Shown here: piece after piece, positions 1 to 64,000 of the stretch
Layout of the letters: each line of letters opens with the position of its first letter
Numbering within the stretch: the first letter of the stretch is position 1
Source of the DNA: Methanotrichaceae archaeon
Lineage (GTDB): Archaea; Halobacteriota; Methanosarcinia; Methanotrichales; Methanotrichaceae
Length of the DNA: 64,000 nucleotides
Direction: 5' to 3'
Assembly (NCBI GenBank): GCA_963748825.1
Contig: CAVVKN010000010.1
Coordinates: 128,001 to 192,000 of the forward strand
Translations under genes and position numbers: made by a program
Notes under the pieces: generated by a model
What the model was told of the DNA's origin: nothing
The model's database searches: none
What the model saw: only the letters and a program-made list of their open reading frames with translations

Positions 1-811
1 CATAAACAAAACCGTCAACAGCACAATTCCCAGTTCAGTTGCAAGCGTCAGTGGGGTGTATGCGACGCCCGGCAGCAGGGCCGATCTATTCCAGTCACCT
101 GGGATGCTCAAGTCCCTGGACGCCATCTCAAAGAAGGATGTGGTGCTGGATGTATCCAGCCGCCGATCCCCCGGCGAGGCTCACATCAGAGGCGGCGTTC
201 ATATTCCTGCGAAGAGCTTTTTTTATGAAAATGGAACGCTGCGCAGTGTTTCGGAGCTGGCCGCGATTCTAGGCAAAGCGGGAATCTCCAGCGAAGATGC
301 CGTGATGGTCTACAGCGATTCTTTTAGCTCGGGAGAGGCAACGGCTGTCCTCTGCATGCTGCGCTACCTGGGTCAGGAGGACGCGAGAGCCTTGGATGGC
401 GGACTGGACAACTGGATCGCGGCCAGCCTTCCTTTGGAGACGAAGGAGAACGTGCGCTCCCCTGTCAGCTACGCTGCGCGTCCTCGAGCGGATCTTTTGG
501 CAGATTATGATTTTGTCAAGTCCGGCCAGGCTCAGATGGTGGATGCCAGGAGCTTTCAGGAGTATGGCAAGGCCAGAATAGGTAATGCCACCTTTATCAG
601 CCCCGAAAATTTGCTGGAAGAGGGCAGGCTGAAGCCGGGGGCGGGGCTAAAGGATACCTTCGCCAGATTGAACGCCAGCAGGACGGTGGTGGTTTACTCG
701 GACGATATTTATGGGGCTTCTGTGGTGTGGTTTGCTCTGCAGCTCATGGGATTCGATGCCAGGATTTATAGGTGGCAAGACTGGCAGGCCCATGAGGAGG
801 AAAAGGCCTAG
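1..811 (+). CDS. Sulfurtransferase / tandem rhodanese-domain protein (5' end lies outside the window)
   Basis: HIRGGVHIP, LDGGLDNW and VDARS rhodanese motifs; the frame is open back to the window start (codons from nt 2). Confidence 0.8.
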   Translation, partial: INKTVNSTIPSSVASVSGVYATPGSRADLFQSPGMLKSLDAISKKDVVLDVSSRRSPGEAHIRGGVHIPAKSFFYENGTLRSVSELAAILGKAGISSEDAVMVYSDSFSSGEATAVLCMLRYLGQEDARALDGGLDNWIAASLPLETKENVRSPVSYAARPRADLLADYDFVKSGQAQMVDARSFQEYGKARIGNATFISPENLLEEGRLKPGAGLKDTFARLNASRTVVVYSDDIYGASVVWFALQLMGFDARIYRWQDWQAHEEEKA

Positions 812-996
812 AGAGCCGGAGCCTGGCGGATGAGAGGCGCGCCATAATTTTCTTCTTTCTTTATTGCCAACATCGTATTTCCGCCGGATGCGGCTGGTTT
901 GGTTTTATCATGAAATAGATTCTAATAATTAGATTCTAATAGTATGAGTGCTACTACTACGATAAGTACGCAATTAGTATAGGAGGCAAAAAAGGC

Positions 997-1146
997 ATGT
1001 AAGCCAAAATTCTCAAAGGCTTCAAGTATGGCAGCGTGTCCGATCCGCAGAAAATGACCGCCGGAAATATCGTGGATATGAGCAGTTTTTCCGAATCAAA
1101 TATCAAAAAGTGGATAGAGCTCAAGTGGATCGAGGTAGTAGAGTAG
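997..1146 (+). pseudogene. Possible small (~49 aa) protein gene with TAA at codon 2
   Basis: AGGAGG at 981, then ATG-TAA-GCC..., reading M*AKILKGFKYGSVSDPQKMTAGNIVDMSSFSESNIKKWIELKWIEVVE*. Confidence 0.3.
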
Positions 1147-1210
1147 AACAGTCTGGCGGATTCATAGATTTGACCGAAATTAAAGGTGGCATCATTCAGA
1201 ATTGTCCTGG

Positions 1211-1300
1211 AAGATGTAGTGCTGGACATATCGAGTCGCCAATCCTCCGGCGAGGCTCATATCAGAAGCGACGAACACTTTCCAGCGAAGTGCTTTCTTT
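1211..1300 (+). pseudogene. Degenerate partial duplicate of the upstream rhodanese gene
   Basis: DVVLDISSRQSSGEAHIRSDEHFPAKCF versus DVVLDVSSRRSPGEAHIRGGVHIPAKSF at ~135-225. Confidence 0.75.
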
Positions 1301-1415
1301 ATTTTTTTTCTTTTGCCATCATCGCATTTTCGTCGGGTGCAAACACTGAATCTTTATTGATAAAAAAAGTTGCAGAGGGGGCCTATCTGGCCCCATAATG
1401 TCCAATTCCTTGTTT

Positions 1416-4400
1416 TCAGTGCACCCTCCTGCGATAGAGATAGCCTGCCAACGATATTCCTATAGTTGCGAAGAGCGCCTCGAATCCTGGAGCTTCTTTT
1501 TTAGGTTCTGCGGCAGATTTCGAAGCCGTGACCGGCATATTTCCAGTTCCAGACACTATGTTGATCTCATGTTCCGGGAGAACGAGCGTCCTGTTCATGC
1601 CCATTTCATCTGTGTAATTTACATAGGAATTCAGCCTAGGCTGGTTTACGTCCGCTGGCAGCTTCCAGCAGAATACCGCCTGGAAATCAGTGCTCCAGCA
1701 TCCGGAAAGATCTCCAATATCCCAGGTGATAGTAGTGGTGGTCCAGTCCTTGCTGTCTTCGTTAAGACGTACCCGCCCCTCATCATCTGTTGCCGTGCTG
1801 TTGAGCAGAGCCAGATAGTTGGGCAGAACATCAACCAGGTGCACGTTCTTAATCAACGATCCTGCCGTGGCCGTCTTGACGAGTGCTTCACCAAGCTCAG
1901 AGAGATCCTTGAGCGGAATGACATAACCCTTATGCTTTCTTGTCAGGTCATTGAGCATAACGGAGGCGTTTGTCTCTTTACTATCACCTACTACTATGGC
2001 GAATATGGAATATCCAGATAGATCCATATCTGCGAGATTTGGTCTTGCGTACCCGCTATCGTTGGCATCGGTGATGATAACGATCTTCTTTTCCTTTCCA
2101 CCAATGATTCCAGCTTCTCCAAAGGCCTGCACAGACTTGCTTAGCCCGATCTCGTATTTGGTGAAATTGCCTTCAGCGAACTTTATCTCAGAAGCTCTGG
2201 CCGCAACTTCAGTGTAGTTATCAATGAGAGGCACCTCTATGCCGCTGTTCTTTTCATCGCTCCATGAGACCAGGCCGATCCTTGTCACATGGTTCTTGTC
2301 ATTTGCGGCAATGTCTTCCGCAAGTTTATGGACTCCATCGACTGCCGACTCGCGCAGATTGCTGATGCTGGGCGAGTTGTCGACCGCAATCACAATATCG
2401 GTGGGAATGGCGGCAATTTCCCCAATGGAACGGGACGGGCAGATAGTGATATTATAATCGACAACATTGCCGTTCTCCCGGTCAATATTCTCGGTAGAGA
2501 GATCGCTAACTTCCTTAGTCACTTTGATATCACTATCGCTGCTGATAGGCGTCTTCTCCGTGCCTGTGATTCGATGGCAACGTAGGCAGTAGTAGTTGCC
2601 AAAGGACTGGTTTATGCTGGCTCCAATGCTTAAGCCGACCCTTCTGGTAATGGACGTGGTGTTCAGCCAGCCTTCAACCAGGTTTTCAGTTATGGTGTAG
2701 GCTCCTGGAGTCAGCCTTTCCAAAGCAGTGATTCCATCCGCGTTGGTGGGGCTTGCCGTAACTACACTGCCGTTGGGGCATCTGACCATGAAATTCCAGC
2801 CAGGCAGTCCGCTTTCGCCCGTATCGTATATTCCGTTTCTGTTTGTATCATTGAACTTGAAGATCTCAAGCCTGCTCGATTTGACATTGCCGAAAGGCGG
2901 CACAACAACATCTTCACCCGAGTTGAGATCTACAGAAACTGCCAGAGGCGTTGTGTTGATCCAGCCACTTTGCAGAACCTCAGTTATGATGTATCTTCCC
3001 GGCACCAGTCCTTTTGCAGTAGTCATGCCCTCAATATTGGTAGGATCTGTAGTGATTGTTCTGCCGTCCGGACCCTCGATATTGAAACTCCAGCCCGGCA
3101 AACCCTCTTCGTTACCATCTTGCTTGCGATTCAGATTTGTGTCGTTGAACTTCTTGAAGATGAGACTGTTGACACTATTGCCGAAGACTACTTCGTTTGG
3201 CAATTTGCTCGATATTTGAACCGGGTGAGGGTTCAGAGTGGTGCAAATCCATCCAGGCTTTGAATCCTTTGATATATCTTCAGTGACTATGTATTTGCCC
3301 GGGATAAGATCATTTACATAGGCAATTCCCTCGGCATTGGTTGTACCGACTTTATTGATGCCTTCCGGTCCTTCTACGATAAATTTCCAATCTGAAAGTC
3401 CACGTTCTATTGGAATGCCTCTTGCATCTAAGTCACGTCTGCCATTCCTGTTCAGATCCTCAAACTTGATAATTCGCATGCTTAGCAATTGTTCGTTGAC
3501 AAATCGAACCGTAGCTACCTCACCAGGCAGCAGTTTTACAGTCTGAACGATATCGGTTTTTGCTCTCCAACTCCCTGGTAGATTGCCTGGAAGTATCTCC
3601 TCAATTTCATATTCCCCCGGAAGCAGATTGCTAACCGTAATTACTCCGTTATCATCAGTAGGATCTGTTGGGTTATTTAGGTCCCGATCTGGCCCACTTA
3701 TCATGAAAGTCAATCCGTTAACCGGCTGTCCTTCAGAATCCATCTTGATGATCTTAATGGTTCCCGTCTTTGCATTCTTTGCCCGTACTGGGGGATTCTC
3801 GCCTGGTTTTATAGTCACCTTATTTGGCGTGATAGACATGAGTTTCCATCCGGGCTGTGCAATTTCTTCTATCCCATATTTTCCCACAGGCAATCCAATC
3901 CACGTTGCCTTTCCTGAACCATCTGTAGGTCCAATTGGGAAGGTACCTTGTCCTTCTTGTCCTTTAGCGATGAAAGACCAGCCGGACATTGTACGATTTT
4001 CAGAATCAACCTTAGTGATTGTTAACACATTAGGAATATTATTAATTACCTTTTCCACAGTTTTTCCCGAATCAATTTTTATCTCCTTCAAAGGGGCTAT
4101 ATAGACCCAACCCTCTTTTGGGACTTCTGTAAGGTCGTATGTTCCGGGACGGAGATCTGTAAAAATGGCCTTGCCGAATCTATCTGTAATTTGTGATTGG
4201 TTAACATTCTTTTCGGGAATCTCTTTCGGTCCTTCTGCCCAGAATGTCCATCCTGACAAGTCCTCTTTCCATCCATCCGTTTCTTTCTGTATCTTTAATA
4301 TTCCCGGTTTTTTAACTTTTATTTCGATAATATGCGTTTCATTTATTAATTTGGTTTCATCCTTTGCATTAGCTGTGATTTCCACATAGTCAGTTCCCTC

Positions 4401-4805
4401 ATTTTGTTCCTGACTCAGGTATAAAGAAATATCTGTATCATTTTCATAAAATTCTGTAGAATTTTTTGGAGGGATCCAGTATGTTCTATAAGGTCCTTTA
4501 TCTCCAGAAGCATATGTTTTCAGGGAAGCATTATTTATGAAGGCGTCTTGTCCAGATGAGTTTATCGTCCAAGATACAGTTACGCCCTCAATGGGCATAT
4601 AGAAGGACTGAGGCTGACCATTTAGGTCTGTGGTATTTACAGACCAAACCCAAGCATTCTTGTTTTCTTGTTGTGTCATCGCACTTGAGATAAAAACGCC
4701 TCCAACTATTGCTATAATTGCTATGATTCGCAATAGTGACATTAAGTTCAAATCTTTGAAAGTAGATCTTATGATACGATCAATCTCTATGATAATCCCT
4801 CCCAT
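1416..4805 (-). CDS. Cell-surface protein: SdrD-B/CnaB-like repeats + vWA domain + PGF-CTERM sorting signal
   Basis: N-terminal hydrophobic signal; repeats such as KFNDTNxN...GLPGWxF...T...G...L.PG.Y.I.E; MIDAS DNSPS; C-terminal PGF + TM + RRR. Confidence 0.85.
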   Translation of the reverse strand: MGGIIIEIDRIIRSTFKDLNLMSLLRIIAIIAIVGGVFISSAMTQQENKNAWVWSVNTTDLNGQPQSFYMPIEGVTVSWTINSSGQDAFINNASLKTYASGDKGPYRTYWIPPKNSTEFYENDTDISLYLSQEQNEGTDYVEITANAKDETKLINETHIIEIKVKKPGILKIQKETDGWKEDLSGWTFWAEGPKEIPEKNVNQSQITDRFGKAIFTDLRPGTYDLTEVPKEGWVYIAPLKEIKIDSGKTVEKVINNIPNVLTITKVDSENRTMSGWSFIAKGQEGQGTFPIGPTDGSGKATWIGLPVGKYGIEEIAQPGWKLMSITPNKVTIKPGENPPVRAKNAKTGTIKIIKMDSEGQPVNGLTFMISGPDRDLNNPTDPTDDNGVITVSNLLPGEYEIEEILPGNLPGSWRAKTDIVQTVKLLPGEVATVRFVNEQLLSMRIIKFEDLNRNGRRDLDARGIPIERGLSDWKFIVEGPEGINKVGTTNAEGIAYVNDLIPGKYIVTEDISKDSKPGWICTTLNPHPVQISSKLPNEVVFGNSVNSLIFKKFNDTNLNRKQDGNEEGLPGWSFNIEGPDGRTITTDPTNIEGMTTAKGLVPGRYIITEVLQSGWINTTPLAVSVDLNSGEDVVVPPFGNVKSSRLEIFKFNDTNRNGIYDTGESGLPGWNFMVRCPNGSVVTASPTNADGITALERLTPGAYTITENLVEGWLNTTSITRRVGLSIGASINQSFGNYYCLRCHRITGTEKTPISSDSDIKVTKEVSDLSTENIDRENGNVVDYNITICPSRSIGEIAAIPTDIVIAVDNSPSISNLRESAVDGVHKLAEDIAANDKNHVTRIGLVSWSDEKNSGIEVPLIDNYTEVAARASEIKFAEGNFTKYEIGLSKSVQAFGEAGIIGGKEKKIVIITDANDSGYARPNLADMDLSGYSIFAIVVGDSKETNASVMLNDLTRKHKGYVIPLKDLSELGEALVKTATAGSLIKNVHLVDVLPNYLALLNSTATDDEGRVRLNEDSKDWTTTTITWDIGDLSGCWSTDFQAVFCWKLPADVNQPRLNSYVNYTDEMGMNRTLVLPEHEINIVSGTGNMPVTASKSAAEPKKEAPGFEALFATIGISLAGYLYRRRVH

Positions 4806-4983
4806 CGTTGTAATAATAGCTTATTGCCGCTCATACGGTAAGATATAAAAGAGTTTCCGATAACCTATTTATTTATAAATATTTTAAATGAAAGCAGCAA
4901 AGTAATGGTTCATGATATTTGATCACAAGATAAATGACTTTCAAAAATTAAGATATTTTCAAACTCAGATGATAAAGATTAAA

Positions 4984-6342
4984 TCATTCTCCCTCATACC
5001 TCACCAGCCCGTCCCACCCCTCTCCATGAAACTTCGCGAAGATTCCCACGTCGCCCTTCCCGGCAGTCGCATTCCCTTCAAACAGATCCCCTCGCGACGC
5101 AAGATTTGTCCATTCGTCCCCGCACACCACAGAAACATTCTCGGCACCCAGAACCCTGATCCGGAACAAGTAGCTCGACCCGACCAACAGCCTGCCCTCC
5201 AGGGGGCTGAAGAGATAGGCCCCTGCTTCGCTGAACTTTCCGTAAACCATGGGAAAACCGGGGCTCTCTTTATCACCCGAGGAGGCATTGATCCTATATT
5301 CTAAAACGGAGTTGTACTCGCCCGGCTCGTCCTTCTGCTTGGCATACGCCTTCAGAATATAGCTTCCTGCGGCAGGAAACTGTGCATAAATATCATATCG
5401 CTCTCCATCTCTCTGGCAAAATGTGTAACCATCCAGTTTTGCCCTGGCTGTTGCCCCGCGGTCCGCATACTCCAGCCCCGCCATCATCAGCATATCCTCT
5501 GGGGCATAGATGGAGACATTGATCTGCTTATCCGCTATTATCGTCCCGTTCTTTTGGCCAAGCTTCAGGCCCAGGTTAAAAAAGTCCGATTCGAGATAGA
5601 CCAGATTCTCAAACTCCTGCTTGGAAACGGGCTCATCGACAAGTTGCCACTGAGTATCCAACGGGAAGTGGCCGTAGATAAACTGGGAGGGGGGCGTCAT
5701 AAAAAAGTGATCGTCGAATTTGCGCACGTATTTCTTATCCCCGCTCACGTACCCCGCCCCCCAGGTCGAGTCGATCAGATACCACGATCCATTTATCTTA
5801 AGGGCATTCCAGGCATGATTGGAGGGACCAGTGAAGTTCTTGCCAGGCATGTAGCCGTACCCCTTTCCGTAGCCTCTGATCCTTACGGTCTCTAGCCCGG
5901 CTTCATTGGCCAAGGAGAGGAAGATATCGGAATAGCCGTAGCAGACCGATTTTCTGCTTTTCAAGACATCCTCAGCATTCGTTGCCCCGGTGCCTCCCTT
6001 GAAAAAAACCTCAACATTGTAGTCGATGTTCTCTGTAATCCACCGGAATATCGCCCTGGCCTTCTCGCGATCATTTTCCGCCGGCTCGATCAAGTAGGCA
6101 GCCAGGCTTTGCACAGAAGCTTCGGCTGAGGGTGGCGCATTCAAAGCATGACGGTCAATTTTCTCATAACTATAATTCAGAGTGGCGTTAAAATCATTGG
6201 GAGCAAATGCTGCTAATCCTTTTTCAGCATCCTTCTCCAGGACACTTGGCGTTTCAGATGTGGCCATCACAGCAAGCGTCTGTAGCATTAGTATGATTAA
6301 AATAATTATTATTCTCATAGACATCTCCCCAGTAAGAATCAA
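4984..6342 (-). CDS. Secreted transglutaminase-like (KY/Cyk3-type) cysteine peptidase domain protein
   Basis: Catalytic triad motifs VCYGYS, HAWN and DSTWGAG; signal peptide. Confidence 0.85.
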   Translation of the reverse strand: MILTGEMSMRIIIILIILMLQTLAVMATSETPSVLEKDAEKGLAAFAPNDFNATLNYSYEKIDRHALNAPPSAEASVQSLAAYLIEPAENDREKARAIFRWITENIDYNVEVFFKGGTGATNAEDVLKSRKSVCYGYSDIFLSLANEAGLETVRIRGYGKGYGYMPGKNFTGPSNHAWNALKINGSWYLIDSTWGAGYVSGDKKYVRKFDDHFFMTPPSQFIYGHFPLDTQWQLVDEPVSKQEFENLVYLESDFFNLGLKLGQKNGTIIADKQINVSIYAPEDMLMMAGLEYADRGATARAKLDGYTFCQRDGERYDIYAQFPAAGSYILKAYAKQKDEPGEYNSVLEYRINASSGDKESPGFPMVYGKFSEAGAYLFSPLEGRLLVGSSYLFRIRVLGAENVSVVCGDEWTNLASRGDLFEGNATAGKGDVGIFAKFHGEGWDGLVRYEGE

Positions 6343-6368
6343 AACATAATTGTCCTTCTCTCATCGAA

Positions 6369-6415
6369 CCTTCGCGGCTTCGCGTGAACCGGCATCTTGC
6401 GCGAAGTCGCGAAGG
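6369..6415. repeat. Intergenic inverted repeat (16-bp arms, 15/16 complementary)
   Basis: CCTTCGCGGCTTCGCG ... CGCGAAGTCGCGAAGG. Confidence 0.7.
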
Positions 6416-6455
6416 GATCGATAAGCTAATGGGACGAGGAGCAATGACATCGGTT

Positions 6456-6965
6456 TCATTTCAGAATCGCCTGGGCTTCACGCGGGTGCAGAACCTTCGT
6501 CTTGAACTCTTTTGGGATGCGATAAGCCCTTAGAATTCGGTCTGTGGTTATGAAGTAATCCACATCGTAAGCCAGAGCATAGCCCATATGCACCAGGTCT
6601 GCTGGTTTGATTCTTGAATCTTTATAATCGCCATGGTTATACAAATTGTAACAGGTCGCGGCGACTGCTTCGTTGGGGTGAAGAAATGATATTCTCAGGG
6701 CGCTCCAGATATCGATAAGCTCGTGAAGCTCTTCCCGGTTATGCTTTCCCTCCCGGCCCTTCCACTCACCTTCAACGCAGATAATAACTACTTCACCAAG
6801 AACTGAAATCGGGACGCAGAGCGAGATATCAGGATGACCGCTCAAATGAAATAAGAATTTTTTGATGTCATAGGGATTGATATCCCGTTTGGTCAGATTT
6901 TCACTCTTTTGACTGATGGAGAAGAAGAAAATATCCGCGTCAATGGCTGCTCGCAGCATAGCCAT
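6456..6965 (-). CDS. PIN-domain protein (VapC-like)
   Basis: AAIDAD...VLGE...ADLVHMGYA...FITTD acidic PIN motifs. Confidence 0.75.
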   Translation of the reverse strand: MAMLRAAIDADIFFFSISQKSENLTKRDINPYDIKKFLFHLSGHPDISLCVPISVLGEVVIICVEGEWKGREGKHNREELHELIDIWSALRISFLHPNEAVAATCYNLYNHGDYKDSRIKPADLVHMGYALAYDVDYFITTDRILRAYRIPKEFKTKVLHPREAQAILK

Positions 6966-7168
6966 TACTCTTTTCCAAAGGCCTTTTTTATGCGAGCCAT
7001 CATCTGGTCATGCTCTTCTTTGGAGACTTTCCAGAGGATCTTGCCGTGGATGTCAGTGGCTCCGCCATAAGGCATCTGATTATCATTTAGATCGTAATAT
7101 TGCTCTTGTATCTCTTCGGGAATGAATGACTCCTCCTTTGGATAGATGCATGTTAGCACATCCGGCAA
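6965..7168 (-). CDS. Small hypothetical protein overlapping the PIN gene (candidate antitoxin)
   Basis: 67 aa; TTG start; stop overlaps the PIN start codon by 1 nt. Confidence 0.5.
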   Translation of the reverse strand: MPDVLTCIYPKEESFIPEEIQEQYYDLNDNQMPYGGATDIHGKILWKVSKEEHDQMMARIKKAFGKE

Positions 7169-7230
7169 AACAGAAACCTAAATGATCTGATTCATATTTA
7201 AATTGATCCATAGCTTGAATACAATGATTC

Positions 7231-7974
7231 TTACAGCACGATCTCCATCATGTCGTGGCCCAGCGGCCATTCCTTGAGAGCCATTTCGTGGGGAGGATAA
7301 AGGTGGCTTAAGTGCGTGAGCAGCAGCCGTTTCGCTCCCAGCCGCTCCCCCAAGGCCATGGCTTCGTCTGCCGTCATGTGCTTGCTGATGGTGTAGCCCG
7401 GCGGAGTAATGGCATCCGCCAGCATCAGATCGGCATCCCTCATCAGCTCCAGGCTCTCCTCGGCAATCTCCATCTTGGTGTCGCTGGTAATAACCACCAC
7501 TTTATTGCCGTCGTCAATGCGCACACCCACCGTCTCCGTGGGCGGGTGGTTGACGGGAAAAAGAGTGAACTGCATTCCGGCTATATCGAAGGGCTGATAG
7601 GCTATGGCGTCATGGCGCACAGGATTTAGGAAATAAAGATAGTTGAGTATGTAGTCCATGGTGTTCTTCAGAGCATAGACATCCACATGACTTTGCACCC
7701 GGTGAAAATCCCCAAAGCCGGCATAGTGATCGTAATGGGCATGCGTCCATATCACGCCATCCACACTGGATATGTCCTTCTTTAAAAGCTGCCAGCGCAG
7801 ATCGGGGCTGCTGTCCACCAAAACCCGGCCGTCATCCTCATCCGACTCTATGAGAATGGAAAACCTCATCCTGCGGCTTCTGCCCCCGCGAAGAGCATCC
7901 ATGCAGGCCGGACACTTGCAGCCGATCTTGGGTGTGCCGATGGCGTCGCCCGTGCCCAGGAGCGTGACCTTCAT
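7231..7974 (-). CDS. MBL-fold metallohydrolase (PhnP-like)
   Basis: LLGTG...P..GC.C..C; THAHYDH; THLSH. Confidence 0.9.
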   Translation of the reverse strand: MKVTLLGTGDAIGTPKIGCKCPACMDALRGGRSRRMRFSILIESDEDDGRVLVDSSPDLRWQLLKKDISSVDGVIWTHAHYDHYAGFGDFHRVQSHVDVYALKNTMDYILNYLYFLNPVRHDAIAYQPFDIAGMQFTLFPVNHPPTETVGVRIDDGNKVVVITSDTKMEIAEESLELMRDADLMLADAITPPGYTISKHMTADEAMALGERLGAKRLLLTHLSHLYPPHEMALKEWPLGHDMMEIVL

Positions 7975-7992
7975 GCGGTCCTCATGCGGACC

Positions 7993-9285
7993 TCATGCCG
8001 TAACGCTCCGCTTGTAATCAGAGATCCTGCGCCGGAACTCATCTACAGAGATATCCAGATCTTCCTGGTTTAGATGCCTGCGATCCTCCAGGAGTGCATT
8101 GAGCACTGCTTCCCTGATCACTAACCTCAGATCCGAGCCCGAGTAGCCCTCCGTCATCGCTGCGAGCTTGGCCGTATCTACGTCGGCATCAATGCGGGAC
8201 AGGACTTTGTCCAGGATCATGCGCCTCATATCCTGGTCCGGCAGGGGGAAGCTCAATACCTTGTCAAACCTCCTCCAGGCAGCATAATCCAGTAGCTGAG
8301 GGTGGTTGGTGGCCGCCAGGAGCAGAACGCCATGCTCCACCAGGCTGATCTCATCTATGGCTTTTAGGAGCGAGTTGACGGCCCTCTTCATGGCTCCGTG
8401 CTCATCCGAGGTCCTGGTCTTGGCCACGAAGTCAAACTCATCAATGAGCAGTATGCAGGGGGACAGCCTCTTGGCCAGCTCAAAGACCTTGTCTATGTTC
8501 TTAGAGGTCTCTCCCAAATACTGGCTGGTGATCATGGAGAGGCGGACCTCCACAATGGGAAGGGAAAACCAGCTGGAAAGAGCCCGGGCGGTAGAGGTCT
8601 TGCCGGTTCCCGGCGGGCCAACAAAAAGAAGCTTGCCTATCTCATAAAGGCCGATCTCTCGCAGATATTGCCGGTTTTTTAGAGCCTTGCCCATCTTTTC
8701 TATCTCAGACTTCTGATCCTCAGTTAAAATCAGGCCGGCTATGCTGTCCCTCACATCCTCAGGGGCCTTGATATAGGCCAGCTTGAGAAGATCTTCCGCT
8801 TCCTTAGAATCCTTGCAAAGCTCCTTTATTTTTGCGTCGATCCACTCCCGGTCGGCAGAGAGGGGCTTATTGGCTTTTCTGGCCTCAGCATAGCTCACAT
8901 CCAGAGAATCATAGTTCTCATAGAAGTAGGCCAATGTAGGATTTGATTTGATCCTGGCCAGGTCCTTTTGATTGGCGAACCACTTGGCCGCCACATCGAA
9001 TACGGTCAGCCGAAGCTGGGAGCCAAACTCCTCAAAAGCCACAAACGTAAGATCTTTTACGACCGCTTTGACATTCTCAATGCCATAAATCTTCTGTGCA
9101 TCGGCGCTGGTTACATAAATCGGCCTTTTGACGCTCTTGGTCTGCACATCGAAGTAATGCTTGCGAATATTGGGGGGCAGGTCGTCTTCAGTCAAATTTT
9201 CTTTGCGGTTATAAATATCTGCAGTCAGCAGCAGCTCTGCAACATCAATAGCACCAAACTTATCCAAGTCATTCTCTACGCCCAT
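7993..9285 (-). CDS. AAA+ ATPase
   Basis: Walker A GPPGTGKT, Walker B LLIDEFD, SRH ATNHP..LD.A.WRRFD. Confidence 0.9.
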   Translation of the reverse strand: MGVENDLDKFGAIDVAELLLTADIYNRKENLTEDDLPPNIRKHYFDVQTKSVKRPIYVTSADAQKIYGIENVKAVVKDLTFVAFEEFGSQLRLTVFDVAAKWFANQKDLARIKSNPTLAYFYENYDSLDVSYAEARKANKPLSADREWIDAKIKELCKDSKEAEDLLKLAYIKAPEDVRDSIAGLILTEDQKSEIEKMGKALKNRQYLREIGLYEIGKLLFVGPPGTGKTSTARALSSWFSLPIVEVRLSMITSQYLGETSKNIDKVFELAKRLSPCILLIDEFDFVAKTRTSDEHGAMKRAVNSLLKAIDEISLVEHGVLLLAATNHPQLLDYAAWRRFDKVLSFPLPDQDMRRMILDKVLSRIDADVDTAKLAAMTEGYSGSDLRLVIREAVLNALLEDRRHLNQEDLDISVDEFRRRISDYKRSVTA

Positions 9286-9350
9286 CTTTAAAGCTCCATG
9301 GAACTGAACTAAACTAGTGGCCTATAAAAAGAGATAAAGCTTTCCATTCG

Positions 9351-10415
9351 TCAAGTTTCCCGGTTATTGATGGCCGCCCGGTAGGCTGCCAGAAGAAAAC
9401 CGTAGAGGGTCGGGCCGATAATCACGCCGATGATCCCCACCACGAATATAGGGGCGGTGTAGGCGAGCAGTGTAACTATGGGATGAATCCTTGCACTCTT
9501 CATGGCAAGATGGGGGCGGATTACGTTCTCTGGTATCACCATGAGCACCACCGTTCCGAATACCATGATTATCAGGAAACGGATCATGTCCCCCATGAAC
9601 AGATAATAGAGCGCCATGGGAATGAATACGAAAGGCGGCCCGAGCATGGGGATGAGCGTAAAGATGCCCACAACGACCCCCATCAAATAGGGATAGGGCA
9701 CGCCCAGCATGGAAAAGCCGATAGCAGCTAAAACGCCGCTTAGCATAGATGTGGTGAAGTAGACAGTAAAAAGTGTGTTATAGATGCTGCTAAGCTCCTG
9801 CAGAAAATTCAGAACAATTCCTCGCTTCTGTCTGGGAATCAGGTCCACAGCCTTGGCCATGAACTCTTTGCCGTCTATGAGAATGTAGTACGTGAAGAAT
9901 ACCACTACTATCAACTGGGCAAAAAGCACCGGCAGATTGGAGGCAAATGAGGTTAGCTCTCGCTGCACAATGGGAAAGAGCCAGGTGGCAATGGTCACGG
10001 GTATGTCGCTTATCTCCTGTACATTTTTAAGTATAATTACATTTACGTAATCATAAATCCAGCCGGGAAGGGCGCTCATGGCCCATATGTCGATCTCCTT
10101 GGTTATGGCGGTAAACTGGATGCCTGATAGGGCTCCGGATTTTTCCAGATTGGATATCTCCACCAGGAGCACAGTGGTGATGCCGAGTAATATCGCCAGA
10201 ATAAAGATGAACACAATCAAAATGGAGAAAAAGGAGGAGATCTGCCTTTGCCGGATTAGACGAAAGAAGGCGGCATAAAGTGGCTTGAGAAGAAATACCA
10301 TGACTATGCTTAGCAAAATGGTGGTAAGGAAATCCTTGGTCAGGTACACGGTGGCGAGAAAGACCAGGAAGACCAGGCCTCCTGCTGCCATGTCAAAGCG
10401 ACGGCTGAAATCCAT
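9351..10415 (-). CDS. AI-2E family transporter
   Basis: Multiple TM helices; ENVIRP...IHP...G.IGVIIGP signature. Confidence 0.85.
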   Translation of the reverse strand: MDFSRRFDMAAGGLVFLVFLATVYLTKDFLTTILLSIVMVFLLKPLYAAFFRLIRQRQISSFFSILIVFIFILAILLGITTVLLVEISNLEKSGALSGIQFTAITKEIDIWAMSALPGWIYDYVNVIILKNVQEISDIPVTIATWLFPIVQRELTSFASNLPVLFAQLIVVVFFTYYILIDGKEFMAKAVDLIPRQKRGIVLNFLQELSSIYNTLFTVYFTTSMLSGVLAAIGFSMLGVPYPYLMGVVVGIFTLIPMLGPPFVFIPMALYYLFMGDMIRFLIIMVFGTVVLMVIPENVIRPHLAMKSARIHPIVTLLAYTAPIFVVGIIGVIIGPTLYGFLLAAYRAAINNRET

Positions 10416-10466
10416 GAGAATAACTCTTTCCTCTTAACAGTAAAAACTTTTCTATTTGATTTTTAT

Positions 10467-11210
10467 TCATATCAGCTTGCCGTCGATTCCCACCACATAG
10501 CTTTTTTGCGGCACGTCCTTTCCCGATCGCTTGAGAGCCTCCGCTACCAGGACTCCAAGCTGGGAGCAGCAGGGAACTGTCATATGCAGTACGGTTATAT
10601 CCCGGATATCGTTTTGCTTGAGAATATCGGCCAGTTTGTCCACAAATGATTCGGTGTTATCCAGCTTGGGGCATCCCACAAGGGCCACGCGACCTTTTAT
10701 GAAATCCTGCTGGATGGCTGGATAGGCAAAAGCGGTGCAATCTCCTGCCACAAGCAGGCTGGCGCCCTGCAGGTATGGGGCCCAGGGGCGAACCAGGCTC
10801 ATCTGGATGGGCCAGCCGCACAGCTCATTCGCGCTCTCTTGCCCGGGCTTAATCTTTTCATGTGAGAAATCTGCCTTTGTCCCTTGATAATGCTTCAGGG
10901 TAATTGGCATGGTGCAGGGCGTGACGCCGGCCGCATCTGCACCTCTTTCATGATGCTTATGATCCGGCTTGTGAGCCAGACTCTTGTGCTCTTTGGCCGC
11001 CTCTTCATCAAACACCGGGGCATCGCGCTCCTCTATGGTCAGAGCGCCCTGCGGGCAGACGGCCAAACAGGCACCCAGGCCGTCGCAGAAGCTGTCGCTC
11101 ACCACCTGGGCTTTTCCATCTTTCAGCTCGATGGCCCCTTCGGCACAGGCGGTGATGCAATCGCCGCAGCCGTTGCAAAGCGACTGGTCAATCTTGATGA
11201 TCTTTCTCAT
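10467..11210 (-). CDS. 4Fe-4S dicluster-binding protein
   Basis: CNGCGDCITAC and CDGLGACLAVCP; C-terminal WPIQ...GCPKLD...VPCC domain. Confidence 0.85.
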   Translation of the reverse strand: MRKIIKIDQSLCNGCGDCITACAEGAIELKDGKAQVVSDSFCDGLGACLAVCPQGALTIEERDAPVFDEEAAKEHKSLAHKPDHKHHERGADAAGVTPCTMPITLKHYQGTKADFSHEKIKPGQESANELCGWPIQMSLVRPWAPYLQGASLLVAGDCTAFAYPAIQQDFIKGRVALVGCPKLDNTESFVDKLADILKQNDIRDITVLHMTVPCCSQLGVLVAEALKRSGKDVPQKSYVVGIDGKLI

Positions 11211-11283
11211 TACTGCTTATTAGCGCATTCAAGCCATAAAAAACAATAGTATGATAAAAAAAAGATTAGGTGCAGGTACAAAA

Positions 11284-11757
11284 TTATGGTGCATCAAGCC
11301 ATGAACGGGCATATACCAGCCATCTGTCTCCGCCGCACCTTCCCTCCGCCAGAGATTTTAGATCGCAGGTTCTTCCATCAGGAAACGCGCACATTGTAAT
11401 ATCGCCATAGGGCGTATGAACGCTCCTAAGAATGCCTCCACTGCTCCGGCAGATCGTTGCGGCTGACTGCGTCCACAGGCCCTCTGTGTCGGATACGTAG
11501 CTTGGCAGGATATTTGGTCTCAGGCTCCGGCTGCAAGCCCCCTGGAAAAATGCCTGGGAGTCGCACCAGCTCTTATCCGGGAACGTGCACATTCCCTGAT
11601 CACCATTAATTCCGGGAGATGTGCTGTAAAGATAGCCCGACTTCACACAGTAGGAGCGTGCCTGATCGGCAGAATCCTGTGCCATAGCCGTCAGCGCGAC
11701 CAAGGACAGAAATGCCAGGATACAAAGGCCTGACAGAATATTCTTGAAAACTTCCAT
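11284..11757 (-). CDS. Secreted protein with two DUF333-like Cys repeats
   Basis: Signal peptide; A..YC...G....GMC.FPD...C repeated twice. Confidence 0.7.
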   Translation of the reverse strand: MEVFKNILSGLCILAFLSLVALTAMAQDSADQARSYCVKSGYLYSTSPGINGDQGMCTFPDKSWCDSQAFFQGACSRSLRPNILPSYVSDTEGLWTQSAATICRSSGGILRSVHTPYGDITMCAFPDGRTCDLKSLAEGRCGGDRWLVYARSWLDAP

Positions 11758-11772
11758 TTTTTATCCCTCCGG

Positions 11773-12663
11773 TTATGGCACCACCAGTCCAAAGATTGCC
11801 CATCTCCAGTCAACTCCCTTCATGCGGAGAGATTGGTTTTGGCTCTCCAGAGGAAGCACTATTTGCACGTTCTCGCCAAAATTGCTGTAATCAGTCCTTT
11901 CCAGCAGATCTGACTGTATGGTAAAGTTTTGCTCCTCTATATTGAGGATCGACGGTGTGAGGGTCAAGCTGGAATCAATTTCAATTCTTCTCAAGAGAGA
12001 GGTCTGTTTGGAGATCCAGGCTGTGACTGAGACATTGCTGTTGCGCCGAATCGAGGTATTGCCCAGGTCAAAGTTCTTGTTATCGAATTCGTCGGGCATA
12101 GGGAAGGGCGAAGAGAGGTATGATGCAAAGATCTGCGTGCCCAAAATGGTCTCCTTGATCTGGGAAATGGGCTCACCGGCAAGCTTGTAGCAGTCCTCAC
12201 CGTCAATGCTCTCAGTACCTGTGATCAACAGGTTGCTGTAGCTTAAGAGCGCCGCCTGGCCGGGAAGCTCGTTATAGTCCGCCAGGACGGCATCCGGATC
12301 AGTGATGTTAAATTGGGTCCAGTTCTCTCCCTCTTTCCACAGCTCAGTACCGTTTAAGAAGTATCCTTGCCAGGAAAGGACCTGCCCGGTTCCAATATCT
12401 GTAAGCTGATGGCTCCACCATCCGGACTGTGCCGTCAGGTTCACTTTTCCTTTCGTGGCCTTGATTGCAGCAAATTTATCTTGCAGCGACTCATTGCTGT
12501 AGATGATAGTGCTTTCTGCAGAGCGGGTGTAGGTGTAGGTGGTGAGATTGTCTGCAGATCTTGTCATCATCTGCTTGAGCTGATCCACGCTGATTTCCTC
12601 TGCAAAGACAACCGGGAGACATAGCAGGGAAATAAAAGCGATGATCGTCAGAATAATTTTCAT
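11773..12663 (-). CDS. Secreted hypothetical protein (possibly LolA/DUF6612-like fold)
   Basis: Signal peptide from MKIILT; ESIDGEDCYKL and YSNFGENVQIVLP patterns. Confidence 0.6.
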   Translation of the reverse strand: MKIILTIIAFISLLCLPVVFAEEISVDQLKQMMTRSADNLTTYTYTRSAESTIIYSNESLQDKFAAIKATKGKVNLTAQSGWWSHQLTDIGTGQVLSWQGYFLNGTELWKEGENWTQFNITDPDAVLADYNELPGQAALLSYSNLLITGTESIDGEDCYKLAGEPISQIKETILGTQIFASYLSSPFPMPDEFDNKNFDLGNTSIRRNSNVSVTAWISKQTSLLRRIEIDSSLTLTPSILNIEEQNFTIQSDLLERTDYSNFGENVQIVLPLESQNQSLRMKGVDWRWAIFGLVVP

Positions 12664-12932
12664 GCAAAACCTCCAAGAGGTAGATGGGTCCAACTTAGCT
12701 ATAAATATTTGTATGTTATCAGGTTAGAACGGACGACACAAAAATTATTCATTTAAAAAAATTAAGAATCCTGCTGCTTCCAATGCCTATGGCCACCAGC
12801 TCAAAGCTCACATCAGGCTCGGGAACGCTCTGGATAACGTTGGTGCGGTAGGCATCCCACTTTGCTTCTTGTTGGCTATGAAGGCGATCAGATCTCTTTC
12901 TTCACCCAGCCTTCATCCCTGCCAGCCCACCC

Positions 12933-13808
12933 TCACTCGGGCTCTGTTTCCTTCAGTTCCTCCTTCATACGGCAACTGTGCATCTTTTCTTCTCCGTGCG
13001 CCTGCAAGGCCACCCTCTCCTCCACCTGGAAGGCAGATAGGCGCTCCATGAGCAGCTCGTAGTTCACCAGGTGCCCGTCAAACTCAGGTCCATCCACGCA
13101 GGCCAGCTTCGTCTCTCCTCCCACCTCCACTCTGCAACTGCCGCACATGCCCGTGCCGTCGATCATGATGGGGTTTAAGCTGACGATGGTCTTGATCTGG
13201 AGGGGCCGGGTGATATCGCTGACCAGTTTCATCATGGGCACGGGCCCGATGGCCACCACTAGTCCGGGCGTCTCTCTTTGCAGGGCCTCCACTAAAAGCT
13301 CTGTCACCAGTGCTTTGCGCCCCAATGAACCGTCATCCGTGCAGATCAAGAGCTCATCAGAGACGGCTGCCATCTCCTCCTGAAGGATGACCAGCTCCTT
13401 TGTGCGTGCCCCGATGATGCTCACCACCCGGTTTCCCAGGCTCTTCAGCTTCTTGGCAATGGGATAGAGGACAGCCAGGCCTGTTCCCCCGCCAACGCAG
13501 ATGGCTGTGCCCGCAAATCCCGCCTCTGTGGGCCGGCCCAGGGGTCCTGCCACATTCAGGTAATAGTCGCCCACCTGCAGGGTTTTGAATAGGGCCGTGG
13601 ACCGGCCCACCACATGGAAAATGATGGTTATGGTCCCTTTCTCAGCATTTATGTCGGCCATGGTCATGGGGACGCGCTCGCCCATCTCATTGGCCCTGAG
13701 AATCACGAACTGCCCTGGCTCTGCGATGCGGGCGATCTTGGGCGCCACAATCTCATTGAGAATGATCTCTCCGCCGGCCATCTCCTTGCGCCTGACTATC
13801 CTGTACAT
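12933..13808 (-). CDS. NfnA/SudB-type FAD/NAD-binding [2Fe-2S] subunit (PyrK-like)
   Basis: PGQFVILR...GERVPMT, GGGTG, MIDGTGMCGSCRV...CVDGPEFDG; likely start MYRIV. Confidence 0.9.
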   Translation of the reverse strand: MYRIVRRKEMAGGEIILNEIVAPKIARIAEPGQFVILRANEMGERVPMTMADINAEKGTITIIFHVVGRSTALFKTLQVGDYYLNVAGPLGRPTEAGFAGTAICVGGGTGLAVLYPIAKKLKSLGNRVVSIIGARTKELVILQEEMAAVSDELLICTDDGSLGRKALVTELLVEALQRETPGLVVAIGPVPMMKLVSDITRPLQIKTIVSLNPIMIDGTGMCGSCRVEVGGETKLACVDGPEFDGHLVNYELLMERLSAFQVEERVALQAHGEEKMHSCRMKEELKETEPE

Positions 13809-14217
13809 GCGAGCCTCAGCGAGCGGTATGCGGTTCAAATAAAAAAAACTATCGAGAAAAATTATCTTTGGCGAGATTCTTCCATGCATGATATTATTTA
13901 TTTAATTTTTCCTTCATGCTAGTGAATAAATGCGCATCTCGTGTACATCTTGAAGGGCGATAAGAAAATAATCTTTCTGGTAAGGTCGCTTTTGAGAAGC
14001 TAAATGATGAGTCTATTTGTATCTTACTATCTTCATCCTGTGATCAAGATCAACATCTTCCTGCGTAAGTTCGCTATCCTTGAGAAGATCATCGGAGAGC
14101 ATTAAAATAAATGGGTCATTTTCTTAGATATTTTTTATATGATTCTCCTCCCCCATCTGCCCGTTCAGCTTGTAGACCAGAGGATCTATGTGCCTTTCTG
14201 GTTGCATCGTTCTCTTA

Positions 14218-14484
14218 TCATCCCTCTTTCTCATCCTCCGCTGTGTGCGCGTTAGGCAAGAAATCTTGCTCTTTGTTGTTTCCTCTAATATTCTCCACAT
14301 CGTATCCGGTTTCTTTCGAAACCTCTGATTCCAGAACCCATATAATTTGCTCTGGCTCATACGTATCTCCTGTGGAATAACACCTTACCATCGGAGCGCC
14401 GATAAATTCTATCCTTAATTTGCACAGCGGGCAAATCGCTACTACAACTTCCCCCTTTTCATTCTTCTTTTTGGTATCAAACAA
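14218..14484 (-). CDS. Small hypothetical protein with CxxC
   Basis: 88-aa ORF (TTG start) containing CPLC, in an AT-rich segment. Confidence 0.35.
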   Translation of the reverse strand: MFDTKKKNEKGEVVVAICPLCKLRIEFIGAPMVRCYSTGDTYEPEQIIWVLESEVSKETGYDVENIRGNNKEQDFLPNAHTAEDEKEG

Positions 14485-14884
14485 GGATTTTCATCTCCTC
14501 AAAGCATTATTACTGCGGTCGAACATTATATAATCACATTCACAGCCATCTTCATCCCAATAAACATTCGGTCAGGCTACCTAGAGTTAGTATTGGCTCA
14601 TTCTATCAAAGCGTTTAATGTTCCGGATAAAAATAAGCCACTTTTGGACGTAAAGAGATCATTCTCAAAGGAAATTGCATCCAACAAAACTTGACCAGCG
14701 ATCTCGATAACTCTTCTTACTCCGTAGTCTTTCTCCAGTACTCGCGAATCTATCTTCTGATGCATCTTTGTCCAATCAATCCCTGCAAATGCACGTTGCC
14801 TTGCTCCACCAAGGAATAGAACCGGACTTGTTAGGCTCTATCAATCGATCACGCTCGACTGTATAAAAAATATCGAAAAAAATG

Positions 14885-15523
14885 TCACTGAGCCTTCAAG
14901 AACTCCTTTTGAGCGGCATCGGCTTCGGCACGAGTCTGATCGGCTTCTTTGAAGGTACCAATCATCTGATCATGGTATTCTTGGGCCATTTCCGCGAACT
15001 TGATTACCTGATCATGAAAACTTGATGCCTGATCTCTCAAGAATTGCGCTTCATCGAGAAGCTTCCTCAGCTCTTCGTTCTTCTCAAGCTTCTCTTCTCT
15101 TCCTTTAAACTCTGCATGCAGGGCAGCGATCTTATCCACCAGTTGCTTCTCTTTATCCGGGCTTAAAACCTCCGTCTGTTGCCGAAACTCCAGGTGGTCC
15201 ATCTCGGCGCGCAGATCTCTAATGGAGCGCTCACCTGTGAAGTCGTATTTCTTCCGGATATCGTCTATTCTTGCATAGAGCTGGTTGGTCTTCTCGTTGG
15301 ACTCATCCCGCTTCTTCTTGGACTGTGCCACATTCTTGTTACTCTCGTCCCGCAGCTTCTTGAACTCCTGGGCCTTGTCAATCAGCTCTTCAGTGGCCCT
15401 ATTGAGCTCATTTCGCTTGGCGGCCCATTTGCTCGCCTCAGCATTTAATTGACTGCGTCTATCCTTGACGGCAAGGGACTCTTGCCTGAGTTTGCCTCCC
15501 TTATCTTCCAGTTCTGCCAGCAT
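14885..15523 (-). CDS. Archaeal coiled-coil protein (COG1340-like), apparently C-terminally truncated
   Basis: Heptad pattern; LEFRQQTEVLSPDKEKQLV signature; GGAGG before MLAELED; ends abruptly at EFLKAQ*. Confidence 0.75.
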   Translation of the reverse strand: MLAELEDKGGKLRQESLAVKDRRSQLNAEASKWAAKRNELNRATEELIDKAQEFKKLRDESNKNVAQSKKKRDESNEKTNQLYARIDDIRKKYDFTGERSIRDLRAEMDHLEFRQQTEVLSPDKEKQLVDKIAALHAEFKGREEKLEKNEELRKLLDEAQFLRDQASSFHDQVIKFAEMAQEYHDQMIGTFKEADQTRAEADAAQKEFLKAQ

Positions 15524-16085
15524 ATATCCTCCAGTTCCAGCCCGCGACTGGGTTTGGTCCCACTCCAGAATCAAAAAACCCGGGAACACTTCGCTGGGTG
15601 GCGAAGCCCTTCCTTTTTGCACAATACATTGCGAGGTTTTTTGTATGCTCGTTTTTCGGCTCTTGTGATCAACATCGATCTTGATATATAATTACTAATA
15701 TCCTTTAATTCTAGGCTTAAATAGCTTGATTCGGTGGCAATTGTTATAGCCAAAAGATGATTTTCTCATAAGATCGATAGGAGCGAGCATACTACTACAT
15801 ATCCTTTTTACGTATTAACCTTTTTCCCGGCTTCTTACTATGGACTTGAACCGAGAGTAGCCATTCTTTCGAGCACCTTCGCGAACTCTTCTAAAGAAGT
15901 TATTAAAGGATTTCTGAAGCCTCCTCAAGACATCCTGTTCGACCTGAGAATGAACTGCATTGAGGTAAGGATTTAGCTGTTTCTACCCCGTACCCCAAAA
16001 AGATAAATAGAATACGAACCGGCCTCTGGAAAACAGGCTAATTCGCATTCGTTAGTCAAATCAAAATGGAATAAGAGGATAGACA

Positions 16086-16745
16086 ATGAAAAACGCTACA
16101 TTATTTCTGATCTGCATGACATTCCTGGCGACCATTGTCGCTCTAGCTTCTTTTGCATCAGCCCAATGTGCATCCTGCGTGAAAGAAGGCGACTGGAGCC
16201 AGAGTGCCAGCAACTTTATTGAGGGCACGCCCACAAGCGACGAGGCCGTCGAGTTCGGGCCAAAGGCAGTGAGGAAGACCGCCTCTCAATTCGATAAGAC
16301 CAAAGCTGAAGAAGAGACTGCACAGAGCAACACAAATCCTGCTGCAAGCTCTGCTACCAGCTCTGCGGCGCAGTCTCCGACAGCTGAATTGATTCTGAAA
16401 AGCATCAATGCCACGCCGGCTTTGGTAAACTCTACAAGCGCAGTAAAGATTACAGCCGTCTTTGCCTTGAACGGTTCTGAGCAGGCAGAAAATCCGACGG
16501 AAATACAGCTCACGGCCACGGCTTCCATCAAAGACTCGACAGGCATTGAGGTAGAAAAGCTCAGCCTGATCAAAAAATCTGGAAATGAGTACTCAAAAGA
16601 CTGGAACGCCAGTGTCCCGGCGGGCATCTACAGTGTGGATATTGCCGCCTCATCTCTGCAGGGAGCAGGAAACTTCAATGACGCCCTGCAAATTGAGGTA
16701 GTCAGCACCGGAAATGCTACCATCGACGCAGCTACTGCAGCGTAA
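16086..16745 (+). CDS. Secreted hypothetical protein with a C-terminal Ig-like domain
   Basis: Signal peptide, Ser/Ala-rich linker, beta-rich tail ending W...PAGIYSVDI. Confidence 0.65.
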   Translation: MKNATLFLICMTFLATIVALASFASAQCASCVKEGDWSQSASNFIEGTPTSDEAVEFGPKAVRKTASQFDKTKAEEETAQSNTNPAASSATSSAAQSPTAELILKSINATPALVNSTSAVKITAVFALNGSEQAENPTEIQLTATASIKDSTGIEVEKLSLIKKSGNEYSKDWNASVPAGIYSVDIAASSLQGAGNFNDALQIEVVSTGNATIDAATAA

Positions 16746-16873
16746 TATCTGGGATGAGAATGGCTTTTGCCCAGAGCGTCTAAACAAGCATTGAAGAAGT
16801 CGATAGACAAGCTACAAGCTGGCGAAAAAGCCAGCTCTATTCTTTAATCCATAGAAATCGCGAAGGACGAATA

Positions 16874-16945
16874 TGGACTTGACGGGATTCGAACCCGTGG
16901 CCTCCGCCTTGCGAAGGCGGCGATCTACCACTGATCTACAAGCCC
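16874..16945 (-). tRNA. tRNA-Ala(CGC)
   Basis: GGGCTTG...CAAGTCC-A acceptor stem with G3:U70; anticodon arm CCGCC-TTCGCAA-GGCGG; T-loop GGTTCGAATCC. Confidence 0.97.
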
Positions 16946-16963
16946 AATTGTAAAGAGAGTGGT

Positions 16964-17233
16964 TTAGAGGAGTCCGACCTCTTCCACCTCTGCCGATTCT
17001 ACGCCGGGTAACTTGCGAACTGCTTCCTCAATCTCATCCGGGCTTCTGCCTCCCTTATCGTCCATTATTGTTACAACGATTAAGGCCTTCAAACCAAAGG
17101 CTATAGGCATCTCCTGGATGGCATGCAGCCTGGCAAAGGATGGCACTACCTTCTTGATCTCCTCGGCGAGCTCTTTCAGATCCACATCCATGCTCACCGG
17201 CATAACCTTCATTCTTACAGCAGCATCTCCCAT
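16964..17233 (-). CDS. ef1b: Archaeal elongation factor 1-beta
   Basis: KVMP.S..VDL..L; PIAFGLKAL signature. Confidence 0.95.
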   Translation of the reverse strand: MGDAAVRMKVMPVSMDVDLKELAEEIKKVVPSFARLHAIQEMPIAFGLKALIVVTIMDDKGGRSPDEIEEAVRKLPGVESAEVEEVGLL

Positions 17234-17243
17234 CTATTACACC

Positions 17244-17414
17244 TCACGGTCCTGAGAAGCCACAGGCTTTGCAAGAATAAACGTTGCTCTGCTTTTTACA
17301 TTTGTTACATCTGGCAATCACGGTTCCGCAGCTGGGGCAGGGGAACCTCGTCCCGCCCACGCCGGTCAGCGTGATGCCACATGATATGCATTTCTCTGGT
17401 ATTTCTTCCTTCAT
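17244..17414 (-). CDS. Zn-ribbon RNA-binding protein (COG2888-like), 56 aa, absent from the ORF track
   Basis: [13 protein letters not shown]...FPCPSCG...[22 protein letters not shown]; usual position upstream of ef1b. Confidence 0.92.
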
Positions 17415-17496
17415 GTTATCTCCTCCCTGATTGATGTATTTCTCTGTATAAACCTTCCCATAGATAGACGGAATTCAGGACGAATTTTGTTTCTTG

Positions 17497-18129
17497 TTAG
17501 CCCTTGATAATCGTGCCGCCTTCTCCGCTCTTCAAGGCTTTGGTGAATTGCTGCGCATCAGTGCCATTGAGTACCCAGATGCTGCTTCCTTTAAGAGGGC
17601 CACAGAGAAGTTTAATTGTGCCCTGATCGATGCAGCTAACGCGACCCAGCATACGGTTTGCCGGCACCTCTAAAACTACTTTTCCATCCAGCATCACGCC
17701 ATCCACATCAGTAGCCTTGATGAGAGGGGCGGATAGCTGCGCCGCTACCAGGGCCGCCACCGAATCGGAAGTATAGTCCCAGTTATGCAGGAGACCGCGA
17801 TCGTCCTCAATGAGGGCCTGGTAAGGCAATAGAACCTGCACGCTGCAATCACTTTCAGAGCGGCGAATATCCCTGGTGAGAGCAGCCCCGCTTCCGTCCG
17901 CCAGAAAATAGGCATACTGCTCCATGGCTAAAATGGCCATCCAGTGCGCGGCCTCCTGGCTGAGATCGCCGCGAGAATAGATCTCTCGCACCAGATCGGC
18001 CATGGGACCGCCGCCCGGCACCACCAGGAAGCTGTAGCCCTCCTCCACGAGAGCCAGGAGAGCACGCATGAGCGGTCGAGCCCAAGTCATGAGGCTCCCT
18101 CCCATCTTCAGCACATAAAATGGCATCAA
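17497..18129 (-). CDS. mfnE: Amino-acid-kinase family protein, probable MfnE (methanofuran pathway kinase)
   Basis: VLKMGGSL, VVPGGGPMAD.VR, AAHWMAILAMEQY, WDYTSDS, TDVDG. Confidence 0.7.
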   Translation of the reverse strand: MMPFYVLKMGGSLMTWARPLMRALLALVEEGYSFLVVPGGGPMADLVREIYSRGDLSQEAAHWMAILAMEQYAYFLADGSGAALTRDIRRSESDCSVQVLLPYQALIEDDRGLLHNWDYTSDSVAALVAAQLSAPLIKATDVDGVMLDGKVVLEVPANRMLGRVSCIDQGTIKLLCGPLKGSSIWVLNGTDAQQFTKALKSGEGGTIIKG

Positions 18130-18351
18130 TAATAGTAATCGCGCCTCCTATTAGAGCTTCGTCATTGGACCAAATATGAGGCAAGCAAGGGCAAAATATT
18201 TTTTGCAGATTCGTCTATGGCAAAAAGGATAGCTAAAGGCCGATTGGATGTAGGGTAGGGAGGGATCTGTGAATAATCGACCTTTGCCGTAAAAACATCC
18301 GTCTTCGGTCGTAGATAAGCCTTTTGCTTGTGACGATGGAAATTTAGCACA

Positions 18352-18795
18352 ATGAACGAGACGAAAAAGATTGTGACTCCTCTTCTGGCAGTGGACGCCG
18401 CCATACTCCTTGCTGGTGGAATTGTGCTCATCAAGAGAGATAACCCTCCCTTTGCAGGCAGCTATGCCCTGCCCGGCGGCTTTGTAGAGGTAGGCGAGAC
18501 GGTTGAGGCTGCTGCGGTAAGAGAAGCCCGCGAGGAGACGGGCCTGATCATAGAACTGCTGGGGCTGGTGGGCATCTACTCAAATCCCGCCCGCGATCCC
18601 CGGGGACACGTCGTCTCCGCCGCCTTTCTCGCCAGAGGCAGGGGCGAGCTAATGGCCGGTTCTGACGCCAGATCGGCCCAAGTCTTTCCTCTGCAAAGCC
18701 TGCCGCCCCTGGCTTTCGACCATGATAAAATCATAAGCGATGCTCTTTCTCTGGCAAAAAGCCAGTCCATTTTAATGGCGGAACGATCAAATTAA
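18352..18795 (+). CDS. NUDIX hydrolase (ADP-ribose pyrophosphatase-like)
   Basis: Nudix box GGFVEVGETVEAAAVREAREETG; RDPRGH; LAFDH. Confidence 0.93.
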   Translation: MNETKKIVTPLLAVDAAILLAGGIVLIKRDNPPFAGSYALPGGFVEVGETVEAAAVREAREETGLIIELLGLVGIYSNPARDPRGHVVSAAFLARGRGELMAGSDARSAQVFPLQSLPPLAFDHDKIISDALSLAKSQSILMAERSN

Positions 18796-18845
18796 AGTAG
18801 TGTGATCGAAATTAGCACCTTTACCTGAACGGGAAGAGATGTGTC

Positions 18846-20525
18846 ATGGAAGAGATCAGAGAGCTCATAGAAAAATATGCGCTGCAAAATGCCGTGAAGT
18901 ACAAAGCCGCACCCAATGCAGGGGCGGTAATGGGCAAGCTCCTGGGCGAGCACGCAAAGCTACGCGCCCGGGCCAAAGAGCTATCGCCTCTGGTAAAAGA
19001 GGTCCTGGCCGGCGTGGAGAAGACCAGCCTAGAAGATTGGCAAGCGAGGCTACAGGCCATAGCCCCAGAGCTGCTGACAGAGCTCTCGGAAAAGAAGGAG
19101 CCCGACAAGGGCCTACCCGCTCTGGAGGGTGCGGAAAGGGGTGTTGTCATGCGCTTTGCACCCAACCCCAATGGGCCGCCAACTCTGGGCAGTGCGCGGG
19201 GCATCATCGTCAACTCCGAGTATGTTAAAAAGTACGGCGGCAAGTTCATCATTCGCTTCGATGACACCGATCCTGTGAAGAAGCGGCCCATGCCCGAGGC
19301 CTACGGCTGGTATTTAGAAGACTGCGCATGGCTTGGCGCCTTGCCCGATCTGGTGATCACGGCCAGCGAGCGCGTTGACCAGTACTATCCCATTGCCGAA
19401 GAGCTAATCCGCAGGGGCGGAGCCTATGTTTGCGGCTGTGCGCAGGCCGTCTTCAAGGAGCACAAGGACAAGGGTCTAGAGTGCGAGCATCGGGATCAGA
19501 GCGTGGAGAAGAACCTGGATCTTTGGAAGCAGATGCTCGACGGCCGGATGGCGGAAGGCGGAGCAGTTTTGCGGGTCAAGACAGATATGCACCACAAGGA
19601 CCCGGCCATACGCGACTGGCCAGCTTTTCGCATCGTAACCGCCTCCCATCCGCTGGTAGGCACAAAGTATCGCGTCTGGCCGCTGCTCGATTTCGAGTCG
19701 GCGGTGGAGGACCACCTGCTCGGCACAACGCACATCATTCGAGGTAAGGATCTGACCGATAGCGGAAGCCGGCAGAGATATCTCTACGAGCATTTGGGCT
19801 GGAAGTACCCCCAGGTCATTCACTGGGGCAGGATCAAGATTCATCAGTTCGGCTCTTTCAGCACCAGTAAACTGCGCAAAGCCATCGAGGCCGGCGAGTA
19901 CACGGGCTGGGACGACCCGAGGGTACCGACGGTACGGGCCATGCGCTGCCGGGGCATCCGGCCTGAGGCACTGAGAAAGTTCATGATCGACCTGGGCGTG
20001 GGCGAGACCGATATTTCCATCAGCATGGACTCCATCTATGCTGAGAACAGGAAACTGATTGATCCAGAGGCCAACCGTCGCTTCTTCGTCTGGGAGCCGG
20101 TGGCCCTGGAAATCGAGGGCGAGGTCCCTGCCTTAGCACACGCGCCTCTGCATCCCACAGCAGATCGAGGCTTTCGGGAGATTCCTGCCGGGAACAAGCT
20201 GTTCATCTGCAGGAGCGATCTGGAAGCCTTCCAGGTAGGGGATAATATCCGGCTCAAGGATCTATGCAACGTAGAAATTACGAGCCTGGATCCAGCCAGG
20301 GCGCGCTTCCTGGGCAAGGATATGGGCAAGAGGACCAAGATCATTCAATGGGCGCCCGTGGACGGGCCGAAGGTGCGAGTGCTCAAGCCCGACGGAGTGG
20401 ATGAAGGTGTGGGCGAAGCTGGCATTGCCGAGGAGCTGGGCAAGGTGGTGCAGTTCGAGCGTTACGGATTCGTGCGGGTCAATTCCGTGGGCGAGACGAT
20501 AGTGGCGAACTTTGCCCACCGTTGA
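18846..20525 (+). CDS. gltX: Glutamate--tRNA ligase (archaeal type)
   Basis: RFAPNPNGP, RFDDTDP, THIIRGKD, GWDDPR, VQFERYGF. Confidence 0.97.
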   Translation: MEEIRELIEKYALQNAVKYKAAPNAGAVMGKLLGEHAKLRARAKELSPLVKEVLAGVEKTSLEDWQARLQAIAPELLTELSEKKEPDKGLPALEGAERGVVMRFAPNPNGPPTLGSARGIIVNSEYVKKYGGKFIIRFDDTDPVKKRPMPEAYGWYLEDCAWLGALPDLVITASERVDQYYPIAEELIRRGGAYVCGCAQAVFKEHKDKGLECEHRDQSVEKNLDLWKQMLDGRMAEGGAVLRVKTDMHHKDPAIRDWPAFRIVTASHPLVGTKYRVWPLLDFESAVEDHLLGTTHIIRGKDLTDSGSRQRYLYEHLGWKYPQVIHWGRIKIHQFGSFSTSKLRKAIEAGEYTGWDDPRVPTVRAMRCRGIRPEALRKFMIDLGVGETDISISMDSIYAENRKLIDPEANRRFFVWEPVALEIEGEVPALAHAPLHPTADRGFREIPAGNKLFICRSDLEAFQVGDNIRLKDLCNVEITSLDPARARFLGKDMGKRTKIIQWAPVDGPKVRVLKPDGVDEGVGEAGIAEELGKVVQFERYGFVRVNSVGETIVANFAHR

Positions 20526-20542
20526 GTAATAAGATATCAAAC

Positions 20543-21364
20543 TCAGAAGAGATTGATTGGCAGCAGCGCCGCAGCCAGAAAAGCCACCAGTGCCACTGCC
20601 ATTCCCTTTTTTAGCGCCTTCTGACAGCCCGTTGCGTCCCCGCGGACGATCTTCAGCACGGAGAAGAGGAAGAACAGATCCGCTACCGCTACTATCGCCA
20701 AATACACCCTGCCAAAAGGCGCAAAGAATCCCAGCACCACTGCCGCCAGGGCAAAGGCCGCGGCCAGCGCCGCTGAGGCGCGCTCGCCTGCCAGGATAGG
20801 CAGCGTGCGCGCGCCGCCCGCCTTGTCTCCGGCCATGTCCTCTATGTCTTTGGCGATCTCCCGGCTCATGCTAACCAGAAAGGAGAGCAAAAAGGGAACC
20901 TTGTTAGCTAGAAGGCCCGCGCCTCCTGCCGCTGCGCCACCGAAGAGAAAGGTAGAGCCGGTGAGAAAGGCCACGCAGATGTTGCCAGCCAGCGGCGTGG
21001 CCTTAAGATTGCGAGCGTAAAGGAATAGAAGTGCAGAGTTGAAGGCGGCCACGGTCAGACAGATCTGGTTCACAAGTCCCGCGAAAAGGCAGCCTGCCAC
21101 AAAGAGGGCAAGAGAATAATTAAAAGCCGCCCGCGCGCTGATGCGACCGCTGGGAATCGGCCGCTTGGGTCTATTTATGGCATCGATCTCTCTATCATAG
21201 TAATCGTTGATGGCGTTTCCTGCACCTGTAATCAGGAAAACCGTAAGGAAAATTAGCGCTGTCGCCCCAGGTTCCAGGCCCCCGGCGATAGCGAGACCTA
21301 TGATGGCTGCTGCTGCCGCCATCATGCAGTTGAACGGCCGCAAGATCTCCCAATATGCCTTCAA
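20543..21364 (-). CDS. Digeranylgeranylglyceryl phosphate synthase (UbiA family)
   Basis: NAINDYYDREIDAINRPKRPIPSG; REIAKDIEDMAGD. Confidence 0.92.
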   Translation of the reverse strand: MKAYWEILRPFNCMMAAAAAIIGLAIAGGLEPGATALIFLTVFLITGAGNAINDYYDREIDAINRPKRPIPSGRISARAAFNYSLALFVAGCLFAGLVNQICLTVAAFNSALLFLYARNLKATPLAGNICVAFLTGSTFLFGGAAAGGAGLLANKVPFLLSFLVSMSREIAKDIEDMAGDKAGGARTLPILAGERASAALAAAFALAAVVLGFFAPFGRVYLAIVAVADLFFLFSVLKIVRGDATGCQKALKKGMAVALVAFLAAALLPINLF

Positions 21365-21384
21365 TCCATAAGCCCCTGCGGCCC

Positions 21385-21717
21385 CTAGCCAGAGATGCCG
21401 CGCACCAGATAGAGCAGATAGAACTCAGTTAAGTAGCTATCGATGTTGCAGCGAGCGGGTTTGTCAAAAGAGAGCTCCTGTACGGGCCGGGTGAGCTTTA
21501 TCAGATATGTGCTGCTGGCGGGAACCTTCTCTCGGTAGATGAGACCAGAGCTTTGCATCTTGCACACTATCTTCGAACACTTGCTACTGTCGATGGACAT
21601 GAGACGCCGCAGCTCCGACTGAAACAGGCCGTCTCCTCGTGAGCCGATAAGATCAAGTGCTCTCTCCTGCAGGGCGGAGAAGCTGTTTGCGGGGGAGTTC
21701 CCTGAATTTTTTTGCAT
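21385..21717 (-). CDS. Winged-helix transcriptional regulator
   Basis: GLFQSELRRLMSIDSSKCSKIV..M...GLI.RE; likely start MQKNSG. Confidence 0.7.
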   Translation of the reverse strand: MQKNSGNSPANSFSALQERALDLIGSRGDGLFQSELRRLMSIDSSKCSKIVCKMQSSGLIYREKVPASSTYLIKLTRPVQELSFDKPARCNIDSYLTEFYLLYLVRGISG

Positions 21718-22050
21718 TTTAACCACTGGGCCGGTATTAAAACTTAATTTATTTTGATATACAGTAATTGTGTTCTTTGAGTATAAATTCTTTTTGTCAA
21801 GATACACATTTTGCAGGAAAAATTTTAGAAAATACAAATAATAGTAAGATTGTGAGAGGATAAATTTATATTTAAGTATTTCAAAGAAAGTATACGAATT
21901 TTTAAGGTACTTTTTATGGCCATTGGTTATTCTCCGTTATTTTTACGGCTGCAGAAGAATTTGAAGATAAACTGGGTAACTCAAAGCCTCTGCAATGGTT
22001 TCATAAAGAATGCCTAAGTCCGGCAAAAAGCAGATGACAAATTATGGAAA

Positions 22051-22866
22051 TTAGTCCTTTTCCTGCAGTGGGAATTTGGCTCGAATCTCCCGGCTTCTTA
22101 GCACAGGCAGATCCAGCTCAGCCAAAATTCCCTCAATTCTCTTTCTCTCTTCCGAGCGGAGGGACTTTCTATCAAGATATGCATAGGTAGCTTTCGATTT
22201 GTGGCATGCCTCCTCCACTACATCCCGATTTACTCCCGCCATCTGGTAATTGGAGAAGAGATGCCCAAAGGCCACAGCCGCCTTGAACATGAGATCCGTC
22301 TGCCTGGCCACATAGTGCCCACCGCCAAAGCCCAGGAATACGGGAAGTTCCTTTATCTCCAGGGCTAAAATCGCCCTGGCTACCGCCTCCCCTGCCTGCT
22401 TATCCTGCCATTCTTTCAGAGTGCTTCCGATCTCGGCAAAGAAGCAGGGTGTCTTCAAATCCACCGGCCCGTGATGAGTGGCCTCGGCAGATACCGCGAA
22501 GCCGGGAAGAGCTTGGCTGGCAATGTTATGCAAAAATGAGCGTAGGCCGCAGGGCGCAGCCGCAGAAAGCTTACTCTGGCCGTCTTCCAGTATGCCTGTG
22601 AAGTGCCCTCCCAGCCATGGCAAACCGGCTTTCGCCTCATGCCGGCTGGCAAAGACTACCATCTCCGGCTTCAGGCCTAAGCCAGCCAGCCGATCATCCA
22701 GGCCGCTTAGCCGCGTCTGCTTTTCATCATGAATTATCAGTCGAAAGCGACCACTAGACCTGTAGCCTTCCAGGCACTGCCAGGACAATAGCTCCAGTAG
22801 ACGCTCATAAATATTGAGGCTTGCCGGATCTGCCCGAGAGCAGACTACGGCAATCTCGCCCGACAA
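22051..22866 (-). CDS. dtdA: D-aminoacyl-tRNA deacylase (archaeal DTD2)
   Basis: S..DPAS.NI, FASRH, EATHHGP, EIGST, GFGGGHY. Confidence 0.93.
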   Translation of the reverse strand: MSGEIAVVCSRADPASLNIYERLLELLSWQCLEGYRSSGRFRLIIHDEKQTRLSGLDDRLAGLGLKPEMVVFASRHEAKAGLPWLGGHFTGILEDGQSKLSAAAPCGLRSFLHNIASQALPGFAVSAEATHHGPVDLKTPCFFAEIGSTLKEWQDKQAGEAVARAILALEIKELPVFLGFGGGHYVARQTDLMFKAAVAFGHLFSNYQMAGVNRDVVEEACHKSKATYAYLDRKSLRSEERKRIEGILAELDLPVLRSREIRAKFPLQEKD

Positions 22867-22874
22867 TGCAATCT

Positions 22875-23942
22875 TCAGATCTCCTTGCTCACATCCAGCA
22901 TTTTAGCCACCATGGGCGCGTAATCGATCTTGCTGGCCTTGATCTCGGTGAGGGGCATGATCACTAGCATGGGCCGCTCCTCGATGAGGCCCTTGGCAGA
23001 GAGAGCGCGAAGCTCCTTATCCATGCGGCTCTTTAAATCCGGATAGCCTGTGGACAGGAATGCGCCGAAGATCTCCCCCGGCTGCAGATAGCTGAACAGA
23101 GGCGCTCCGATCCTGCGGAAGGCCTGGTAGACCTGGGAAAGATCCTCGCGATCGTGACCGTGCCTGATGCGCACATGATAAAAGGACATCAGCTCGCAGC
23201 AGATCTTTTGCCAATCCACGTAGGCTTCGCGGGTCAATAGGCCGCTCTGGAAGAACTTGGTTCGCTTTCCGGAGATGGTGGGCCGGGAGATGCCCGTCCT
23301 GCGGGAAAGCTCCAGGTCGGAGAGCATGGGATACTTCACAAAGGCGTAGAGCGTGAGCTTGTCCTTCTCTGTGAGACGGGAGTCCTCAGTTAAAGCGGCC
23401 TTGGGTGGTATTATCTCCCCAGAAAGATCGGATCTGGTGAGATCAAAGAGGCCGTCTACCGCGAGAGCAGCATCTGCAGAGTAGCTGGAGACCTGGAAGG
23501 GATAATGGAAGTAATGAATATCCTCCACAAAATCGTTCCGGTAATATTCGTCGATTATAGGATCGAAGTTCACCCGGAAGTCAGTGAGACTTCGAGAGTA
23601 GAACGTTGATACTGAATCGGTATCTGTGGCAATGTGCGAGACGCAATTGGGATAATTCACCCAATTCTGATAAGAGGGGGACCCCTTTCTTACCTCAAAG
23701 GGAGCGGTCGGACTGTATTTAACGAAGACGGAGGTCAGGATTTCGGCACCTACAGCTTCTCCGGAAGGCACATTTAAAAGCTTTATGAGTTTCCAATCTC
23801 TAAACTTTCGTTTGCTCTTGAATATCGTTGAGCGATCAACGCCTATATTAGAAGCGAGATCTATGTCACTGAGCCCCGGATATCTGGCAAGACCATAAAG
23901 AACTAACCTCTCCTTTGATGTCAATTTTAGCTGCATTCGCAT
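22875..23942 (-). CDS. Transcriptional regulator with two tandem Lrp/AsnC-like HTH modules
   Basis: LTSKERLVLYGLARYPGLSDIDLA / LTEKDKLTLYAFVKYPMLSDLELS internal duplication. Confidence 0.75.
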   Translation of the reverse strand: MRMQLKLTSKERLVLYGLARYPGLSDIDLASNIGVDRSTIFKSKRKFRDWKLIKLLNVPSGEAVGAEILTSVFVKYSPTAPFEVRKGSPSYQNWVNYPNCVSHIATDTDSVSTFYSRSLTDFRVNFDPIIDEYYRNDFVEDIHYFHYPFQVSSYSADAALAVDGLFDLTRSDLSGEIIPPKAALTEDSRLTEKDKLTLYAFVKYPMLSDLELSRRTGISRPTISGKRTKFFQSGLLTREAYVDWQKICCELMSFYHVRIRHGHDREDLSQVYQAFRRIGAPLFSYLQPGEIFGAFLSTGYPDLKSRMDKELRALSAKGLIEERPMLVIMPLTEIKASKIDYAPMVAKMLDVSKEI

Positions 23943-24071
23943 AACATATACATTTTATAAGTATTTATAGATTACCTAATCTTCGATTTCCAGGTATATC
24001 TCTCCTTCATATACAAGGGATCGCATGATCAATTTTGCCAGAATTTAATCTGGGAGCTCAGAGCCTGCACT

Positions 24072-24833
24072 CTACCCGCGAGACTCTATTCTGAAAGGAG
24101 GGGGAACGTAAGCTTTTTTCCGGATAGAGAACGCAAAATCGTGCCCAGGAACTACAAAGTCTGCAAGTGCCATTATTCTCTGCATGCTAGCAATGGCCAG
24201 GTCACGATTGACATGCAAGGCTGGCGGAACCGTTTTAAGGAAGTTTCCAAGAGTAGGAAGGGCATCGCCCGCTATTACTATTACCCCGGAACCATTGCTT
24301 TCCAGCTCCATTTCAGCCTCCGTTTCCCTCTCTAATTCTTCTTCCTTTGTTTTCATTTGCAGGGCACCGGCCTTTGTCTCTACCACCACAGAAATGCTAT
24401 CCATGCTGTGGCCGGGAGTTGCCAGAACCCAAACGCCGGGTGCGATGATATCTCCTTCCTTTGCTGCCAGGACCTTCGCATGGGAAAATAGATGATTGTT
24501 GCCACAATGATCCGGATGGGAATGGGTATTGACAATGCTGTCGATCTCCTCCGGCTTTATGCCAAGCTTTGCCAATGCCCTGCAAAGCAGCTCTTCTTCA
24601 CCCAGAAGGCCGCTGTCCACTACAATCTTATGCCGCCCGCTGATTATCAGCGTCACTGAAGATCTTGCGTCTAAGATCCGGCCGCACTCGTCCCTTTCAA
24701 TCGAACCGGGCTTGAGAAGGAAAACCGATGGCATAAAAATGAAGCTCTCCGTATATGGCTCCAGGATGGCCAAGATATCAGCGCAAAAAGGAGGATGATT
24801 GACGCAAAATCCTTGCGGAAATTTGCTTTCCAT
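24072..24833 (-). CDS. MBL-fold metallohydrolase (start may be MPSVFLL, ~24734)
   Basis: THSHPDHCGN, TPGHS, AGDA, VPGHD. Confidence 0.85.
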   Translation of the reverse strand: MESKFPQGFCVNHPPFCADILAILEPYTESFIFMPSVFLLKPGSIERDECGRILDARSSVTLIISGRHKIVVDSGLLGEEELLCRALAKLGIKPEEIDSIVNTHSHPDHCGNNHLFSHAKVLAAKEGDIIAPGVWVLATPGHSMDSISVVVETKAGALQMKTKEEELERETEAEMELESNGSGVIVIAGDALPTLGNFLKTVPPALHVNRDLAIASMQRIMALADFVVPGHDFAFSIRKKAYVPPPFRIESRG

Positions 24834-24855
24834 TCAATTCTCCTTTTTGCCATCA

Positions 24856-26199
24856 TTAAGCCAGATAGAGCTTTTGCAGCTTCTCGTAGAGCCTCTCTAC
24901 CTGAGCCACGGCTGTCCCGATGTACTGGTGCGGATCTAGCATTGCCTCTATATCCTTGGCATTGAGGTGGCGCATGACAGTCTCGTTCTCTAAAAGAACA
25001 TCGACCAGCTCTCTCTTCTGCTCGAAGGCAGCCATAGAGCTCTGGCGCATGATCTCATGTGCCTGCTGCCGGCCCACGCCCTTCTTGGCCAGCTCCACCA
25101 TCACGTTCTCGGCCATATTCAGTCCGTGTAGCATTGTCAAATTGCGCTCGATATTATCAGGCCGTAGCCGTAGCCCGCTGAGCGTGCGCGTGGCCAGGGT
25201 GATGAGGTGGTCGGTGAAGATGAAAGCCTCCGGGAAGATGACACGCTCACAGCTACTGTTGGTCAGATCGCGCTCGTCCCAGAGGGGAATGTTCTCAAAG
25301 GCGGGCAGGATTTGTGCTCGCACGATTCTGGAAAGGCCGCAGATCTGCTCCGACTTAATCGGATTTCGCTTGTGAGGCATGGTAGAGGAGCCCACCTGCT
25401 TTTTGCCGAAGCCCTCCTCTACCTCGGCAATCTCCGTGCGCTGCAAGGTGCGCATCTCCACGAATATCTTGTCCAGGGTGGAGGCAACGAGCGCCATCCA
25501 GCAGACCATCTCTGCATGCCGGTCGCGCTGCACAACCTGATTGGATACGTCCACTTCGTTAAGCCCGAGATGCTCCATGACTCGCGCCTGAATCACCATT
25601 CCATTCTGGCCATAGGCAGCCTGAGTGCCCACAGCGCCGCTCATCTTGCCTACGGCAGCACGGGGCCGCATCTGCATCAGCCGCTCGATGTGGCGTGCGA
25701 TCTCCGAGGCCCAGATGCCGAATCGCAGGCCGTAGGTGGTGGGTACGGCAATCTGGCCGTGTGTGCGACCGGCGCAGACCAGGTTTTTATTTTTCATGGC
25801 CAGATCCAGCAGCAGCGCCAGGAGCTTCTTCAATTTGGGTTCCAGCACATCCAGGGAGGCCTTGATCTGCAGGCCGGTGGCTGTATCCAGGATGTCGTTG
25901 GAGGTAGCGCCCAGGTGAATCCACTCCCCAAACTTCGGAGCGCACTCCGCCATGGCCAGGACGGTGGCCATCATGTCGTGGCCGATCTCATCCTCAATCT
26001 GCTTGGCCCTCTCCGGGAGAGTAGACTCGGCGGCAGCGGCGATCTCCGCGGCTGCGCCCTGGGGGATCATGCCCAGCTCTTCTTCTGCCAGAGAGAGGGC
26101 CGCTTCCACGCGGAAGAGACAACGCAGCCGGAAGTCCTCTTCCCAGATATCTTTCATCTCTTTGGTGCCGTATCGAAATTCAATAGGGTGAATAGACAT
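24856..26199 (-). CDS. purB: Adenylosuccinate lyase
   Basis: HLGATSND, GRTHGQ.A.PTT, GSSTMPHKRNP; start MSIHPIE. Confidence 0.97.
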   Translation of the reverse strand: MSIHPIEFRYGTKEMKDIWEEDFRLRCLFRVEAALSLAEEELGMIPQGAAAEIAAAAESTLPERAKQIEDEIGHDMMATVLAMAECAPKFGEWIHLGATSNDILDTATGLQIKASLDVLEPKLKKLLALLLDLAMKNKNLVCAGRTHGQIAVPTTYGLRFGIWASEIARHIERLMQMRPRAAVGKMSGAVGTQAAYGQNGMVIQARVMEHLGLNEVDVSNQVVQRDRHAEMVCWMALVASTLDKIFVEMRTLQRTEIAEVEEGFGKKQVGSSTMPHKRNPIKSEQICGLSRIVRAQILPAFENIPLWDERDLTNSSCERVIFPEAFIFTDHLITLATRTLSGLRLRPDNIERNLTMLHGLNMAENVMVELAKKGVGRQQAHEIMRQSSMAAFEQKRELVDVLLENETVMRHLNAKDIEAMLDPHQYIGTAVAQVERLYEKLQKLYLA

Positions 26200-26693
26200 G
26201 GTGGGAGGATGGTGCAAGGGGTTGATGGAACTTTTGGTTGCGCGAAAATGGATCATATTTACTGAGGCAGGCACAAAAACTGTGATTTTATGAAATGGGC
26301 AGGCGAAAGAAGCGGTTTGGGATTAAAATATTCAGAAATTAGTAATATTCTTAAATAGCCATGATCTTATTGGATCTATGGCGATGGAGAATATATCGAT
26401 GGAGAAACTCTCTATCCAGTGCCGCATTTTCAAGGAAAATCCACTGAATAGCGCGAATTTAACGATATCCTTTTCAGCAGCCAGATCGTGCATAGTTGTC
26501 CATAAATCCTCAGACGGAAATAGCCGGAGCGACAAGCCAGAACTCTTTTCCCTATTATTTTTTCTAGCATCAATCATCCTTGAATGAACACTACAACATC
26601 TAAAAAATATTTATTATATAATTAATAAGGAATATAATAAAATATTAATAGTTGAAGCTTGTTGATATAATGAAATGATGCAGGAGGAGTGAG

Positions 26694-27848
26694 TTGATGT
26701 TCGTGCCGGGAAGGAAGGGCTTGATAAGGATACTTTTATTGGCGAGCATAATTTTGATGGTAGATCCGATAAGCAGTTCGGTCTATCCCTTCGGCAGCAA
26801 AGTCCTGCTGGGTCACTCTGATATTGGCATGCCACTTTATCGACTTCCCGCCGAGACCACCATTGCTTTCTGGGACATAGGAACTCCCGGTTACGATGTA
26901 GATGATCCTGTATATTTGCACATCAGCTATTCCACCAGTTGCACAACCAACGCCAACGACGTGAGACTATCTTTTTTAGGAAATGTGTCGCCCGGATCCA
27001 AGGTTAGGTTTAACGATTCTGATATGAATAAACCTCTAACACGACTGCCCTCGATAATCTGCTTCCTGAATGAGAACGGCAGCCAGGCATATGATCTCAA
27101 CGATCCGGTTTATCTGCACCATATCACCTATCGTGACCATTCAAGTCATTGCGATCATCCCGATCTTGCCGATCATTCCTGTTGCGATAATCCGGATAAT
27201 TCCAAAGATTTGACTGCAGGTTTCTTCGAGCGCATCCCCTACCGAGGCGAGGAGTTCCCTTCGCATGGATTGAGCTATGCCTTGTTTACAGATAATTATA
27301 AATTATTCATTTCTGATAAATTAATTGACAAAAGGCCGAGAAAGGTTGGAGAAATGCGGGGCCTATGCATTGAGATGATTCAAGGCTTAGAGGCAGACTA
27401 CTACCACGTTCTCGGAACCTGGCTCATCAAGATTGAAGCCCATAAGAATGAGGATGAATGCTCCCGAAGAGATGGCAAATGTGATGACAAATGCGATAAC
27501 GAACCTAATGACGAATGCGATGACAAATGTGATGACGAATCTTCCGGCTGCAGAAAAGAAGTGCTTGGGGACGAGTTTATCCAAACCAATGACATTATAT
27601 TAAGTTCGATGCTGGAGACAGTGGAAAATGGAACAAAGGTCACCAACGGCATGGATAAAGATATGGTGGCTTTGCCGCCCTTAGCAAGCTTCCTTGGGGA
27701 GAGTGATGCTACAAAAGTTGGATTCTTTGATGCAAACGGCAACAGAATTTACGACTACGAAGACGATGTATACTTGAATGTGCCTGTTGGTGTGTCGAAG
27801 GGCATTGTGACAGTAAATAATGTGCGACTCTCTGGGCCGATTCAGTGA
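26694..27848 (+). CDS. Secreted hypothetical protein with repeated YD.DDPVYL/NDVRLS modules and Cys/Asp/His-rich inserts
   Basis: Signal peptide; three module copies; 12-bp tandem repeats at ~27476-27540. Confidence 0.7.
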   Translation: MMFVPGRKGLIRILLLASIILMVDPISSSVYPFGSKVLLGHSDIGMPLYRLPAETTIAFWDIGTPGYDVDDPVYLHISYSTSCTTNANDVRLSFLGNVSPGSKVRFNDSDMNKPLTRLPSIICFLNENGSQAYDLNDPVYLHHITYRDHSSHCDHPDLADHSCCDNPDNSKDLTAGFFERIPYRGEEFPSHGLSYALFTDNYKLFISDKLIDKRPRKVGEMRGLCIEMIQGLEADYYHVLGTWLIKIEAHKNEDECSRRDGKCDDKCDNEPNDECDDKCDDESSGCRKEVLGDEFIQTNDIILSSMLETVENGTKVTNGMDKDMVALPPLASFLGESDATKVGFFDANGNRIYDYEDDVYLNVPVGVSKGIVTVNNVRLSGPIQ

Positions 27849-27935
27849 AACGACGGCGCACCCCGATGCGAGCATCGGGGTATTACGATAAAAATCAAAC
27901 TGCGTGAGGCCACCCCGCCCTAAAGGACGGGGATT
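27847..27935. mobile_element. Non-autonomous IS200/IS605-like end hairpins (MITE-like remnant)
   Basis: CCCCGATGCGAGCATCGGGG and CCCCGCCCTAAAGGACGGGG hairpins about 35 bp apart. Confidence 0.5.
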
Positions 27936-28074
27936 CTATTACTTTTGCGAACAGACTGCATCCCCAGTCTGAGAATGTTGCTGCTTTGCTCTCGGTTGCT
28001 TTTACCAGTAGGCAGAAGCAGGGGCAAAGGACTCCGCTTTCATCCCCACCCTGCAGGCATCGGCATTCTTTCAG

Positions 28075-28625
28075 CTACCGAGCCAGTTTATGGCCCTTCT
28101 CCAGCTGCTGAATCTGTTCTTCGCTTTTGGCGGCCAATTCCTTGAACTGATTGATAGTATCCCGCATTTTGGGCAGAGCTTCCTGCTTATAGGTGCTGAT
28201 GGAATCCAACGCTTCCATGACATCGGCAAAGGCAGTCTTCAGCGTCTCGACAGAGATATTGGCTTCCATTGATTGTTTCTGGATTTCCGCCCCTTGTCCC
28301 TTCAGCATTTGCGCGTTGCTCCTGATGAAATTATTCGTGATCTCATTGAGCATTTGAATCTTCTTCAGGACAATCTTCTGGTTATAGAGAGCGCCGGCAA
28401 CCATAACTGAGATCCGCAAAGCGTTAATCGTCACATTTCTGGCCCGTTCTACCCCGCGCATCAGTTCCTTATTATTTCTGATCACAATCTCTGTCGCCAT
28501 TACGCCCTGCTGATTGACGACGATCATCTGCTGCATATCCATAAACCGCTGCCGCAGCGGAAAGAGGACTTCTTCAGTGACAAATTTAACTTTTTCCGGG
28601 TCTTCGTTCCTGGCTTTGTAGCTGA
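28075..28625 (-). pseudogene. Toxic-anion-resistance (TelA) family, C-terminal fragment
   Basis: EEVLFPLRQR..DMQQ..VNQQG...IRNNKELMRGV.RA..VTINAL; N-terminal half and true start missing. Confidence 0.75.
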
Positions 28626-28688
28626 GAGGTGTTGCCGGGAGGATTGGCCGGCAAGGCTCTCTCAAATCTCGTAAAAAATTGCTGGGAA

Positions 28689-29504
28689 TCAGCCCGTGTA
28701 CCCCAGCTCTGTGGCTTTAGCATATGCATCCTGAGCCTCAGGCGAGCGCCCCAGAGCCTGCAGATTGATGGCTTTTCTCTGCCAGGCTTCGGGAAACTCT
28801 GGATTTATGCTCAGTGTCTCGTTAAAAGCCTGCACTGCCTCCTCAAATCTGCCCATTTCTCCCAGAGCCAGTCCTTTGTGGTACCATGCGGCTTCGAACT
28901 GCTGGTTGATTTTGATGGCCTCATTGAAAGCCTGCAAAGCCTCTTCGTGCTTGCCCTGGCTTACCAGAGCCGTGCCTTTGTATCGCCAGGCCAGTGCAAA
29001 TTGAGGTTCGATAGCTATGGCTTCATCAAAGGCGGCCACGGCCTCTCCGTTCTTGCCGAGGCCAATAAGAGCCCTGCCTTTGTTGTACCAGGCCTCAGCA
29101 AGTAAGGGATCAGCTTCGATCGATTTATTGTAAGCCTGAACCGCCTCTTCAAACCGGCCCATTTCATTAAGAGAATTTCCTTTATTGGTCCAGGCATTTG
29201 CATATTGAGGGTCAATCTTAATGGCTTCATCGCAAATCTGGATAGCTTCCTCGAAATTACCCATTTGGTTAAGAGCAGCAGCTTTGTTGGACATGGCACC
29301 TGCATGCTGAGGATTTCTCTCTATTGCCTCATCATACGCCTGGATGGCTTCCTGTAGTTTTCCCTGCGCAAAAAAAACATTCCCTATTTTGAACGAGTCG
29401 TCTGCATTCTGTCCAGTGCTTGATTCTTTGCTCCATACAGCCGGAGAGATAATAGTGCAGATCCCGAGTATTAAGACCATGAAGATTAATATGCTCTTCA
29501 ACAA
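28689..29504 (-). CDS. Tetratricopeptide repeat protein
   Basis: About seven TPRs (AW.NKG..L..G...EA..A.D.AI...P); signal peptide. Confidence 0.92.
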   Translation of the reverse strand: MLKSILIFMVLILGICTIISPAVWSKESSTGQNADDSFKIGNVFFAQGKLQEAIQAYDEAIERNPQHAGAMSNKAAALNQMGNFEEAIQICDEAIKIDPQYANAWTNKGNSLNEMGRFEEAVQAYNKSIEADPLLAEAWYNKGRALIGLGKNGEAVAAFDEAIAIEPQFALAWRYKGTALVSQGKHEEALQAFNEAIKINQQFEAAWYHKGLALGEMGRFEEAVQAFNETLSINPEFPEAWQRKAINLQALGRSPEAQDAYAKATELGYTG

Positions 29505-29540
29505 AACACCACCCAGATTAATTATGTCTATCTCAAATAC

Positions 29541-30623
29541 TTAAGTTATATTATCTTCAATTATCTTCAGCCCCTCATTATCCACCTTTGTCTCAATGGC
29601 GATCTTGAGCCCCAGAGGCTCGATCAGCTTTGCTACTTCCTCTCGGCTGCGGTCGGTTACGATGGCGATGGAGGGCCCCACCGAGCTCATACCCACGAAT
29701 TCCAGGCCGCTCTCCCGGAGCAGGCTCATGTGCCGGTAGATCTCAAAGCCGTGATGCTCCACCTCGGCCCGCTTCGAGCCGCGAAACTCGATCTCCCAGA
29801 TGATATCTCCCATCTTTTTCAGGTCTTCTCTCTCCAGGGCCGGGATGAGATCCATGAGCAGGAGATAGGCCTTGAGTTCCCGGTCCTGATAATCCAGGTT
29901 GCGAGCCCGGTTCATGAGCAGGTCAAACTCCGCCCTTCCGGCAGAGGATACGACAGTTGGTGGTATGGTGACAAAGACGTTTTTGCCTTCTGCAAAGTTG
30001 TGGCGGTAGGCCAGTGCCAGCTCGTCCCCGGTAATGACCATGCCTCCGTAAGTGGCAGCCGCAGGGCCCACGCCCGTCTCAAAGCCGCTTGTCACTCGCC
30101 CGTCCTCCGTCTCCTCCACATAGTTGTGACCCAAAAGCAGGCGGATCTGACCGGAATTGAGTGGAGAGCCCAAGGCAACGTTCATGGCATGGCCCAGGGC
30201 CAAAAGCACCGATCCGGTCGAGCCCAGGCCGACGTGCTTTCTTTCGTGGTCCTTGATCACAATCTTAAAGCCGCCATCGTAATGCACCGTCTTTTTAAAG
30301 ACCTCTGCAAAATGGCGGATGATGGGCTCACGCGAATAATCGATGTCAAGGCCGGAGGAGGTGCACTCTACCTCGGCGGAGCAGTAGATCTGCAGGGCAA
30401 AGCCCACGCCTCCGCCACCTGGTCGGTTGGGAGCAAAGCGGTTCATGTCCAGCACAGTGAGATGAATGCGCCCCGGAGCCGTTGCCTTAACTTTGCCGGA
30501 GTGGGGCGTGAGTTGGTAGTCTTTTTCAAATCCCAATGTGTGGATGCATTCTCCCGGGTGAAAGGGCTGGAACTCGTATTCCACCAGGTCCAGGTCCCCG
30601 CCTCTAATCTTCATTTTGACCAA
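29541..30623 (-). CDS. GHMP superfamily, beta-RFAP-synthase-like protein
   Basis: PGRIHLTVLD, HVGLGSTG, GMSSVGP. Confidence 0.75.
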   Translation of the reverse strand: MVKMKIRGGDLDLVEYEFQPFHPGECIHTLGFEKDYQLTPHSGKVKATAPGRIHLTVLDMNRFAPNRPGGGGVGFALQIYCSAEVECTSSGLDIDYSREPIIRHFAEVFKKTVHYDGGFKIVIKDHERKHVGLGSTGSVLLALGHAMNVALGSPLNSGQIRLLLGHNYVEETEDGRVTSGFETGVGPAAATYGGMVITGDELALAYRHNFAEGKNVFVTIPPTVVSSAGRAEFDLLMNRARNLDYQDRELKAYLLLMDLIPALEREDLKKMGDIIWEIEFRGSKRAEVEHHGFEIYRHMSLLRESGLEFVGMSSVGPSIAIVTDRSREEVAKLIEPLGLKIAIETKVDNEGLKIIEDNIT

Positions 30624-30638
30624 GACTGCTCACCTACC

Positions 30639-31190
30639 TCAGATCGGTCTATCAAAGTAGATGCTCTTTCCTGAGGCTTTGAGGGGCAATCCATAGGCCA
30701 CACGGCAGCCCTCCAGCCAATTCAGGGAAAGCGCTGCTACTCCTGCGGTGAACATGACGCGGTTGTCGACATTGTGCAGGCTGGCCGTCTTGGCAGCCGA
30801 ACCCAAAGCGATGCCAAGGTCAGCCATCTTGATGACGCAGTTCGGGCCGTGGAAGAATTTTTCCGGCTCTTCCTCCAGGAACTGTTTTTGTGCCTCCAGC
30901 ATCTCTTTGCAGGTGGCATAGCCGCATCCTCCGCAGTCCAGGCCCGCACTGTCGGTTGCCTTGCTGCCTATGAGCAGGCAGGCTTCGCTATTTTCCAGGT
31001 TGCTGGCGTCCCTGAGAAAGAATTTGATGCCCCGCGCTTCTCCTAGACGGCGCAGCTCTCTTGAAAGCACCACCAGCTCTTCGCCGATCACCACTTTGAT
31101 TGATATGGAGTCCTGGCCCCGGCCTTTGGGCGCGGTGCGCGCAGAGAGGGCCATCAGCTCTGCTACCATTTCCACGGCTTTGAAGGTCAT
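30639..31190 (-). CDS. DUF2148 ferredoxin-domain protein
   Basis: ARTAPKGRGQD, DCGGCGYATC, DLGIALGSAAKTA...VDNRVM. Confidence 0.85.
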   Translation of the reverse strand: MTFKAVEMVAELMALSARTAPKGRGQDSISIKVVIGEELVVLSRELRRLGEARGIKFFLRDASNLENSEACLLIGSKATDSAGLDCGGCGYATCKEMLEAQKQFLEEEPEKFFHGPNCVIKMADLGIALGSAAKTASLHNVDNRVMFTAGVAALSLNWLEGCRVAYGLPLKASGKSIYFDRPI

Positions 31191-31301
31191 GAAAATAGGA
31201 TATGCAGATTCGTATTTATAGGATGCTTTTTAGCACTTCATTAAATTGATTTAAATAGATATTATAGATTTATTAAATGAAATATGTAGTAAATCAATCC
31301 A

Positions 31302-31706
31302 TCAATGCCTGTCATCCAGGATGGTGTATTCATCAATGTCAATGACTTGATCCTTTTGCTTCTTGCTGTTTGTGCCCGAATTTTCTTCTCTTCCTCTCAT
31401 CGTGGCCAGCAGGAGAGCAGCGAGGGCTGAGAGTGCCGCCGGCCCGGAAAAGCCGCTTCTTTTTGCAAATCGGAGGAGCGCTAATTCCGCTGCAACCTTG
31501 AAAAGACTCGCAAGAAAATTGGTCCCACTGCTGCCTGGCGCAGTCTTTAACAGGTTGGTAAAAAATGCCATTATTCTTGTTATGGTCGATGGCCGGAGAA
31601 TCCAATTCACCGACTTAATCAGCGAGGCTATGAAGGCATTCCTGACCGCTTTGTTGAGCAAAGCAGCGCCAATAACGGCTTTTATCAACCTTACCAGAAT
31701 TCCCAT
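31302..31706 (-). CDS. Hypothetical membrane-associated protein
   Basis: 134-aa ORF; amphipathic/hydrophobic helices; ends VIDIDEYTILD. Confidence 0.6.
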   Translation of the reverse strand: MGILVRLIKAVIGAALLNKAVRNAFIASLIKSVNWILRPSTITRIMAFFTNLLKTAPGSSGTNFLASLFKVAAELALLRFAKRSGFSGPAALSALAALLLATMRGREENSGTNSKKQKDQVIDIDEYTILDDRH

Positions 31707-31782
31707 CAGGCCTAATTACTGCTCGCACGGATATATTATTATCTGTCGAGGAGTGAGAAAAGGGACCCTTATTCGCCCTGCT

Positions 31783-32031
31783 TTACTCCTCGGTTTGAAA
31801 TATCTCAGGCCAGAGCATTCTCTCTTTGCTTCTCTGTTTTATCATCTCTTCCGCTTCGACAACTGTGATGCCAAAGACCTCTGCCAGAATCTCCTGGGCG
31901 GCATGAAGCTTCAGATCTATCACGTCATCGTCGCTTATTCGCGAGCTTTCGCGAGGCACAATAGGGTTTCTCTTGGTTTTGCCCATGTTGTCGAGGACTT
32001 TTGCCATACAGAAAATACCTTCTTCATACAA
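31783..32031 (-). CDS. Small hypothetical protein
   Basis: Protein-like 74-82 aa ORF (LHAAQEILAEVFGITVVEAEEMI). Confidence 0.55.
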   Translation of the reverse strand: MYEEGIFCMAKVLDNMGKTKRNPIVPRESSRISDDDVIDLKLHAAQEILAEVFGITVVEAEEMIKQRSKERMLWPEIFQTEE

Positions 32032-32529
32032 ATTTAACTCGTTGGATTGCGAAGGACAATGATCGCCGACTTAGGATCAGCGAGATTTTCGACGAGAACT
32101 CGAAATCGCGGCAAGTCCCCGGCCTTCCTGGTAGATTTCGTTAACACGCAGAGTTAATGAGAGTTGCGACCATCGTCACAACGGGTGAATGCAGAGTCAT
32201 TCGTCCTGATTATTTTCGCTCTGCACTCATTTGATATAAATATAATGCCTTCATGCAAGTATTCGTTGATAATTCGCTACATGTACCTGATTAACAAATC
32301 AAACTATGCCATTAGCCAACGAGCAAAGGTAAAAGGGCATGATGTGAGCCACGATATAGTGAGACGCCTTTGAAAGAAGGTGGCTATTTGCTTCAAGTCA
32401 ATCAAAAAACATAAAAATTATTAAACTTTTTTTATATTATATACTTTGGTGAGGTTAAGGATTTAGGCGTTATTCCTGTGCGAATGAGAATTATAATAGT
32501 TACAAAAAAAAGGGAGGGTGATATCCCAC

Positions 32530-34521
32530 TTACAGATCAATGCGTGGGATATTGTCTACGGACTCTGGATTGGCCAGAGCAGACAGGTCTCCGGTCTCCT
32601 TTCCAAGAGCCTTGGCCTTGATGACACGGCGCATGATCTTGCCGGACCGGGTCTTGGGGACATCCTTGACGAAGTAGACCTTGTCGGGGTAAGCGACGGG
32701 GCCCAGTACCTTGCGTACGTGGGTGGAGATCTCTTTCGCGAGCTCTGGAGACTCGGCAACGCCATCCCTGAGAATGACGAAGGCCACGATCTTCTCGCCC
32801 TTGACTTCATCGGGCTGTCCGATGACTGCGGTCTCGGCGACCTTGGGGTGAGAAACGGCGGCGGACTCGACTTCTGCGTTGGAGATTCTGTGTCCAGCTA
32901 CCTTCAGCACATCATCGATTCTGCCCTGGATCCACCAGTAGCCATCCTTGTCGCGGGTGGCCTTGTCTCCAGCCAGGTATGTGCCGGGCTTGGTCTGCCA
33001 GTACATCTCCCAGTATTCCTTCTGGTACCTGACGGTATCTCTGAAGAAGGCCCTGAGCATGGACGGCCAGGGAGTCTTCTGGACGATGTTTCCGCCGTAG
33101 CCGAGTGGCACGGAGTTGGCATCCTCGTCGAAGATATCGGTGTTGAATCCGGGCAATGGGAAGCATACGGAGCCGGGCTTCTCGGGTGTCATGGCCAGAG
33201 GGGCAATGACGTGGCATCCGGTCTCAGTCTGCCACCAGGTATCAATGATTGGTGCCTGGTCTGCGCCGATGTTCTTCCTGTACCACATATAGGCTTCGGG
33301 GTTCAGAGGCTCGCCAACAGATGCCAGAATTCTGATTGAGGAAAGGTCGTACTTCTTCACGAAGGCCTCGCCGGTCTTCATGAACATCCTGATGGCGGTT
33401 GGTGCGGTGTACAAGATAGATACGCCGTACTGCTCAATGATGGACCACCAGCGGCCCAGATCGGGGAAGTCGGGAGATCCCTCGTAAAGGATGCTGGAAG
33501 CGCCGAGGCAGAGCGGGCCGTATACTACGTAGCTGTGGCCGGTGATCCAGCCGCAGTCTGCGGTGCACCAGAAGACATCGTGATCATGTATATCCAGTAC
33601 CCAGGCAGAAGTCTGAGCCGGAGCTACGGCATATCCACCGTGGACGTGCTCAATACCCTTGGGCTTGCCGGTTGTGCCGGATGTGTACAGAATGAACAGC
33701 CTATCCTCTGGGTCAAGCTGAGCGGTCTCGCACACTGCGGACTGGCCAGCTACGAAATCATTGTAGAAGACATCGCGTCCCTCGGTCATGGGAACGGTAA
33801 CGCCTGTTCTCTTGACGACTACTACCTTCTTGACGGAGGGGGCAGTCTTCATGGCCTCATCTACATTGGGCTTGAGGGGCAGTGGCTTGCCGCGCCTGTA
33901 GAAGCCATCGGCGGTGACGACAACCTTGGCCTCAGCATCGTTGACCCTGCTTGCCAGGCCACCGGAGGAGAATCCGGAGAAGACGATGGTGTGAATGGCT
34001 CCGATCTTGGCGCATGCCAGCATGGTGATGGGCAGTTCAGGGATCATAGGCAGGTATGCGACTACTCTGTCTCCCTTCACTACGCCAACGCTCTTGAGGG
34101 CATTGGCCATCTTGTTGACCTCTCTGTACAGCTCGTAGTAGGTGATGGTCCTGGTGTCGCCCACGGGCTCGCCGATGAAGTAGTAGGCTACCTTGTTCCG
34201 GTTTGCGGACTTGGCATGCCTGTCTACTGCGTTGTAGACTACATTGATCTTGCCGCCGGTGAACCACTTGTAGTAAGGCTTGCCGGAGTCGTCAAGAACC
34301 TGGGTGTAGGGCGTATACCAATCAGCGTAGGTCTTAGCCATCTCATCCCAAAACTCAATGTAATTATCGGAGCACCACTTGCGCATCTCGGTCTCAGTCT
34401 TGAAGCCCTTCTTCTTCATCCACTGATACGCATTGGATTGCTCAATTATCGCCTGTGGGGTGTTGAAAATCCTGGTTTCTTCTTGCAGCGAAGCCGTTTT
34501 TGCTGTGTCAGCCAATTTCAT
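32530..34521 (-). CDS. acs: Acetate--CoA ligase (AMP-forming)
   Basis: [37 protein letters not shown]. Confidence 0.98.
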
Positions 34522-34670
34522 ACCTCCTTAAGATCAAGTGTTTCCCCAATCTGTTGTGTCCGGGCCTATTTGTGTAGAATCATTGCTTGTACCTCTCTTT
34601 TGCCTTTGCCCGGACAACCACTCGACAAAGCGCGGAATGGTTTTGGGAAACATCGGCTCAAAACCTACTT

Positions 34671-34725
34671 GATCATTTATAAAGTTATCGCGATAAAAAT
34701 CATAATGATCTTTCATCATAATGAT
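34671..34725 (-). promoter_or_regulatory. TATA-box promoter of acs with two upstream ATCAT-N-ATGAT palindromes
   Basis: Minus strand CGATAACTTTATAAATGA, nearly identical to the site at ~37072-37089; ATCATAATGAT at 34699-34709 and 34715-34725. Confidence 0.55.
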
Positions 34726-34902
34726 TTTTCACTAAAGATATCAATTAGAGCAAATAATTAAATATGTTGTAACTGCCGACCCATTTTTCATTATCTTTTG
34801 TGATTAACAATGATTTAGAAATCTTTGCAACAAGAATTATGGCGATAAATTCCAGAATGAAACAGGACGCGAGAAATAAAAAAGAAAAAAGGTTTGTTCC
34901 GC

Positions 34903-36888
34903 TCACTTGATGAGCGGAATGGCCTCTACTGCATCGGGGTTAGCCAGAGCGGAAATATCTCCGGTGGGGTTGCCCAGTGCCTTGGCCTTGATGACGCGGC
35001 GCATGATCTTGCCGGACCTGGTCTTGGGCACATCGTTTACGAAGTAAATCGCCTCTGGGCTGGCTACTGGTCCCAGAGCGGACCTCACATGCTTAACCAG
35101 TTCCTTCTTCAGCTCATCGCTCTCCACGTTTCCTGTTCGGAGGGTGACGAAAGCCACGATGACCTCGCCCTTGACTTCGTCGGGCTTGCCGATGACGGCT
35201 GCCTCGGCGACCTTGGGATGAGATACCAGTGCGGACTCAACCTCAGCGTTGGAGAGCCTGTGTCCTGCAACCTTCAGCACATCGTCGATCCTGCCCTGGA
35301 TGGTGATATATCCATCCTTGTCCTTGGTGGCCTTGTCGCCGGCCAGGTATGTGCCGGGCCTGATCTGCCAGTACATATCCCAGTATTCTTTCTGGTAGCG
35401 GACGGTGTCTTTGTAGAAGGCACGGAGCATGGACGGCCAGGGTGTGTTGCTGACGATGTTGCCTCCGGAGCCTGCCGGCACGGGATTGGCATCCTCATCC
35501 AAGATATCGATGTTGAATCCGGGCAATGGGAATGTCGGGGATCCGGGCTTGAGCGGGGTGATGGGCAGAGGGGATATCAAGAAGCATCCTGTCTCAGTTT
35601 GCCACCAGGTGTCCATGATCTGCAGCTTGCCGCCGCCGAAGTTGTTTCTGTACCAGATCCAGGCCTCAGGATTGATGGGCTCGCCAACTGATCCAAGCAG
35701 CCTCAGGCATGAGATGTCGTACATCTTGGGCCACTGATCTCCAGCCTTCATGAACATCCTCACGGCTGTAGGTGCGGTGTAGAGTATAGACACCTTGTTC
35801 TCACTGATGATCTTGAACCACCTGCTGAAGTCGGGATAGTCAGGAGAACCCTCATAGATCATGCTGGTAGCACCGAGGCAGAGTGGTCCATAAACCACGT
35901 AGCTGTGGCCGGTGATCCATCCTACGTCTGCTGTGCACCACCAGACGTCTGTGTCTTTGATGTCGAAGACCCAGGAAAGTGTCTGAGCGGGAGTTACGCA
36001 GTAGCCGCCATGGACGTGCTCGATACCCTTGGGCTTGCCGGTAGTGCCGGAGGTGTATAGGATAAACAGCCGATCTTCGCCGTCCATCTTCTCGCTCTCG
36101 CACACATCAGACTGCTTGGCAACCAGTTCGTGGTACCAGACATCTTTGCCCTCTTTCATTGGCACTTCTATGCCCGCCCTCTTCACCACAACTACGTTCT
36201 TGACGCTTGGGGTGTTGGAGGTAGCCTCATCCACATTAGGCTTGAGGGGCAGCGGCTTGCCGCGCCTGAAGAAACCGTCCGTGGTAATTACTACCTTGGA
36301 CTCGGCATCGAGAACTCTGCTGTTCAGGCCGCCGGAGGAGAATCCAGAGAATACCACGCTGTGTATGGCGCCAATCTTTGCGCAGGCCAGCATGGCAATG
36401 GGTGTCTCGGGGATCATGGGCATATATATGCTAACTCTATCGCCCTTGACAACTCCCAGGCTCTTGAGGCCGTTTGCAAACTTGTTGACCCTCTTAGCCA
36501 GATCTGCATAGGTGATCTTCTGGGTAGGCTGATCGACGGGCTCGGGGACAAATATGTAGGCTACTTTATCTTTTTTAGCGCCTGCAGCATGCCTGTCCAC
36601 AGCGTTGTAGGCCACATTAATCTTACCGCCCACGAACCACTTGGCATAGGGTGGCACCCAATTGAGAACCTGGGCATAGGGCTCAAACCAATCGGCATAG
36701 GTCTTGGCCATCTCATCCCAGAACTGCAAGTAATTCTGTCCGGTCCAGGCGCGCATCTCACGCTCGGTCTTGAATCCCTTCTTCTTCATCCACGCCATGA
36801 CATTGGAATTCTCAACGAGCTCCTTGGACGGCTCGAATACTCTCGTCTCCTCATAAAGAACAGACGTTGTTGCTTTTTGCTCAGCCAA
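34903..36888 (-). CDS. acs: Acetate--CoA ligase (AMP-forming)
   Basis: Same ACS motifs; TTG start with GGAGG RBS. Confidence 0.98.
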
Positions 36889-37071
36889 TTTTGTAACCTC
36901 CTTTTTGAATCCCTACGTGTTTCCAGACACCCTCTAAATCTGCCTGAATGCCTGCTCATATCCTCAGGACAGCCTTCCAGCACAATCTTTCCCAAATCAT
37001 CTAAGACCGAAAGGCTCCGCGCACAGCAGGCTCCTGGGAACACTATAGTGATCGATAATTATACTGGTTTT

Positions 37072-37164
37072 TCATTTATAAAGTTGTCGAGGTAACTTTA
37101 ATTAATGTTCGATTATTATCATTATTAATCTTCTTATTAGCAAAATTCCGAAATTATTTCGGAA
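37072..37164 (-). promoter_or_regulatory. TATA-box promoter of acs with an upstream 19-bp palindrome
   Basis: Minus strand CGACAACTTTATAAATGA; TTCCGAAAT-T-ATTTCGGAA at 37146-37164. Confidence 0.55.
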
Positions 37165-37260
37165 ACTTTGAGTGAATGGGACGCGCAAAATTATTATCGC
37201 ATTTCAGGCAAAGACTGAAGAAAAAAGCAATAAGAAAAAAGAAAAAAAGAAGGTTCCCGC

Positions 37261-39252
37261 TCACGTGATGAGGGGGATGGCCTCTACTGCTTCGGGGTTA
37301 GCCAGGGCGGAGACGTCACCCGTGGGTTGGCCCATTGCTTTGGCCTTGATGACGCGGCGCATAATCTTGCCGGACCGGGTTTTGGGAACGTCCTTGACGA
37401 AGTAAATCGCCTCTGGACTGGCTAATGGTCCAAGGGCCGATCTCACATGCTTAACCAGCTCCTTCTTCAGCTCATCGGTCCCCTCGACCCCTCCTCTGAG
37501 GGAAACGAAGGCCACGATGACCTCGCCCTTGACCTGGTCGGGCTTGCCGATGACAGCAGCCTCGCCAACCTTGGGATGAGAGACGAAAGCGGACTCGACC
37601 TCAGCATTGGAGATTCTGTGGCCAGCTACCTTCAGCACATCATCGATTCTTCCCTGGATGGTGAAGTATCCGTCCTTGTCCTTGGTGGCCTTATCGCCAG
37701 CCAGGTATGTGCCGGGCCTGATCTCCCAGTAGGTGGACCAATACTCCTTCTGGTACCTAACCGTGTCTTTGTAGAAGGCCCTGAGCATGGATGGCCAGGG
37801 TGTATTGCTCACTATATTGCCGCCGGAGCCGGCTGGCACGGGGTTGGCATCCTCGTCCAGGATATCGATGTTGAATCCGGGCAGCGGGAAGGTCGCAGAG
37901 CCTGGCTTCAGGGGGGTAATGGGCAGAGGAGACACCAGGAATGTGCCTGTCTCAGTCTGCCACCAGGTATCCATGATCTGACATTTGCCGGCACCGAAGT
38001 GCTCTCTGTACCACATCCAAGCCTCGGGGTTAATGGGCTCGCCTACAGATCCCAGCAGCCTTATGCTGGAGATATCATAATCCTTGGCCCATTTCTCGCC
38101 GGCCTTCATGAACATCCTGATGGCCGTAGGTGCGGTGTAGAAGACGGAGACCTTGTTGTCCTGGATGATCTTGAAGAACCGACCAAAGTCCGGGAAGTCA
38201 GGAGCGCCCTCATACATCATGCTTGTTGCACCGAGGCAGAGAGGTCCATAAACTATGTAGGAGTGGCCTGTGATCCATCCGATATCGGCTGTGCACCACC
38301 AGACATCGCTATCCTTAATGTCGAAGACCCAATGCAAAGTCTGAGCCGGTCCCACGCAGTATCCGCCGTGAACGTGCTCGATACCCTTGGGTTTGCCGGT
38401 TGTGCCGGAGGTGTAAAGGATGAACAGCCGATCCTCAGAGTCCATCTTCTCGCACTCGCATTCTTCGGACTTTCCGGCCACCAGGTCGTGCCAGTAGATG
38501 TCTCTGCCCGCCTTCATGGGCACTTCAAGTCCTGTCCTCTTGACCACTATTACATTTTTCACCGTTGGGGTATTGGCTGTGGCCTCGTCCACATTAGGCT
38601 TGAGGGGAATGGGCTTTCCACGCCGGTATAAACCATCGGTGGTTATCACAGCTTTGGCCTCGGCATCCATGATTCTGCTGTTAAGGCCGCCCGAAGAAAA
38701 TCCGGAGAAAACGATGCAGTGAATGGCTCCGATCTTGGCGATGGCGAGCATGGCAATGGGCAGTTGGGGGATCATGGGCATGTACAACATGACTCTGTCT
38801 CCCTTCTGCACGCCCAGGCTCTTCAGGCCGTTGGCGAACTTGTTGACCTCTTTGTAGAGCTCTCCATAGGTGATCTTTTGGGTGGGCTGGTCAACGGGCT
38901 CAGGCACGAATATGTAAGCTACCTTGTCCTTTTTCGCGCCCAAGGCATGCCTGTCCACAGAGTTGTAGGCCACGTTGCACTTGCCGCCCACGAACCACTT
39001 GGCATAGGGCGGTATCCATTCCAGTGTCGAGGACCAGGGCTCAAACCAATCGGCATAGGTCTTGGCCATCTCGCCCCAGAACTGAATATAGTTAGCAGAG
39101 CACCAGAGGCGCAGCTCCCTCTCTGTCTTGAACCCCTTCTCCTTCATCCATTTCATGACGTTGGAGTTATCTACGAGTTCCTTGCTCGGCTCGAATAATC
39201 TGGTCTCCTCATATAGCACTGATGTTTTTGCGGTTGCTTTTTGCTCAGCCAT
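37261..39252 (-). CDS. acs: Acetate--CoA ligase (AMP-forming)
   Basis: Same ACS motifs; GGAGG RBS; T-rich terminator tract downstream on the minus strand. Confidence 0.98.
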
Positions 39253-39587
39253 TTTGAACCTCCTTCATCAATTTATGTCTCTAAAACCCACTCAATCTGC
39301 TTTCTGTAAGCAAGTTTGCAAATAAACAAGCAAATATTGGGCTCCCTCTATATTTGGAGGGGGTCTTAGATGCATTATCAGGATTGATTATTTTCATGAT
39401 TAATAAGCTTAATGGTGTACCAAGAAGATCGTCTTAAAAAGCCGAACTGGATACTCTGCTACAGGAGACTGTTTGTTCCGGCAGGCCATTTACCGTCATC
39501 GAATAGCTTTTTATGAGTTACCTATTTATATTTTTAAAATTTAATAAAAATATTTAAATCATAAGAGACTCTTCGCGATTTAGCTAA

Positions 39588-40853
39588 TCACACCTGACCG
39601 GATACATAGAAGGGATTGCTGTCCGTCACTACAACCCGGACGATAGAGCCGGGCCTGGGGCGGCCTTTAACCACTATGCCCAGATAATTCTCTGCCCTGG
39701 CCTTCATGGTGCCATCCCGCCCTAGCTCTGTGACCCTGGCCTCCAAGACCTCGCCCTCGTATCTTTGATTTCTTTCTGCGGCGATCTTCAGCCACAGACG
39801 GGTCATCTCTCTTGATCTGTCCTTCTTGATGCGGTCCGGCATATCGTAGAGCCTGGCCGCCGGCGTGCCCGGTCGCGCCGAAAATCTGGTGATATTGACC
39901 TTATCCGGTTGCAAGCGCTTTATGAGGTTCATGGTCTCTATGAAGTCCCCATCGGTCTCGCCCGGAAAACCCACTATGACATCCGTGATTATAGTGATCT
40001 TTGGATGAGCCGATCGGAAGACGCTCACAAGCTCGAGAAAGTCCGCCGCCGAGTATCTGCGTCCCATGCTTCTCAGAATCCCCTCTGAGCCTGATTGGAC
40101 CGGGATATGCAAGAAGCGGTATATTTTTGGGCTCCGGTACGCCCTTATTAGCTGATCTTTGATTAGAAGGGCACTATTGGGATTCATCATGCCCACGCGC
40201 AGCATGAAATCTCCCGGAACCTCAACCAACCTCTCCAGCAATTGCCCCAGATTTGTCCCGATATCCGATCCATAAGCTGCCGTGTCCTGGGCAGAGATCT
40301 GCACCTCTGCTGCTCCCAAAGCCGCCAGCTTTTCCACTTCGGTTACCACATCTTTCGCCCTGCAGCTCTTCAGCCTGCCCCTAGCCTTTGCAACTATGCA
40401 GTAGCTGCAGGAACCGTTGCACCCTTCTGCTACATTGACAATACCGCAGAGATCGTCCAAGGGGAATTGTCCATGGGGCAAGGCATTACGGGAAGAGCTA
40501 TGCAGCAACTCATCCTGATATGTGATGAAAGATTCAGTAAAGAGATCCGAGATCCTGGCGGCCTCGCACCGATTCAGCAGTCCCAGTCGCTCCCGGCAGC
40601 TTATGCCGCCAATCGATTCCGGTATTGCGACGGGCAGGCATCCAGCCACTATCAGTCGCTCGCCTTGCAGCAGGCTCAGCCTTCGCAGAACCTTTCGCTC
40701 CGTCTTTTCCGTGACCGCACAGGTATTCACGATTACTGCATCTGCCTCCTGCAGAGAAGAAGGAATATGGCCCATCTCCTGCAACGCCCGGGCCAGATCC
40801 TGCGAGTTTCCCAGGTTAGCGGTGCAGCCGTAAGTCTCGATATAAAATTTCAT
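39588..40853 (-). CDS. MiaB-like tRNA methylthiotransferase (ms2t6A, e-MtaB type)
   Basis: ETYGCTAN, NTCAV, radical-SAM CNGSCSYC, RVGMMNP, TRAM-like tail. Confidence 0.9.
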   Translation of the reverse strand: MKFYIETYGCTANLGNSQDLARALQEMGHIPSSLQEADAVIVNTCAVTEKTERKVLRRLSLLQGERLIVAGCLPVAIPESIGGISCRERLGLLNRCEAARISDLFTESFITYQDELLHSSSRNALPHGQFPLDDLCGIVNVAEGCNGSCSYCIVAKARGRLKSCRAKDVVTEVEKLAALGAAEVQISAQDTAAYGSDIGTNLGQLLERLVEVPGDFMLRVGMMNPNSALLIKDQLIRAYRSPKIYRFLHIPVQSGSEGILRSMGRRYSAADFLELVSVFRSAHPKITIITDVIVGFPGETDGDFIETMNLIKRLQPDKVNITRFSARPGTPAARLYDMPDRIKKDRSREMTRLWLKIAAERNQRYEGEVLEARVTELGRDGTMKARAENYLGIVVKGRPRPGSIVRVVVTDSNPFYVSGQV

Positions 40854-41887
40854 GCTACTTCCGGGTTAGACATCTCTTCCCTTCGTACCTGATATATTCC
40901 TACTATTATGCCCATTATGGCAGGGGCGAGGAAGAAGCCGCCAATTCCGGCCACGAGAGCACCTCCCAAAAAGGAGAGCATTACCAGTAAGGGATGCAAG
41001 GAGGATTTAGCCGCTACCAGGTATGGCCGGATTAAGAGCTCCGAAGGCAGATAGATGAGTACGGAAGCCAGAAGGAAGAAAATGGCGGCGCCTTCCATTC
41101 CCACCTCGAAATATCGGTAAACGGTCACCGGAATGATAACTACCCAGGAGGTGAGGAAGGGGACCATTCCGGCCACGAATACAATGCTCGCCAGGGCAAA
41201 GGGTCTTGGCAGATTAAAGGCATAGAAAATGAAAGCGGCTATGATACTGCCGAATATTGAGGTATAAATCGTGCCGATGAAGATGCCGCTCAAGATATAA
41301 TCGATGCGGCTTATGTATTTTCGATACGCCTCTTTCTCCCTTTGTGGCAGCAGGGATATTATCGACTCCACAAAGCTCTCACCGTCCACCAGCACGAAGT
41401 AGCAGATGGGTATGGAGACGATAAAGTTGATAATTGCCAGAGAGGCGACTCTTCCGATGTGAAAGACGGGGATGGAAGCGGCAATGGGAGCAATGATGCT
41501 CGCCGCATTCTCCAGGCCGCTGGTCAATAGGTCCTTCATCCAGGGTGCCAGATCTCGAGAGGTCTGCTCCGTTAGAATGCTGAGCGCGGTTCTGATGGCC
41601 TCTTGATTCCTGGCCAGGATTAAGATCTGGTTGGCGATCTCAATCATTCCCAGGCCCAGGACGAAAAATATGGGTACGACTATGCATACGGCGGCAACCA
41701 ATGATCCCAGCCGTTTCCTCTTGCCGAATTTATCCCGGATGGGCCTGCCCACGTAGGCGAAGACCGTGCCAAGGATTATGCCATCCAGAAAGGGAAAGAA
41801 AAAATAGGAGATCAAAAGCATCGAGGCCAAGGCTATGATCAGCATTCCTTTATGTTCAGAGCACCATTTACCGGGATCAATGTCCAT
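40850..41887 (-). CDS. AI-2E family transporter
   Basis: Multi-TM; LIRPYL...LHPLLVMLSFLGG...G..G..LAP. Confidence 0.85.
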   Translation of the reverse strand: MDIDPGKWCSEHKGMLIIALASMLLISYFFFPFLDGIILGTVFAYVGRPIRDKFGKRKRLGSLVAAVCIVVPIFFVLGLGMIEIANQILILARNQEAIRTALSILTEQTSRDLAPWMKDLLTSGLENAASIIAPIAASIPVFHIGRVASLAIINFIVSIPICYFVLVDGESFVESIISLLPQREKEAYRKYISRIDYILSGIFIGTIYTSIFGSIIAAFIFYAFNLPRPFALASIVFVAGMVPFLTSWVVIIPVTVYRYFEVGMEGAAIFFLLASVLIYLPSELLIRPYLVAAKSSLHPLLVMLSFLGGALVAGIGGFFLAPAIMGIIVGIYQVRREEMSNPEVA

Positions 41888-41946
41888 GTATTACACTGCA
41901 GAAGATATCCTGGTCTCCCTGATAGATATGAGTTATGCTAATAAAA

Positions 41947-43059
41947 TCAAGAGCCTGCCTGGGCCAGCATTTCCTCCAATTTTTCCAGGGGCCGGCCGGC
42001 GTCCAGGTTTTGTTCTGCCACCCAGGCTTTCAGCTTTTTTATGGGCTTGCCGCAATCGATGATATCGGCGGCCTTGTCCATTCCCTCTTTGAGGTTTGAT
42101 GTATGATCGGTTATGCAAAGCAGCGGGGCGGCATTAAGGCAAACGATGTCTCTCCGAAAGCTCCTGTCCTCCCCGGACAAGACCCTCAGCAGCTTTATGG
42201 CTTCTGCCTCTCTGTCGCTCTGGTAAAGGATAGATGATTCATCTGCTTCTCTTAGCCCCAGGTCCTGCGGGTTTATGGCATACTCTCGGATCGTTCCATC
42301 CTCGGTGAGCTCTGCTACGAGAGACCGGCCCAGGGTGGAGAGCTCATCCATGCCCCGTGCGTCATCCCGACTCCTGCCGTGCACGACAAAGGCTCTCTGG
42401 TAGCCAATTTCTTTCATGGCCTCTGCAATGGGTTGCACCATTTTCTCAGAATAGACGCCCCGCACGGCGTAAGCTGGCTTGGCGGGGTTAGCCAGAGACC
42501 CGGCCACATTGAGAACGGTGCCGAATCTGATCTGAGATAAAATCCTGTAAAGGGCGGAGGGGTGCACTTTGGCGCTCATGCCGTTGAAGATGCCGATGCC
42601 GGCACGCTCAATGCTTCTTTTCACCAGATCAGCGTCACACTCCACATCGACCCCGAGAGTCTCCAGGATATCAACGGCGCCGCACTTTGAGGTTATGGCC
42701 CGCGCTCCATGTTTGGCCATGATTATGCCGTCGGCGGCAGCCACCAGCGATGCGGCGGTGCTGATATTGAAGGTCTTGACAGCGTCCATGCCAGTGCCGC
42801 AATTCTCCACCAGAGGGCCGTCTACATTGGGATGAACCTTAACGGTATCGATCTCGTAAATGGCTTCCCAGATGCCGGCAATTTCCTGAGCCGTTGCGCC
42901 CTTGGCGGTTATGGCGGCGAGAAATGCACCCTGCTGCAAATCCGGCTGCTCGTTATTCAAAATCTGCTTGAAAAGAAATGACGCATCTTCTCTTGTCAGG
43001 TTGCTGCCCTTAATCATGGCGTCCACACGGCTGCCAAAATACCTCAAACTCTCTTCCAT
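41947..43059 (-). CDS. trpD: Anthranilate phosphoribosyltransferase-like protein (divergent motifs)
   Basis: CGTGMD..KTFNIST, AKHGAR, GMDE, LNAA; TrpD fold, but GTGGD and KHGNR are altered. Confidence 0.75.
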   Translation of the reverse strand: MEESLRYFGSRVDAMIKGSNLTREDASFLFKQILNNEQPDLQQGAFLAAITAKGATAQEIAGIWEAIYEIDTVKVHPNVDGPLVENCGTGMDAVKTFNISTAASLVAAADGIIMAKHGARAITSKCGAVDILETLGVDVECDADLVKRSIERAGIGIFNGMSAKVHPSALYRILSQIRFGTVLNVAGSLANPAKPAYAVRGVYSEKMVQPIAEAMKEIGYQRAFVVHGRSRDDARGMDELSTLGRSLVAELTEDGTIREYAINPQDLGLREADESSILYQSDREAEAIKLLRVLSGEDRSFRRDIVCLNAAPLLCITDHTSNLKEGMDKAADIIDCGKPIKKLKAWVAEQNLDAGRPLEKLEEMLAQAGS

Positions 43060-43148
43060 TATACTGTCTCCGCATTGCTAAAATGCTCTTCGCTATTTCT
43101 AGTAGCTAACCTCAGATTACTATGGTTTTCCCGTTGTTAGTAGTTCGT

Positions 43149-43273
43149 CTCTGTGCGTTCTCTGTGAACTCTGTGCCTCTGTGGTGGAAAACGCCGTTAA
43201 CCACTGGTTATAACCAAATGGTTACGGACTACAATCACCACAGAGACACAGAGCGCACGGAGGACTCACAGAG
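43149..43273. repeat. REP-like palindrome built from CTCTGTG/CACAGAG heptamers
   Basis: 38-bp arms (43149-43186, 43236-43273), four heptamers each; two TAACCA..TGGTTA hairpins in the loop. Confidence 0.85.
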
Positions 43274-43323
43274 GCCTCAATTATTCTATTACCAACTCGA
43301 TACAGCGAGGAACCCCACAATAT

Positions 43324-44367
43324 TCAAATTAGAACAACCGATTTCAACCCGGTTCTCTGGGACGAGTGGGAAAATGCGTCCTCAATTCTGGCAAGAGATG
43401 TCCTCCTGGTGACGATCCAGTCGGCCTTGATCTTGCCAGAGGTCAAAAGCTCTACAGCCTGCCGGTTATGCTGGCTGGAGCAGCCGTAGGCCCCGGTGAT
43501 GGCAAGCTCATGGTAGTGAATTGAGCGGATGTCAATCTGCTCTTGATAGTTTCCCGGAGCCGGCCCGGAGAAGATGCAGATTCTTCCTCCCGGGGAGAGC
43601 AGCTTGAGAAGATCGTTATCCACCCGGACGGCCGGAGTGGCGGTGAGGATGACGTCCACGCCTGCTCTTCCGATCTCTGCGGCCAGGACGGTTTTCCCAG
43701 ACTCTTCCGACGGATTGACGACCAAAGCGCAGGTGTGTCTTTCCAGCAGGTGGATGCGGCCGGGCAATCTTTCAGCTATTATTATCTTCTTGGCTCCATG
43801 AAGCTCGGCTAAAAGAGCATGCAGAGCGCCGATGGGCCCGCCACCGTAGATGAGAACGCGGTCGCCCTTAGAGACGCAGGCCTGCTCCTGGCCGTTGATG
43901 CAACAGGCTAAAGGCTCTGCCAGAGCGGCCAGAGCCGGATCAGATCCGTGGGGCAGCAGGTTCACGCCGCCTGGAAGGCTCTGCATGGGCAAGGCCAAGA
44001 GCTGTGCAAAGCCCCCATCGCAGTTGAATCCCATGATTTTTATGTCGGGGCAGCGGTTGTTGGCTCCCCGCTGGCACGGCCCGCACTTTTCGCAGGCGAT
44101 GCCCGGCCAGACCTGTACCAGGTCACCCTCGGCCAGGCTGATGTCCGCATCGACATTACAGCCCATCTCCATGATCCTACCCACCATCTCGTGCCCCAGA
44201 ACGCGCGGGTAGGAGAGGTCCCGGTGGCCCTGCTCTTTCATTTTGATATCTGTGCCACAGACGGCGCAGGCTAAGATCTCCAGAAGGGCTCCGCCTTTGG
44301 GGCACAGCGGATCAGGCAGGTCGTCCAGATCCATAACTCCCGGAGCCTTTAGAACAGCAGCTTTCAT
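43324..44367 (-). CDS. Zinc-dependent medium-chain dehydrogenase (sorbitol/threonine dehydrogenase-like)
   Basis: VCGTD, GHE, CEKCGPC...C, EPLAC, GGGPIG. Confidence 0.92.
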   Translation of the reverse strand: MKAAVLKAPGVMDLDDLPDPLCPKGGALLEILACAVCGTDIKMKEQGHRDLSYPRVLGHEMVGRIMEMGCNVDADISLAEGDLVQVWPGIACEKCGPCQRGANNRCPDIKIMGFNCDGGFAQLLALPMQSLPGGVNLLPHGSDPALAALAEPLACCINGQEQACVSKGDRVLIYGGGPIGALHALLAELHGAKKIIIAERLPGRIHLLERHTCALVVNPSEESGKTVLAAEIGRAGVDVILTATPAVRVDNDLLKLLSPGGRICIFSGPAPGNYQEQIDIRSIHYHELAITGAYGCSSQHNRQAVELLTSGKIKADWIVTRRTSLARIEDAFSHSSQRTGLKSVVLI

Positions 44368-44403
44368 GATCGGGATAAATTGTGCGGGTATTTTGCCGTA
44401 GCT

Positions 44404-45444
44404 TTACTTCTTGGGCAGTTCCACGGTCATGAGCACGCGGTCTGTCTCCTCGACGAGTTGCATTTGCGAGACTCCGTAAAGCCCGGCCAGAAGGCTGGCT
44501 CCACCCATGCCCACGCCTTCTTTGACGTAACCCTTCGCATATATCTGCACGCCCGGTATCTTAGAGTTCTCCAGCCCCGGGTCGGAGTAGTAGTAGGGCC
44601 GGCCCACAGACTCCACGATCTCCTTAAAGTTGGCCGTTTTGTCTTCCACTATATATTTAGTCGTGGCAATGGAGATGTCACCTTCGATTTTCATGGATTT
44701 TCCCAGAGCCAGCACAGCGGCCATTTGCGTTCCGCCCGCCAGTACGACTTTGCAGCCCTGCAGACCTTGCATGAGGCCAAGAGCCGCAGGCATCATGGGA
44801 TCGCCGACCTGCTGCACTGCTTGCAAGGGGTCGTTCTTCAGGCTGCCAATAGTGATACCGGCCCGGCCCAGGGCCTCGGCCACCACGTTCTTCTTCAGGG
44901 AAGTGGGATTGGACTGGAAGCTGCTGCTCACATTGACATCGTAGCCCAGGGCCCAGAGAACGGCCATAGCCGTGGTCGTGCCTCCGGCGATGGACTCACC
45001 GATGAAGACGCAGTCGGAAAGTCTGGCGACCTTCTTTCCCAGAAGGACGGCATTTTCAAAGAGGGCGCGAGCACCAGGCACGGCCGGCTCTTTACGGATG
45101 TCGCTTCCCGCCGCTCCGCCAAGCTCCGCATAGGGAATGGCCGGCTTCTTACGCAGGCCCGAGGCCACGAACAAGGAAGGTATGCCGGTCAGGTTCAGAG
45201 CAGCCTTGGTGACGATGGCGGGAGTTGGCGAGCCGCCTGGGGCCTCGGGCAGCTCGGGCATGGTGATGATGCGGTTGGTCTCCACCAGCTCGGCATCGGC
45301 GCCAGGGGTGTAGTCGGTCAGTTCCGGCGTGGTTCCAGCGGCGGAGAGACCGGGAATCTTGCCGGTGTCTGTGTTGGAGATGATGCAGAGAAATAAAGGC
45401 CGCTGGGGCCGCGGCCCGAAATCGGGGTAGATCCAGTTTGGCAT
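44404..45444 (-). CDS. cobT: Nicotinate-nucleotide--dimethylbenzimidazole phosphoribosyltransferase (archaeal CobT)
   Basis: IPGLSAAG, PTPA, GESIAGGTTTA, LAGGTQM, KEGVGMGG; start MPNW. Confidence 0.9.
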   Translation of the reverse strand: MPNWIYPDFGPRPQRPLFLCIISNTDTGKIPGLSAAGTTPELTDYTPGADAELVETNRIITMPELPEAPGGSPTPAIVTKAALNLTGIPSLFVASGLRKKPAIPYAELGGAAGSDIRKEPAVPGARALFENAVLLGKKVARLSDCVFIGESIAGGTTTAMAVLWALGYDVNVSSSFQSNPTSLKKNVVAEALGRAGITIGSLKNDPLQAVQQVGDPMMPAALGLMQGLQGCKVVLAGGTQMAAVLALGKSMKIEGDISIATTKYIVEDKTANFKEIVESVGRPYYYSDPGLENSKIPGVQIYAKGYVKEGVGMGGASLLAGLYGVSQMQLVEETDRVLMTVELPKK

Positions 45445-45542
45445 GCTTCTAGCCCAGGTCTGCACCTATAAGAAACCAACGCCAGTGGACTTAATTTAAC
45501 TAAACTTGCTTTGACTGGCACACAAGCGGGCTTTGGCGAGAT

Positions 45543-45785
45543 AATCGTAGACTGATGATTAAACTATGACGACTTGCGGAATTAAACCGCAGAGTCACAG
45601 AGCGCACAGAGAACGAACGCACGGGGACGACTACTATTCAGAAGCTATGCAGTTCCTTTCAGGTGCTGGTAATAAGGTAAATTTCACGTCTCTGTGAATT
45701 CTGTGCCTCTGTGGTTAGTAATCGTAGATTGACAACTAAACCCTGGTGATTACGGAATTAAACAGCAGAGCGCACGGAGGACTCT
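45543..45785. repeat. Second CACAGAG/CTCTGTG palindrome cluster with ~60-bp degenerate direct repeats
   Basis: Arms ~45586-45612 and ~45689-45716; AATCGTAGA.TGA...TAAAC...CGGAATTAAAC.GCAGAG at ~45543 and ~45720. Confidence 0.75.
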
Positions 45786-45792
45786 ATTATTC

Positions 45793-46340
45793 TGTCGGAT
45801 AGATTTTCTGGAGGGCGACGGCCAGGCCGTAACTCCGGTGGAGTACAAGCGGAGCGAAGCGCCCAAGACACAAGGCTTTTACGAGCCGCATCTGATCCAG
45901 CTTGCTGCTCAGTGCCTGGCCCTGCGGGAGATGGAGGCGGAAAAAGAGCTTGAAGGCAAGCCCGAAGAGGAAAAGATCAGAATGCTCCTCGCCTGCCGGG
46001 ACGATCAGGTGCCGGTTTACGTGGTGGGCCAGGGCAAGACGGTTCGAAAGCGTGGCGAGCGGTTGGAGGTCTGGTCTTATGAAGAAGGCAAGATCAGCGA
46101 AGCCCGGATCAGGGAGATCTCCAAGATCTGCCTTTACAGAGGAGTGGAGATCACCACTCCGGCCATGGTGGAGCTGATGCAAAGGAATGTGCCGGTGCTG
46201 CACTTCTCCCACGGCGGCTGGTTTCAGGGTATTTGTCTAGGCATGAGCCACAAGAATGTTCTCTTGCGCATCAAGCAGTTCCAGGGGCAGGAGATGAGGA
46301 GAAGTCGCTATCCATTGCCAGAAAGATCGTATCCGGAAAT
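45793..46340 (+). pseudogene. cas1: cas4-cas1 fusion relic (type I-G/I-U-like); 5'-truncated, internally deleted, frameshifted
   Basis: Cas4 motifs RIDFL...PVEYK...QLAAQ joined to the Cas1 N-terminus PVYVVGQG..V.K.GERL...ITTPAM...FSHGGWFQG...KNV.LR; another frame continues EKSLSIARKIVSG. Confidence 0.85.
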
Positions 46341-46352
46341 TCAAATCTATTT

Positions 46353-49325
46353 TTACCTAACTTCTGCTAGTCGCTCCTCATATCGCCCTGCGGCAGGGAA
46401 CACTCTTCCCAGAGCGCTGGCCAACTCTTCCAGGCGCACGGGCTTGCTGATGTAGTCATCCATTCCTGCCTCGATGCATCTTTTCCTGTCGCCCTCTAAA
46501 GCGTGCGCAGTGACTGCGATTATGTGAGGCGATCCATTCGGCCAGCGTTCGCGAATGGCCTTTGCCGCATCAAAGCCGTCCATCTCTGGCATTTGCACAT
46601 CCATCAGGACCACGTCATAGTTCTGGCGTTCCAAAGCCTGCAAGACCTCTCTGCCGTTGGCTGCCACATCCGCTCTGATCCCCAGCTTCCTGAGCATGAG
46701 CAGGGCAACCTTCTGATTTACCAGATTATCCTCTGCAATCAGCAGCTTCAAATGGCCAGGAATATCTTGCTGCAAATCGACCATATTGGGCTTCTTTTTC
46801 ATCTCCAAACATTGCTCTGGTGTCGCTTCATCAGCCAGAATTGTGAAGCCAAATGTGCTTCCCCTGCAAATTTCGCTTTGCGCCCAAATGGTCCCGCCCA
46901 TAAGCTGCACCAGCTTTTTGCTGATGGCTAGACCCAAACCCGTTCCGCCATATTTGCGAGTGGTAGACATATCCACCTGGCTAAAGGACTGGAAGAGGCT
47001 GCTCATGCGATCCTGGGGAATGCCGATCCCCGTATCTCTGACCGAGAAGAACAGCTTAGTCTTTCCATTCTCCTGGCCGTCGCCCGAGACATGTACCGAT
47101 ACCTCTCCACGGTCTGTAAACTTGATTGCATTGCCGAGGAGGTTTATTAAGACCTGGGAAATGCTGGTGGCGTCTCCCTGCAGCCTCTTCGGAATGCAGT
47201 CATCAATATGATAATAAAAATGGATATACTTCTTCGCAGCAATGGGCTTGAGCAAGTCCATGGCATCTTCAATGCATTTGCTTAGTTCGAAGGGCTGCTT
47301 TTCTATCTCCCTCTTGCCTTCTTCGATCTTGGAGAAGTCCAAGATATTGTTGATAACGGATACGAGGATATCACCGCTGCTACGCACCGTCTCCAGGCAA
47401 TCTTTTTGATCTGGCAGAAGAGGAGTATCGAGAAGTATTCCCGTCATGCCTATGATGGCGTTGAGGGGAGTCCTGATCTCATGGCTCATATTAGCCAAAA
47501 ATTCGGATTTGGCGCGAGCAGCGGCTTCTGCATCCTCTTTGGCCTTGCGAAGAGCCTCTTGTGCCTTTTTGCTATCGGTAATATCCCGTACCAATAGTAA
47601 AAACGTGTCCTCTCCGCCAGGGTTGATGCGCGCCTCAAAGAATGACATCTTGCCATCTATAATGAGCGCATACTCGAAGATCTGCATCTTTCTGGTTTTT
47701 TTGGCCTGATTCACATGATAAAGAGCCTGGTCAACCATATCCTCCGGTAGAAGATCCTGCATTTTCTTGCCCAGAAATGACTGAGGAGGCAAGTAGAGTG
47801 GTGATGTCTCCTGCACATTATAGTCCAAAAAGGTGCCGTCCTCGGCGATCAGGAACATCATATCGGGAATTGCATCCAGAAGAGATCTATTCTTAGCCTC
47901 GTTTTTTTTCAGCTCCATTTGAGCCCTCATGCGCTCTGTTATATTGCGCACGGATTCAATGGCACCGGTGACATTGCCTTCAGAATCGTAAAGTGCCGTT
48001 GCACTTCCCTGCAAAAAGGCCTCGCCCCCCCTCATATTGGGCATAAAGCCCTCCCAAAAGATATGGCCGTCTTCCTGTCTCATCATTTTATCGTAAAATT
48101 CATTCGAAATCCAATATCTTCTGCCCCACTCGTCATATTCATCCGGTGATTCCTTATTATATTCAAGCACGATATCGGCAAGCGTCGGCCGGCGTTTGCC
48201 ATAAAAAGGAAGCGCATACTCATAATGGCCTTTTCCCAGCATATCTTTGGCAATAATACCGGTCATCGCCTCGATAGCCCGATTCCAGGCTATGACTGTG
48301 CCCTGTCTGTTAATAACAAAGGTGGCGTCTGGCAGGAAATTGATAATATCCGCCAGGCGGCGTTCGGAGTCTTTTAGCGCATCTTCAGCTTCTTTTCGAT
48401 CAGTTATGTCTCGTATGGATTCAATAGCTCCAATTAATTCTCCCTCGTTATCCCGAAGAGGGGATGCTGTAGCCCAGACATAAGTTCTCTGGCCGGCCAA
48501 TAAAAAAGGTGCCACCGATTCGGCATAGAGGGTATCCCCTTTCTTTTCCACATAACGGTATTGAGACCTGGTCTCTGGATTGTCGCCATATATCAGGTCG
48601 ACCAGAATAGGCCGTTGCTCTCCATAAAAGGGAACGCTGTATGCATAGTCGCCCTTTCCTATTATCTCCTGTTTTTTGATGCCGGTCATTTCCTCTATGG
48701 CCCGGTTCCAGGCAATCACTTTCCTGCTCTTATCTATGACGAAGGTGGCATCAGGCAGAAAGTCAATTATGTCCATAAGCTGGCGGCGGGTGAGATTCGC
48801 CACCTCATCCGAACTAAAGCTCTTTTTTGCTTCTTCGCATATAAGCTGATTTCCCCCATTTTCCTGCTGGACAGCTGCAAATCGTATGGTCTTTTTCGTC
48901 CCATCCTTGCAGGTTACCGTAAAGGTCCGGCACCTCTTGGCGCCAGCTCCAATTTCATTTTTATCTTTGATCCAGGCTGCTATGGCAGCATTTCGATAAT
49001 CTGGGTCAGGAAAGGCTCTCTTAAACCATTCTCTTCCGCACGAAATCTCTTCTAGATCATAACCAAAAATCTCGATAAATTTAGGATTTATGCTGCAGAA
49101 TGTCCCGTCTTTTTCAATGATGGCAATAGCTAAAGGAGCGTTTTCGATAATGCTGGTGATGTTTCTGCTTCTATCCTCCAGCTCTTCCAGGCCGACTATA
49201 AGACGCTCTACCGTCTCTGAAACGGCCCGGCAAGTCGGGCAGGTCTCTGCGATTTTACTGCCAAGCTCATCTAATGTGAGGCTGATCTCATTTATCTTAT
49301 CGCTAAAATAGCTGCCCATAACCAA
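46353..49325 (-). CDS. Hybrid sensor histidine kinase (4 PAS + HisKA + HATPase + receiver)
   Basis: [43 protein letters not shown]. Confidence 0.95.
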
Positions 49326-49509
49326 GACACCAGGTTAGAATCGACCTTAAGCATTCTCATTAATATTCATTTCGATGTGCATGATATTAGCAGAAAAAAT
49401 TGTGAGAACGTTCTGTTTCCATACAGCAAGCAAATCTTCCAGCATCAATTGACAGCAGATGCAGGAAAAAGATTTGCTGTTCGTGTATATTTCAACTTCC
49501 CAAAAAATT

Positions 49510-50387
49510 GGTAGTGTACCTTAAATAAGTTTATATGTCTTCATCGCATAATTTAACCGGGGAAAGCAATGAAGGCAGATCGATTAGCTTTAGCAGGTTC
49601 GTTTTGTTGGAATAGAGGCTGTACAAGCTATGGCAAAGTGGATCACGGAAACATTGTCCGATACGGTCGTACTGCCAAAGGCACGCAGCGTTTGAAATGC
49701 AAAATATGTGGCAGTGTTTTTGTAGGTAATAAAGGGACTATATTTTATGGTCTGCATCATAGCCCAAAAGAGATCCTAGAATGCTTGTCTCTGCTTGCTG
49801 AAAGGAACAGTCTGGCAGCCATCCATAGAACTAAAGGAATAAAAGAGGAAACCGTTATGGATTGGCTCCATAAAGCAGCAAACCATGCTGAGGAGATCGA
49901 AGCGTTATTGCTTGCCAATCACCATCTGACTCGTGTTCAGCTTGATGCCATGTGGACCTATGTAGGTCACGAAGGGGAAAAAGCAACCATTCCGAGGAGC
50001 CCGATCGAGGTACATTCTGGCGGGGTACTGCTATAGATATTGATACGAGGTTGAGGGTTGCACGTGCAATAGGAAAGAATGAGGAAGAAGTCGCAGTGGT
50101 TATGATGTCGCAAATAAAAGATCGCTACAACCCCATTGAACCTCCCGCGATATCAAGCGACGGAAATGATAGTTATCCTGAAGCAATGCTTGAGATCTGG
50201 GGTAAGTTGCCCGAATACAATGGTCGAGGAAGACCTCCTACTCACAAACAACCGCAACCTGGATGGAAATGCCTTCAAGTGACCAAGCATCGTTCTGGCA
50301 GAAGGTTGGTTGGCGTCACTCACAAAGTGGCCTACGTGATGATGTTAGTTGTTTCTGAAAGGAACAACGCATAATGGGGAGACTACC
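49510..50387 (+). mobile_element. IS1-family insertion sequence, probably internally deleted
   Basis: Imperfect TIRs GGTAGTGTACCTT / GGTAGTCTCCCCA (rc); encloses insA/insB-like ORFs. Confidence 0.8.
49569..50374 (+). pseudogene. IS1 transposase: Zn-finger+HTH ORF and -1-frame DDE ORF, C-terminally truncated
   Basis: C...C...G...GTQRLKCKIC; QLDAMWTYVG then GGGGAAAAA shift site; TFWRGTAID...ISSDG...Y. Confidence 0.8.
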
Positions 50388-50421
50388 TAACATCATTCAT
50401 TCGATAAAAATTCCAATATTC

Positions 50422-51426
50422 TCAATCAGATTTGTGAACCTGAAAGTCAATGACCACATTGCTTCTGTGGGGTGCATAACTTCTTACTATCTCTTTGTAG
50501 AGCACTTCCCCTTCGGCACCTATCTCCTCAGCCGCCTTTCTTAACAGAGCCTCATCCCTGTAAAGATCATCTTCTGGAGCTATGCAGTAGTAATGGATGA
50601 TTCCCTCCGGCTTTGCCGCCCTCATGGCAGGAATTAAGAATGCAGATGCGCTGTGGGGAAGGTTCATGATCACATGATCTGCTCGGTTCTCGTAGCGCAG
50701 GGCCAGCTCTGCAGCATCGCCTTCCAGGATCTCGATGCGCTTTATTTTATTCAAGAGCGCATTCTCTCTCAGGTATTTCACAGCGACGGGATTCTTGTCC
50801 ATGGCGATGACGTTTGCCCCCTTTTTTGCCAGAAGCAGGGCGAACGGCCCCACACCTGCGAACATATCGAGAACGACGTCACCAGATCGAACCAGGCTGG
50901 CGATTCTTAGCCTTTCTGTGCCCAGGCGAGGAGTGAAATATGCCCCTTCCAAGTCTACCCGGTAGCGCAGGCCGTGCTCCTTGTGGAGGGTGACGGTTCG
51001 AATCTCTCCGGCCACATGCCGGAAGCGGCGGGTGCGAAATTCCCCTTCTACGTCAGAGATGGGAGCAATGACCGTTTTTATGCTCTTGCTGGTGGACATG
51101 AGGGCGGCGGCCACGCGCTCTGCATCACTGTCCTCTATCATGGCAATGTCGCCCACCACCTCGAAGCTGGGCCGAAAGCCCAAAAGATCCTCCGGGCTTG
51201 GCACGCACTCTTCCTGCTGGAAATTGATATGCACCAGTTCAAACTCTGCAATGCTGCCGACCATAGCGGCTGACTTTTCATCCATCTCCAAAACCGGCAG
51301 ATAGACATGGGATTCATCCGAGCAAATCTTGCGGGTGCGATCGAATGTGCCCATCTCCACCAGAGCCTTGCGAATTTTCTCTCCACTTTTTCGGCTAACC
51401 TTCAAACCCAGGGATTTATCCAGCAT
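50422..51426 (-). CDS. trm5: tRNA (guanine-37-N1)-methyltransferase Trm5/Met-10 family
   Basis: VEGEFRTR, YFTPRL.TER, DMFAGVGPF, VIMNLP, VRSYAP. Confidence 0.88.
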   Translation of the reverse strand: MLDKSLGLKVSRKSGEKIRKALVEMGTFDRTRKICSDESHVYLPVLEMDEKSAAMVGSIAEFELVHINFQQEECVPSPEDLLGFRPSFEVVGDIAMIEDSDAERVAAALMSTSKSIKTVIAPISDVEGEFRTRRFRHVAGEIRTVTLHKEHGLRYRVDLEGAYFTPRLGTERLRIASLVRSGDVVLDMFAGVGPFALLLAKKGANVIAMDKNPVAVKYLRENALLNKIKRIEILEGDAAELALRYENRADHVIMNLPHSASAFLIPAMRAAKPEGIIHYYCIAPEDDLYRDEALLRKAAEEIGAEGEVLYKEIVRSYAPHRSNVVIDFQVHKSD

Positions 51427-51624
51427 CTTGGGGGACTATAGGATGCCATCTATTAAATATGCCTGTCAGGGAGGTCTATGTGCGTCTTGGCTGGTTATGC
51501 GCGCATCTATCAGGCAGTCTGCTTTCAATTCTCAGTTGCCAAATTGCAGATAGCCAAAATTGCGGATAGAATAGCGGATGCCAGAAATAGCTTTATCTCT
51601 GATCGGGTCCTGGACAAAATCATT

Positions 51625-51897
51625 ATGCTAAAGCGCAATAATGGCAGCAAGGCAATATCGGCATCCGAGATCTCGCAATATGTCTACTGCCCAGTCTCAT
51701 GGTACCTGAAAAGATGCGGAGTGCAGCCGCAATCATACGGCCTGAAGAGAGGAATCGATGCGCATGAAAAAGCGGGAAGCAGGCTGGTCCTTCTAGAGAG
51801 ACGGGAGAGGGCGGCCGGAGTATTCCGATTGATGGGCTATTTCTCTGTGGTTGCTGCAATTTTGCTCATGGGATGGGTTTTATGGACTTATTTTTAA
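51625..51897 (+). CDS. Cas4 N-terminal-segment protein with a C-terminal TM helix (90 aa)
   Basis: ISASEISQYVYCPVSWYL...GIDAH, then hydrophobic tail YFSVVAAILLMGWVLWTYF. Confidence 0.75.
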   Translation: MLKRNNGSKAISASEISQYVYCPVSWYLKRCGVQPQSYGLKRGIDAHEKAGSRLVLLERRERAAGVFRLMGYFSVVAAILLMGWVLWTYF

Positions 51898-52427
51898 TTT
51901 TATTTTCCTTAGTTTTGGTTCTCTTGATTTTAGCCGTTGCTTTCCAATTGCTGTCAAAGAGAGAGTCGTCATCGGCAAAAACCATGCGCATGGTTTATGG
52001 AATTCCTGCGGGAAAGGTGATCTACTCTGATCTGGACCGCCCAGGAAAGGCCCTGTATTCCAAGAGCCTCGGCATCAGCGGCAAGCCGGATTACATAGTC
52101 AAAGGCAGAGGTCGCAGCTTGATTCCCGTGGAAATTAAGAGCGGACGAGCCCAAGAGCCCCATAGAAACCACGTCATGCAATTGGCGGCATACTGCTATC
52201 TGGTAGAAGAGAACTACCACAGGTCGGTTCCCTATGGGATAATTGTATATTCCGATGCAAAACAGCATAGAATCAATTTCGATAAATACCTGAGATCCGA
52301 TTTGCTGGCAACGGTAGACGAGATGAAGAGGGCTTTAGGGCATGATTGTCCCAAGAGAACGCATAACTATAAACAAAAATGCCGCCACTGTTCATTTAGC
52401 GGCAGCTGCAAGAACAGTCTGGTGTAG
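51882..52427 (+). CDS. cas4: Solo Cas4-family (RecB-like PD-(D/E)XK) nuclease with an N-terminal TM helix
   Basis: GKPD, PVEIK, QLAAY, CRHCSFSGSC; N-terminus LFLILFSLVLVLLILAVAFQLL. Confidence 0.85.
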   Translation: MDLFLILFSLVLVLLILAVAFQLLSKRESSSAKTMRMVYGIPAGKVIYSDLDRPGKALYSKSLGISGKPDYIVKGRGRSLIPVEIKSGRAQEPHRNHVMQLAAYCYLVEENYHRSVPYGIIVYSDAKQHRINFDKYLRSDLLATVDEMKRALGHDCPKRTHNYKQKCRHCSFSGSCKNSLV

Positions 52428-52567
52428 TGATGAGGCATTCTAACATTTGATATATTGAAACGGCGGCGTACCCGCGCAGCAAGCAACAAAGAGGTTGATA
52501 CCGGTAAATTTCAATTTAGCGCGCTCGATAGCCTGTGTAGACTCTCCTATCTTGTATAGTACCTTGC

Positions 52568-52765
52568 TCATATTGAAGAGAATATTTCCTTCAGCCTTTT
52601 TATCGGCGCAATTACTACGACCTGCTCATCCATCTCGATAGCCTTGCGAGTATCGCCTGATTCTAGGTAGATTCGGCTTAGGGCAACTAAATGGGCTAAT
52701 TGGCTCTGTTTATCTCCAAGTTCTTGGGTTAATGATAAAGCCCTTTCTAAAGATTTGATAGCCAT
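52568..52765 (-). pseudogene. TPR gene fragment
   Basis: A...LERAL.L.QELGDK....L..L..IY...GD..KAIE; only about one repeat. Confidence 0.5.
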
Positions 52766-52967
52766 AGCTACCTGGCTTTGTTCGCCCTGGATTTTAATGA
52801 ATTGATCAGAATGTAATAAAACAGGCGGGTGTAAAGTTGTAGCCTCGGGAAGTTATCGTATTCGCGCCATTCTCTTTCATCAACCTTATGCATATATCGC
52901 TTCGTGGTTATTATGTTGTTGTGCAGCACCATTGTATTTAAAATAAATATGTGTATTGACCTCACTA

Positions 52968-53756
52968 TTAATATATATTTTTCATCATTTTTAAGTTAAT
53001 CCTGGCAGTCGAGTCCAGCGTGAGCGGAGTCAGGGAGATCTTCCTGTCCTGGTAGATAGTCTGCACATCGGTGCCCTCTGCATCACAGCAGATCAGATCG
53101 CCATCTATCCAGTAGTAGGGCCTTCCTCTCGGATCAAAGCGCTCCTGCACAGTGGTCTTGAAGATCTTGCGAGCCAGCCTGGTGACGACAATCTCCGTAT
53201 CCTCTGTGGCATCGGCCGGCACATTCAGATTCAAAACATCCACTCCCTCAGGAAGGCCGTGCTCCAGCACCTTGGTGGCCACGCGGCGCAGCACTTTCGT
53301 GGCTATGTCAAAATTGTGCTTCTCGCCGTGGTGCATATCGAATTTGTCGCCCTGGTCTACAACCTGAATCGATGCGGCGATGGAGGGAATGCCGTAGCTG
53401 GCAGCCTCCAGTGCTGCGCCGATGGTCCCGCTTGTGGTGACCGTGTCGGTGCTGATGTTCTCGCCCACATTGATTCCCGAGACGACAAGGTCGGGAAGCT
53501 CGCCCTTCATGATGGCGAAGATGCCGATAATGACGGAATCGACGGGCGTTCCCGTGACGGCATAGGCATGAAAACCATTCAGGTTTACTTCTGCGTAGCG
53601 CAGCGGCTCAAAGACAGAAACGGATCTTCCTACGCCGCTCATCTGCCCGGAGGGCGCAGCTACTACTACCTGGCCCAGGCCCTGCACGCTTCTAGCGGCA
53701 GCCTGCAGCCCAGAGGCGTAAACGCCGTCGTCATTGCTGACCAGTATGCGATGCAT
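52968..53756 (-). CDS. surE: 5'/3'-nucleotidase SurE
   Basis: ILVSNDDG, GTPVD, VSGIN.GEN, SGTIGAALEA. Confidence 0.96.
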   Translation of the reverse strand: MHRILVSNDDGVYASGLQAAARSVQGLGQVVVAAPSGQMSGVGRSVSVFEPLRYAEVNLNGFHAYAVTGTPVDSVIIGIFAIMKGELPDLVVSGINVGENISTDTVTTSGTIGAALEAASYGIPSIAASIQVVDQGDKFDMHHGEKHNFDIATKVLRRVATKVLEHGLPEGVDVLNLNVPADATEDTEIVVTRLARKIFKTTVQERFDPRGRPYYWIDGDLICCDAEGTDVQTIYQDRKISLTPLTLDSTARINLKMMKNIY

Positions 53757-53795
53757 CGCTACAGTCCTAAGTTGCCTTAGATATTAAAACATCTG

Positions 53796-54671
53796 CTAAT
53801 TGAACATCTCCAGCAGCCGTTCTACGATCTTGTTGAAGCTGCCGCCCGCATTCGTCTCACTCTGCACAAATGACTGCCCTCGGTCGCCCAAGGCGCAGAC
53901 ACTGGGATCAATGGGAATTGCCCCCAGGAAGGGAACATCCATCTCCTCTGCCATTCTTTTCCCTCCGCCAGCACCGAAGATGCTTATGCTTTCGCCGCAA
54001 TGCGGACAGTTCAGGCCGGACATATTCTCCACAATGCCCAGAACGGGGATCTTCATGGCCTTAACCATGTTCACCGCCTTTCGAGAGTCGAGCAGAGCGA
54101 CCTCCTGGGGTGTGGTTACTATTATCGCCCCGGCCAGCTCGGGGATGAGCTGCACCACGGAAAGCGGCTCGTCAGAGGTTCCTGGCGGCAGATCAACGAT
54201 GAGAAAGTCAAGATCACCCCAGTTCACATCCTGAATGAACTGCTTGATGGCGGCCATCTTCATGGGCCCGCGCCAGACCACGGGCGAGTCGCGGCTGGAG
54301 AGAATTAGAGCCATGGATGCCGCCTTTATGCCGTCCGCCTTTGCGGGCTCAATCCCATCTTGCCCTTGCATCAGCCTTGCATCCTCTATTCCGAGGAGCT
54401 TGGGAATATCCGGGCCGGTGATATCGGCATCCAGTATGCCCACTCGCATGCCCTTTATCTGCAGAGCGCGGGCCAGGTTAACAGAGACTGTACTCTTGCC
54501 TACGCCACCTTTGCCGCTGGCGATAATGATTTTGTGCTTGATTTTGGCCATGCGATCGACTTTGTGCGTGCATTCTTTTCCATCATTCTGATCTTTGCAG
54601 GAGCCCTTTTGGGCACACGAATCGCAATCATTGTTCTGTTTTGTCATGAGAGTCATTCCGCTAGTTGGCAT
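53796..54671 (-). CDS. mrp: Mrp/ApbC/NBP35 Fe-S cluster carrier ATPase
   Basis: SGKGGVGKST, WRGP, DLPPGTSDE, ENMS...CPHC. Confidence 0.93.
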   Translation of the reverse strand: MPTSGMTLMTKQNNDCDSCAQKGSCKDQNDGKECTHKVDRMAKIKHKIIIASGKGGVGKSTVSVNLARALQIKGMRVGILDADITGPDIPKLLGIEDARLMQGQDGIEPAKADGIKAASMALILSSRDSPVVWRGPMKMAAIKQFIQDVNWGDLDFLIVDLPPGTSDEPLSVVQLIPELAGAIIVTTPQEVALLDSRKAVNMVKAMKIPVLGIVENMSGLNCPHCGESISIFGAGGGKRMAEEMDVPFLGAIPIDPSVCALGDRGQSFVQSETNAGGSFNKIVERLLEMFN

Positions 54672-54749
54672 GTAATTGGTTATTATGATTTGTATAACAA
54701 TAGTTACAATTTATATTATTTATAACTTTCAATTTTAATCAGTTTTTGA

Positions 54750-55658
54750 TCATTGCTCGATTGGATTTTCAGTTGCATGAAAATAGAGCTTGCCATTATG
54801 CTGCCTTCTGGATATCAGGCTGTCCTTCTCCATGATCTTGCAGTATTTGATGGCGTCGCTTCCGTCTATTTCCAGGTGGCGGCTTATCTCCTCTAGGGTG
54901 CAGGGCCTGGCAGAGAGAAGATCTATCAGCCTGTCTCGGATACGGGCGGGAACACTCCAGTCCCAGTCCGGTATCAACTCAGCACCGGGAAAGATCTCCA
55001 GCATCCTTTGCATCTCCTCCTCGCTCAGAGCTTGCACGGGCTCAGCCGGCGGCCGGACCACCGTGTTGAGCTGAATCCTGTCCGGCTGGGTAGACTCAGC
55101 CGCCCTTGCGATCAATTCAGCCTCCTGGTCATTTATGCCCCTCACCAGCATCACCTCCAGCCAGATCTCGCCGGAAAATTCCTTCCGGAAGTCCTTTAAG
55201 CCCTGAATCATATCCTTCGCATAAAGACCGGATGCTGGCCTGTTGACGGCCAAAAAAGCCGCCTGGCTGGCTGCATCCAAGGACGGCAAGACCACATCCG
55301 CAGCCGCGATCTCTCTTCGAACCGAGGGGCTGGAGAGAAGGGTGCTATTGGTGATCACTGCCACGGGAGAGTCGACAATCTCCTTGGCCTGGGCCACGAT
55401 CTCGCCCAGATCAAGGCTTAACGTCGGCTCTCCCGATCCGGCAAAGGTGAGGTGGTCGAAAGGCTCTCCCCGTCTCAGCTCGATCTCCTTCAAGACCTTC
55501 TGGCGGGGCACGAAACGATCCCGGCATGAGGTTAAACAGGCGGTCCGGCCCAGCTCACAGTAGACGCAATCCAGGTTGCAGGTCTTGTATTTGAGCAGGT
55601 CCACGCCCATGGACAGGCCCAGGCGCCGAGAGAGCACAGGCCCAAAGAGGTATCCCAT
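54750..55658 (-). CDS. Radical SAM protein (COG0731-like)
   Basis: GPVLSRRLG.S.G, CNLDCVYC, GSGEPTL. Confidence 0.9.
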   Translation of the reverse strand: MGYLFGPVLSRRLGLSMGVDLLKYKTCNLDCVYCELGRTACLTSCRDRFVPRQKVLKEIELRRGEPFDHLTFAGSGEPTLSLDLGEIVAQAKEIVDSPVAVITNSTLLSSPSVRREIAAADVVLPSLDAASQAAFLAVNRPASGLYAKDMIQGLKDFRKEFSGEIWLEVMLVRGINDQEAELIARAAESTQPDRIQLNTVVRPPAEPVQALSEEEMQRMLEIFPGAELIPDWDWSVPARIRDRLIDLLSARPCTLEEISRHLEIDGSDAIKYCKIMEKDSLISRRQHNGKLYFHATENPIEQ

Positions 55659-55924
55659 AATTATTTCCCGATCTGCATTTGTCCTTACTATTTATCCTTT
55701 CCAGATGATGACTGACCCTCATTCAGATTTAACTCTATTTATTTGCCCGTTCCTTCTTTTGATTTTGTCTTTTTTAGTCAAACGGCGGCGGCAAACCCCG
55801 CAGCAGAGCCTGCGGGCATACGAGGCGCCGCCGCATGAAGACGGAAACAGGTAGCTGATCTCTTCTGTCTTTCACATTCTCCTTACCGATAAAGCTTAAA
55901 TTACAGCGCGCCTGAACAACCCGC

Positions 55925-56869
55925 ATGGACGAGGCTCTTGAACTGATCGAAAAGCTCGGGGCAAGCGATGACTACTTCGAACGCCAGAAGGCAGCTTGGG
56001 CCCTGGTGAATCTGGGAGAAGCCGCTGTAGACCAGGCTGCAAAAGCCCTGGAGAATGGCGAGTTTTCCGATCTGCGATACAAATCCGCCTGGGTTCTGGG
56101 AAAGATCGGCAGCTCCAGGGGAGTAGAGCCGCTCTGCCGGGCCATGCTCAATGATCCTGATCAAGTGGTTCGCGAATGGTGCGCTGCTGCCCTAGAAGCT
56201 GTGAAGAGCCAGGATGCGGTTCCCGCACTGGTTTTAGCTATGAAACGGGACAGCTCCAAAGATGTGCGTCTGCGGGCGGCAATGTCACTGCGCAAGCTGG
56301 AGGCTGCAGAGGCCTTGCATGATCTCTTAAGCTATGCTGAGCCCGAGATCCGGGGCATGGCAGTGACTGGTCTTGCCAAGATCGGGCACCGGGAATCTCT
56401 GCAGGATGTGGCCCGGCTGATGCAGGATGAGGAAATGGAGGTTCGGCGCAGAGCTGCAGCCTTCATGGGAGAGGTGGCCTGTGATGAGGGCTTGAGCTGT
56501 CTGGCCCAGGCATTGCAGGACAGCGAGAGCGCCGTCAGGTGCGAGGCGCTAAAATCCCTGGGAAAGATAAAGGACGAGAGAGCCTCTGATCTAGCTTTGC
56601 AGGCCTTGAAAGATCAGGACTGGCAGGTTCGCTACACTGCCGTCATAGCCCTTGGCGAAATCGGTCACAACAAAGCACTGGTGCCCCTGGTGGAGATCAT
56701 GTTCGGGCAGGAGGATGAGGAGATGCGGGCCTGGGCAGCCTGGAGTCTGGGAGAGATTGGAGATGAGAGGGCGATAGAGCCGCTGCAGAAGGCCTACAAG
56801 ACCTGTCCCACGGAAGTGATGAAGAAGGCCAAAGATTCGCTGGAAGAGGTTTTCGGGCTGAAGATTTGA
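55925..56869 (+). CDS. HEAT-repeat (PBS lyase-like) protein
   Basis: Repeated D....VR..AA..LG.IG motifs. Confidence 0.9.
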   Translation: MDEALELIEKLGASDDYFERQKAAWALVNLGEAAVDQAAKALENGEFSDLRYKSAWVLGKIGSSRGVEPLCRAMLNDPDQVVREWCAAALEAVKSQDAVPALVLAMKRDSSKDVRLRAAMSLRKLEAAEALHDLLSYAEPEIRGMAVTGLAKIGHRESLQDVARLMQDEEMEVRRRAAAFMGEVACDEGLSCLAQALQDSESAVRCEALKSLGKIKDERASDLALQALKDQDWQVRYTAVIALGEIGHNKALVPLVEIMFGQEDEEMRAWAAWSLGEIGDERAIEPLQKAYKTCPTEVMKKAKDSLEEVFGLKI

Positions 56870-56910
56870 CAGGTATTGACGAGGAAAAAAGGCAGGCTTT
56901 TAGAATTACA

Positions 56911-57918
56911 TCATTCCTCATAATAATAAGGCTCTGAAGATTGTTTAAGAGAAGAGGCCGCCTCAGGGACCACCTCGGGCTGCCTCTGAAGAACAATGTT
57001 TCGGTAGGGGTAGGGGATCTCTATCCCCTCAGCATCAAACCTTTTTTTAACCGCTTCGCGGATATCGCATCCTGTATCAAATGCTAATCCTCTATTAGGC
57101 ACGTGGAATGTCAGCCGGAGATTTACGGCAAAGTCTCCCAGCTCCGTAAGGCGGACGTTGATCTCCTCATCCTTCAATACATGGGGATGCCGTTTGGTCT
57201 CCTCTATGATGATGCTTCGGGCCTTGTCGATGTCGGATGAGTAGCCTATTCCGAAATCAACCGGCCAGATCGTCTCCGGGCTGCCGAGGCTCCAGTTGAC
57301 GATATAGTCGCTGCTCATCAAACTGTTTGGGACTATTATCCTCCTCAGATCCCATGTGCAAACTATCGTATGCCTCAAAGTAAGATCCTCAATATGCCCG
57401 TATTCTCCTTTGAAGTCGACATAATCACCAATGCGGATTGGTTTAAAAATCACCAACAAGATTCCCGATATTACATTAGATAGAGAGTCTTGAGCAGCAA
57501 AACCTATGGCGAGGCCAGCTACACCTGCACCGGCCAGCATGGCGATAGCAACCCGATTCAAGGATGGTATCTGCAGTATTATCATTAAAATTCCAATTGT
57601 ATATATTGCAGCAACTATCAGCCTGCGAGTCATGGCATGAGAGGTCTCATCGAACTCCTTGTCCATCTTGCTGGCTTCAAGGATTCGCGGGATGTGCTTT
57701 TTGAGCAACTCATCGACTATTCTGGCGATTAGGATAGTTGCAAGAATAATCACCAATATAGAAAAAACGGTCGTGATGAGATCCCAGAGATTCGTTCCAA
57801 GAACTTTTTCGATATAATTTATGGAAAAATATTCTGTGATTGAGGCTGGCTCAGATACGGGGCTCTGTCCAATTAATTGAGTAGAAATTGCAGGATTCTT
57901 TACAACTGGATCGGCCAT
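56911..57918 (-). CDS. mscS: Small-conductance mechanosensitive channel
   Basis: GLAIGFAAQD.LSN...P...GD, VPNS, GIEIPYP. Confidence 0.92.
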   Translation of the reverse strand: MADPVVKNPAISTQLIGQSPVSEPASITEYFSINYIEKVLGTNLWDLITTVFSILVIILATILIARIVDELLKKHIPRILEASKMDKEFDETSHAMTRRLIVAAIYTIGILMIILQIPSLNRVAIAMLAGAGVAGLAIGFAAQDSLSNVISGILLVIFKPIRIGDYVDFKGEYGHIEDLTLRHTIVCTWDLRRIIVPNSLMSSDYIVNWSLGSPETIWPVDFGIGYSSDIDKARSIIIEETKRHPHVLKDEEINVRLTELGDFAVNLRLTFHVPNRGLAFDTGCDIREAVKKRFDAEGIEIPYPYRNIVLQRQPEVVPEAASSLKQSSEPYYYEE

Positions 57919-57975
57919 TAATCAAATTTCATCTACCGCAATACTTAAACGTTTTGTGATCAAACAGTTTAAAAG

Positions 57976-59217
57976 ATGTTGCGTATAGTATTCAAACATA
58001 AGATAGATTTTAAAGACTCAAGGCGCAAAACGAGAAAGATATCATTTCCAGGCATTCTTCGTGTTTGCCTTCTGGCTCTGTTGGCATTCTTACTCGTATC
58101 GGCTACCATAACTTCGACAACATATATTGTCTCAGAAAAATCGGATGACTATTCCATTCAAAGCGCCATTAACAAGGCAAAGGAAGGAGATAGAGTCATT
58201 GTCAAGAGTGGAATCTATTCGGAAAGACTGAATATTACAAAAAAATTAATTATCATAGGTGTGGATACGGGAAAAGGATTGCCAGTAGTAAATGCAAATG
58301 AGAAAAATAGTGCGATAACTCTATTTGTGGATGGTATCTGGCTCGAGGGCTTCTCGGTCGTAAACTCAGGCAGCTCTTGGCAAGATGCAGGAATTAAGGT
58401 CTTCTCCAATAACAACCTTATTCGTGGAAATATTTTGAATAATAATTCTTATGGTATCTATCTAAGAAATTCTGCAAATAATAGATTAGAATCCAATCTA
58501 GCCAGGGGAAATGATGTAGGCATTGCACTTCAATCCTCTAATAATAATATAATATCAAATAATATTGCAACAAACAACTATTTTGCAGGATTTTTTTCAG
58601 GCAATTCGAGGAATAATACGATTAGAAATAATACAGGTCAGGCAAATGCCTGGGTGGGTTTCCTATTTAACGATACCGAAAATAGTTCGATTCAAGGAAA
58701 TATTGCTGTCGAAAATGCTAACGCAGGCATTTGGATCCTGAATTCCAGATCGAATCAGATAAAAGAGAATAACGCAAGCAATAGCCCCATATTTGGATTT
58801 GTCTTAGATGCATCATTCAATAATACTCTCTTTGGGAATACTGCATATAGAAACCTTGACGGCATCAGCATGGATAGATCAAGCGGCAACATTATAATAA
58901 ATAATAATATTAGTGATAATATCTTTGGTATGTACTTAGATAGGTCCAGCAATAATTCGATTTATCTTAATAATTTCGTAGGAAATGCAATAAATGTTAA
59001 TTCATATAGCTCCTCAAATCAATGGAACTCGGATAAAGCATTCAATTACCTGTATAAAGGCATGATATATTCGAACGACCTGGGAAATTTCTGGTGCGAT
59101 TACGAAGGAAACGATACATATGAATCAGGGATCGGAAATACGGATTACGTTAAAGAATTCGTAAAAGATAGAAGACCTTTAGTCTCCAGGAAGGAATTCT
59201 ATCAAATCCTGACGTAA
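57976..59217 (+). CDS. NosD/CASH parallel beta-helix surface protein
   Basis: SIQSAINKA..GD, many GI.L..S.NN repeats, GNFWCDY.G.D. Confidence 0.88.
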   Translation: MLRIVFKHKIDFKDSRRKTRKISFPGILRVCLLALLAFLLVSATITSTTYIVSEKSDDYSIQSAINKAKEGDRVIVKSGIYSERLNITKKLIIIGVDTGKGLPVVNANEKNSAITLFVDGIWLEGFSVVNSGSSWQDAGIKVFSNNNLIRGNILNNNSYGIYLRNSANNRLESNLARGNDVGIALQSSNNNIISNNIATNNYFAGFFSGNSRNNTIRNNTGQANAWVGFLFNDTENSSIQGNIAVENANAGIWILNSRSNQIKENNASNSPIFGFVLDASFNNTLFGNTAYRNLDGISMDRSSGNIIINNNISDNIFGMYLDRSSNNSIYLNNFVGNAINVNSYSSSNQWNSDKAFNYLYKGMIYSNDLGNFWCDYEGNDTYESGIGNTDYVKEFVKDRRPLVSRKEFYQILT

Positions 59218-59241
59218 TATTCAATTCAACACATCAGCGAG

Positions 59242-60243
59242 CTATTTCTTCCTCAACACGTGGCACGCTCCTCCGCCCTGCTTTTCAAAATAGTCCTGAT
59301 GATACTCTTCCGCTGCATAGAAAGTCGAGGCCGGGACGATCTGGGTCGTGGCTTTGTTTAAGTAGACCCCGGAGCGGTCGAACTCCTCTTTGGATCTTTC
59401 TGCCGCCCCCCTCTGCTCCTCACTATGATAGAAGATGGCAGAGCGATACTGCGTGCCCACATCCGGGCCCTGGCGGTTTTTTGTGGTTGGGTCATGCATC
59501 CTCCAGAATAAAGAGAGCAGCTCTTCATAGGATATTATCCCAGGATCAAATTTTAGCTGCACCGCCTCAGCATGGCCGGTAATTCCCGTGCAAACCTTCC
59601 GGTAGGTGGGGTCAGGAGAAGTTCCACCGGTGTAGCCCACGGTTGTCTCCACCACGCCTTTGGTCTGTTTAAAAAGGGATTCAACGCCCCAAAAGCAGCC
59701 GGCGGCAAAGGTGGCCGTCTGGAGCTCTGAATCAGCCTTTTCCGAGCCCCTGGATTTTTCATCGTTTTTGGTTGGATTCTGGCTGGATGGGTCCTGGCCA
59801 AACAGCTTCACGTATTCGCCGTAGCCCTCTTTTTCCAGATCCTCCACGGGAATAAAGCGCAAAGACGCGGAATTGATGCAGTAGCGAAGGCCCGTGGGCT
59901 TGGGCCCGTCATCGAATACATGTCCCAGGTGCGAATTGGCGTTCTTGCTGCGCACCTCTTCCCGGTTCATGCCGTAGCTGCTGTCCGTCTTGCTGACAAC
60001 GTTTTCATCTTTCAAGGGCCTGGTGAAGCTGGGCCAGCCTGTTCCCGAGTCAAATTTATCCTGCGAGCTGAATAGCGGTTCGCCGGATACCACATCCACA
60101 TAGATGCCAGCCTTTTTGTTGTTCCAGAATTCGTTCTGGAAGGGCGGCTCTGTTCCGCATTGCTGGGTCACATGGAACTGGAGGGGAGTCAGTTTCTTTT
60201 TGACATTTCCGTTCGAATTATCAGTGGTCACTTGCACACGCAC
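59242..60243 (-). CDS. msrAB: Bifunctional peptide-methionine sulfoxide reductase MsrB-MsrA
   Basis: MsrB GWPSF, HLGHVF.DGP, RYCINS; MsrA GCFWG, GHAE, QYRS, AEEYHQ. Confidence 0.95.
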
Positions 60244-60268
60244 ACCTCTCTTGAAAGTATCATTTTTT

Positions 60269-60763
60269 TTACGTTTTAACCAGTAGTGCTACCTCATTTC
60301 GGCGCATGAAGGGCGGAGTCCAGGGAGGATTATAACGCATGACAAAGGGCTTGCCTTCTGTTTTGATCCCGTGCTCCTGCAAAGTTTGCTCCAGGACCCT
60401 CAGATTTTTTTCATCCTGCTCCGGGCCAGCAAATCCGGAAAATCTTATGACGGCCAATGTCCTGGAAGCAACGGATTCGATTTTTATCTGCTCGTCGGTG
60501 GGCTTGGGAAGGCTCAACAAATCATACCTCTTGGGCATGACAAAGGCCATGCGCTCCTCGTCCGTAACAACCGGCGCAGTCATTCCGATGCGCTCTTTAT
60601 GGCTGTTATCTCCAAAGATGTAGCCTGCCAGAGTGCCAAAGGCCCCGTTCTCGCTTCCTTTAACGGTTGCCGCCCAAATCTGCGGCCGGTACTCTCTGAT
60701 CTCAACATTGTTCTCCAGGCTCCCCAGAACGGTATAACCAGGCTCTTCAACTTTTGAGAACAT
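60269..60763 (-). CDS. SOUL heme-binding family protein
   Basis: [34 protein letters not shown]. Confidence 0.9.
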
Positions 60764-60999
60764 TTATGTCCATCCAGAATGATCGATCTCTGCAAACTAT
60801 GCAATCATGGCCCCGAGGTCCAGGGCTTTGCATGGATGAGTTTTTCTTGATGATCAAGTGAATTATTTCGCCATATTGGGATAAATCCTTTTGGGCCTTG
60901 TTCTCTATTTTCAATGACCAGCCAATGCCAATCAAGGATTGAATTGATCTTCAGGCCATGCCAGCTAGGACAATACCTACATCTTTTTTAATCGCTTTT

Positions 61000-61674
61000 T
61001 TAATCGCAGTATCCATATTCATTGCATGGTTCAGAGCAGCATTTGTCTTTGCAGGAATACTGCCAGGATAAACACGTTTCTGGTGGGGTGCAGATATTCC
61101 TATAATTAGGCATCAATTGTATCGATTTAAATACATCCAAAAGCATTGGTGCATCCGTATCGAATTGATCTGCTGGAGCATAGATCCCCGCGAGAAATTC
61201 CACTGTCGTACCATACCCCATCAGTTCATTTGTTACAATTGTAAAAGATCCTTTTGCAGGGATGCCATTAACTGAGAACGAACCGCGCATTGACTTTCCT
61301 GAAGCCAAAAAACCAGTATAAGAAGCAAACGCATTTGCTAAATCCTGATTATCTTCATATCCGATAATTCTCATGTCTGTTACCTGACTATCTCCCAGAC
61401 TGAAATCCTGTGGCATATAATTCTCCAAGTAAGTCTCAGGAGTGGTGTATGCCGGTAACATGTCGAAGCCTTGATGTAAACGGTTCAGGGCAATTATTCC
61501 TCTTGCTGGGTTAGTAGAATCTGATGCAGCTATCCCGCAGCATCCCATGCCAACAATGCTCCAGCCCTCTGGCGCAGAAATAGTATAATATACCACTCCC
61601 GGGGGACAATCCATATCTCCCATGCATGTGCCCGCAGTCGCCATCAGAAGCATCAATGATAATATGTATTTCAC
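61000..61674 (-). CDS. Secreted hypothetical protein with a Cys-rich tail
   Basis: Signal peptide, APEGW motif, C-terminal Cys cluster. Confidence 0.65.
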   Translation of the reverse strand: MKYILSLMLLMATAGTCMGDMDCPPGVVYYTISAPEGWSIVGMGCCGIAASDSTNPARGIIALNRLHQGFDMLPAYTTPETYLENYMPQDFSLGDSQVTDMRIIGYEDNQDLANAFASYTGFLASGKSMRGSFSVNGIPAKGSFTIVTNELMGYGTTVEFLAGIYAPADQFDTDAPMLLDVFKSIQLMPNYRNICTPPETCLSWQYSCKDKCCSEPCNEYGYCD

Positions 61675-62137
61675 GATTTATCCTCCCATTATTGCCATTC
61701 CATAGATATTCTCAAAATAAATACTTAAAAACGTCGGATGTGAAATAGAGACTTCAATAACGCAGCCAGACAATGTCTCATATGTTTTTGCTTGATATTT
61801 GTTATTATCAAAAAAGGGAAGACAATGCACTCAAATCCCTGGGTTGGACCTGCGAAGCCATGCTGCCTTCGCCAAAGAAATTGCTCATACTGGTTCACCC
61901 CAACGAAAATATCTTCGACTTGCGTTGTCCCTTTGAGTGGACTACACCCCTAATAGTAGACAGATAGTTAAGCAATGATATTTAAATCAACTTCCTGTTC
62001 GAATTCAAAAACCAATGCAATTCTAAAAGCCATTGAAGCTAAGTCGCAGCCATTGCAATTCCTCTGACTTCAGAAATTGATGGTTTTGGGATCACCAAGG
62101 ATAAATATCCAGCCGTCCTATTGTTAATTGGTTTTTT

Positions 62138-63137
62138 ATGAGGCAGTTTGCAAAGCCGAAGGTGGTTATCAGCAAGTGCATCGAGTTTGACCATTGCCGG
62201 TACGATGGCAGCATGATCCCCAGCGATTTCGTCCAAGCTCTAAAGCCCTATGTAGACTTCCTTCCCGTTTGCGCCGAAATGGAGATTGGCCTTGGAGTTC
62301 CCAGAGATACTGTGAGGATTGTATCGGTTGACAGTGAGATCAGGCTCATGCAGCCGGCCAAAAACCTTGATGTAACAGACAAGATGATGGACTTTTCCAA
62401 CCGCTTCCTGGCCTCCTTGCCGGAGGTGGATGGCTTCATTCTCAAGTTCCACTCGCCATCTTGCGGCATGAAGGATATCAAAGTCTATTCCTCCGCAGCC
62501 AAGTCGGGAGCAACATCTAAAGCGACAGGCTTCTTTGGAGGAGCCGTGGTCAAGTCGTTTCCCGATCTTGCCATAGAGGATGAAGGCAGACTGAGAAATT
62601 TTAATATCAGAGAGCACTTCCTGACCAAACTTTATGCCCTGGCAAGCTTCCGGAAAGTCAGAAGTGAGGGTGAGGTTTCCGGTTTAGTTCAATTCCAGGA
62701 AGCCAATAAATTTCTGCTGATGGCTCATAGCCAGAAGGAGAGCCGGATTTTGGGAAATATTGTCGCAAATCACGAAGGCCTGGATTATGCAAAGCAGGCT
62801 GCTCATTACAGGGAGCATCTGGCAAAAGCGCTCCACAGGCCGCCTAAGAGCAGCATTAAAGGCCAATGTGTTCATGCATTGCCTGGGATATTTTAAAGAT
62901 AAACTCTCTTTGCAGGAGAAGGAGCATTTCCTGCAGAGCATCGAGAGATACAAGAATAAGAAAATTCCCTCAAGCGTTCTGCTGGCTATGCTGCAGAGCT
63001 GGATAGTTCGCTTCAGCGAGGAATATGTAAAGAATCAGACCTTCTTTGAGCCTTTCCCTGAGGAGCTTGTAGAGCTTTGCAGAGATTCGCAATGCGAATG
63101 GGCGGGAGAAGAGCTCTTCCTGGGCCGAGGGGTGTAA
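62138..63137 (+). pseudogene. DUF523/DUF1722 (YbgA / 2-thiouracil desulfurase-like) gene with a frameshift near 62860
   Basis: SKC...CRYDG, C.E.EIGLGVPR, SPSCG, EDEGRL; NVFMHCLGYF...Q.FFEPFP continues in another frame. Confidence 0.8.
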
Positions 63138-63140
63138 AAT

Positions 63141-63767
63141 TTGGATAACTTTTCCGTCTATGTGGCTCTTTATCTTGTCGGCTTCGCAGCCTTGCACAGT
63201 CTTCTGGTCAGCCTGCCGGCAAAGAAGATGGCGAGAAAGCACTTCGGCTCCAAGGTAGATCCCTGGTACCCTATGTTCTTCAGCACTATTGCAGTTATTA
63301 CTATCCTTCCTCTTGTGATTATGCTAATCCGGTCTCCCGGCCCGGTGCTTTATATCGTTCCCCGGCCATGGATCTGGCTTTTCTTTCTGGCCCAGCTCCT
63401 CATGGGAATTGCCACTATGAGGGCTTTCCTGGACGCGCCTCACCGGTTCCTGATTCGTGCTCAGCTTACCAAGCCCCAAAGCCCGGATGCATTTGCTCTG
63501 GGGATAAAAGGGATCTATTGCTGGATTCGTGATCCTTTTCTGCTGTCCGGCCTTATCCTCATCTGGCTCACGCCCTTTATGACCGAGAACCTATTTTTGG
63601 TTTACCTCATAGCCTCCGTCTACCTATTCCTGGGCTCGCTTCATTGGGAGAGCAGGCTTCTCATTCAGTTCGGCGAGGATTACGTCGCTTACCAGAATGA
63701 AGTTCCACGCATGATTCCCCATAGAAATAAAAGGTGGAAAGGATGCCGCAGCAAAGACAAAAGATAG
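63141..63767 (+). CDS. ICMT/NnrU-like membrane methyltransferase-family protein
   Basis: TM helices; GIY.WIRDP, E.RL..QFGEDY..YQ..VP. Confidence 0.8.
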   Translation: MDNFSVYVALYLVGFAALHSLLVSLPAKKMARKHFGSKVDPWYPMFFSTIAVITILPLVIMLIRSPGPVLYIVPRPWIWLFFLAQLLMGIATMRAFLDAPHRFLIRAQLTKPQSPDAFALGIKGIYCWIRDPFLLSGLILIWLTPFMTENLFLVYLIASVYLFLGSLHWESRLLIQFGEDYVAYQNEVPRMIPHRNKRWKGCRSKDKR

Positions 63768-63862
63768 CATTCTTTCTAAAATATAGTCTAAATAGATCCA
63801 TTAACTTTAAATCTTTCAAACGCGTAATTATATGACTGTTTAGATTATGGGTAGGTGGAAGA

Positions 63863-64000
63863 ATGGCAAGTACTTTAGACGAATATAAAAGGCTCTTTCG
63901 AGAGGCTCACGTCTCGGACCAGATGAAACTGTTCCAGCTTCACATTGCAATCTATCTGGTAGTGAACATAATTTGGCTGGCCCTAAACATGATGGGCACG
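63863..64000 (+). CDS. 2TM-domain protein (runs off the window end)
   Basis: MASTLDEYKR...FQLHIAIYLVVNIIWLALN. Confidence 0.7.
   Translation, partial: MASTLDEYKRLFREAHVSDQMKLFQLHIAIYLVVNIIWLALNMMGT

Follow-up and report, generated by a model that had tools for sequence, protein, structure and literature searches.

A solo Cas4-family nuclease predicted to consist of two membrane-anchored chains in methanogens and Thermoplasmata

Known Cas4 proteins are, to our knowledge, soluble single chains. In the 64-kb stretch of Methanotrichaceae DNA analysed here (hereafter the window), two overlapping open reading frames (ORFs), A and B, share the fold and motifs of described Cas4 (PF01930/TIGR00372; type I-C 8D3L, Sso0001 4IC1 and Pcal_0546 4R5Q), but the pair differs from them in having a hydrophobic hairpin after motif I, a gene cut at the turn of this hairpin and no adjacency to cas1/cas2. 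The Fe–S nuclease domains of AddB, AdnAB, Dna2, Exo5 and MGME1 have the same iron-staple/RecB-like fold as the pair; these domains are soluble and helicase-fused or helicase-partnered, whereas a helicase adjoins the pair in only 2 of 12 lineage-representative loci (an SF2 DEAD/ResIII gene overlapping the end of B in L054 and XPB in L053). Membrane-anchored nucleases with catalytic domains outside the cell are known from DNA uptake, namely EndA of Streptococcus pneumoniae and NucA of Bacillus subtilis. Like these, the pair would use a hydrophobic helix to attach to the membrane, and they may serve as an analogy for a role on membrane-crossing DNA. However, their folds are unrelated to that of the pair, whose domain is predicted to be cytoplasmic and to require an Fe–S cluster, and no link to uptake genes was seen.

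Solo-Cas4 has been described in archaea (Hudaiberdiev et al. 2017, PMC5704561), including that of Methanosarcina mazei (Rentz et al. 2025, PMC12501428). According to passages of PMC5704561 and PMC13621843, solo-Cas4 is present in most archaea and its cellular role is open. As for solo-Cas4, the A–B pair lies outside CRISPR-cas loci and mobile elements, in housekeeping surroundings. The Methanosarcina-type relatives (L029 and L032) have no hydrophobic segment. The word 'split' is absent from the main text of both PMC5704561 and PMC12501428, and 'membrane' occurs once in that of the former (in an unrelated gene name) and never in that of the latter. A membrane-anchored or split Cas4 was also not found by term in the available portions of PMC5704561, PMC12501428, PMC13621843 and PMC5898192, and no description of one was found in searches of openly accessible main-text literature. 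The A–B sequences themselves may already be contained in the supplementary trees of PMC5704561. While the Cas4 nuclease family itself is known, its two-piece membrane-tied design, conserved in many methanogens and Thermoplasmata, appears to be new.

The split Cas4 reported in the initial annotation is real: its ORF coordinates, motifs and 16-nt overlap were all confirmed (Table 1). B is read in the −1 frame relative to A and has an alternative in-frame ATG at 51873, which would give a product of 184 aa. The current pipeline annotation names B 'CRISPR-associated protein Cas4' and A 'hypothetical protein', which hides the pair; 90-aa A genes are also called by other annotation pipelines. In three RNA runs, just 4–9% of the sampled words are present, and missing cover in runs X5 and X18 carries no meaning. 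RNA cover amounts to a single 228-nt contig, which falls within B (52055–52282) and comes from one metatranscriptome; it may stem from DNA carry-over and is too little to indicate expression or co-transcription.

Table 1. Features of the A–B pair, with positions numbered along the window
Feature	Position	Strand	Description
ORF A	51625..51897	+	90 aa; N-terminal Cas4-family piece with first cluster Cys and motif-I His; terminal hydrophobic helix
ORF B	51882..52427	+	181 aa; N-terminal hydrophobic helix, Cas4 catalytic core, three cluster Cys
A/B overlap	51882..51897	+	16 nt; B ATG at 51882, A stop TAA at 51895-51897
Cys22 codon of A	51688..51690	+	Candidate first [4Fe-4S] ligand; invariant in the A alignment (A1)
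His47 codon of A	51763..51765	+	G-x3-H, RecB/Cas4 motif I; candidate metal ligand; invariant in A1
C-terminal hydrophobic helix of A	51811..51894	+	About residues 63-90; KD19 >1.6 for windows starting at 63-72
N-terminal hydrophobic helix of B	51882..51965	+	Around residues 1-28, then a basic stretch
GKPD of B (motif II, Asp70)	52080..52091	+	G67, P69 and D70 invariant
E84-I-K86 of B (motif III, ExK)	52131..52139	+	E84 and K86 invariant
Q100-LAA-Y104 of B (QxxxY)	52179..52193	+	Q100 and Y104 invariant
C167-x2-C170-x5-C176 of B	52380..52409	+	Three C-terminal cluster Cys, all invariant

Profile comparisons place the two ORFs in complementary parts of one family. Residues 58–177 of B match positions 61–179 of TIGR00372 (E 2.7e-26; 92.5 bits, above the cut-off of 65), and B also exceeds the PF01930 cut-off (48.4 against 22.7 bits). 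Residues 11–55 of A match positions 1–45 of the 180 positions of TIGR00372 (cas4), below the cut-off (E 0.0088; 15.9 bits against 65). In the HMM alignment, A and B jointly cover one Cas4 domain, save the region of the hydrophobic segments. Invariant residues are I11, A13, C22, W26, G32, G43 and H47 among 26 A sequences, and Y48, D50, L51, G67, P69, D70, E84, K86, P93, H97, Q100, Y104, E109, C167, C170 and C176 among 54 B sequences. The RecB-type motif set is complete across the two chains, with H47 on A and D70, E84, K86, Q100 and Y104 on B. We infer from its position that His47 of A is equivalent to His62, which a passage of PMC12501428 describes as a metal ligand of Sso0001. The four Cys of Cas4 are likewise present, C22 on A and C167, C170 and C176 on B, and are candidate [4Fe-4S] ligands. 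This agrees with the initial annotation in that invariant catalytic and cluster residues are divided, with C22 and H47 on A and the rest on B. Such a division implies that the cluster ligands and the metal site would both need both chains. The further claim that the cluster could be completed only in trans is not strict: B of this genus has five Cys, including the nearly invariant C105 and the genus-specific C155, so that a cluster might conceivably form without A.

Whereas Cas4 is a soluble single polypeptide, the pair comes from overlapping ORFs that both encode a hydrophobic helix. Hydropathy was calculated on the Kyte–Doolittle scale in 19-residue windows, for which the usual membrane-helix mark is 1.6; it peaks at 1.99 in A (residues 69–87) and at 3.33 in B (residues 3–21). 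Judging from hydropathy and the AlphaFold model of a fused relative, both are predicted to be membrane helices. A has four K/R in residues 51–67 and none in the four residues past the helix, while B has four K/R in residues 23–38; this distribution beside both helices agrees with the earlier prediction of cytoplasmic catalytic halves. As had been stated, canonical Cas4 lacks such helices: no hydrophobic segment occurs in other Cas4 genes, those of this genome among them.

In natural single-chain relatives (∼260–285 aa), both helices form a hairpin that follows motif I as an insertion; the A helix aligns with the first arm of this hairpin. Comparison with these relatives shows that the A and B helices together correspond to a single such hairpin, one arm each, split at its turn. 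The hairpin copy number among relatives is 0, 1, 2 or 4, with one relative having none. In the AF2 model of the fused relative L019:1477-2262 (pLDDT 95.1, pTM 0.89), the hairpin is formed by two long helices (35–80 and 84–115). According to both sequence and model, its hydrophobic arms are just ∼14–17 residues long, and this hairpin could possibly be re-entrant instead of spanning. The model has the three-dimensional fold of Cas4: Foldseek returns Cas4 8d3l_I/J as top match (E 1.6e-7, TMt 0.68–0.69), followed by 7mi5 (Cas4/Cas1), 4ic1 and 4r5q, and its list also holds Dna2, AddB, AdnAB, Exo5 and MGME1. A PDB sequence search with the fused relative gave the Cas4 entries 8d3l (E 9.9e-7) and 7mi4 (E 0.0017) and otherwise chance antibody matches.

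We modelled the putative complex as A + B + 4Fe-4S, with its own alignments and ligand, unlike the calibration set. In that set, 58 of 80 solved complexes and 2 of 110 mismatched pairs attained the ipSAE mark. Co-folding of A and B gave an ipSAE of 0.79, against 0.02 for the best of three controls, with a contact agreement of at least 95% among runs and a partner pLDDT of at least 79. In the model, the helices touch each other (A63–89 with B4–32), and A10–30 contacts B95–107, B141–152 and B166–178. The Cys loop of B (residues 166 and 170–176) touches chain A, and the lowest-error contacts join the QxxxY motif of B to A13–A20. The model thus predicts the A–B heterodimer with paired helices that was proposed from the sequence; since A and B together make up one already-solved Cas4 fold, this complex prediction may pass on prior exposure to that fold.

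The A–B arrangement occurs at 83 distinct junctions in Methanotrichaceae, Methanofollis, Ca. Mnemosynella and Thermoplasmatota. Among 401 genomes sampled from the phylum, 19 yield a B-type match at E ≤ 1e-20, and 18 further loci comprise 12 split, 4 fused and 2 decayed copies. The best 80 loci in named genomes comprise 70 split copies, 1 fused copy, 1 hairpin-less single chain and 8 loci without a detected A. The split is the common form in nature, and 15 of 16 loci from relatives have A upstream of B. At E ≤ 1e-3, a search with the A profile yields 1109 proteins; at the stricter E ≤ 1e-10, it yields 149 clusters. Among the best 150 matches, 136 are short (around 90 aa and at most 145 aa), and 128 of these 136 end with a hydrophobic segment. 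Both halves are under purifying selection: 70 of 78 pairs were usable for A and give a median dN/dS of 0.247, and 48 of 55 were usable for B and give 0.183. With 83 distinct junctions and both values well below 1, the A–B pair is conserved across genomes, as the reading in the initial annotation requires. The pair is nevertheless dispensable: for example, no B-type match was found in two genomes of the same genus (G005, 99% complete; G023, 95% complete), where all hits are weaker than E 1e-12. A complementary distribution of the pair and soluble Cas4 was considered and rejected; ordinary Cas4 genes co-occur with the A–B pair in the same genomes.

The explanation that we favour, with a probability of roughly 0.8, is that A and B are separately translated halves of one solo Cas4-family PD-(D/E)xK/[4Fe-4S] nuclease that is two-chain and membrane-tethered. 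It would involve the following: (i) in the ancestry of this clade, two hydrophobic helices forming a hairpin became inserted behind the motif-I helix; (ii) in most lineages, including this one, the gene was divided at the hairpin turn, such that A would end in arm 1 and B open with arm 2; (iii) A and B would be translated separately, probably in a coupled manner; (iv) the chains would pair via their two membrane helices and by complementation of the Cas4 fold, with A supplying the first cluster Cys and the motif-I His, and B supplying the Asp, Glu-x-Lys, QxxxY and three Cys; and (v) the assembled nuclease would be anchored at the cytoplasmic face of the membrane. A + B would presumably be inserted in this orientation, loaded with an Fe–S cluster and active as a nuclease, and it could process DNA ends near the membrane, either in repair or to attack linear DNA that enters the cell. 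A membrane-built clade would offer a concrete handle on the role of solo-Cas4, i.e. where the enzyme sits and which DNA it meets there. It would also be a clean natural case of a single-domain metalloenzyme that is halved, with its metal site and Fe–S cluster shared between helix-paired chains. Fused, split, hairpin-less and hairpin-amplified forms can all be compared, which is of value for studies of gene fission, split-enzyme design and Fe–S assembly.

Two rival explanations concern the A/B junction. Programmed −1 ribosomal frameshifting, or else slippage during transcription, on the T-run ahead of the stop of A might yield a single fused A–B product, in which case the genes would be split in appearance only. 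At the window junction, which reads TAT TTT TAA in the A frame and TTA TTT TTA in the B frame, tRNA-Phe could re-pair one base back with the stop codon in the A site; the same nine end letters occur in 13 of 97 junction records, and fused relatives exist. However, the T-run is not conserved among orthologues of identical frame arrangement (all 14 split loci of the genus share the −1 frame and the 16-nt overlap, with differing junction letters), a canonical XXXYYYZ heptamer is present in just 6 of the 83 distinct junctions, and a sister genus has the other relative frame and a 26-nt overlap. B also has its own ATG in 13 of the 14 genus loci. In Thermoplasmata-type loci, the codon at the start position of B overlaps the stop of A, and a Shine–Dalgarno-like GAGGTG/GGGGTG inside the end of A (23 of 27 loci) is placed for independent initiation. 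Because the slippery run is not conserved, we reject programmed frameshifting, and a fused product is very unlikely. It is hardly credible that the split stems from faulty sequencing or assembly, or that the pair is the recently formed pseudogene of a membrane Cas4 that was a single chain. An additional T in the five-T run would bring the frames together, and some relatives have broken copies (a frameshift before the Cys cluster in L017, stops in L052 and a degenerate A in L050). However, the 83 distinct junctions are spread over many assemblies, single-contig genomes among them, three DNA runs supply contigs that bridge 51882–51897 with 0 gaps, and both halves combine the low dN/dS with invariant catalytic and Cys residues. 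We reject this explanation on the basis of dN/dS, the three-run contigs and the recurrence in named genomes. The earlier judgement that a simple frameshift is unlikely is supported by the conserved split and by a junction without indels in the three DNA runs.

A third alternative is that B alone is a working membrane-anchored enzyme, with its cluster completed by another Cys or absent, and that A is a small membrane protein in its own right, with a regulatory or chaperone role, instead of an obligate half of the catalyst. We regard this as distinctly unlikely. Cys22 and His47 of A are invariant among the 26 sequences and occupy the first-ligand and motif I positions, A adjoins and overlaps B, the region corresponding to A lies within the same polypeptide in fused relatives, and the predicted interface sets A10–30 against the QxxxY helix and the Cys loop of B. 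On the other side, B by itself exceeds the Cas4 HMM cut-offs and has five Cys in this genus, and a cluster-less mutant of the M. mazei solo-Cas4 is still active according to a passage of PMC13621843 (primary paper PMC12501428).

A more far-reaching and, on present evidence, rather unlikely reading is that the pair belongs to a widespread, undescribed class of membrane-embedded Cas4-like proteins with modular hairpins, which would form ring-like oligomers that trim entering DNA. The hairpin would then be a modular unit whose copy number in cis is 0, 1, 2 or 4 and which is frequently divided between two genes. Single-hairpin forms would oligomerize into a membrane bundle with a ring of Fe–S nuclease domains on the cytoplasmic face, and linear DNA would be degraded or trimmed while crossing the membrane during virus genome entry or DNA uptake. 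If true, this would represent innate defence and might also furnish CRISPR adaptation with fragments.

We also compared the genomic neighbourhoods. No CRISPR-like tandem repeat array is present in the window. A Cas1 N-terminal fragment (PF01867 positions 1–92 of 283) lies 5.2 kb upstream of the pair, at 45838–46455 on the plus strand. The initial statement that CRISPR context is lacking therefore stands for the array in the window, but has to be amended for this fragment. The two full-length cas1 genes of the genome are on other contigs, beside ordinary Cas4 genes, and cas1 formed no cluster among the neighbours in 12 + 80 loci. The A–B pair hence lacks the adjacency to cas1/cas2 or CRISPR that marks adaptation Cas4. 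Its neighbours in the window encode Trm5, a TPR ORF, SurE, an Mrp/NUBPL-type ATPase and a radical SAM protein. The Fe–S carrier ATPase of the Mrp/NUBPL type is nearby in 5 of the 12 compared loci (the window and four Methanofollis-type loci); since the complete locus L061 of the same genus lacks it, it was given no weight as a candidate partner. No partner gene is conserved across lineages, and in these 12 loci the Cas4 pair itself is the sole common element. No viral relative was found in a scan of viral contigs with the patterns used, and a viral origin was rejected on this basis. With neighbours that are housekeeping and unconserved, and no viral copies found with these patterns, the suggestions of an 'assembly-gated' nuclease 'acting on entering DNA' are unsupported. 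An IS-like ORF pair, not conserved with the A–B pair, lies 1.3 kb upstream of A, past the Trm5 gene. Common to the Thermoplasmata loci are eRF1/Pelota-like, ABCE1-like and AlaDH genes, along with a 75-aa ORF that has no Pfam match; we read this as housekeeping synteny.

The two overlapping genes ORF A and ORF B together encode a probable enzyme of the Cas4 family that contains an inserted membrane hairpin and is usually encoded by two coupled genes. In the window they share 16 nt, and B is read in the −1 frame relative to A. ORF A matches positions 1–45 of 180 of the TIGR00372 cas4 model, below the cut-off (E 0.0088); ORF B matches positions 61–179 (92.5 bits; cut-off 65) and also passes PF01930. 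Two hydrophobic segments sit between the A-matched and B-matched parts of the model, i.e. one at the end of A (Kyte–Doolittle hydropathy in a 19-residue window, hereafter KD19, peak 1.99, residues 69–87) and one at the start of B (peak 3.33, residues 3–21), each with four Lys/Arg on the side of its catalytic part. The HMM matches, hydropathy and overlap therefore bear out the initial annotation, which had described a Cas4 nuclease divided between two ORFs with hydrophobic helices and flanking basic residues. By contrast, ordinary Cas4 genes (i.e. the CRISPR-linked L001 of this genome, the soluble 203-aa type of its relatives and Methanosarcina-type proteins of 266–273 aa) nowhere exceed 1.2 on this scale. 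A genes of 90 aa have been called by other pipelines in 42 protein clusters; they are named 'hypothetical protein' by NCBI and some are 'Cas4 (RecB family)' at JGI, and relatives of B are annotated as 'CRISPR-associated protein Cas4'.

Coordinates of the Cas4-like gene pair, neighbouring features and junction-spanning contigs in the window
Feature	Position	Strand	Remarks
Cas1 N-terminal fragment	45838–46455	+	205-aa ORF, 5.2 kb from the Cas4-like pair
990-aa ORF	46353–49325	−	
Two overlapping ORFs	49569–50374	+	155 and 140 aa; between histidine kinase and Trm5
Trm5	50422–51426	−	divergent from A
ORF A	51625–51897	+	90 aa
ORF B	51882–52427	+	181 aa; further in-frame ATG at 51873
TPR ORF	52568–52765	−	65 aa
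SurE	52968–53756	−	
Mrp/NUBPL-type Fe-S cluster carrier ATPase	53796–54671	−	1.4 kb from the pair
Radical SAM gene	54750–55658	−	
X1 contig over junction	51541–52107		
X2 contig over junction	51740–52099		
X5 contig over junction	51749–51908		

Assembly error is rejected as the cause of the split: contigs of three DNA sequencing runs from different studies (X1, X2 and X5) span the junction with 0 gaps, and the single indel reported on the examined stretch lies at 51428. The best-matching run may derive from the sample that yielded the window itself, which leaves no more than two independent runs among the three. The split is conserved and not accidental. In a tblastn search of 40 related genomes, 16 loci (L005–L020) were retrieved and 15 of them have A upstream of B; in the remaining one the contig begins within B. 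The 14 split loci of the genus all share one frame relation and an overlap of 16 nt; the junction letters vary, and several orthologues have other letters in place of the window's five-T run. The genes are also divided in a sister genus of this family, where they overlap by 26 nt and stand in the other relative frame, and L019, a locus of a sister family, has both parts in a single open frame of 280 codons. In a sample of the phylum, 19 of 401 genomes contain a B-type match (E ≤ 1e-20), and the 18 new loci comprise 12 split (two genes), four fused (one chain), one with a degenerate A and one with stops. A scan of one genome per species returned 546 stretches encoding a relative. The best 80 of these come from Methanothrix/Methanotrichaceae, Methanofollis, Ca. 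Mnemosynella and many Thermoplasmata/Thermoplasmatota; 70 are split, one is fused and one is an insert-less single chain (L117, 205 aa), and a motif search did not find A in the other eight, of which L137 and L139 have less than 300 nt upstream. The 97 junction records reduce to 83 distinct sequences, of which 75 have relative frame 1 and eight have frame 2. These counts uphold a conserved A–B pair across genomes, on which the initial two-chain reading depended.

Within the window's genus, some complete genomes lack the pair, which is therefore dispensable. Decaying copies were also observed, i.e. L017 (genome G017; a frameshift ahead of the three-Cys loop), L050 (G402; a degenerate A without the His or the helix) and L052 (G317; two stops within the match). 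The pair also occurs on records labelled Methanoregula, Chloroflexia, Syntrophobacterales, Blastocatellales and Chloroflexota (L075, L089, L132, L140 and L143). These contigs are probably mis-binned because the copies are near those of Methanothrix (identity to the Methanothrix protein is 88% for L075 and L089).

Single-chain relatives (e.g. L019, L038, L041, L044, L049, which is the same as L110, P0103, P0107 and P0127) are 259–301 aa long and contain, in order, the N-terminal Cas4 piece, two hydrophobic helices and the Cas4 core. In the fold model of L019:1477-2262 (pLDDT 95.1, pTM 0.89; 69-row alignment), helix 35–80, which carries the motif-I His, continues into hydrophobic arm 1; after a turn of three residues, a second helix (84–115) runs back. 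The insert therefore forms a hairpin that follows motif I, and the gene is divided at the turn of this hairpin. Foldseek matched this model to Cas4 8d3l_I (E 1.6e-7, TMt 0.68) and to Cas4 7mi5, 4ic1 and 4r5q, and it also resembles Dna2, ACE1, MGME1, AdnAB, AddB and Exo5. L117 (match 3001–3453 of a Thermoplasmata archaeon record) belongs to the same clade; it is 43% identical to B and has no hydrophobic insert (maximum KD19 1.03), and could act as a natural soluble control.

We also searched 1.84 billion representatives with a profile built from 26 A sequences, which matched 1109 proteins at E ≤ 1e-3, 149 at E ≤ 1e-10 and one at E ≤ 1e-30. The best 150 matches comprise 136 of at most 145 aa, one of middle length that resembles a read-through, eight of 250–310 aa and five above 310 aa. 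A hydrophobic segment is present in 132 of the 136 short matches, within 12 residues of the C-terminus in 128, and seven of the eight matches of 250–310 aa are fused forms. The eighth, P0251 (259 aa), and one of the five above 310 aa, P0263 (331 aa), lack the core and have the N-terminal piece together with several helices. Four longer proteins, P0194 (357 aa), P0197 (499 aa), P0242 (516 aa) and P0272 (574 aa), have Cas4 pieces at both ends and between them an apparently tandem two-helix unit of ∼50 residues, read directly from the sequences, with two copies in P0194, four in P0242 and P0272 and, judged by eye, four in P0197. A tree of the C-terminal 150 residues (110 rows, 95 after merging identical ones; the broken or partial loci L016, L017, L018, L020, L050 and L052 were excluded, as were those in which A was not found) needs five fused/split changes, at least two of which are forced by strongly supported branches. 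In the Methanofollis-type clade, a fused group is sister to a split group (support 96).

Both halves have a low median dN/dS by pairwise Nei–Gojobori estimates among orthologues of the genus with the overlap left out: 0.247 for A (13 loci; 70 of 78 pairs usable) and 0.183 for B (11 loci of at least 170 codons; 48 of 55 pairs usable). The partial loci L015, L016, L018 and L020 were dropped where the relevant part was missing. Invariant residues are I11, A13, C22, W26, G32, G43 and H47 in 26 A sequences, and Y48, D50, L51, G67, P69, D70, E84, K86, P93, H97, Q100, Y104, E109, C167, C170 and C176 in 54 B sequences. A contributes the first of the cluster Cys together with the His of motif I, and B carries the Asp, Glu-x-Lys, QxxxY and three Cys, so the cluster Cys and catalytic residues are divided over two chains. 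PMC12501428 gives His62, Asp99, Glu113 and the Ile114 carbonyl as Mn ligands of Sso0001; by position, H47 of A would correspond to His62.

Co-folding of A, B and 4Fe-4S (alignments of 26 and 54 rows) gave an ipSAE of 0.79 vs 0.02 for the best control, against a mark met by 58 of 80 solved complexes and two of 110 mismatched pairs. The runs share at least 95% of contacts, with partner pLDDT of at least 79. Predicted contacts join helices A63–89 and B4–32, and A10–30 meets the QxxxY helix of B, B141–152 and the Cys loop B166–178, in keeping with the pairing in trans that the initial annotation had proposed. This supports A–B binding, short of proof: the fold that A and B make together is already known from solved single-chain structures, and likeness to it may account for the pass.

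Programmed frameshifting to produce B is unlikely, as only six of the 83 contain a canonical slippery heptamer and the orthologues do not retain the window's T-run. Of the 14 genus loci, 13 retain the ATG of B, which lies at 51882 in the window. In Thermoplasmata-type loci, B often has no ATG/GTG/TTG ahead of its hydrophobic helix (junctions of note: L106, L109, L112–L114, L116, L118, L122, L124–L126, L129–L131, L133, L135, L136, L141 and L142). A Shine–Dalgarno-like GAGGTG/GGGGTG lies within the last 18 nt of A in 23 of 27 such loci, and the B-frame codon overlapping the stop of A is ATA in 20, ATG in two and TTG in two. The ATA overlap forms ATAG or ATAA; the last codon of A varies and its final A is constant. 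A and B therein would be tightly translationally coupled, possibly with an ATA start, and the junction may be a conserved non-canonical start or a site of termination–reinitiation.

Full-text literature searches and term look-ups in papers that included PMC12501428 and PMC5704561 did not turn up a membrane-anchored or split Cas4; the supplementary trees of PMC5704561 may include these sequences under solo-Cas4. The membrane hairpin insert and the usual two-gene encoding appear to be new relative to known Cas4.

Only the A–B pair is common to all 12 lineage-representative loci, and helicase genes adjoin in two of them. In Ca. Mnemosynella L054, a 691-aa SF2 helicase (DEAD/ResIII/Helicase_C; 6094–8169, −) overlaps the end of B; in L053 (family f2, fused form), an XPB-type helicase (5869–7236, −) lies ∼0.9 kb downstream on the same strand. 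Recurrent neighbours in 80 further loci follow lineage synteny, e.g. a ∼339-aa ORF, Trm5-like by position and size, in 27 (none Thermoplasmata-type), a ∼226-aa ORF without a Pfam match in 23, and eRF1/Pelota-like, ABCE1-like and AlaDH-like genes in Thermoplasmata-type loci. An Mrp/NUBPL-type ATPase is near the Cas4-like gene in five of the 12 loci (the window, L055, L056, L062 and L063), at 0.1–4.2 kb in the four Methanofollis-type loci and adjoining in two; it is not near the pair in a complete genome of the window's genus, and its proximity is probably chance. No viral copy of the pair was found in the viral contigs scanned. We infer that A and B form a cytoplasm-facing, membrane-tethered, two-chain Fe-S nuclease acting on DNA ends near the membrane. 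The initial annotation had favoured action on entering DNA; the lineage-bound neighbours, the absence of a copy from the viral contigs scanned and the dispensability of the pair therefore limit our commitment to a membrane-tethered nuclease, whose role may be repair, defence against entering DNA or something else.

No CRISPR-like repeats were found within the 64,000-nt window, and the two full-length cas1 genes of the genome lie on other contigs, adjoining ordinary Cas4 genes. Residues 60–152 of the Cas1-fragment ORF match only positions 1–92 of 283 of the Cas1 model (E 1.1e-16). This ORF, probably what is left of a truncated cas1, clustered with none of the ORFs from the 11 other loci in the comparison, and it overlaps the opposite-strand 990-aa ORF at the 3′ ends of both. 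In the 990-aa ORF, repeated segments resembling PAS domains can be made out by eye, along with the core of a histidine kinase and a receiver domain. The two overlapping ORFs next to Trm5 have no Pfam match, and the first contains CxxC pairs; our guess is an insertion-sequence transposase read in two frames.
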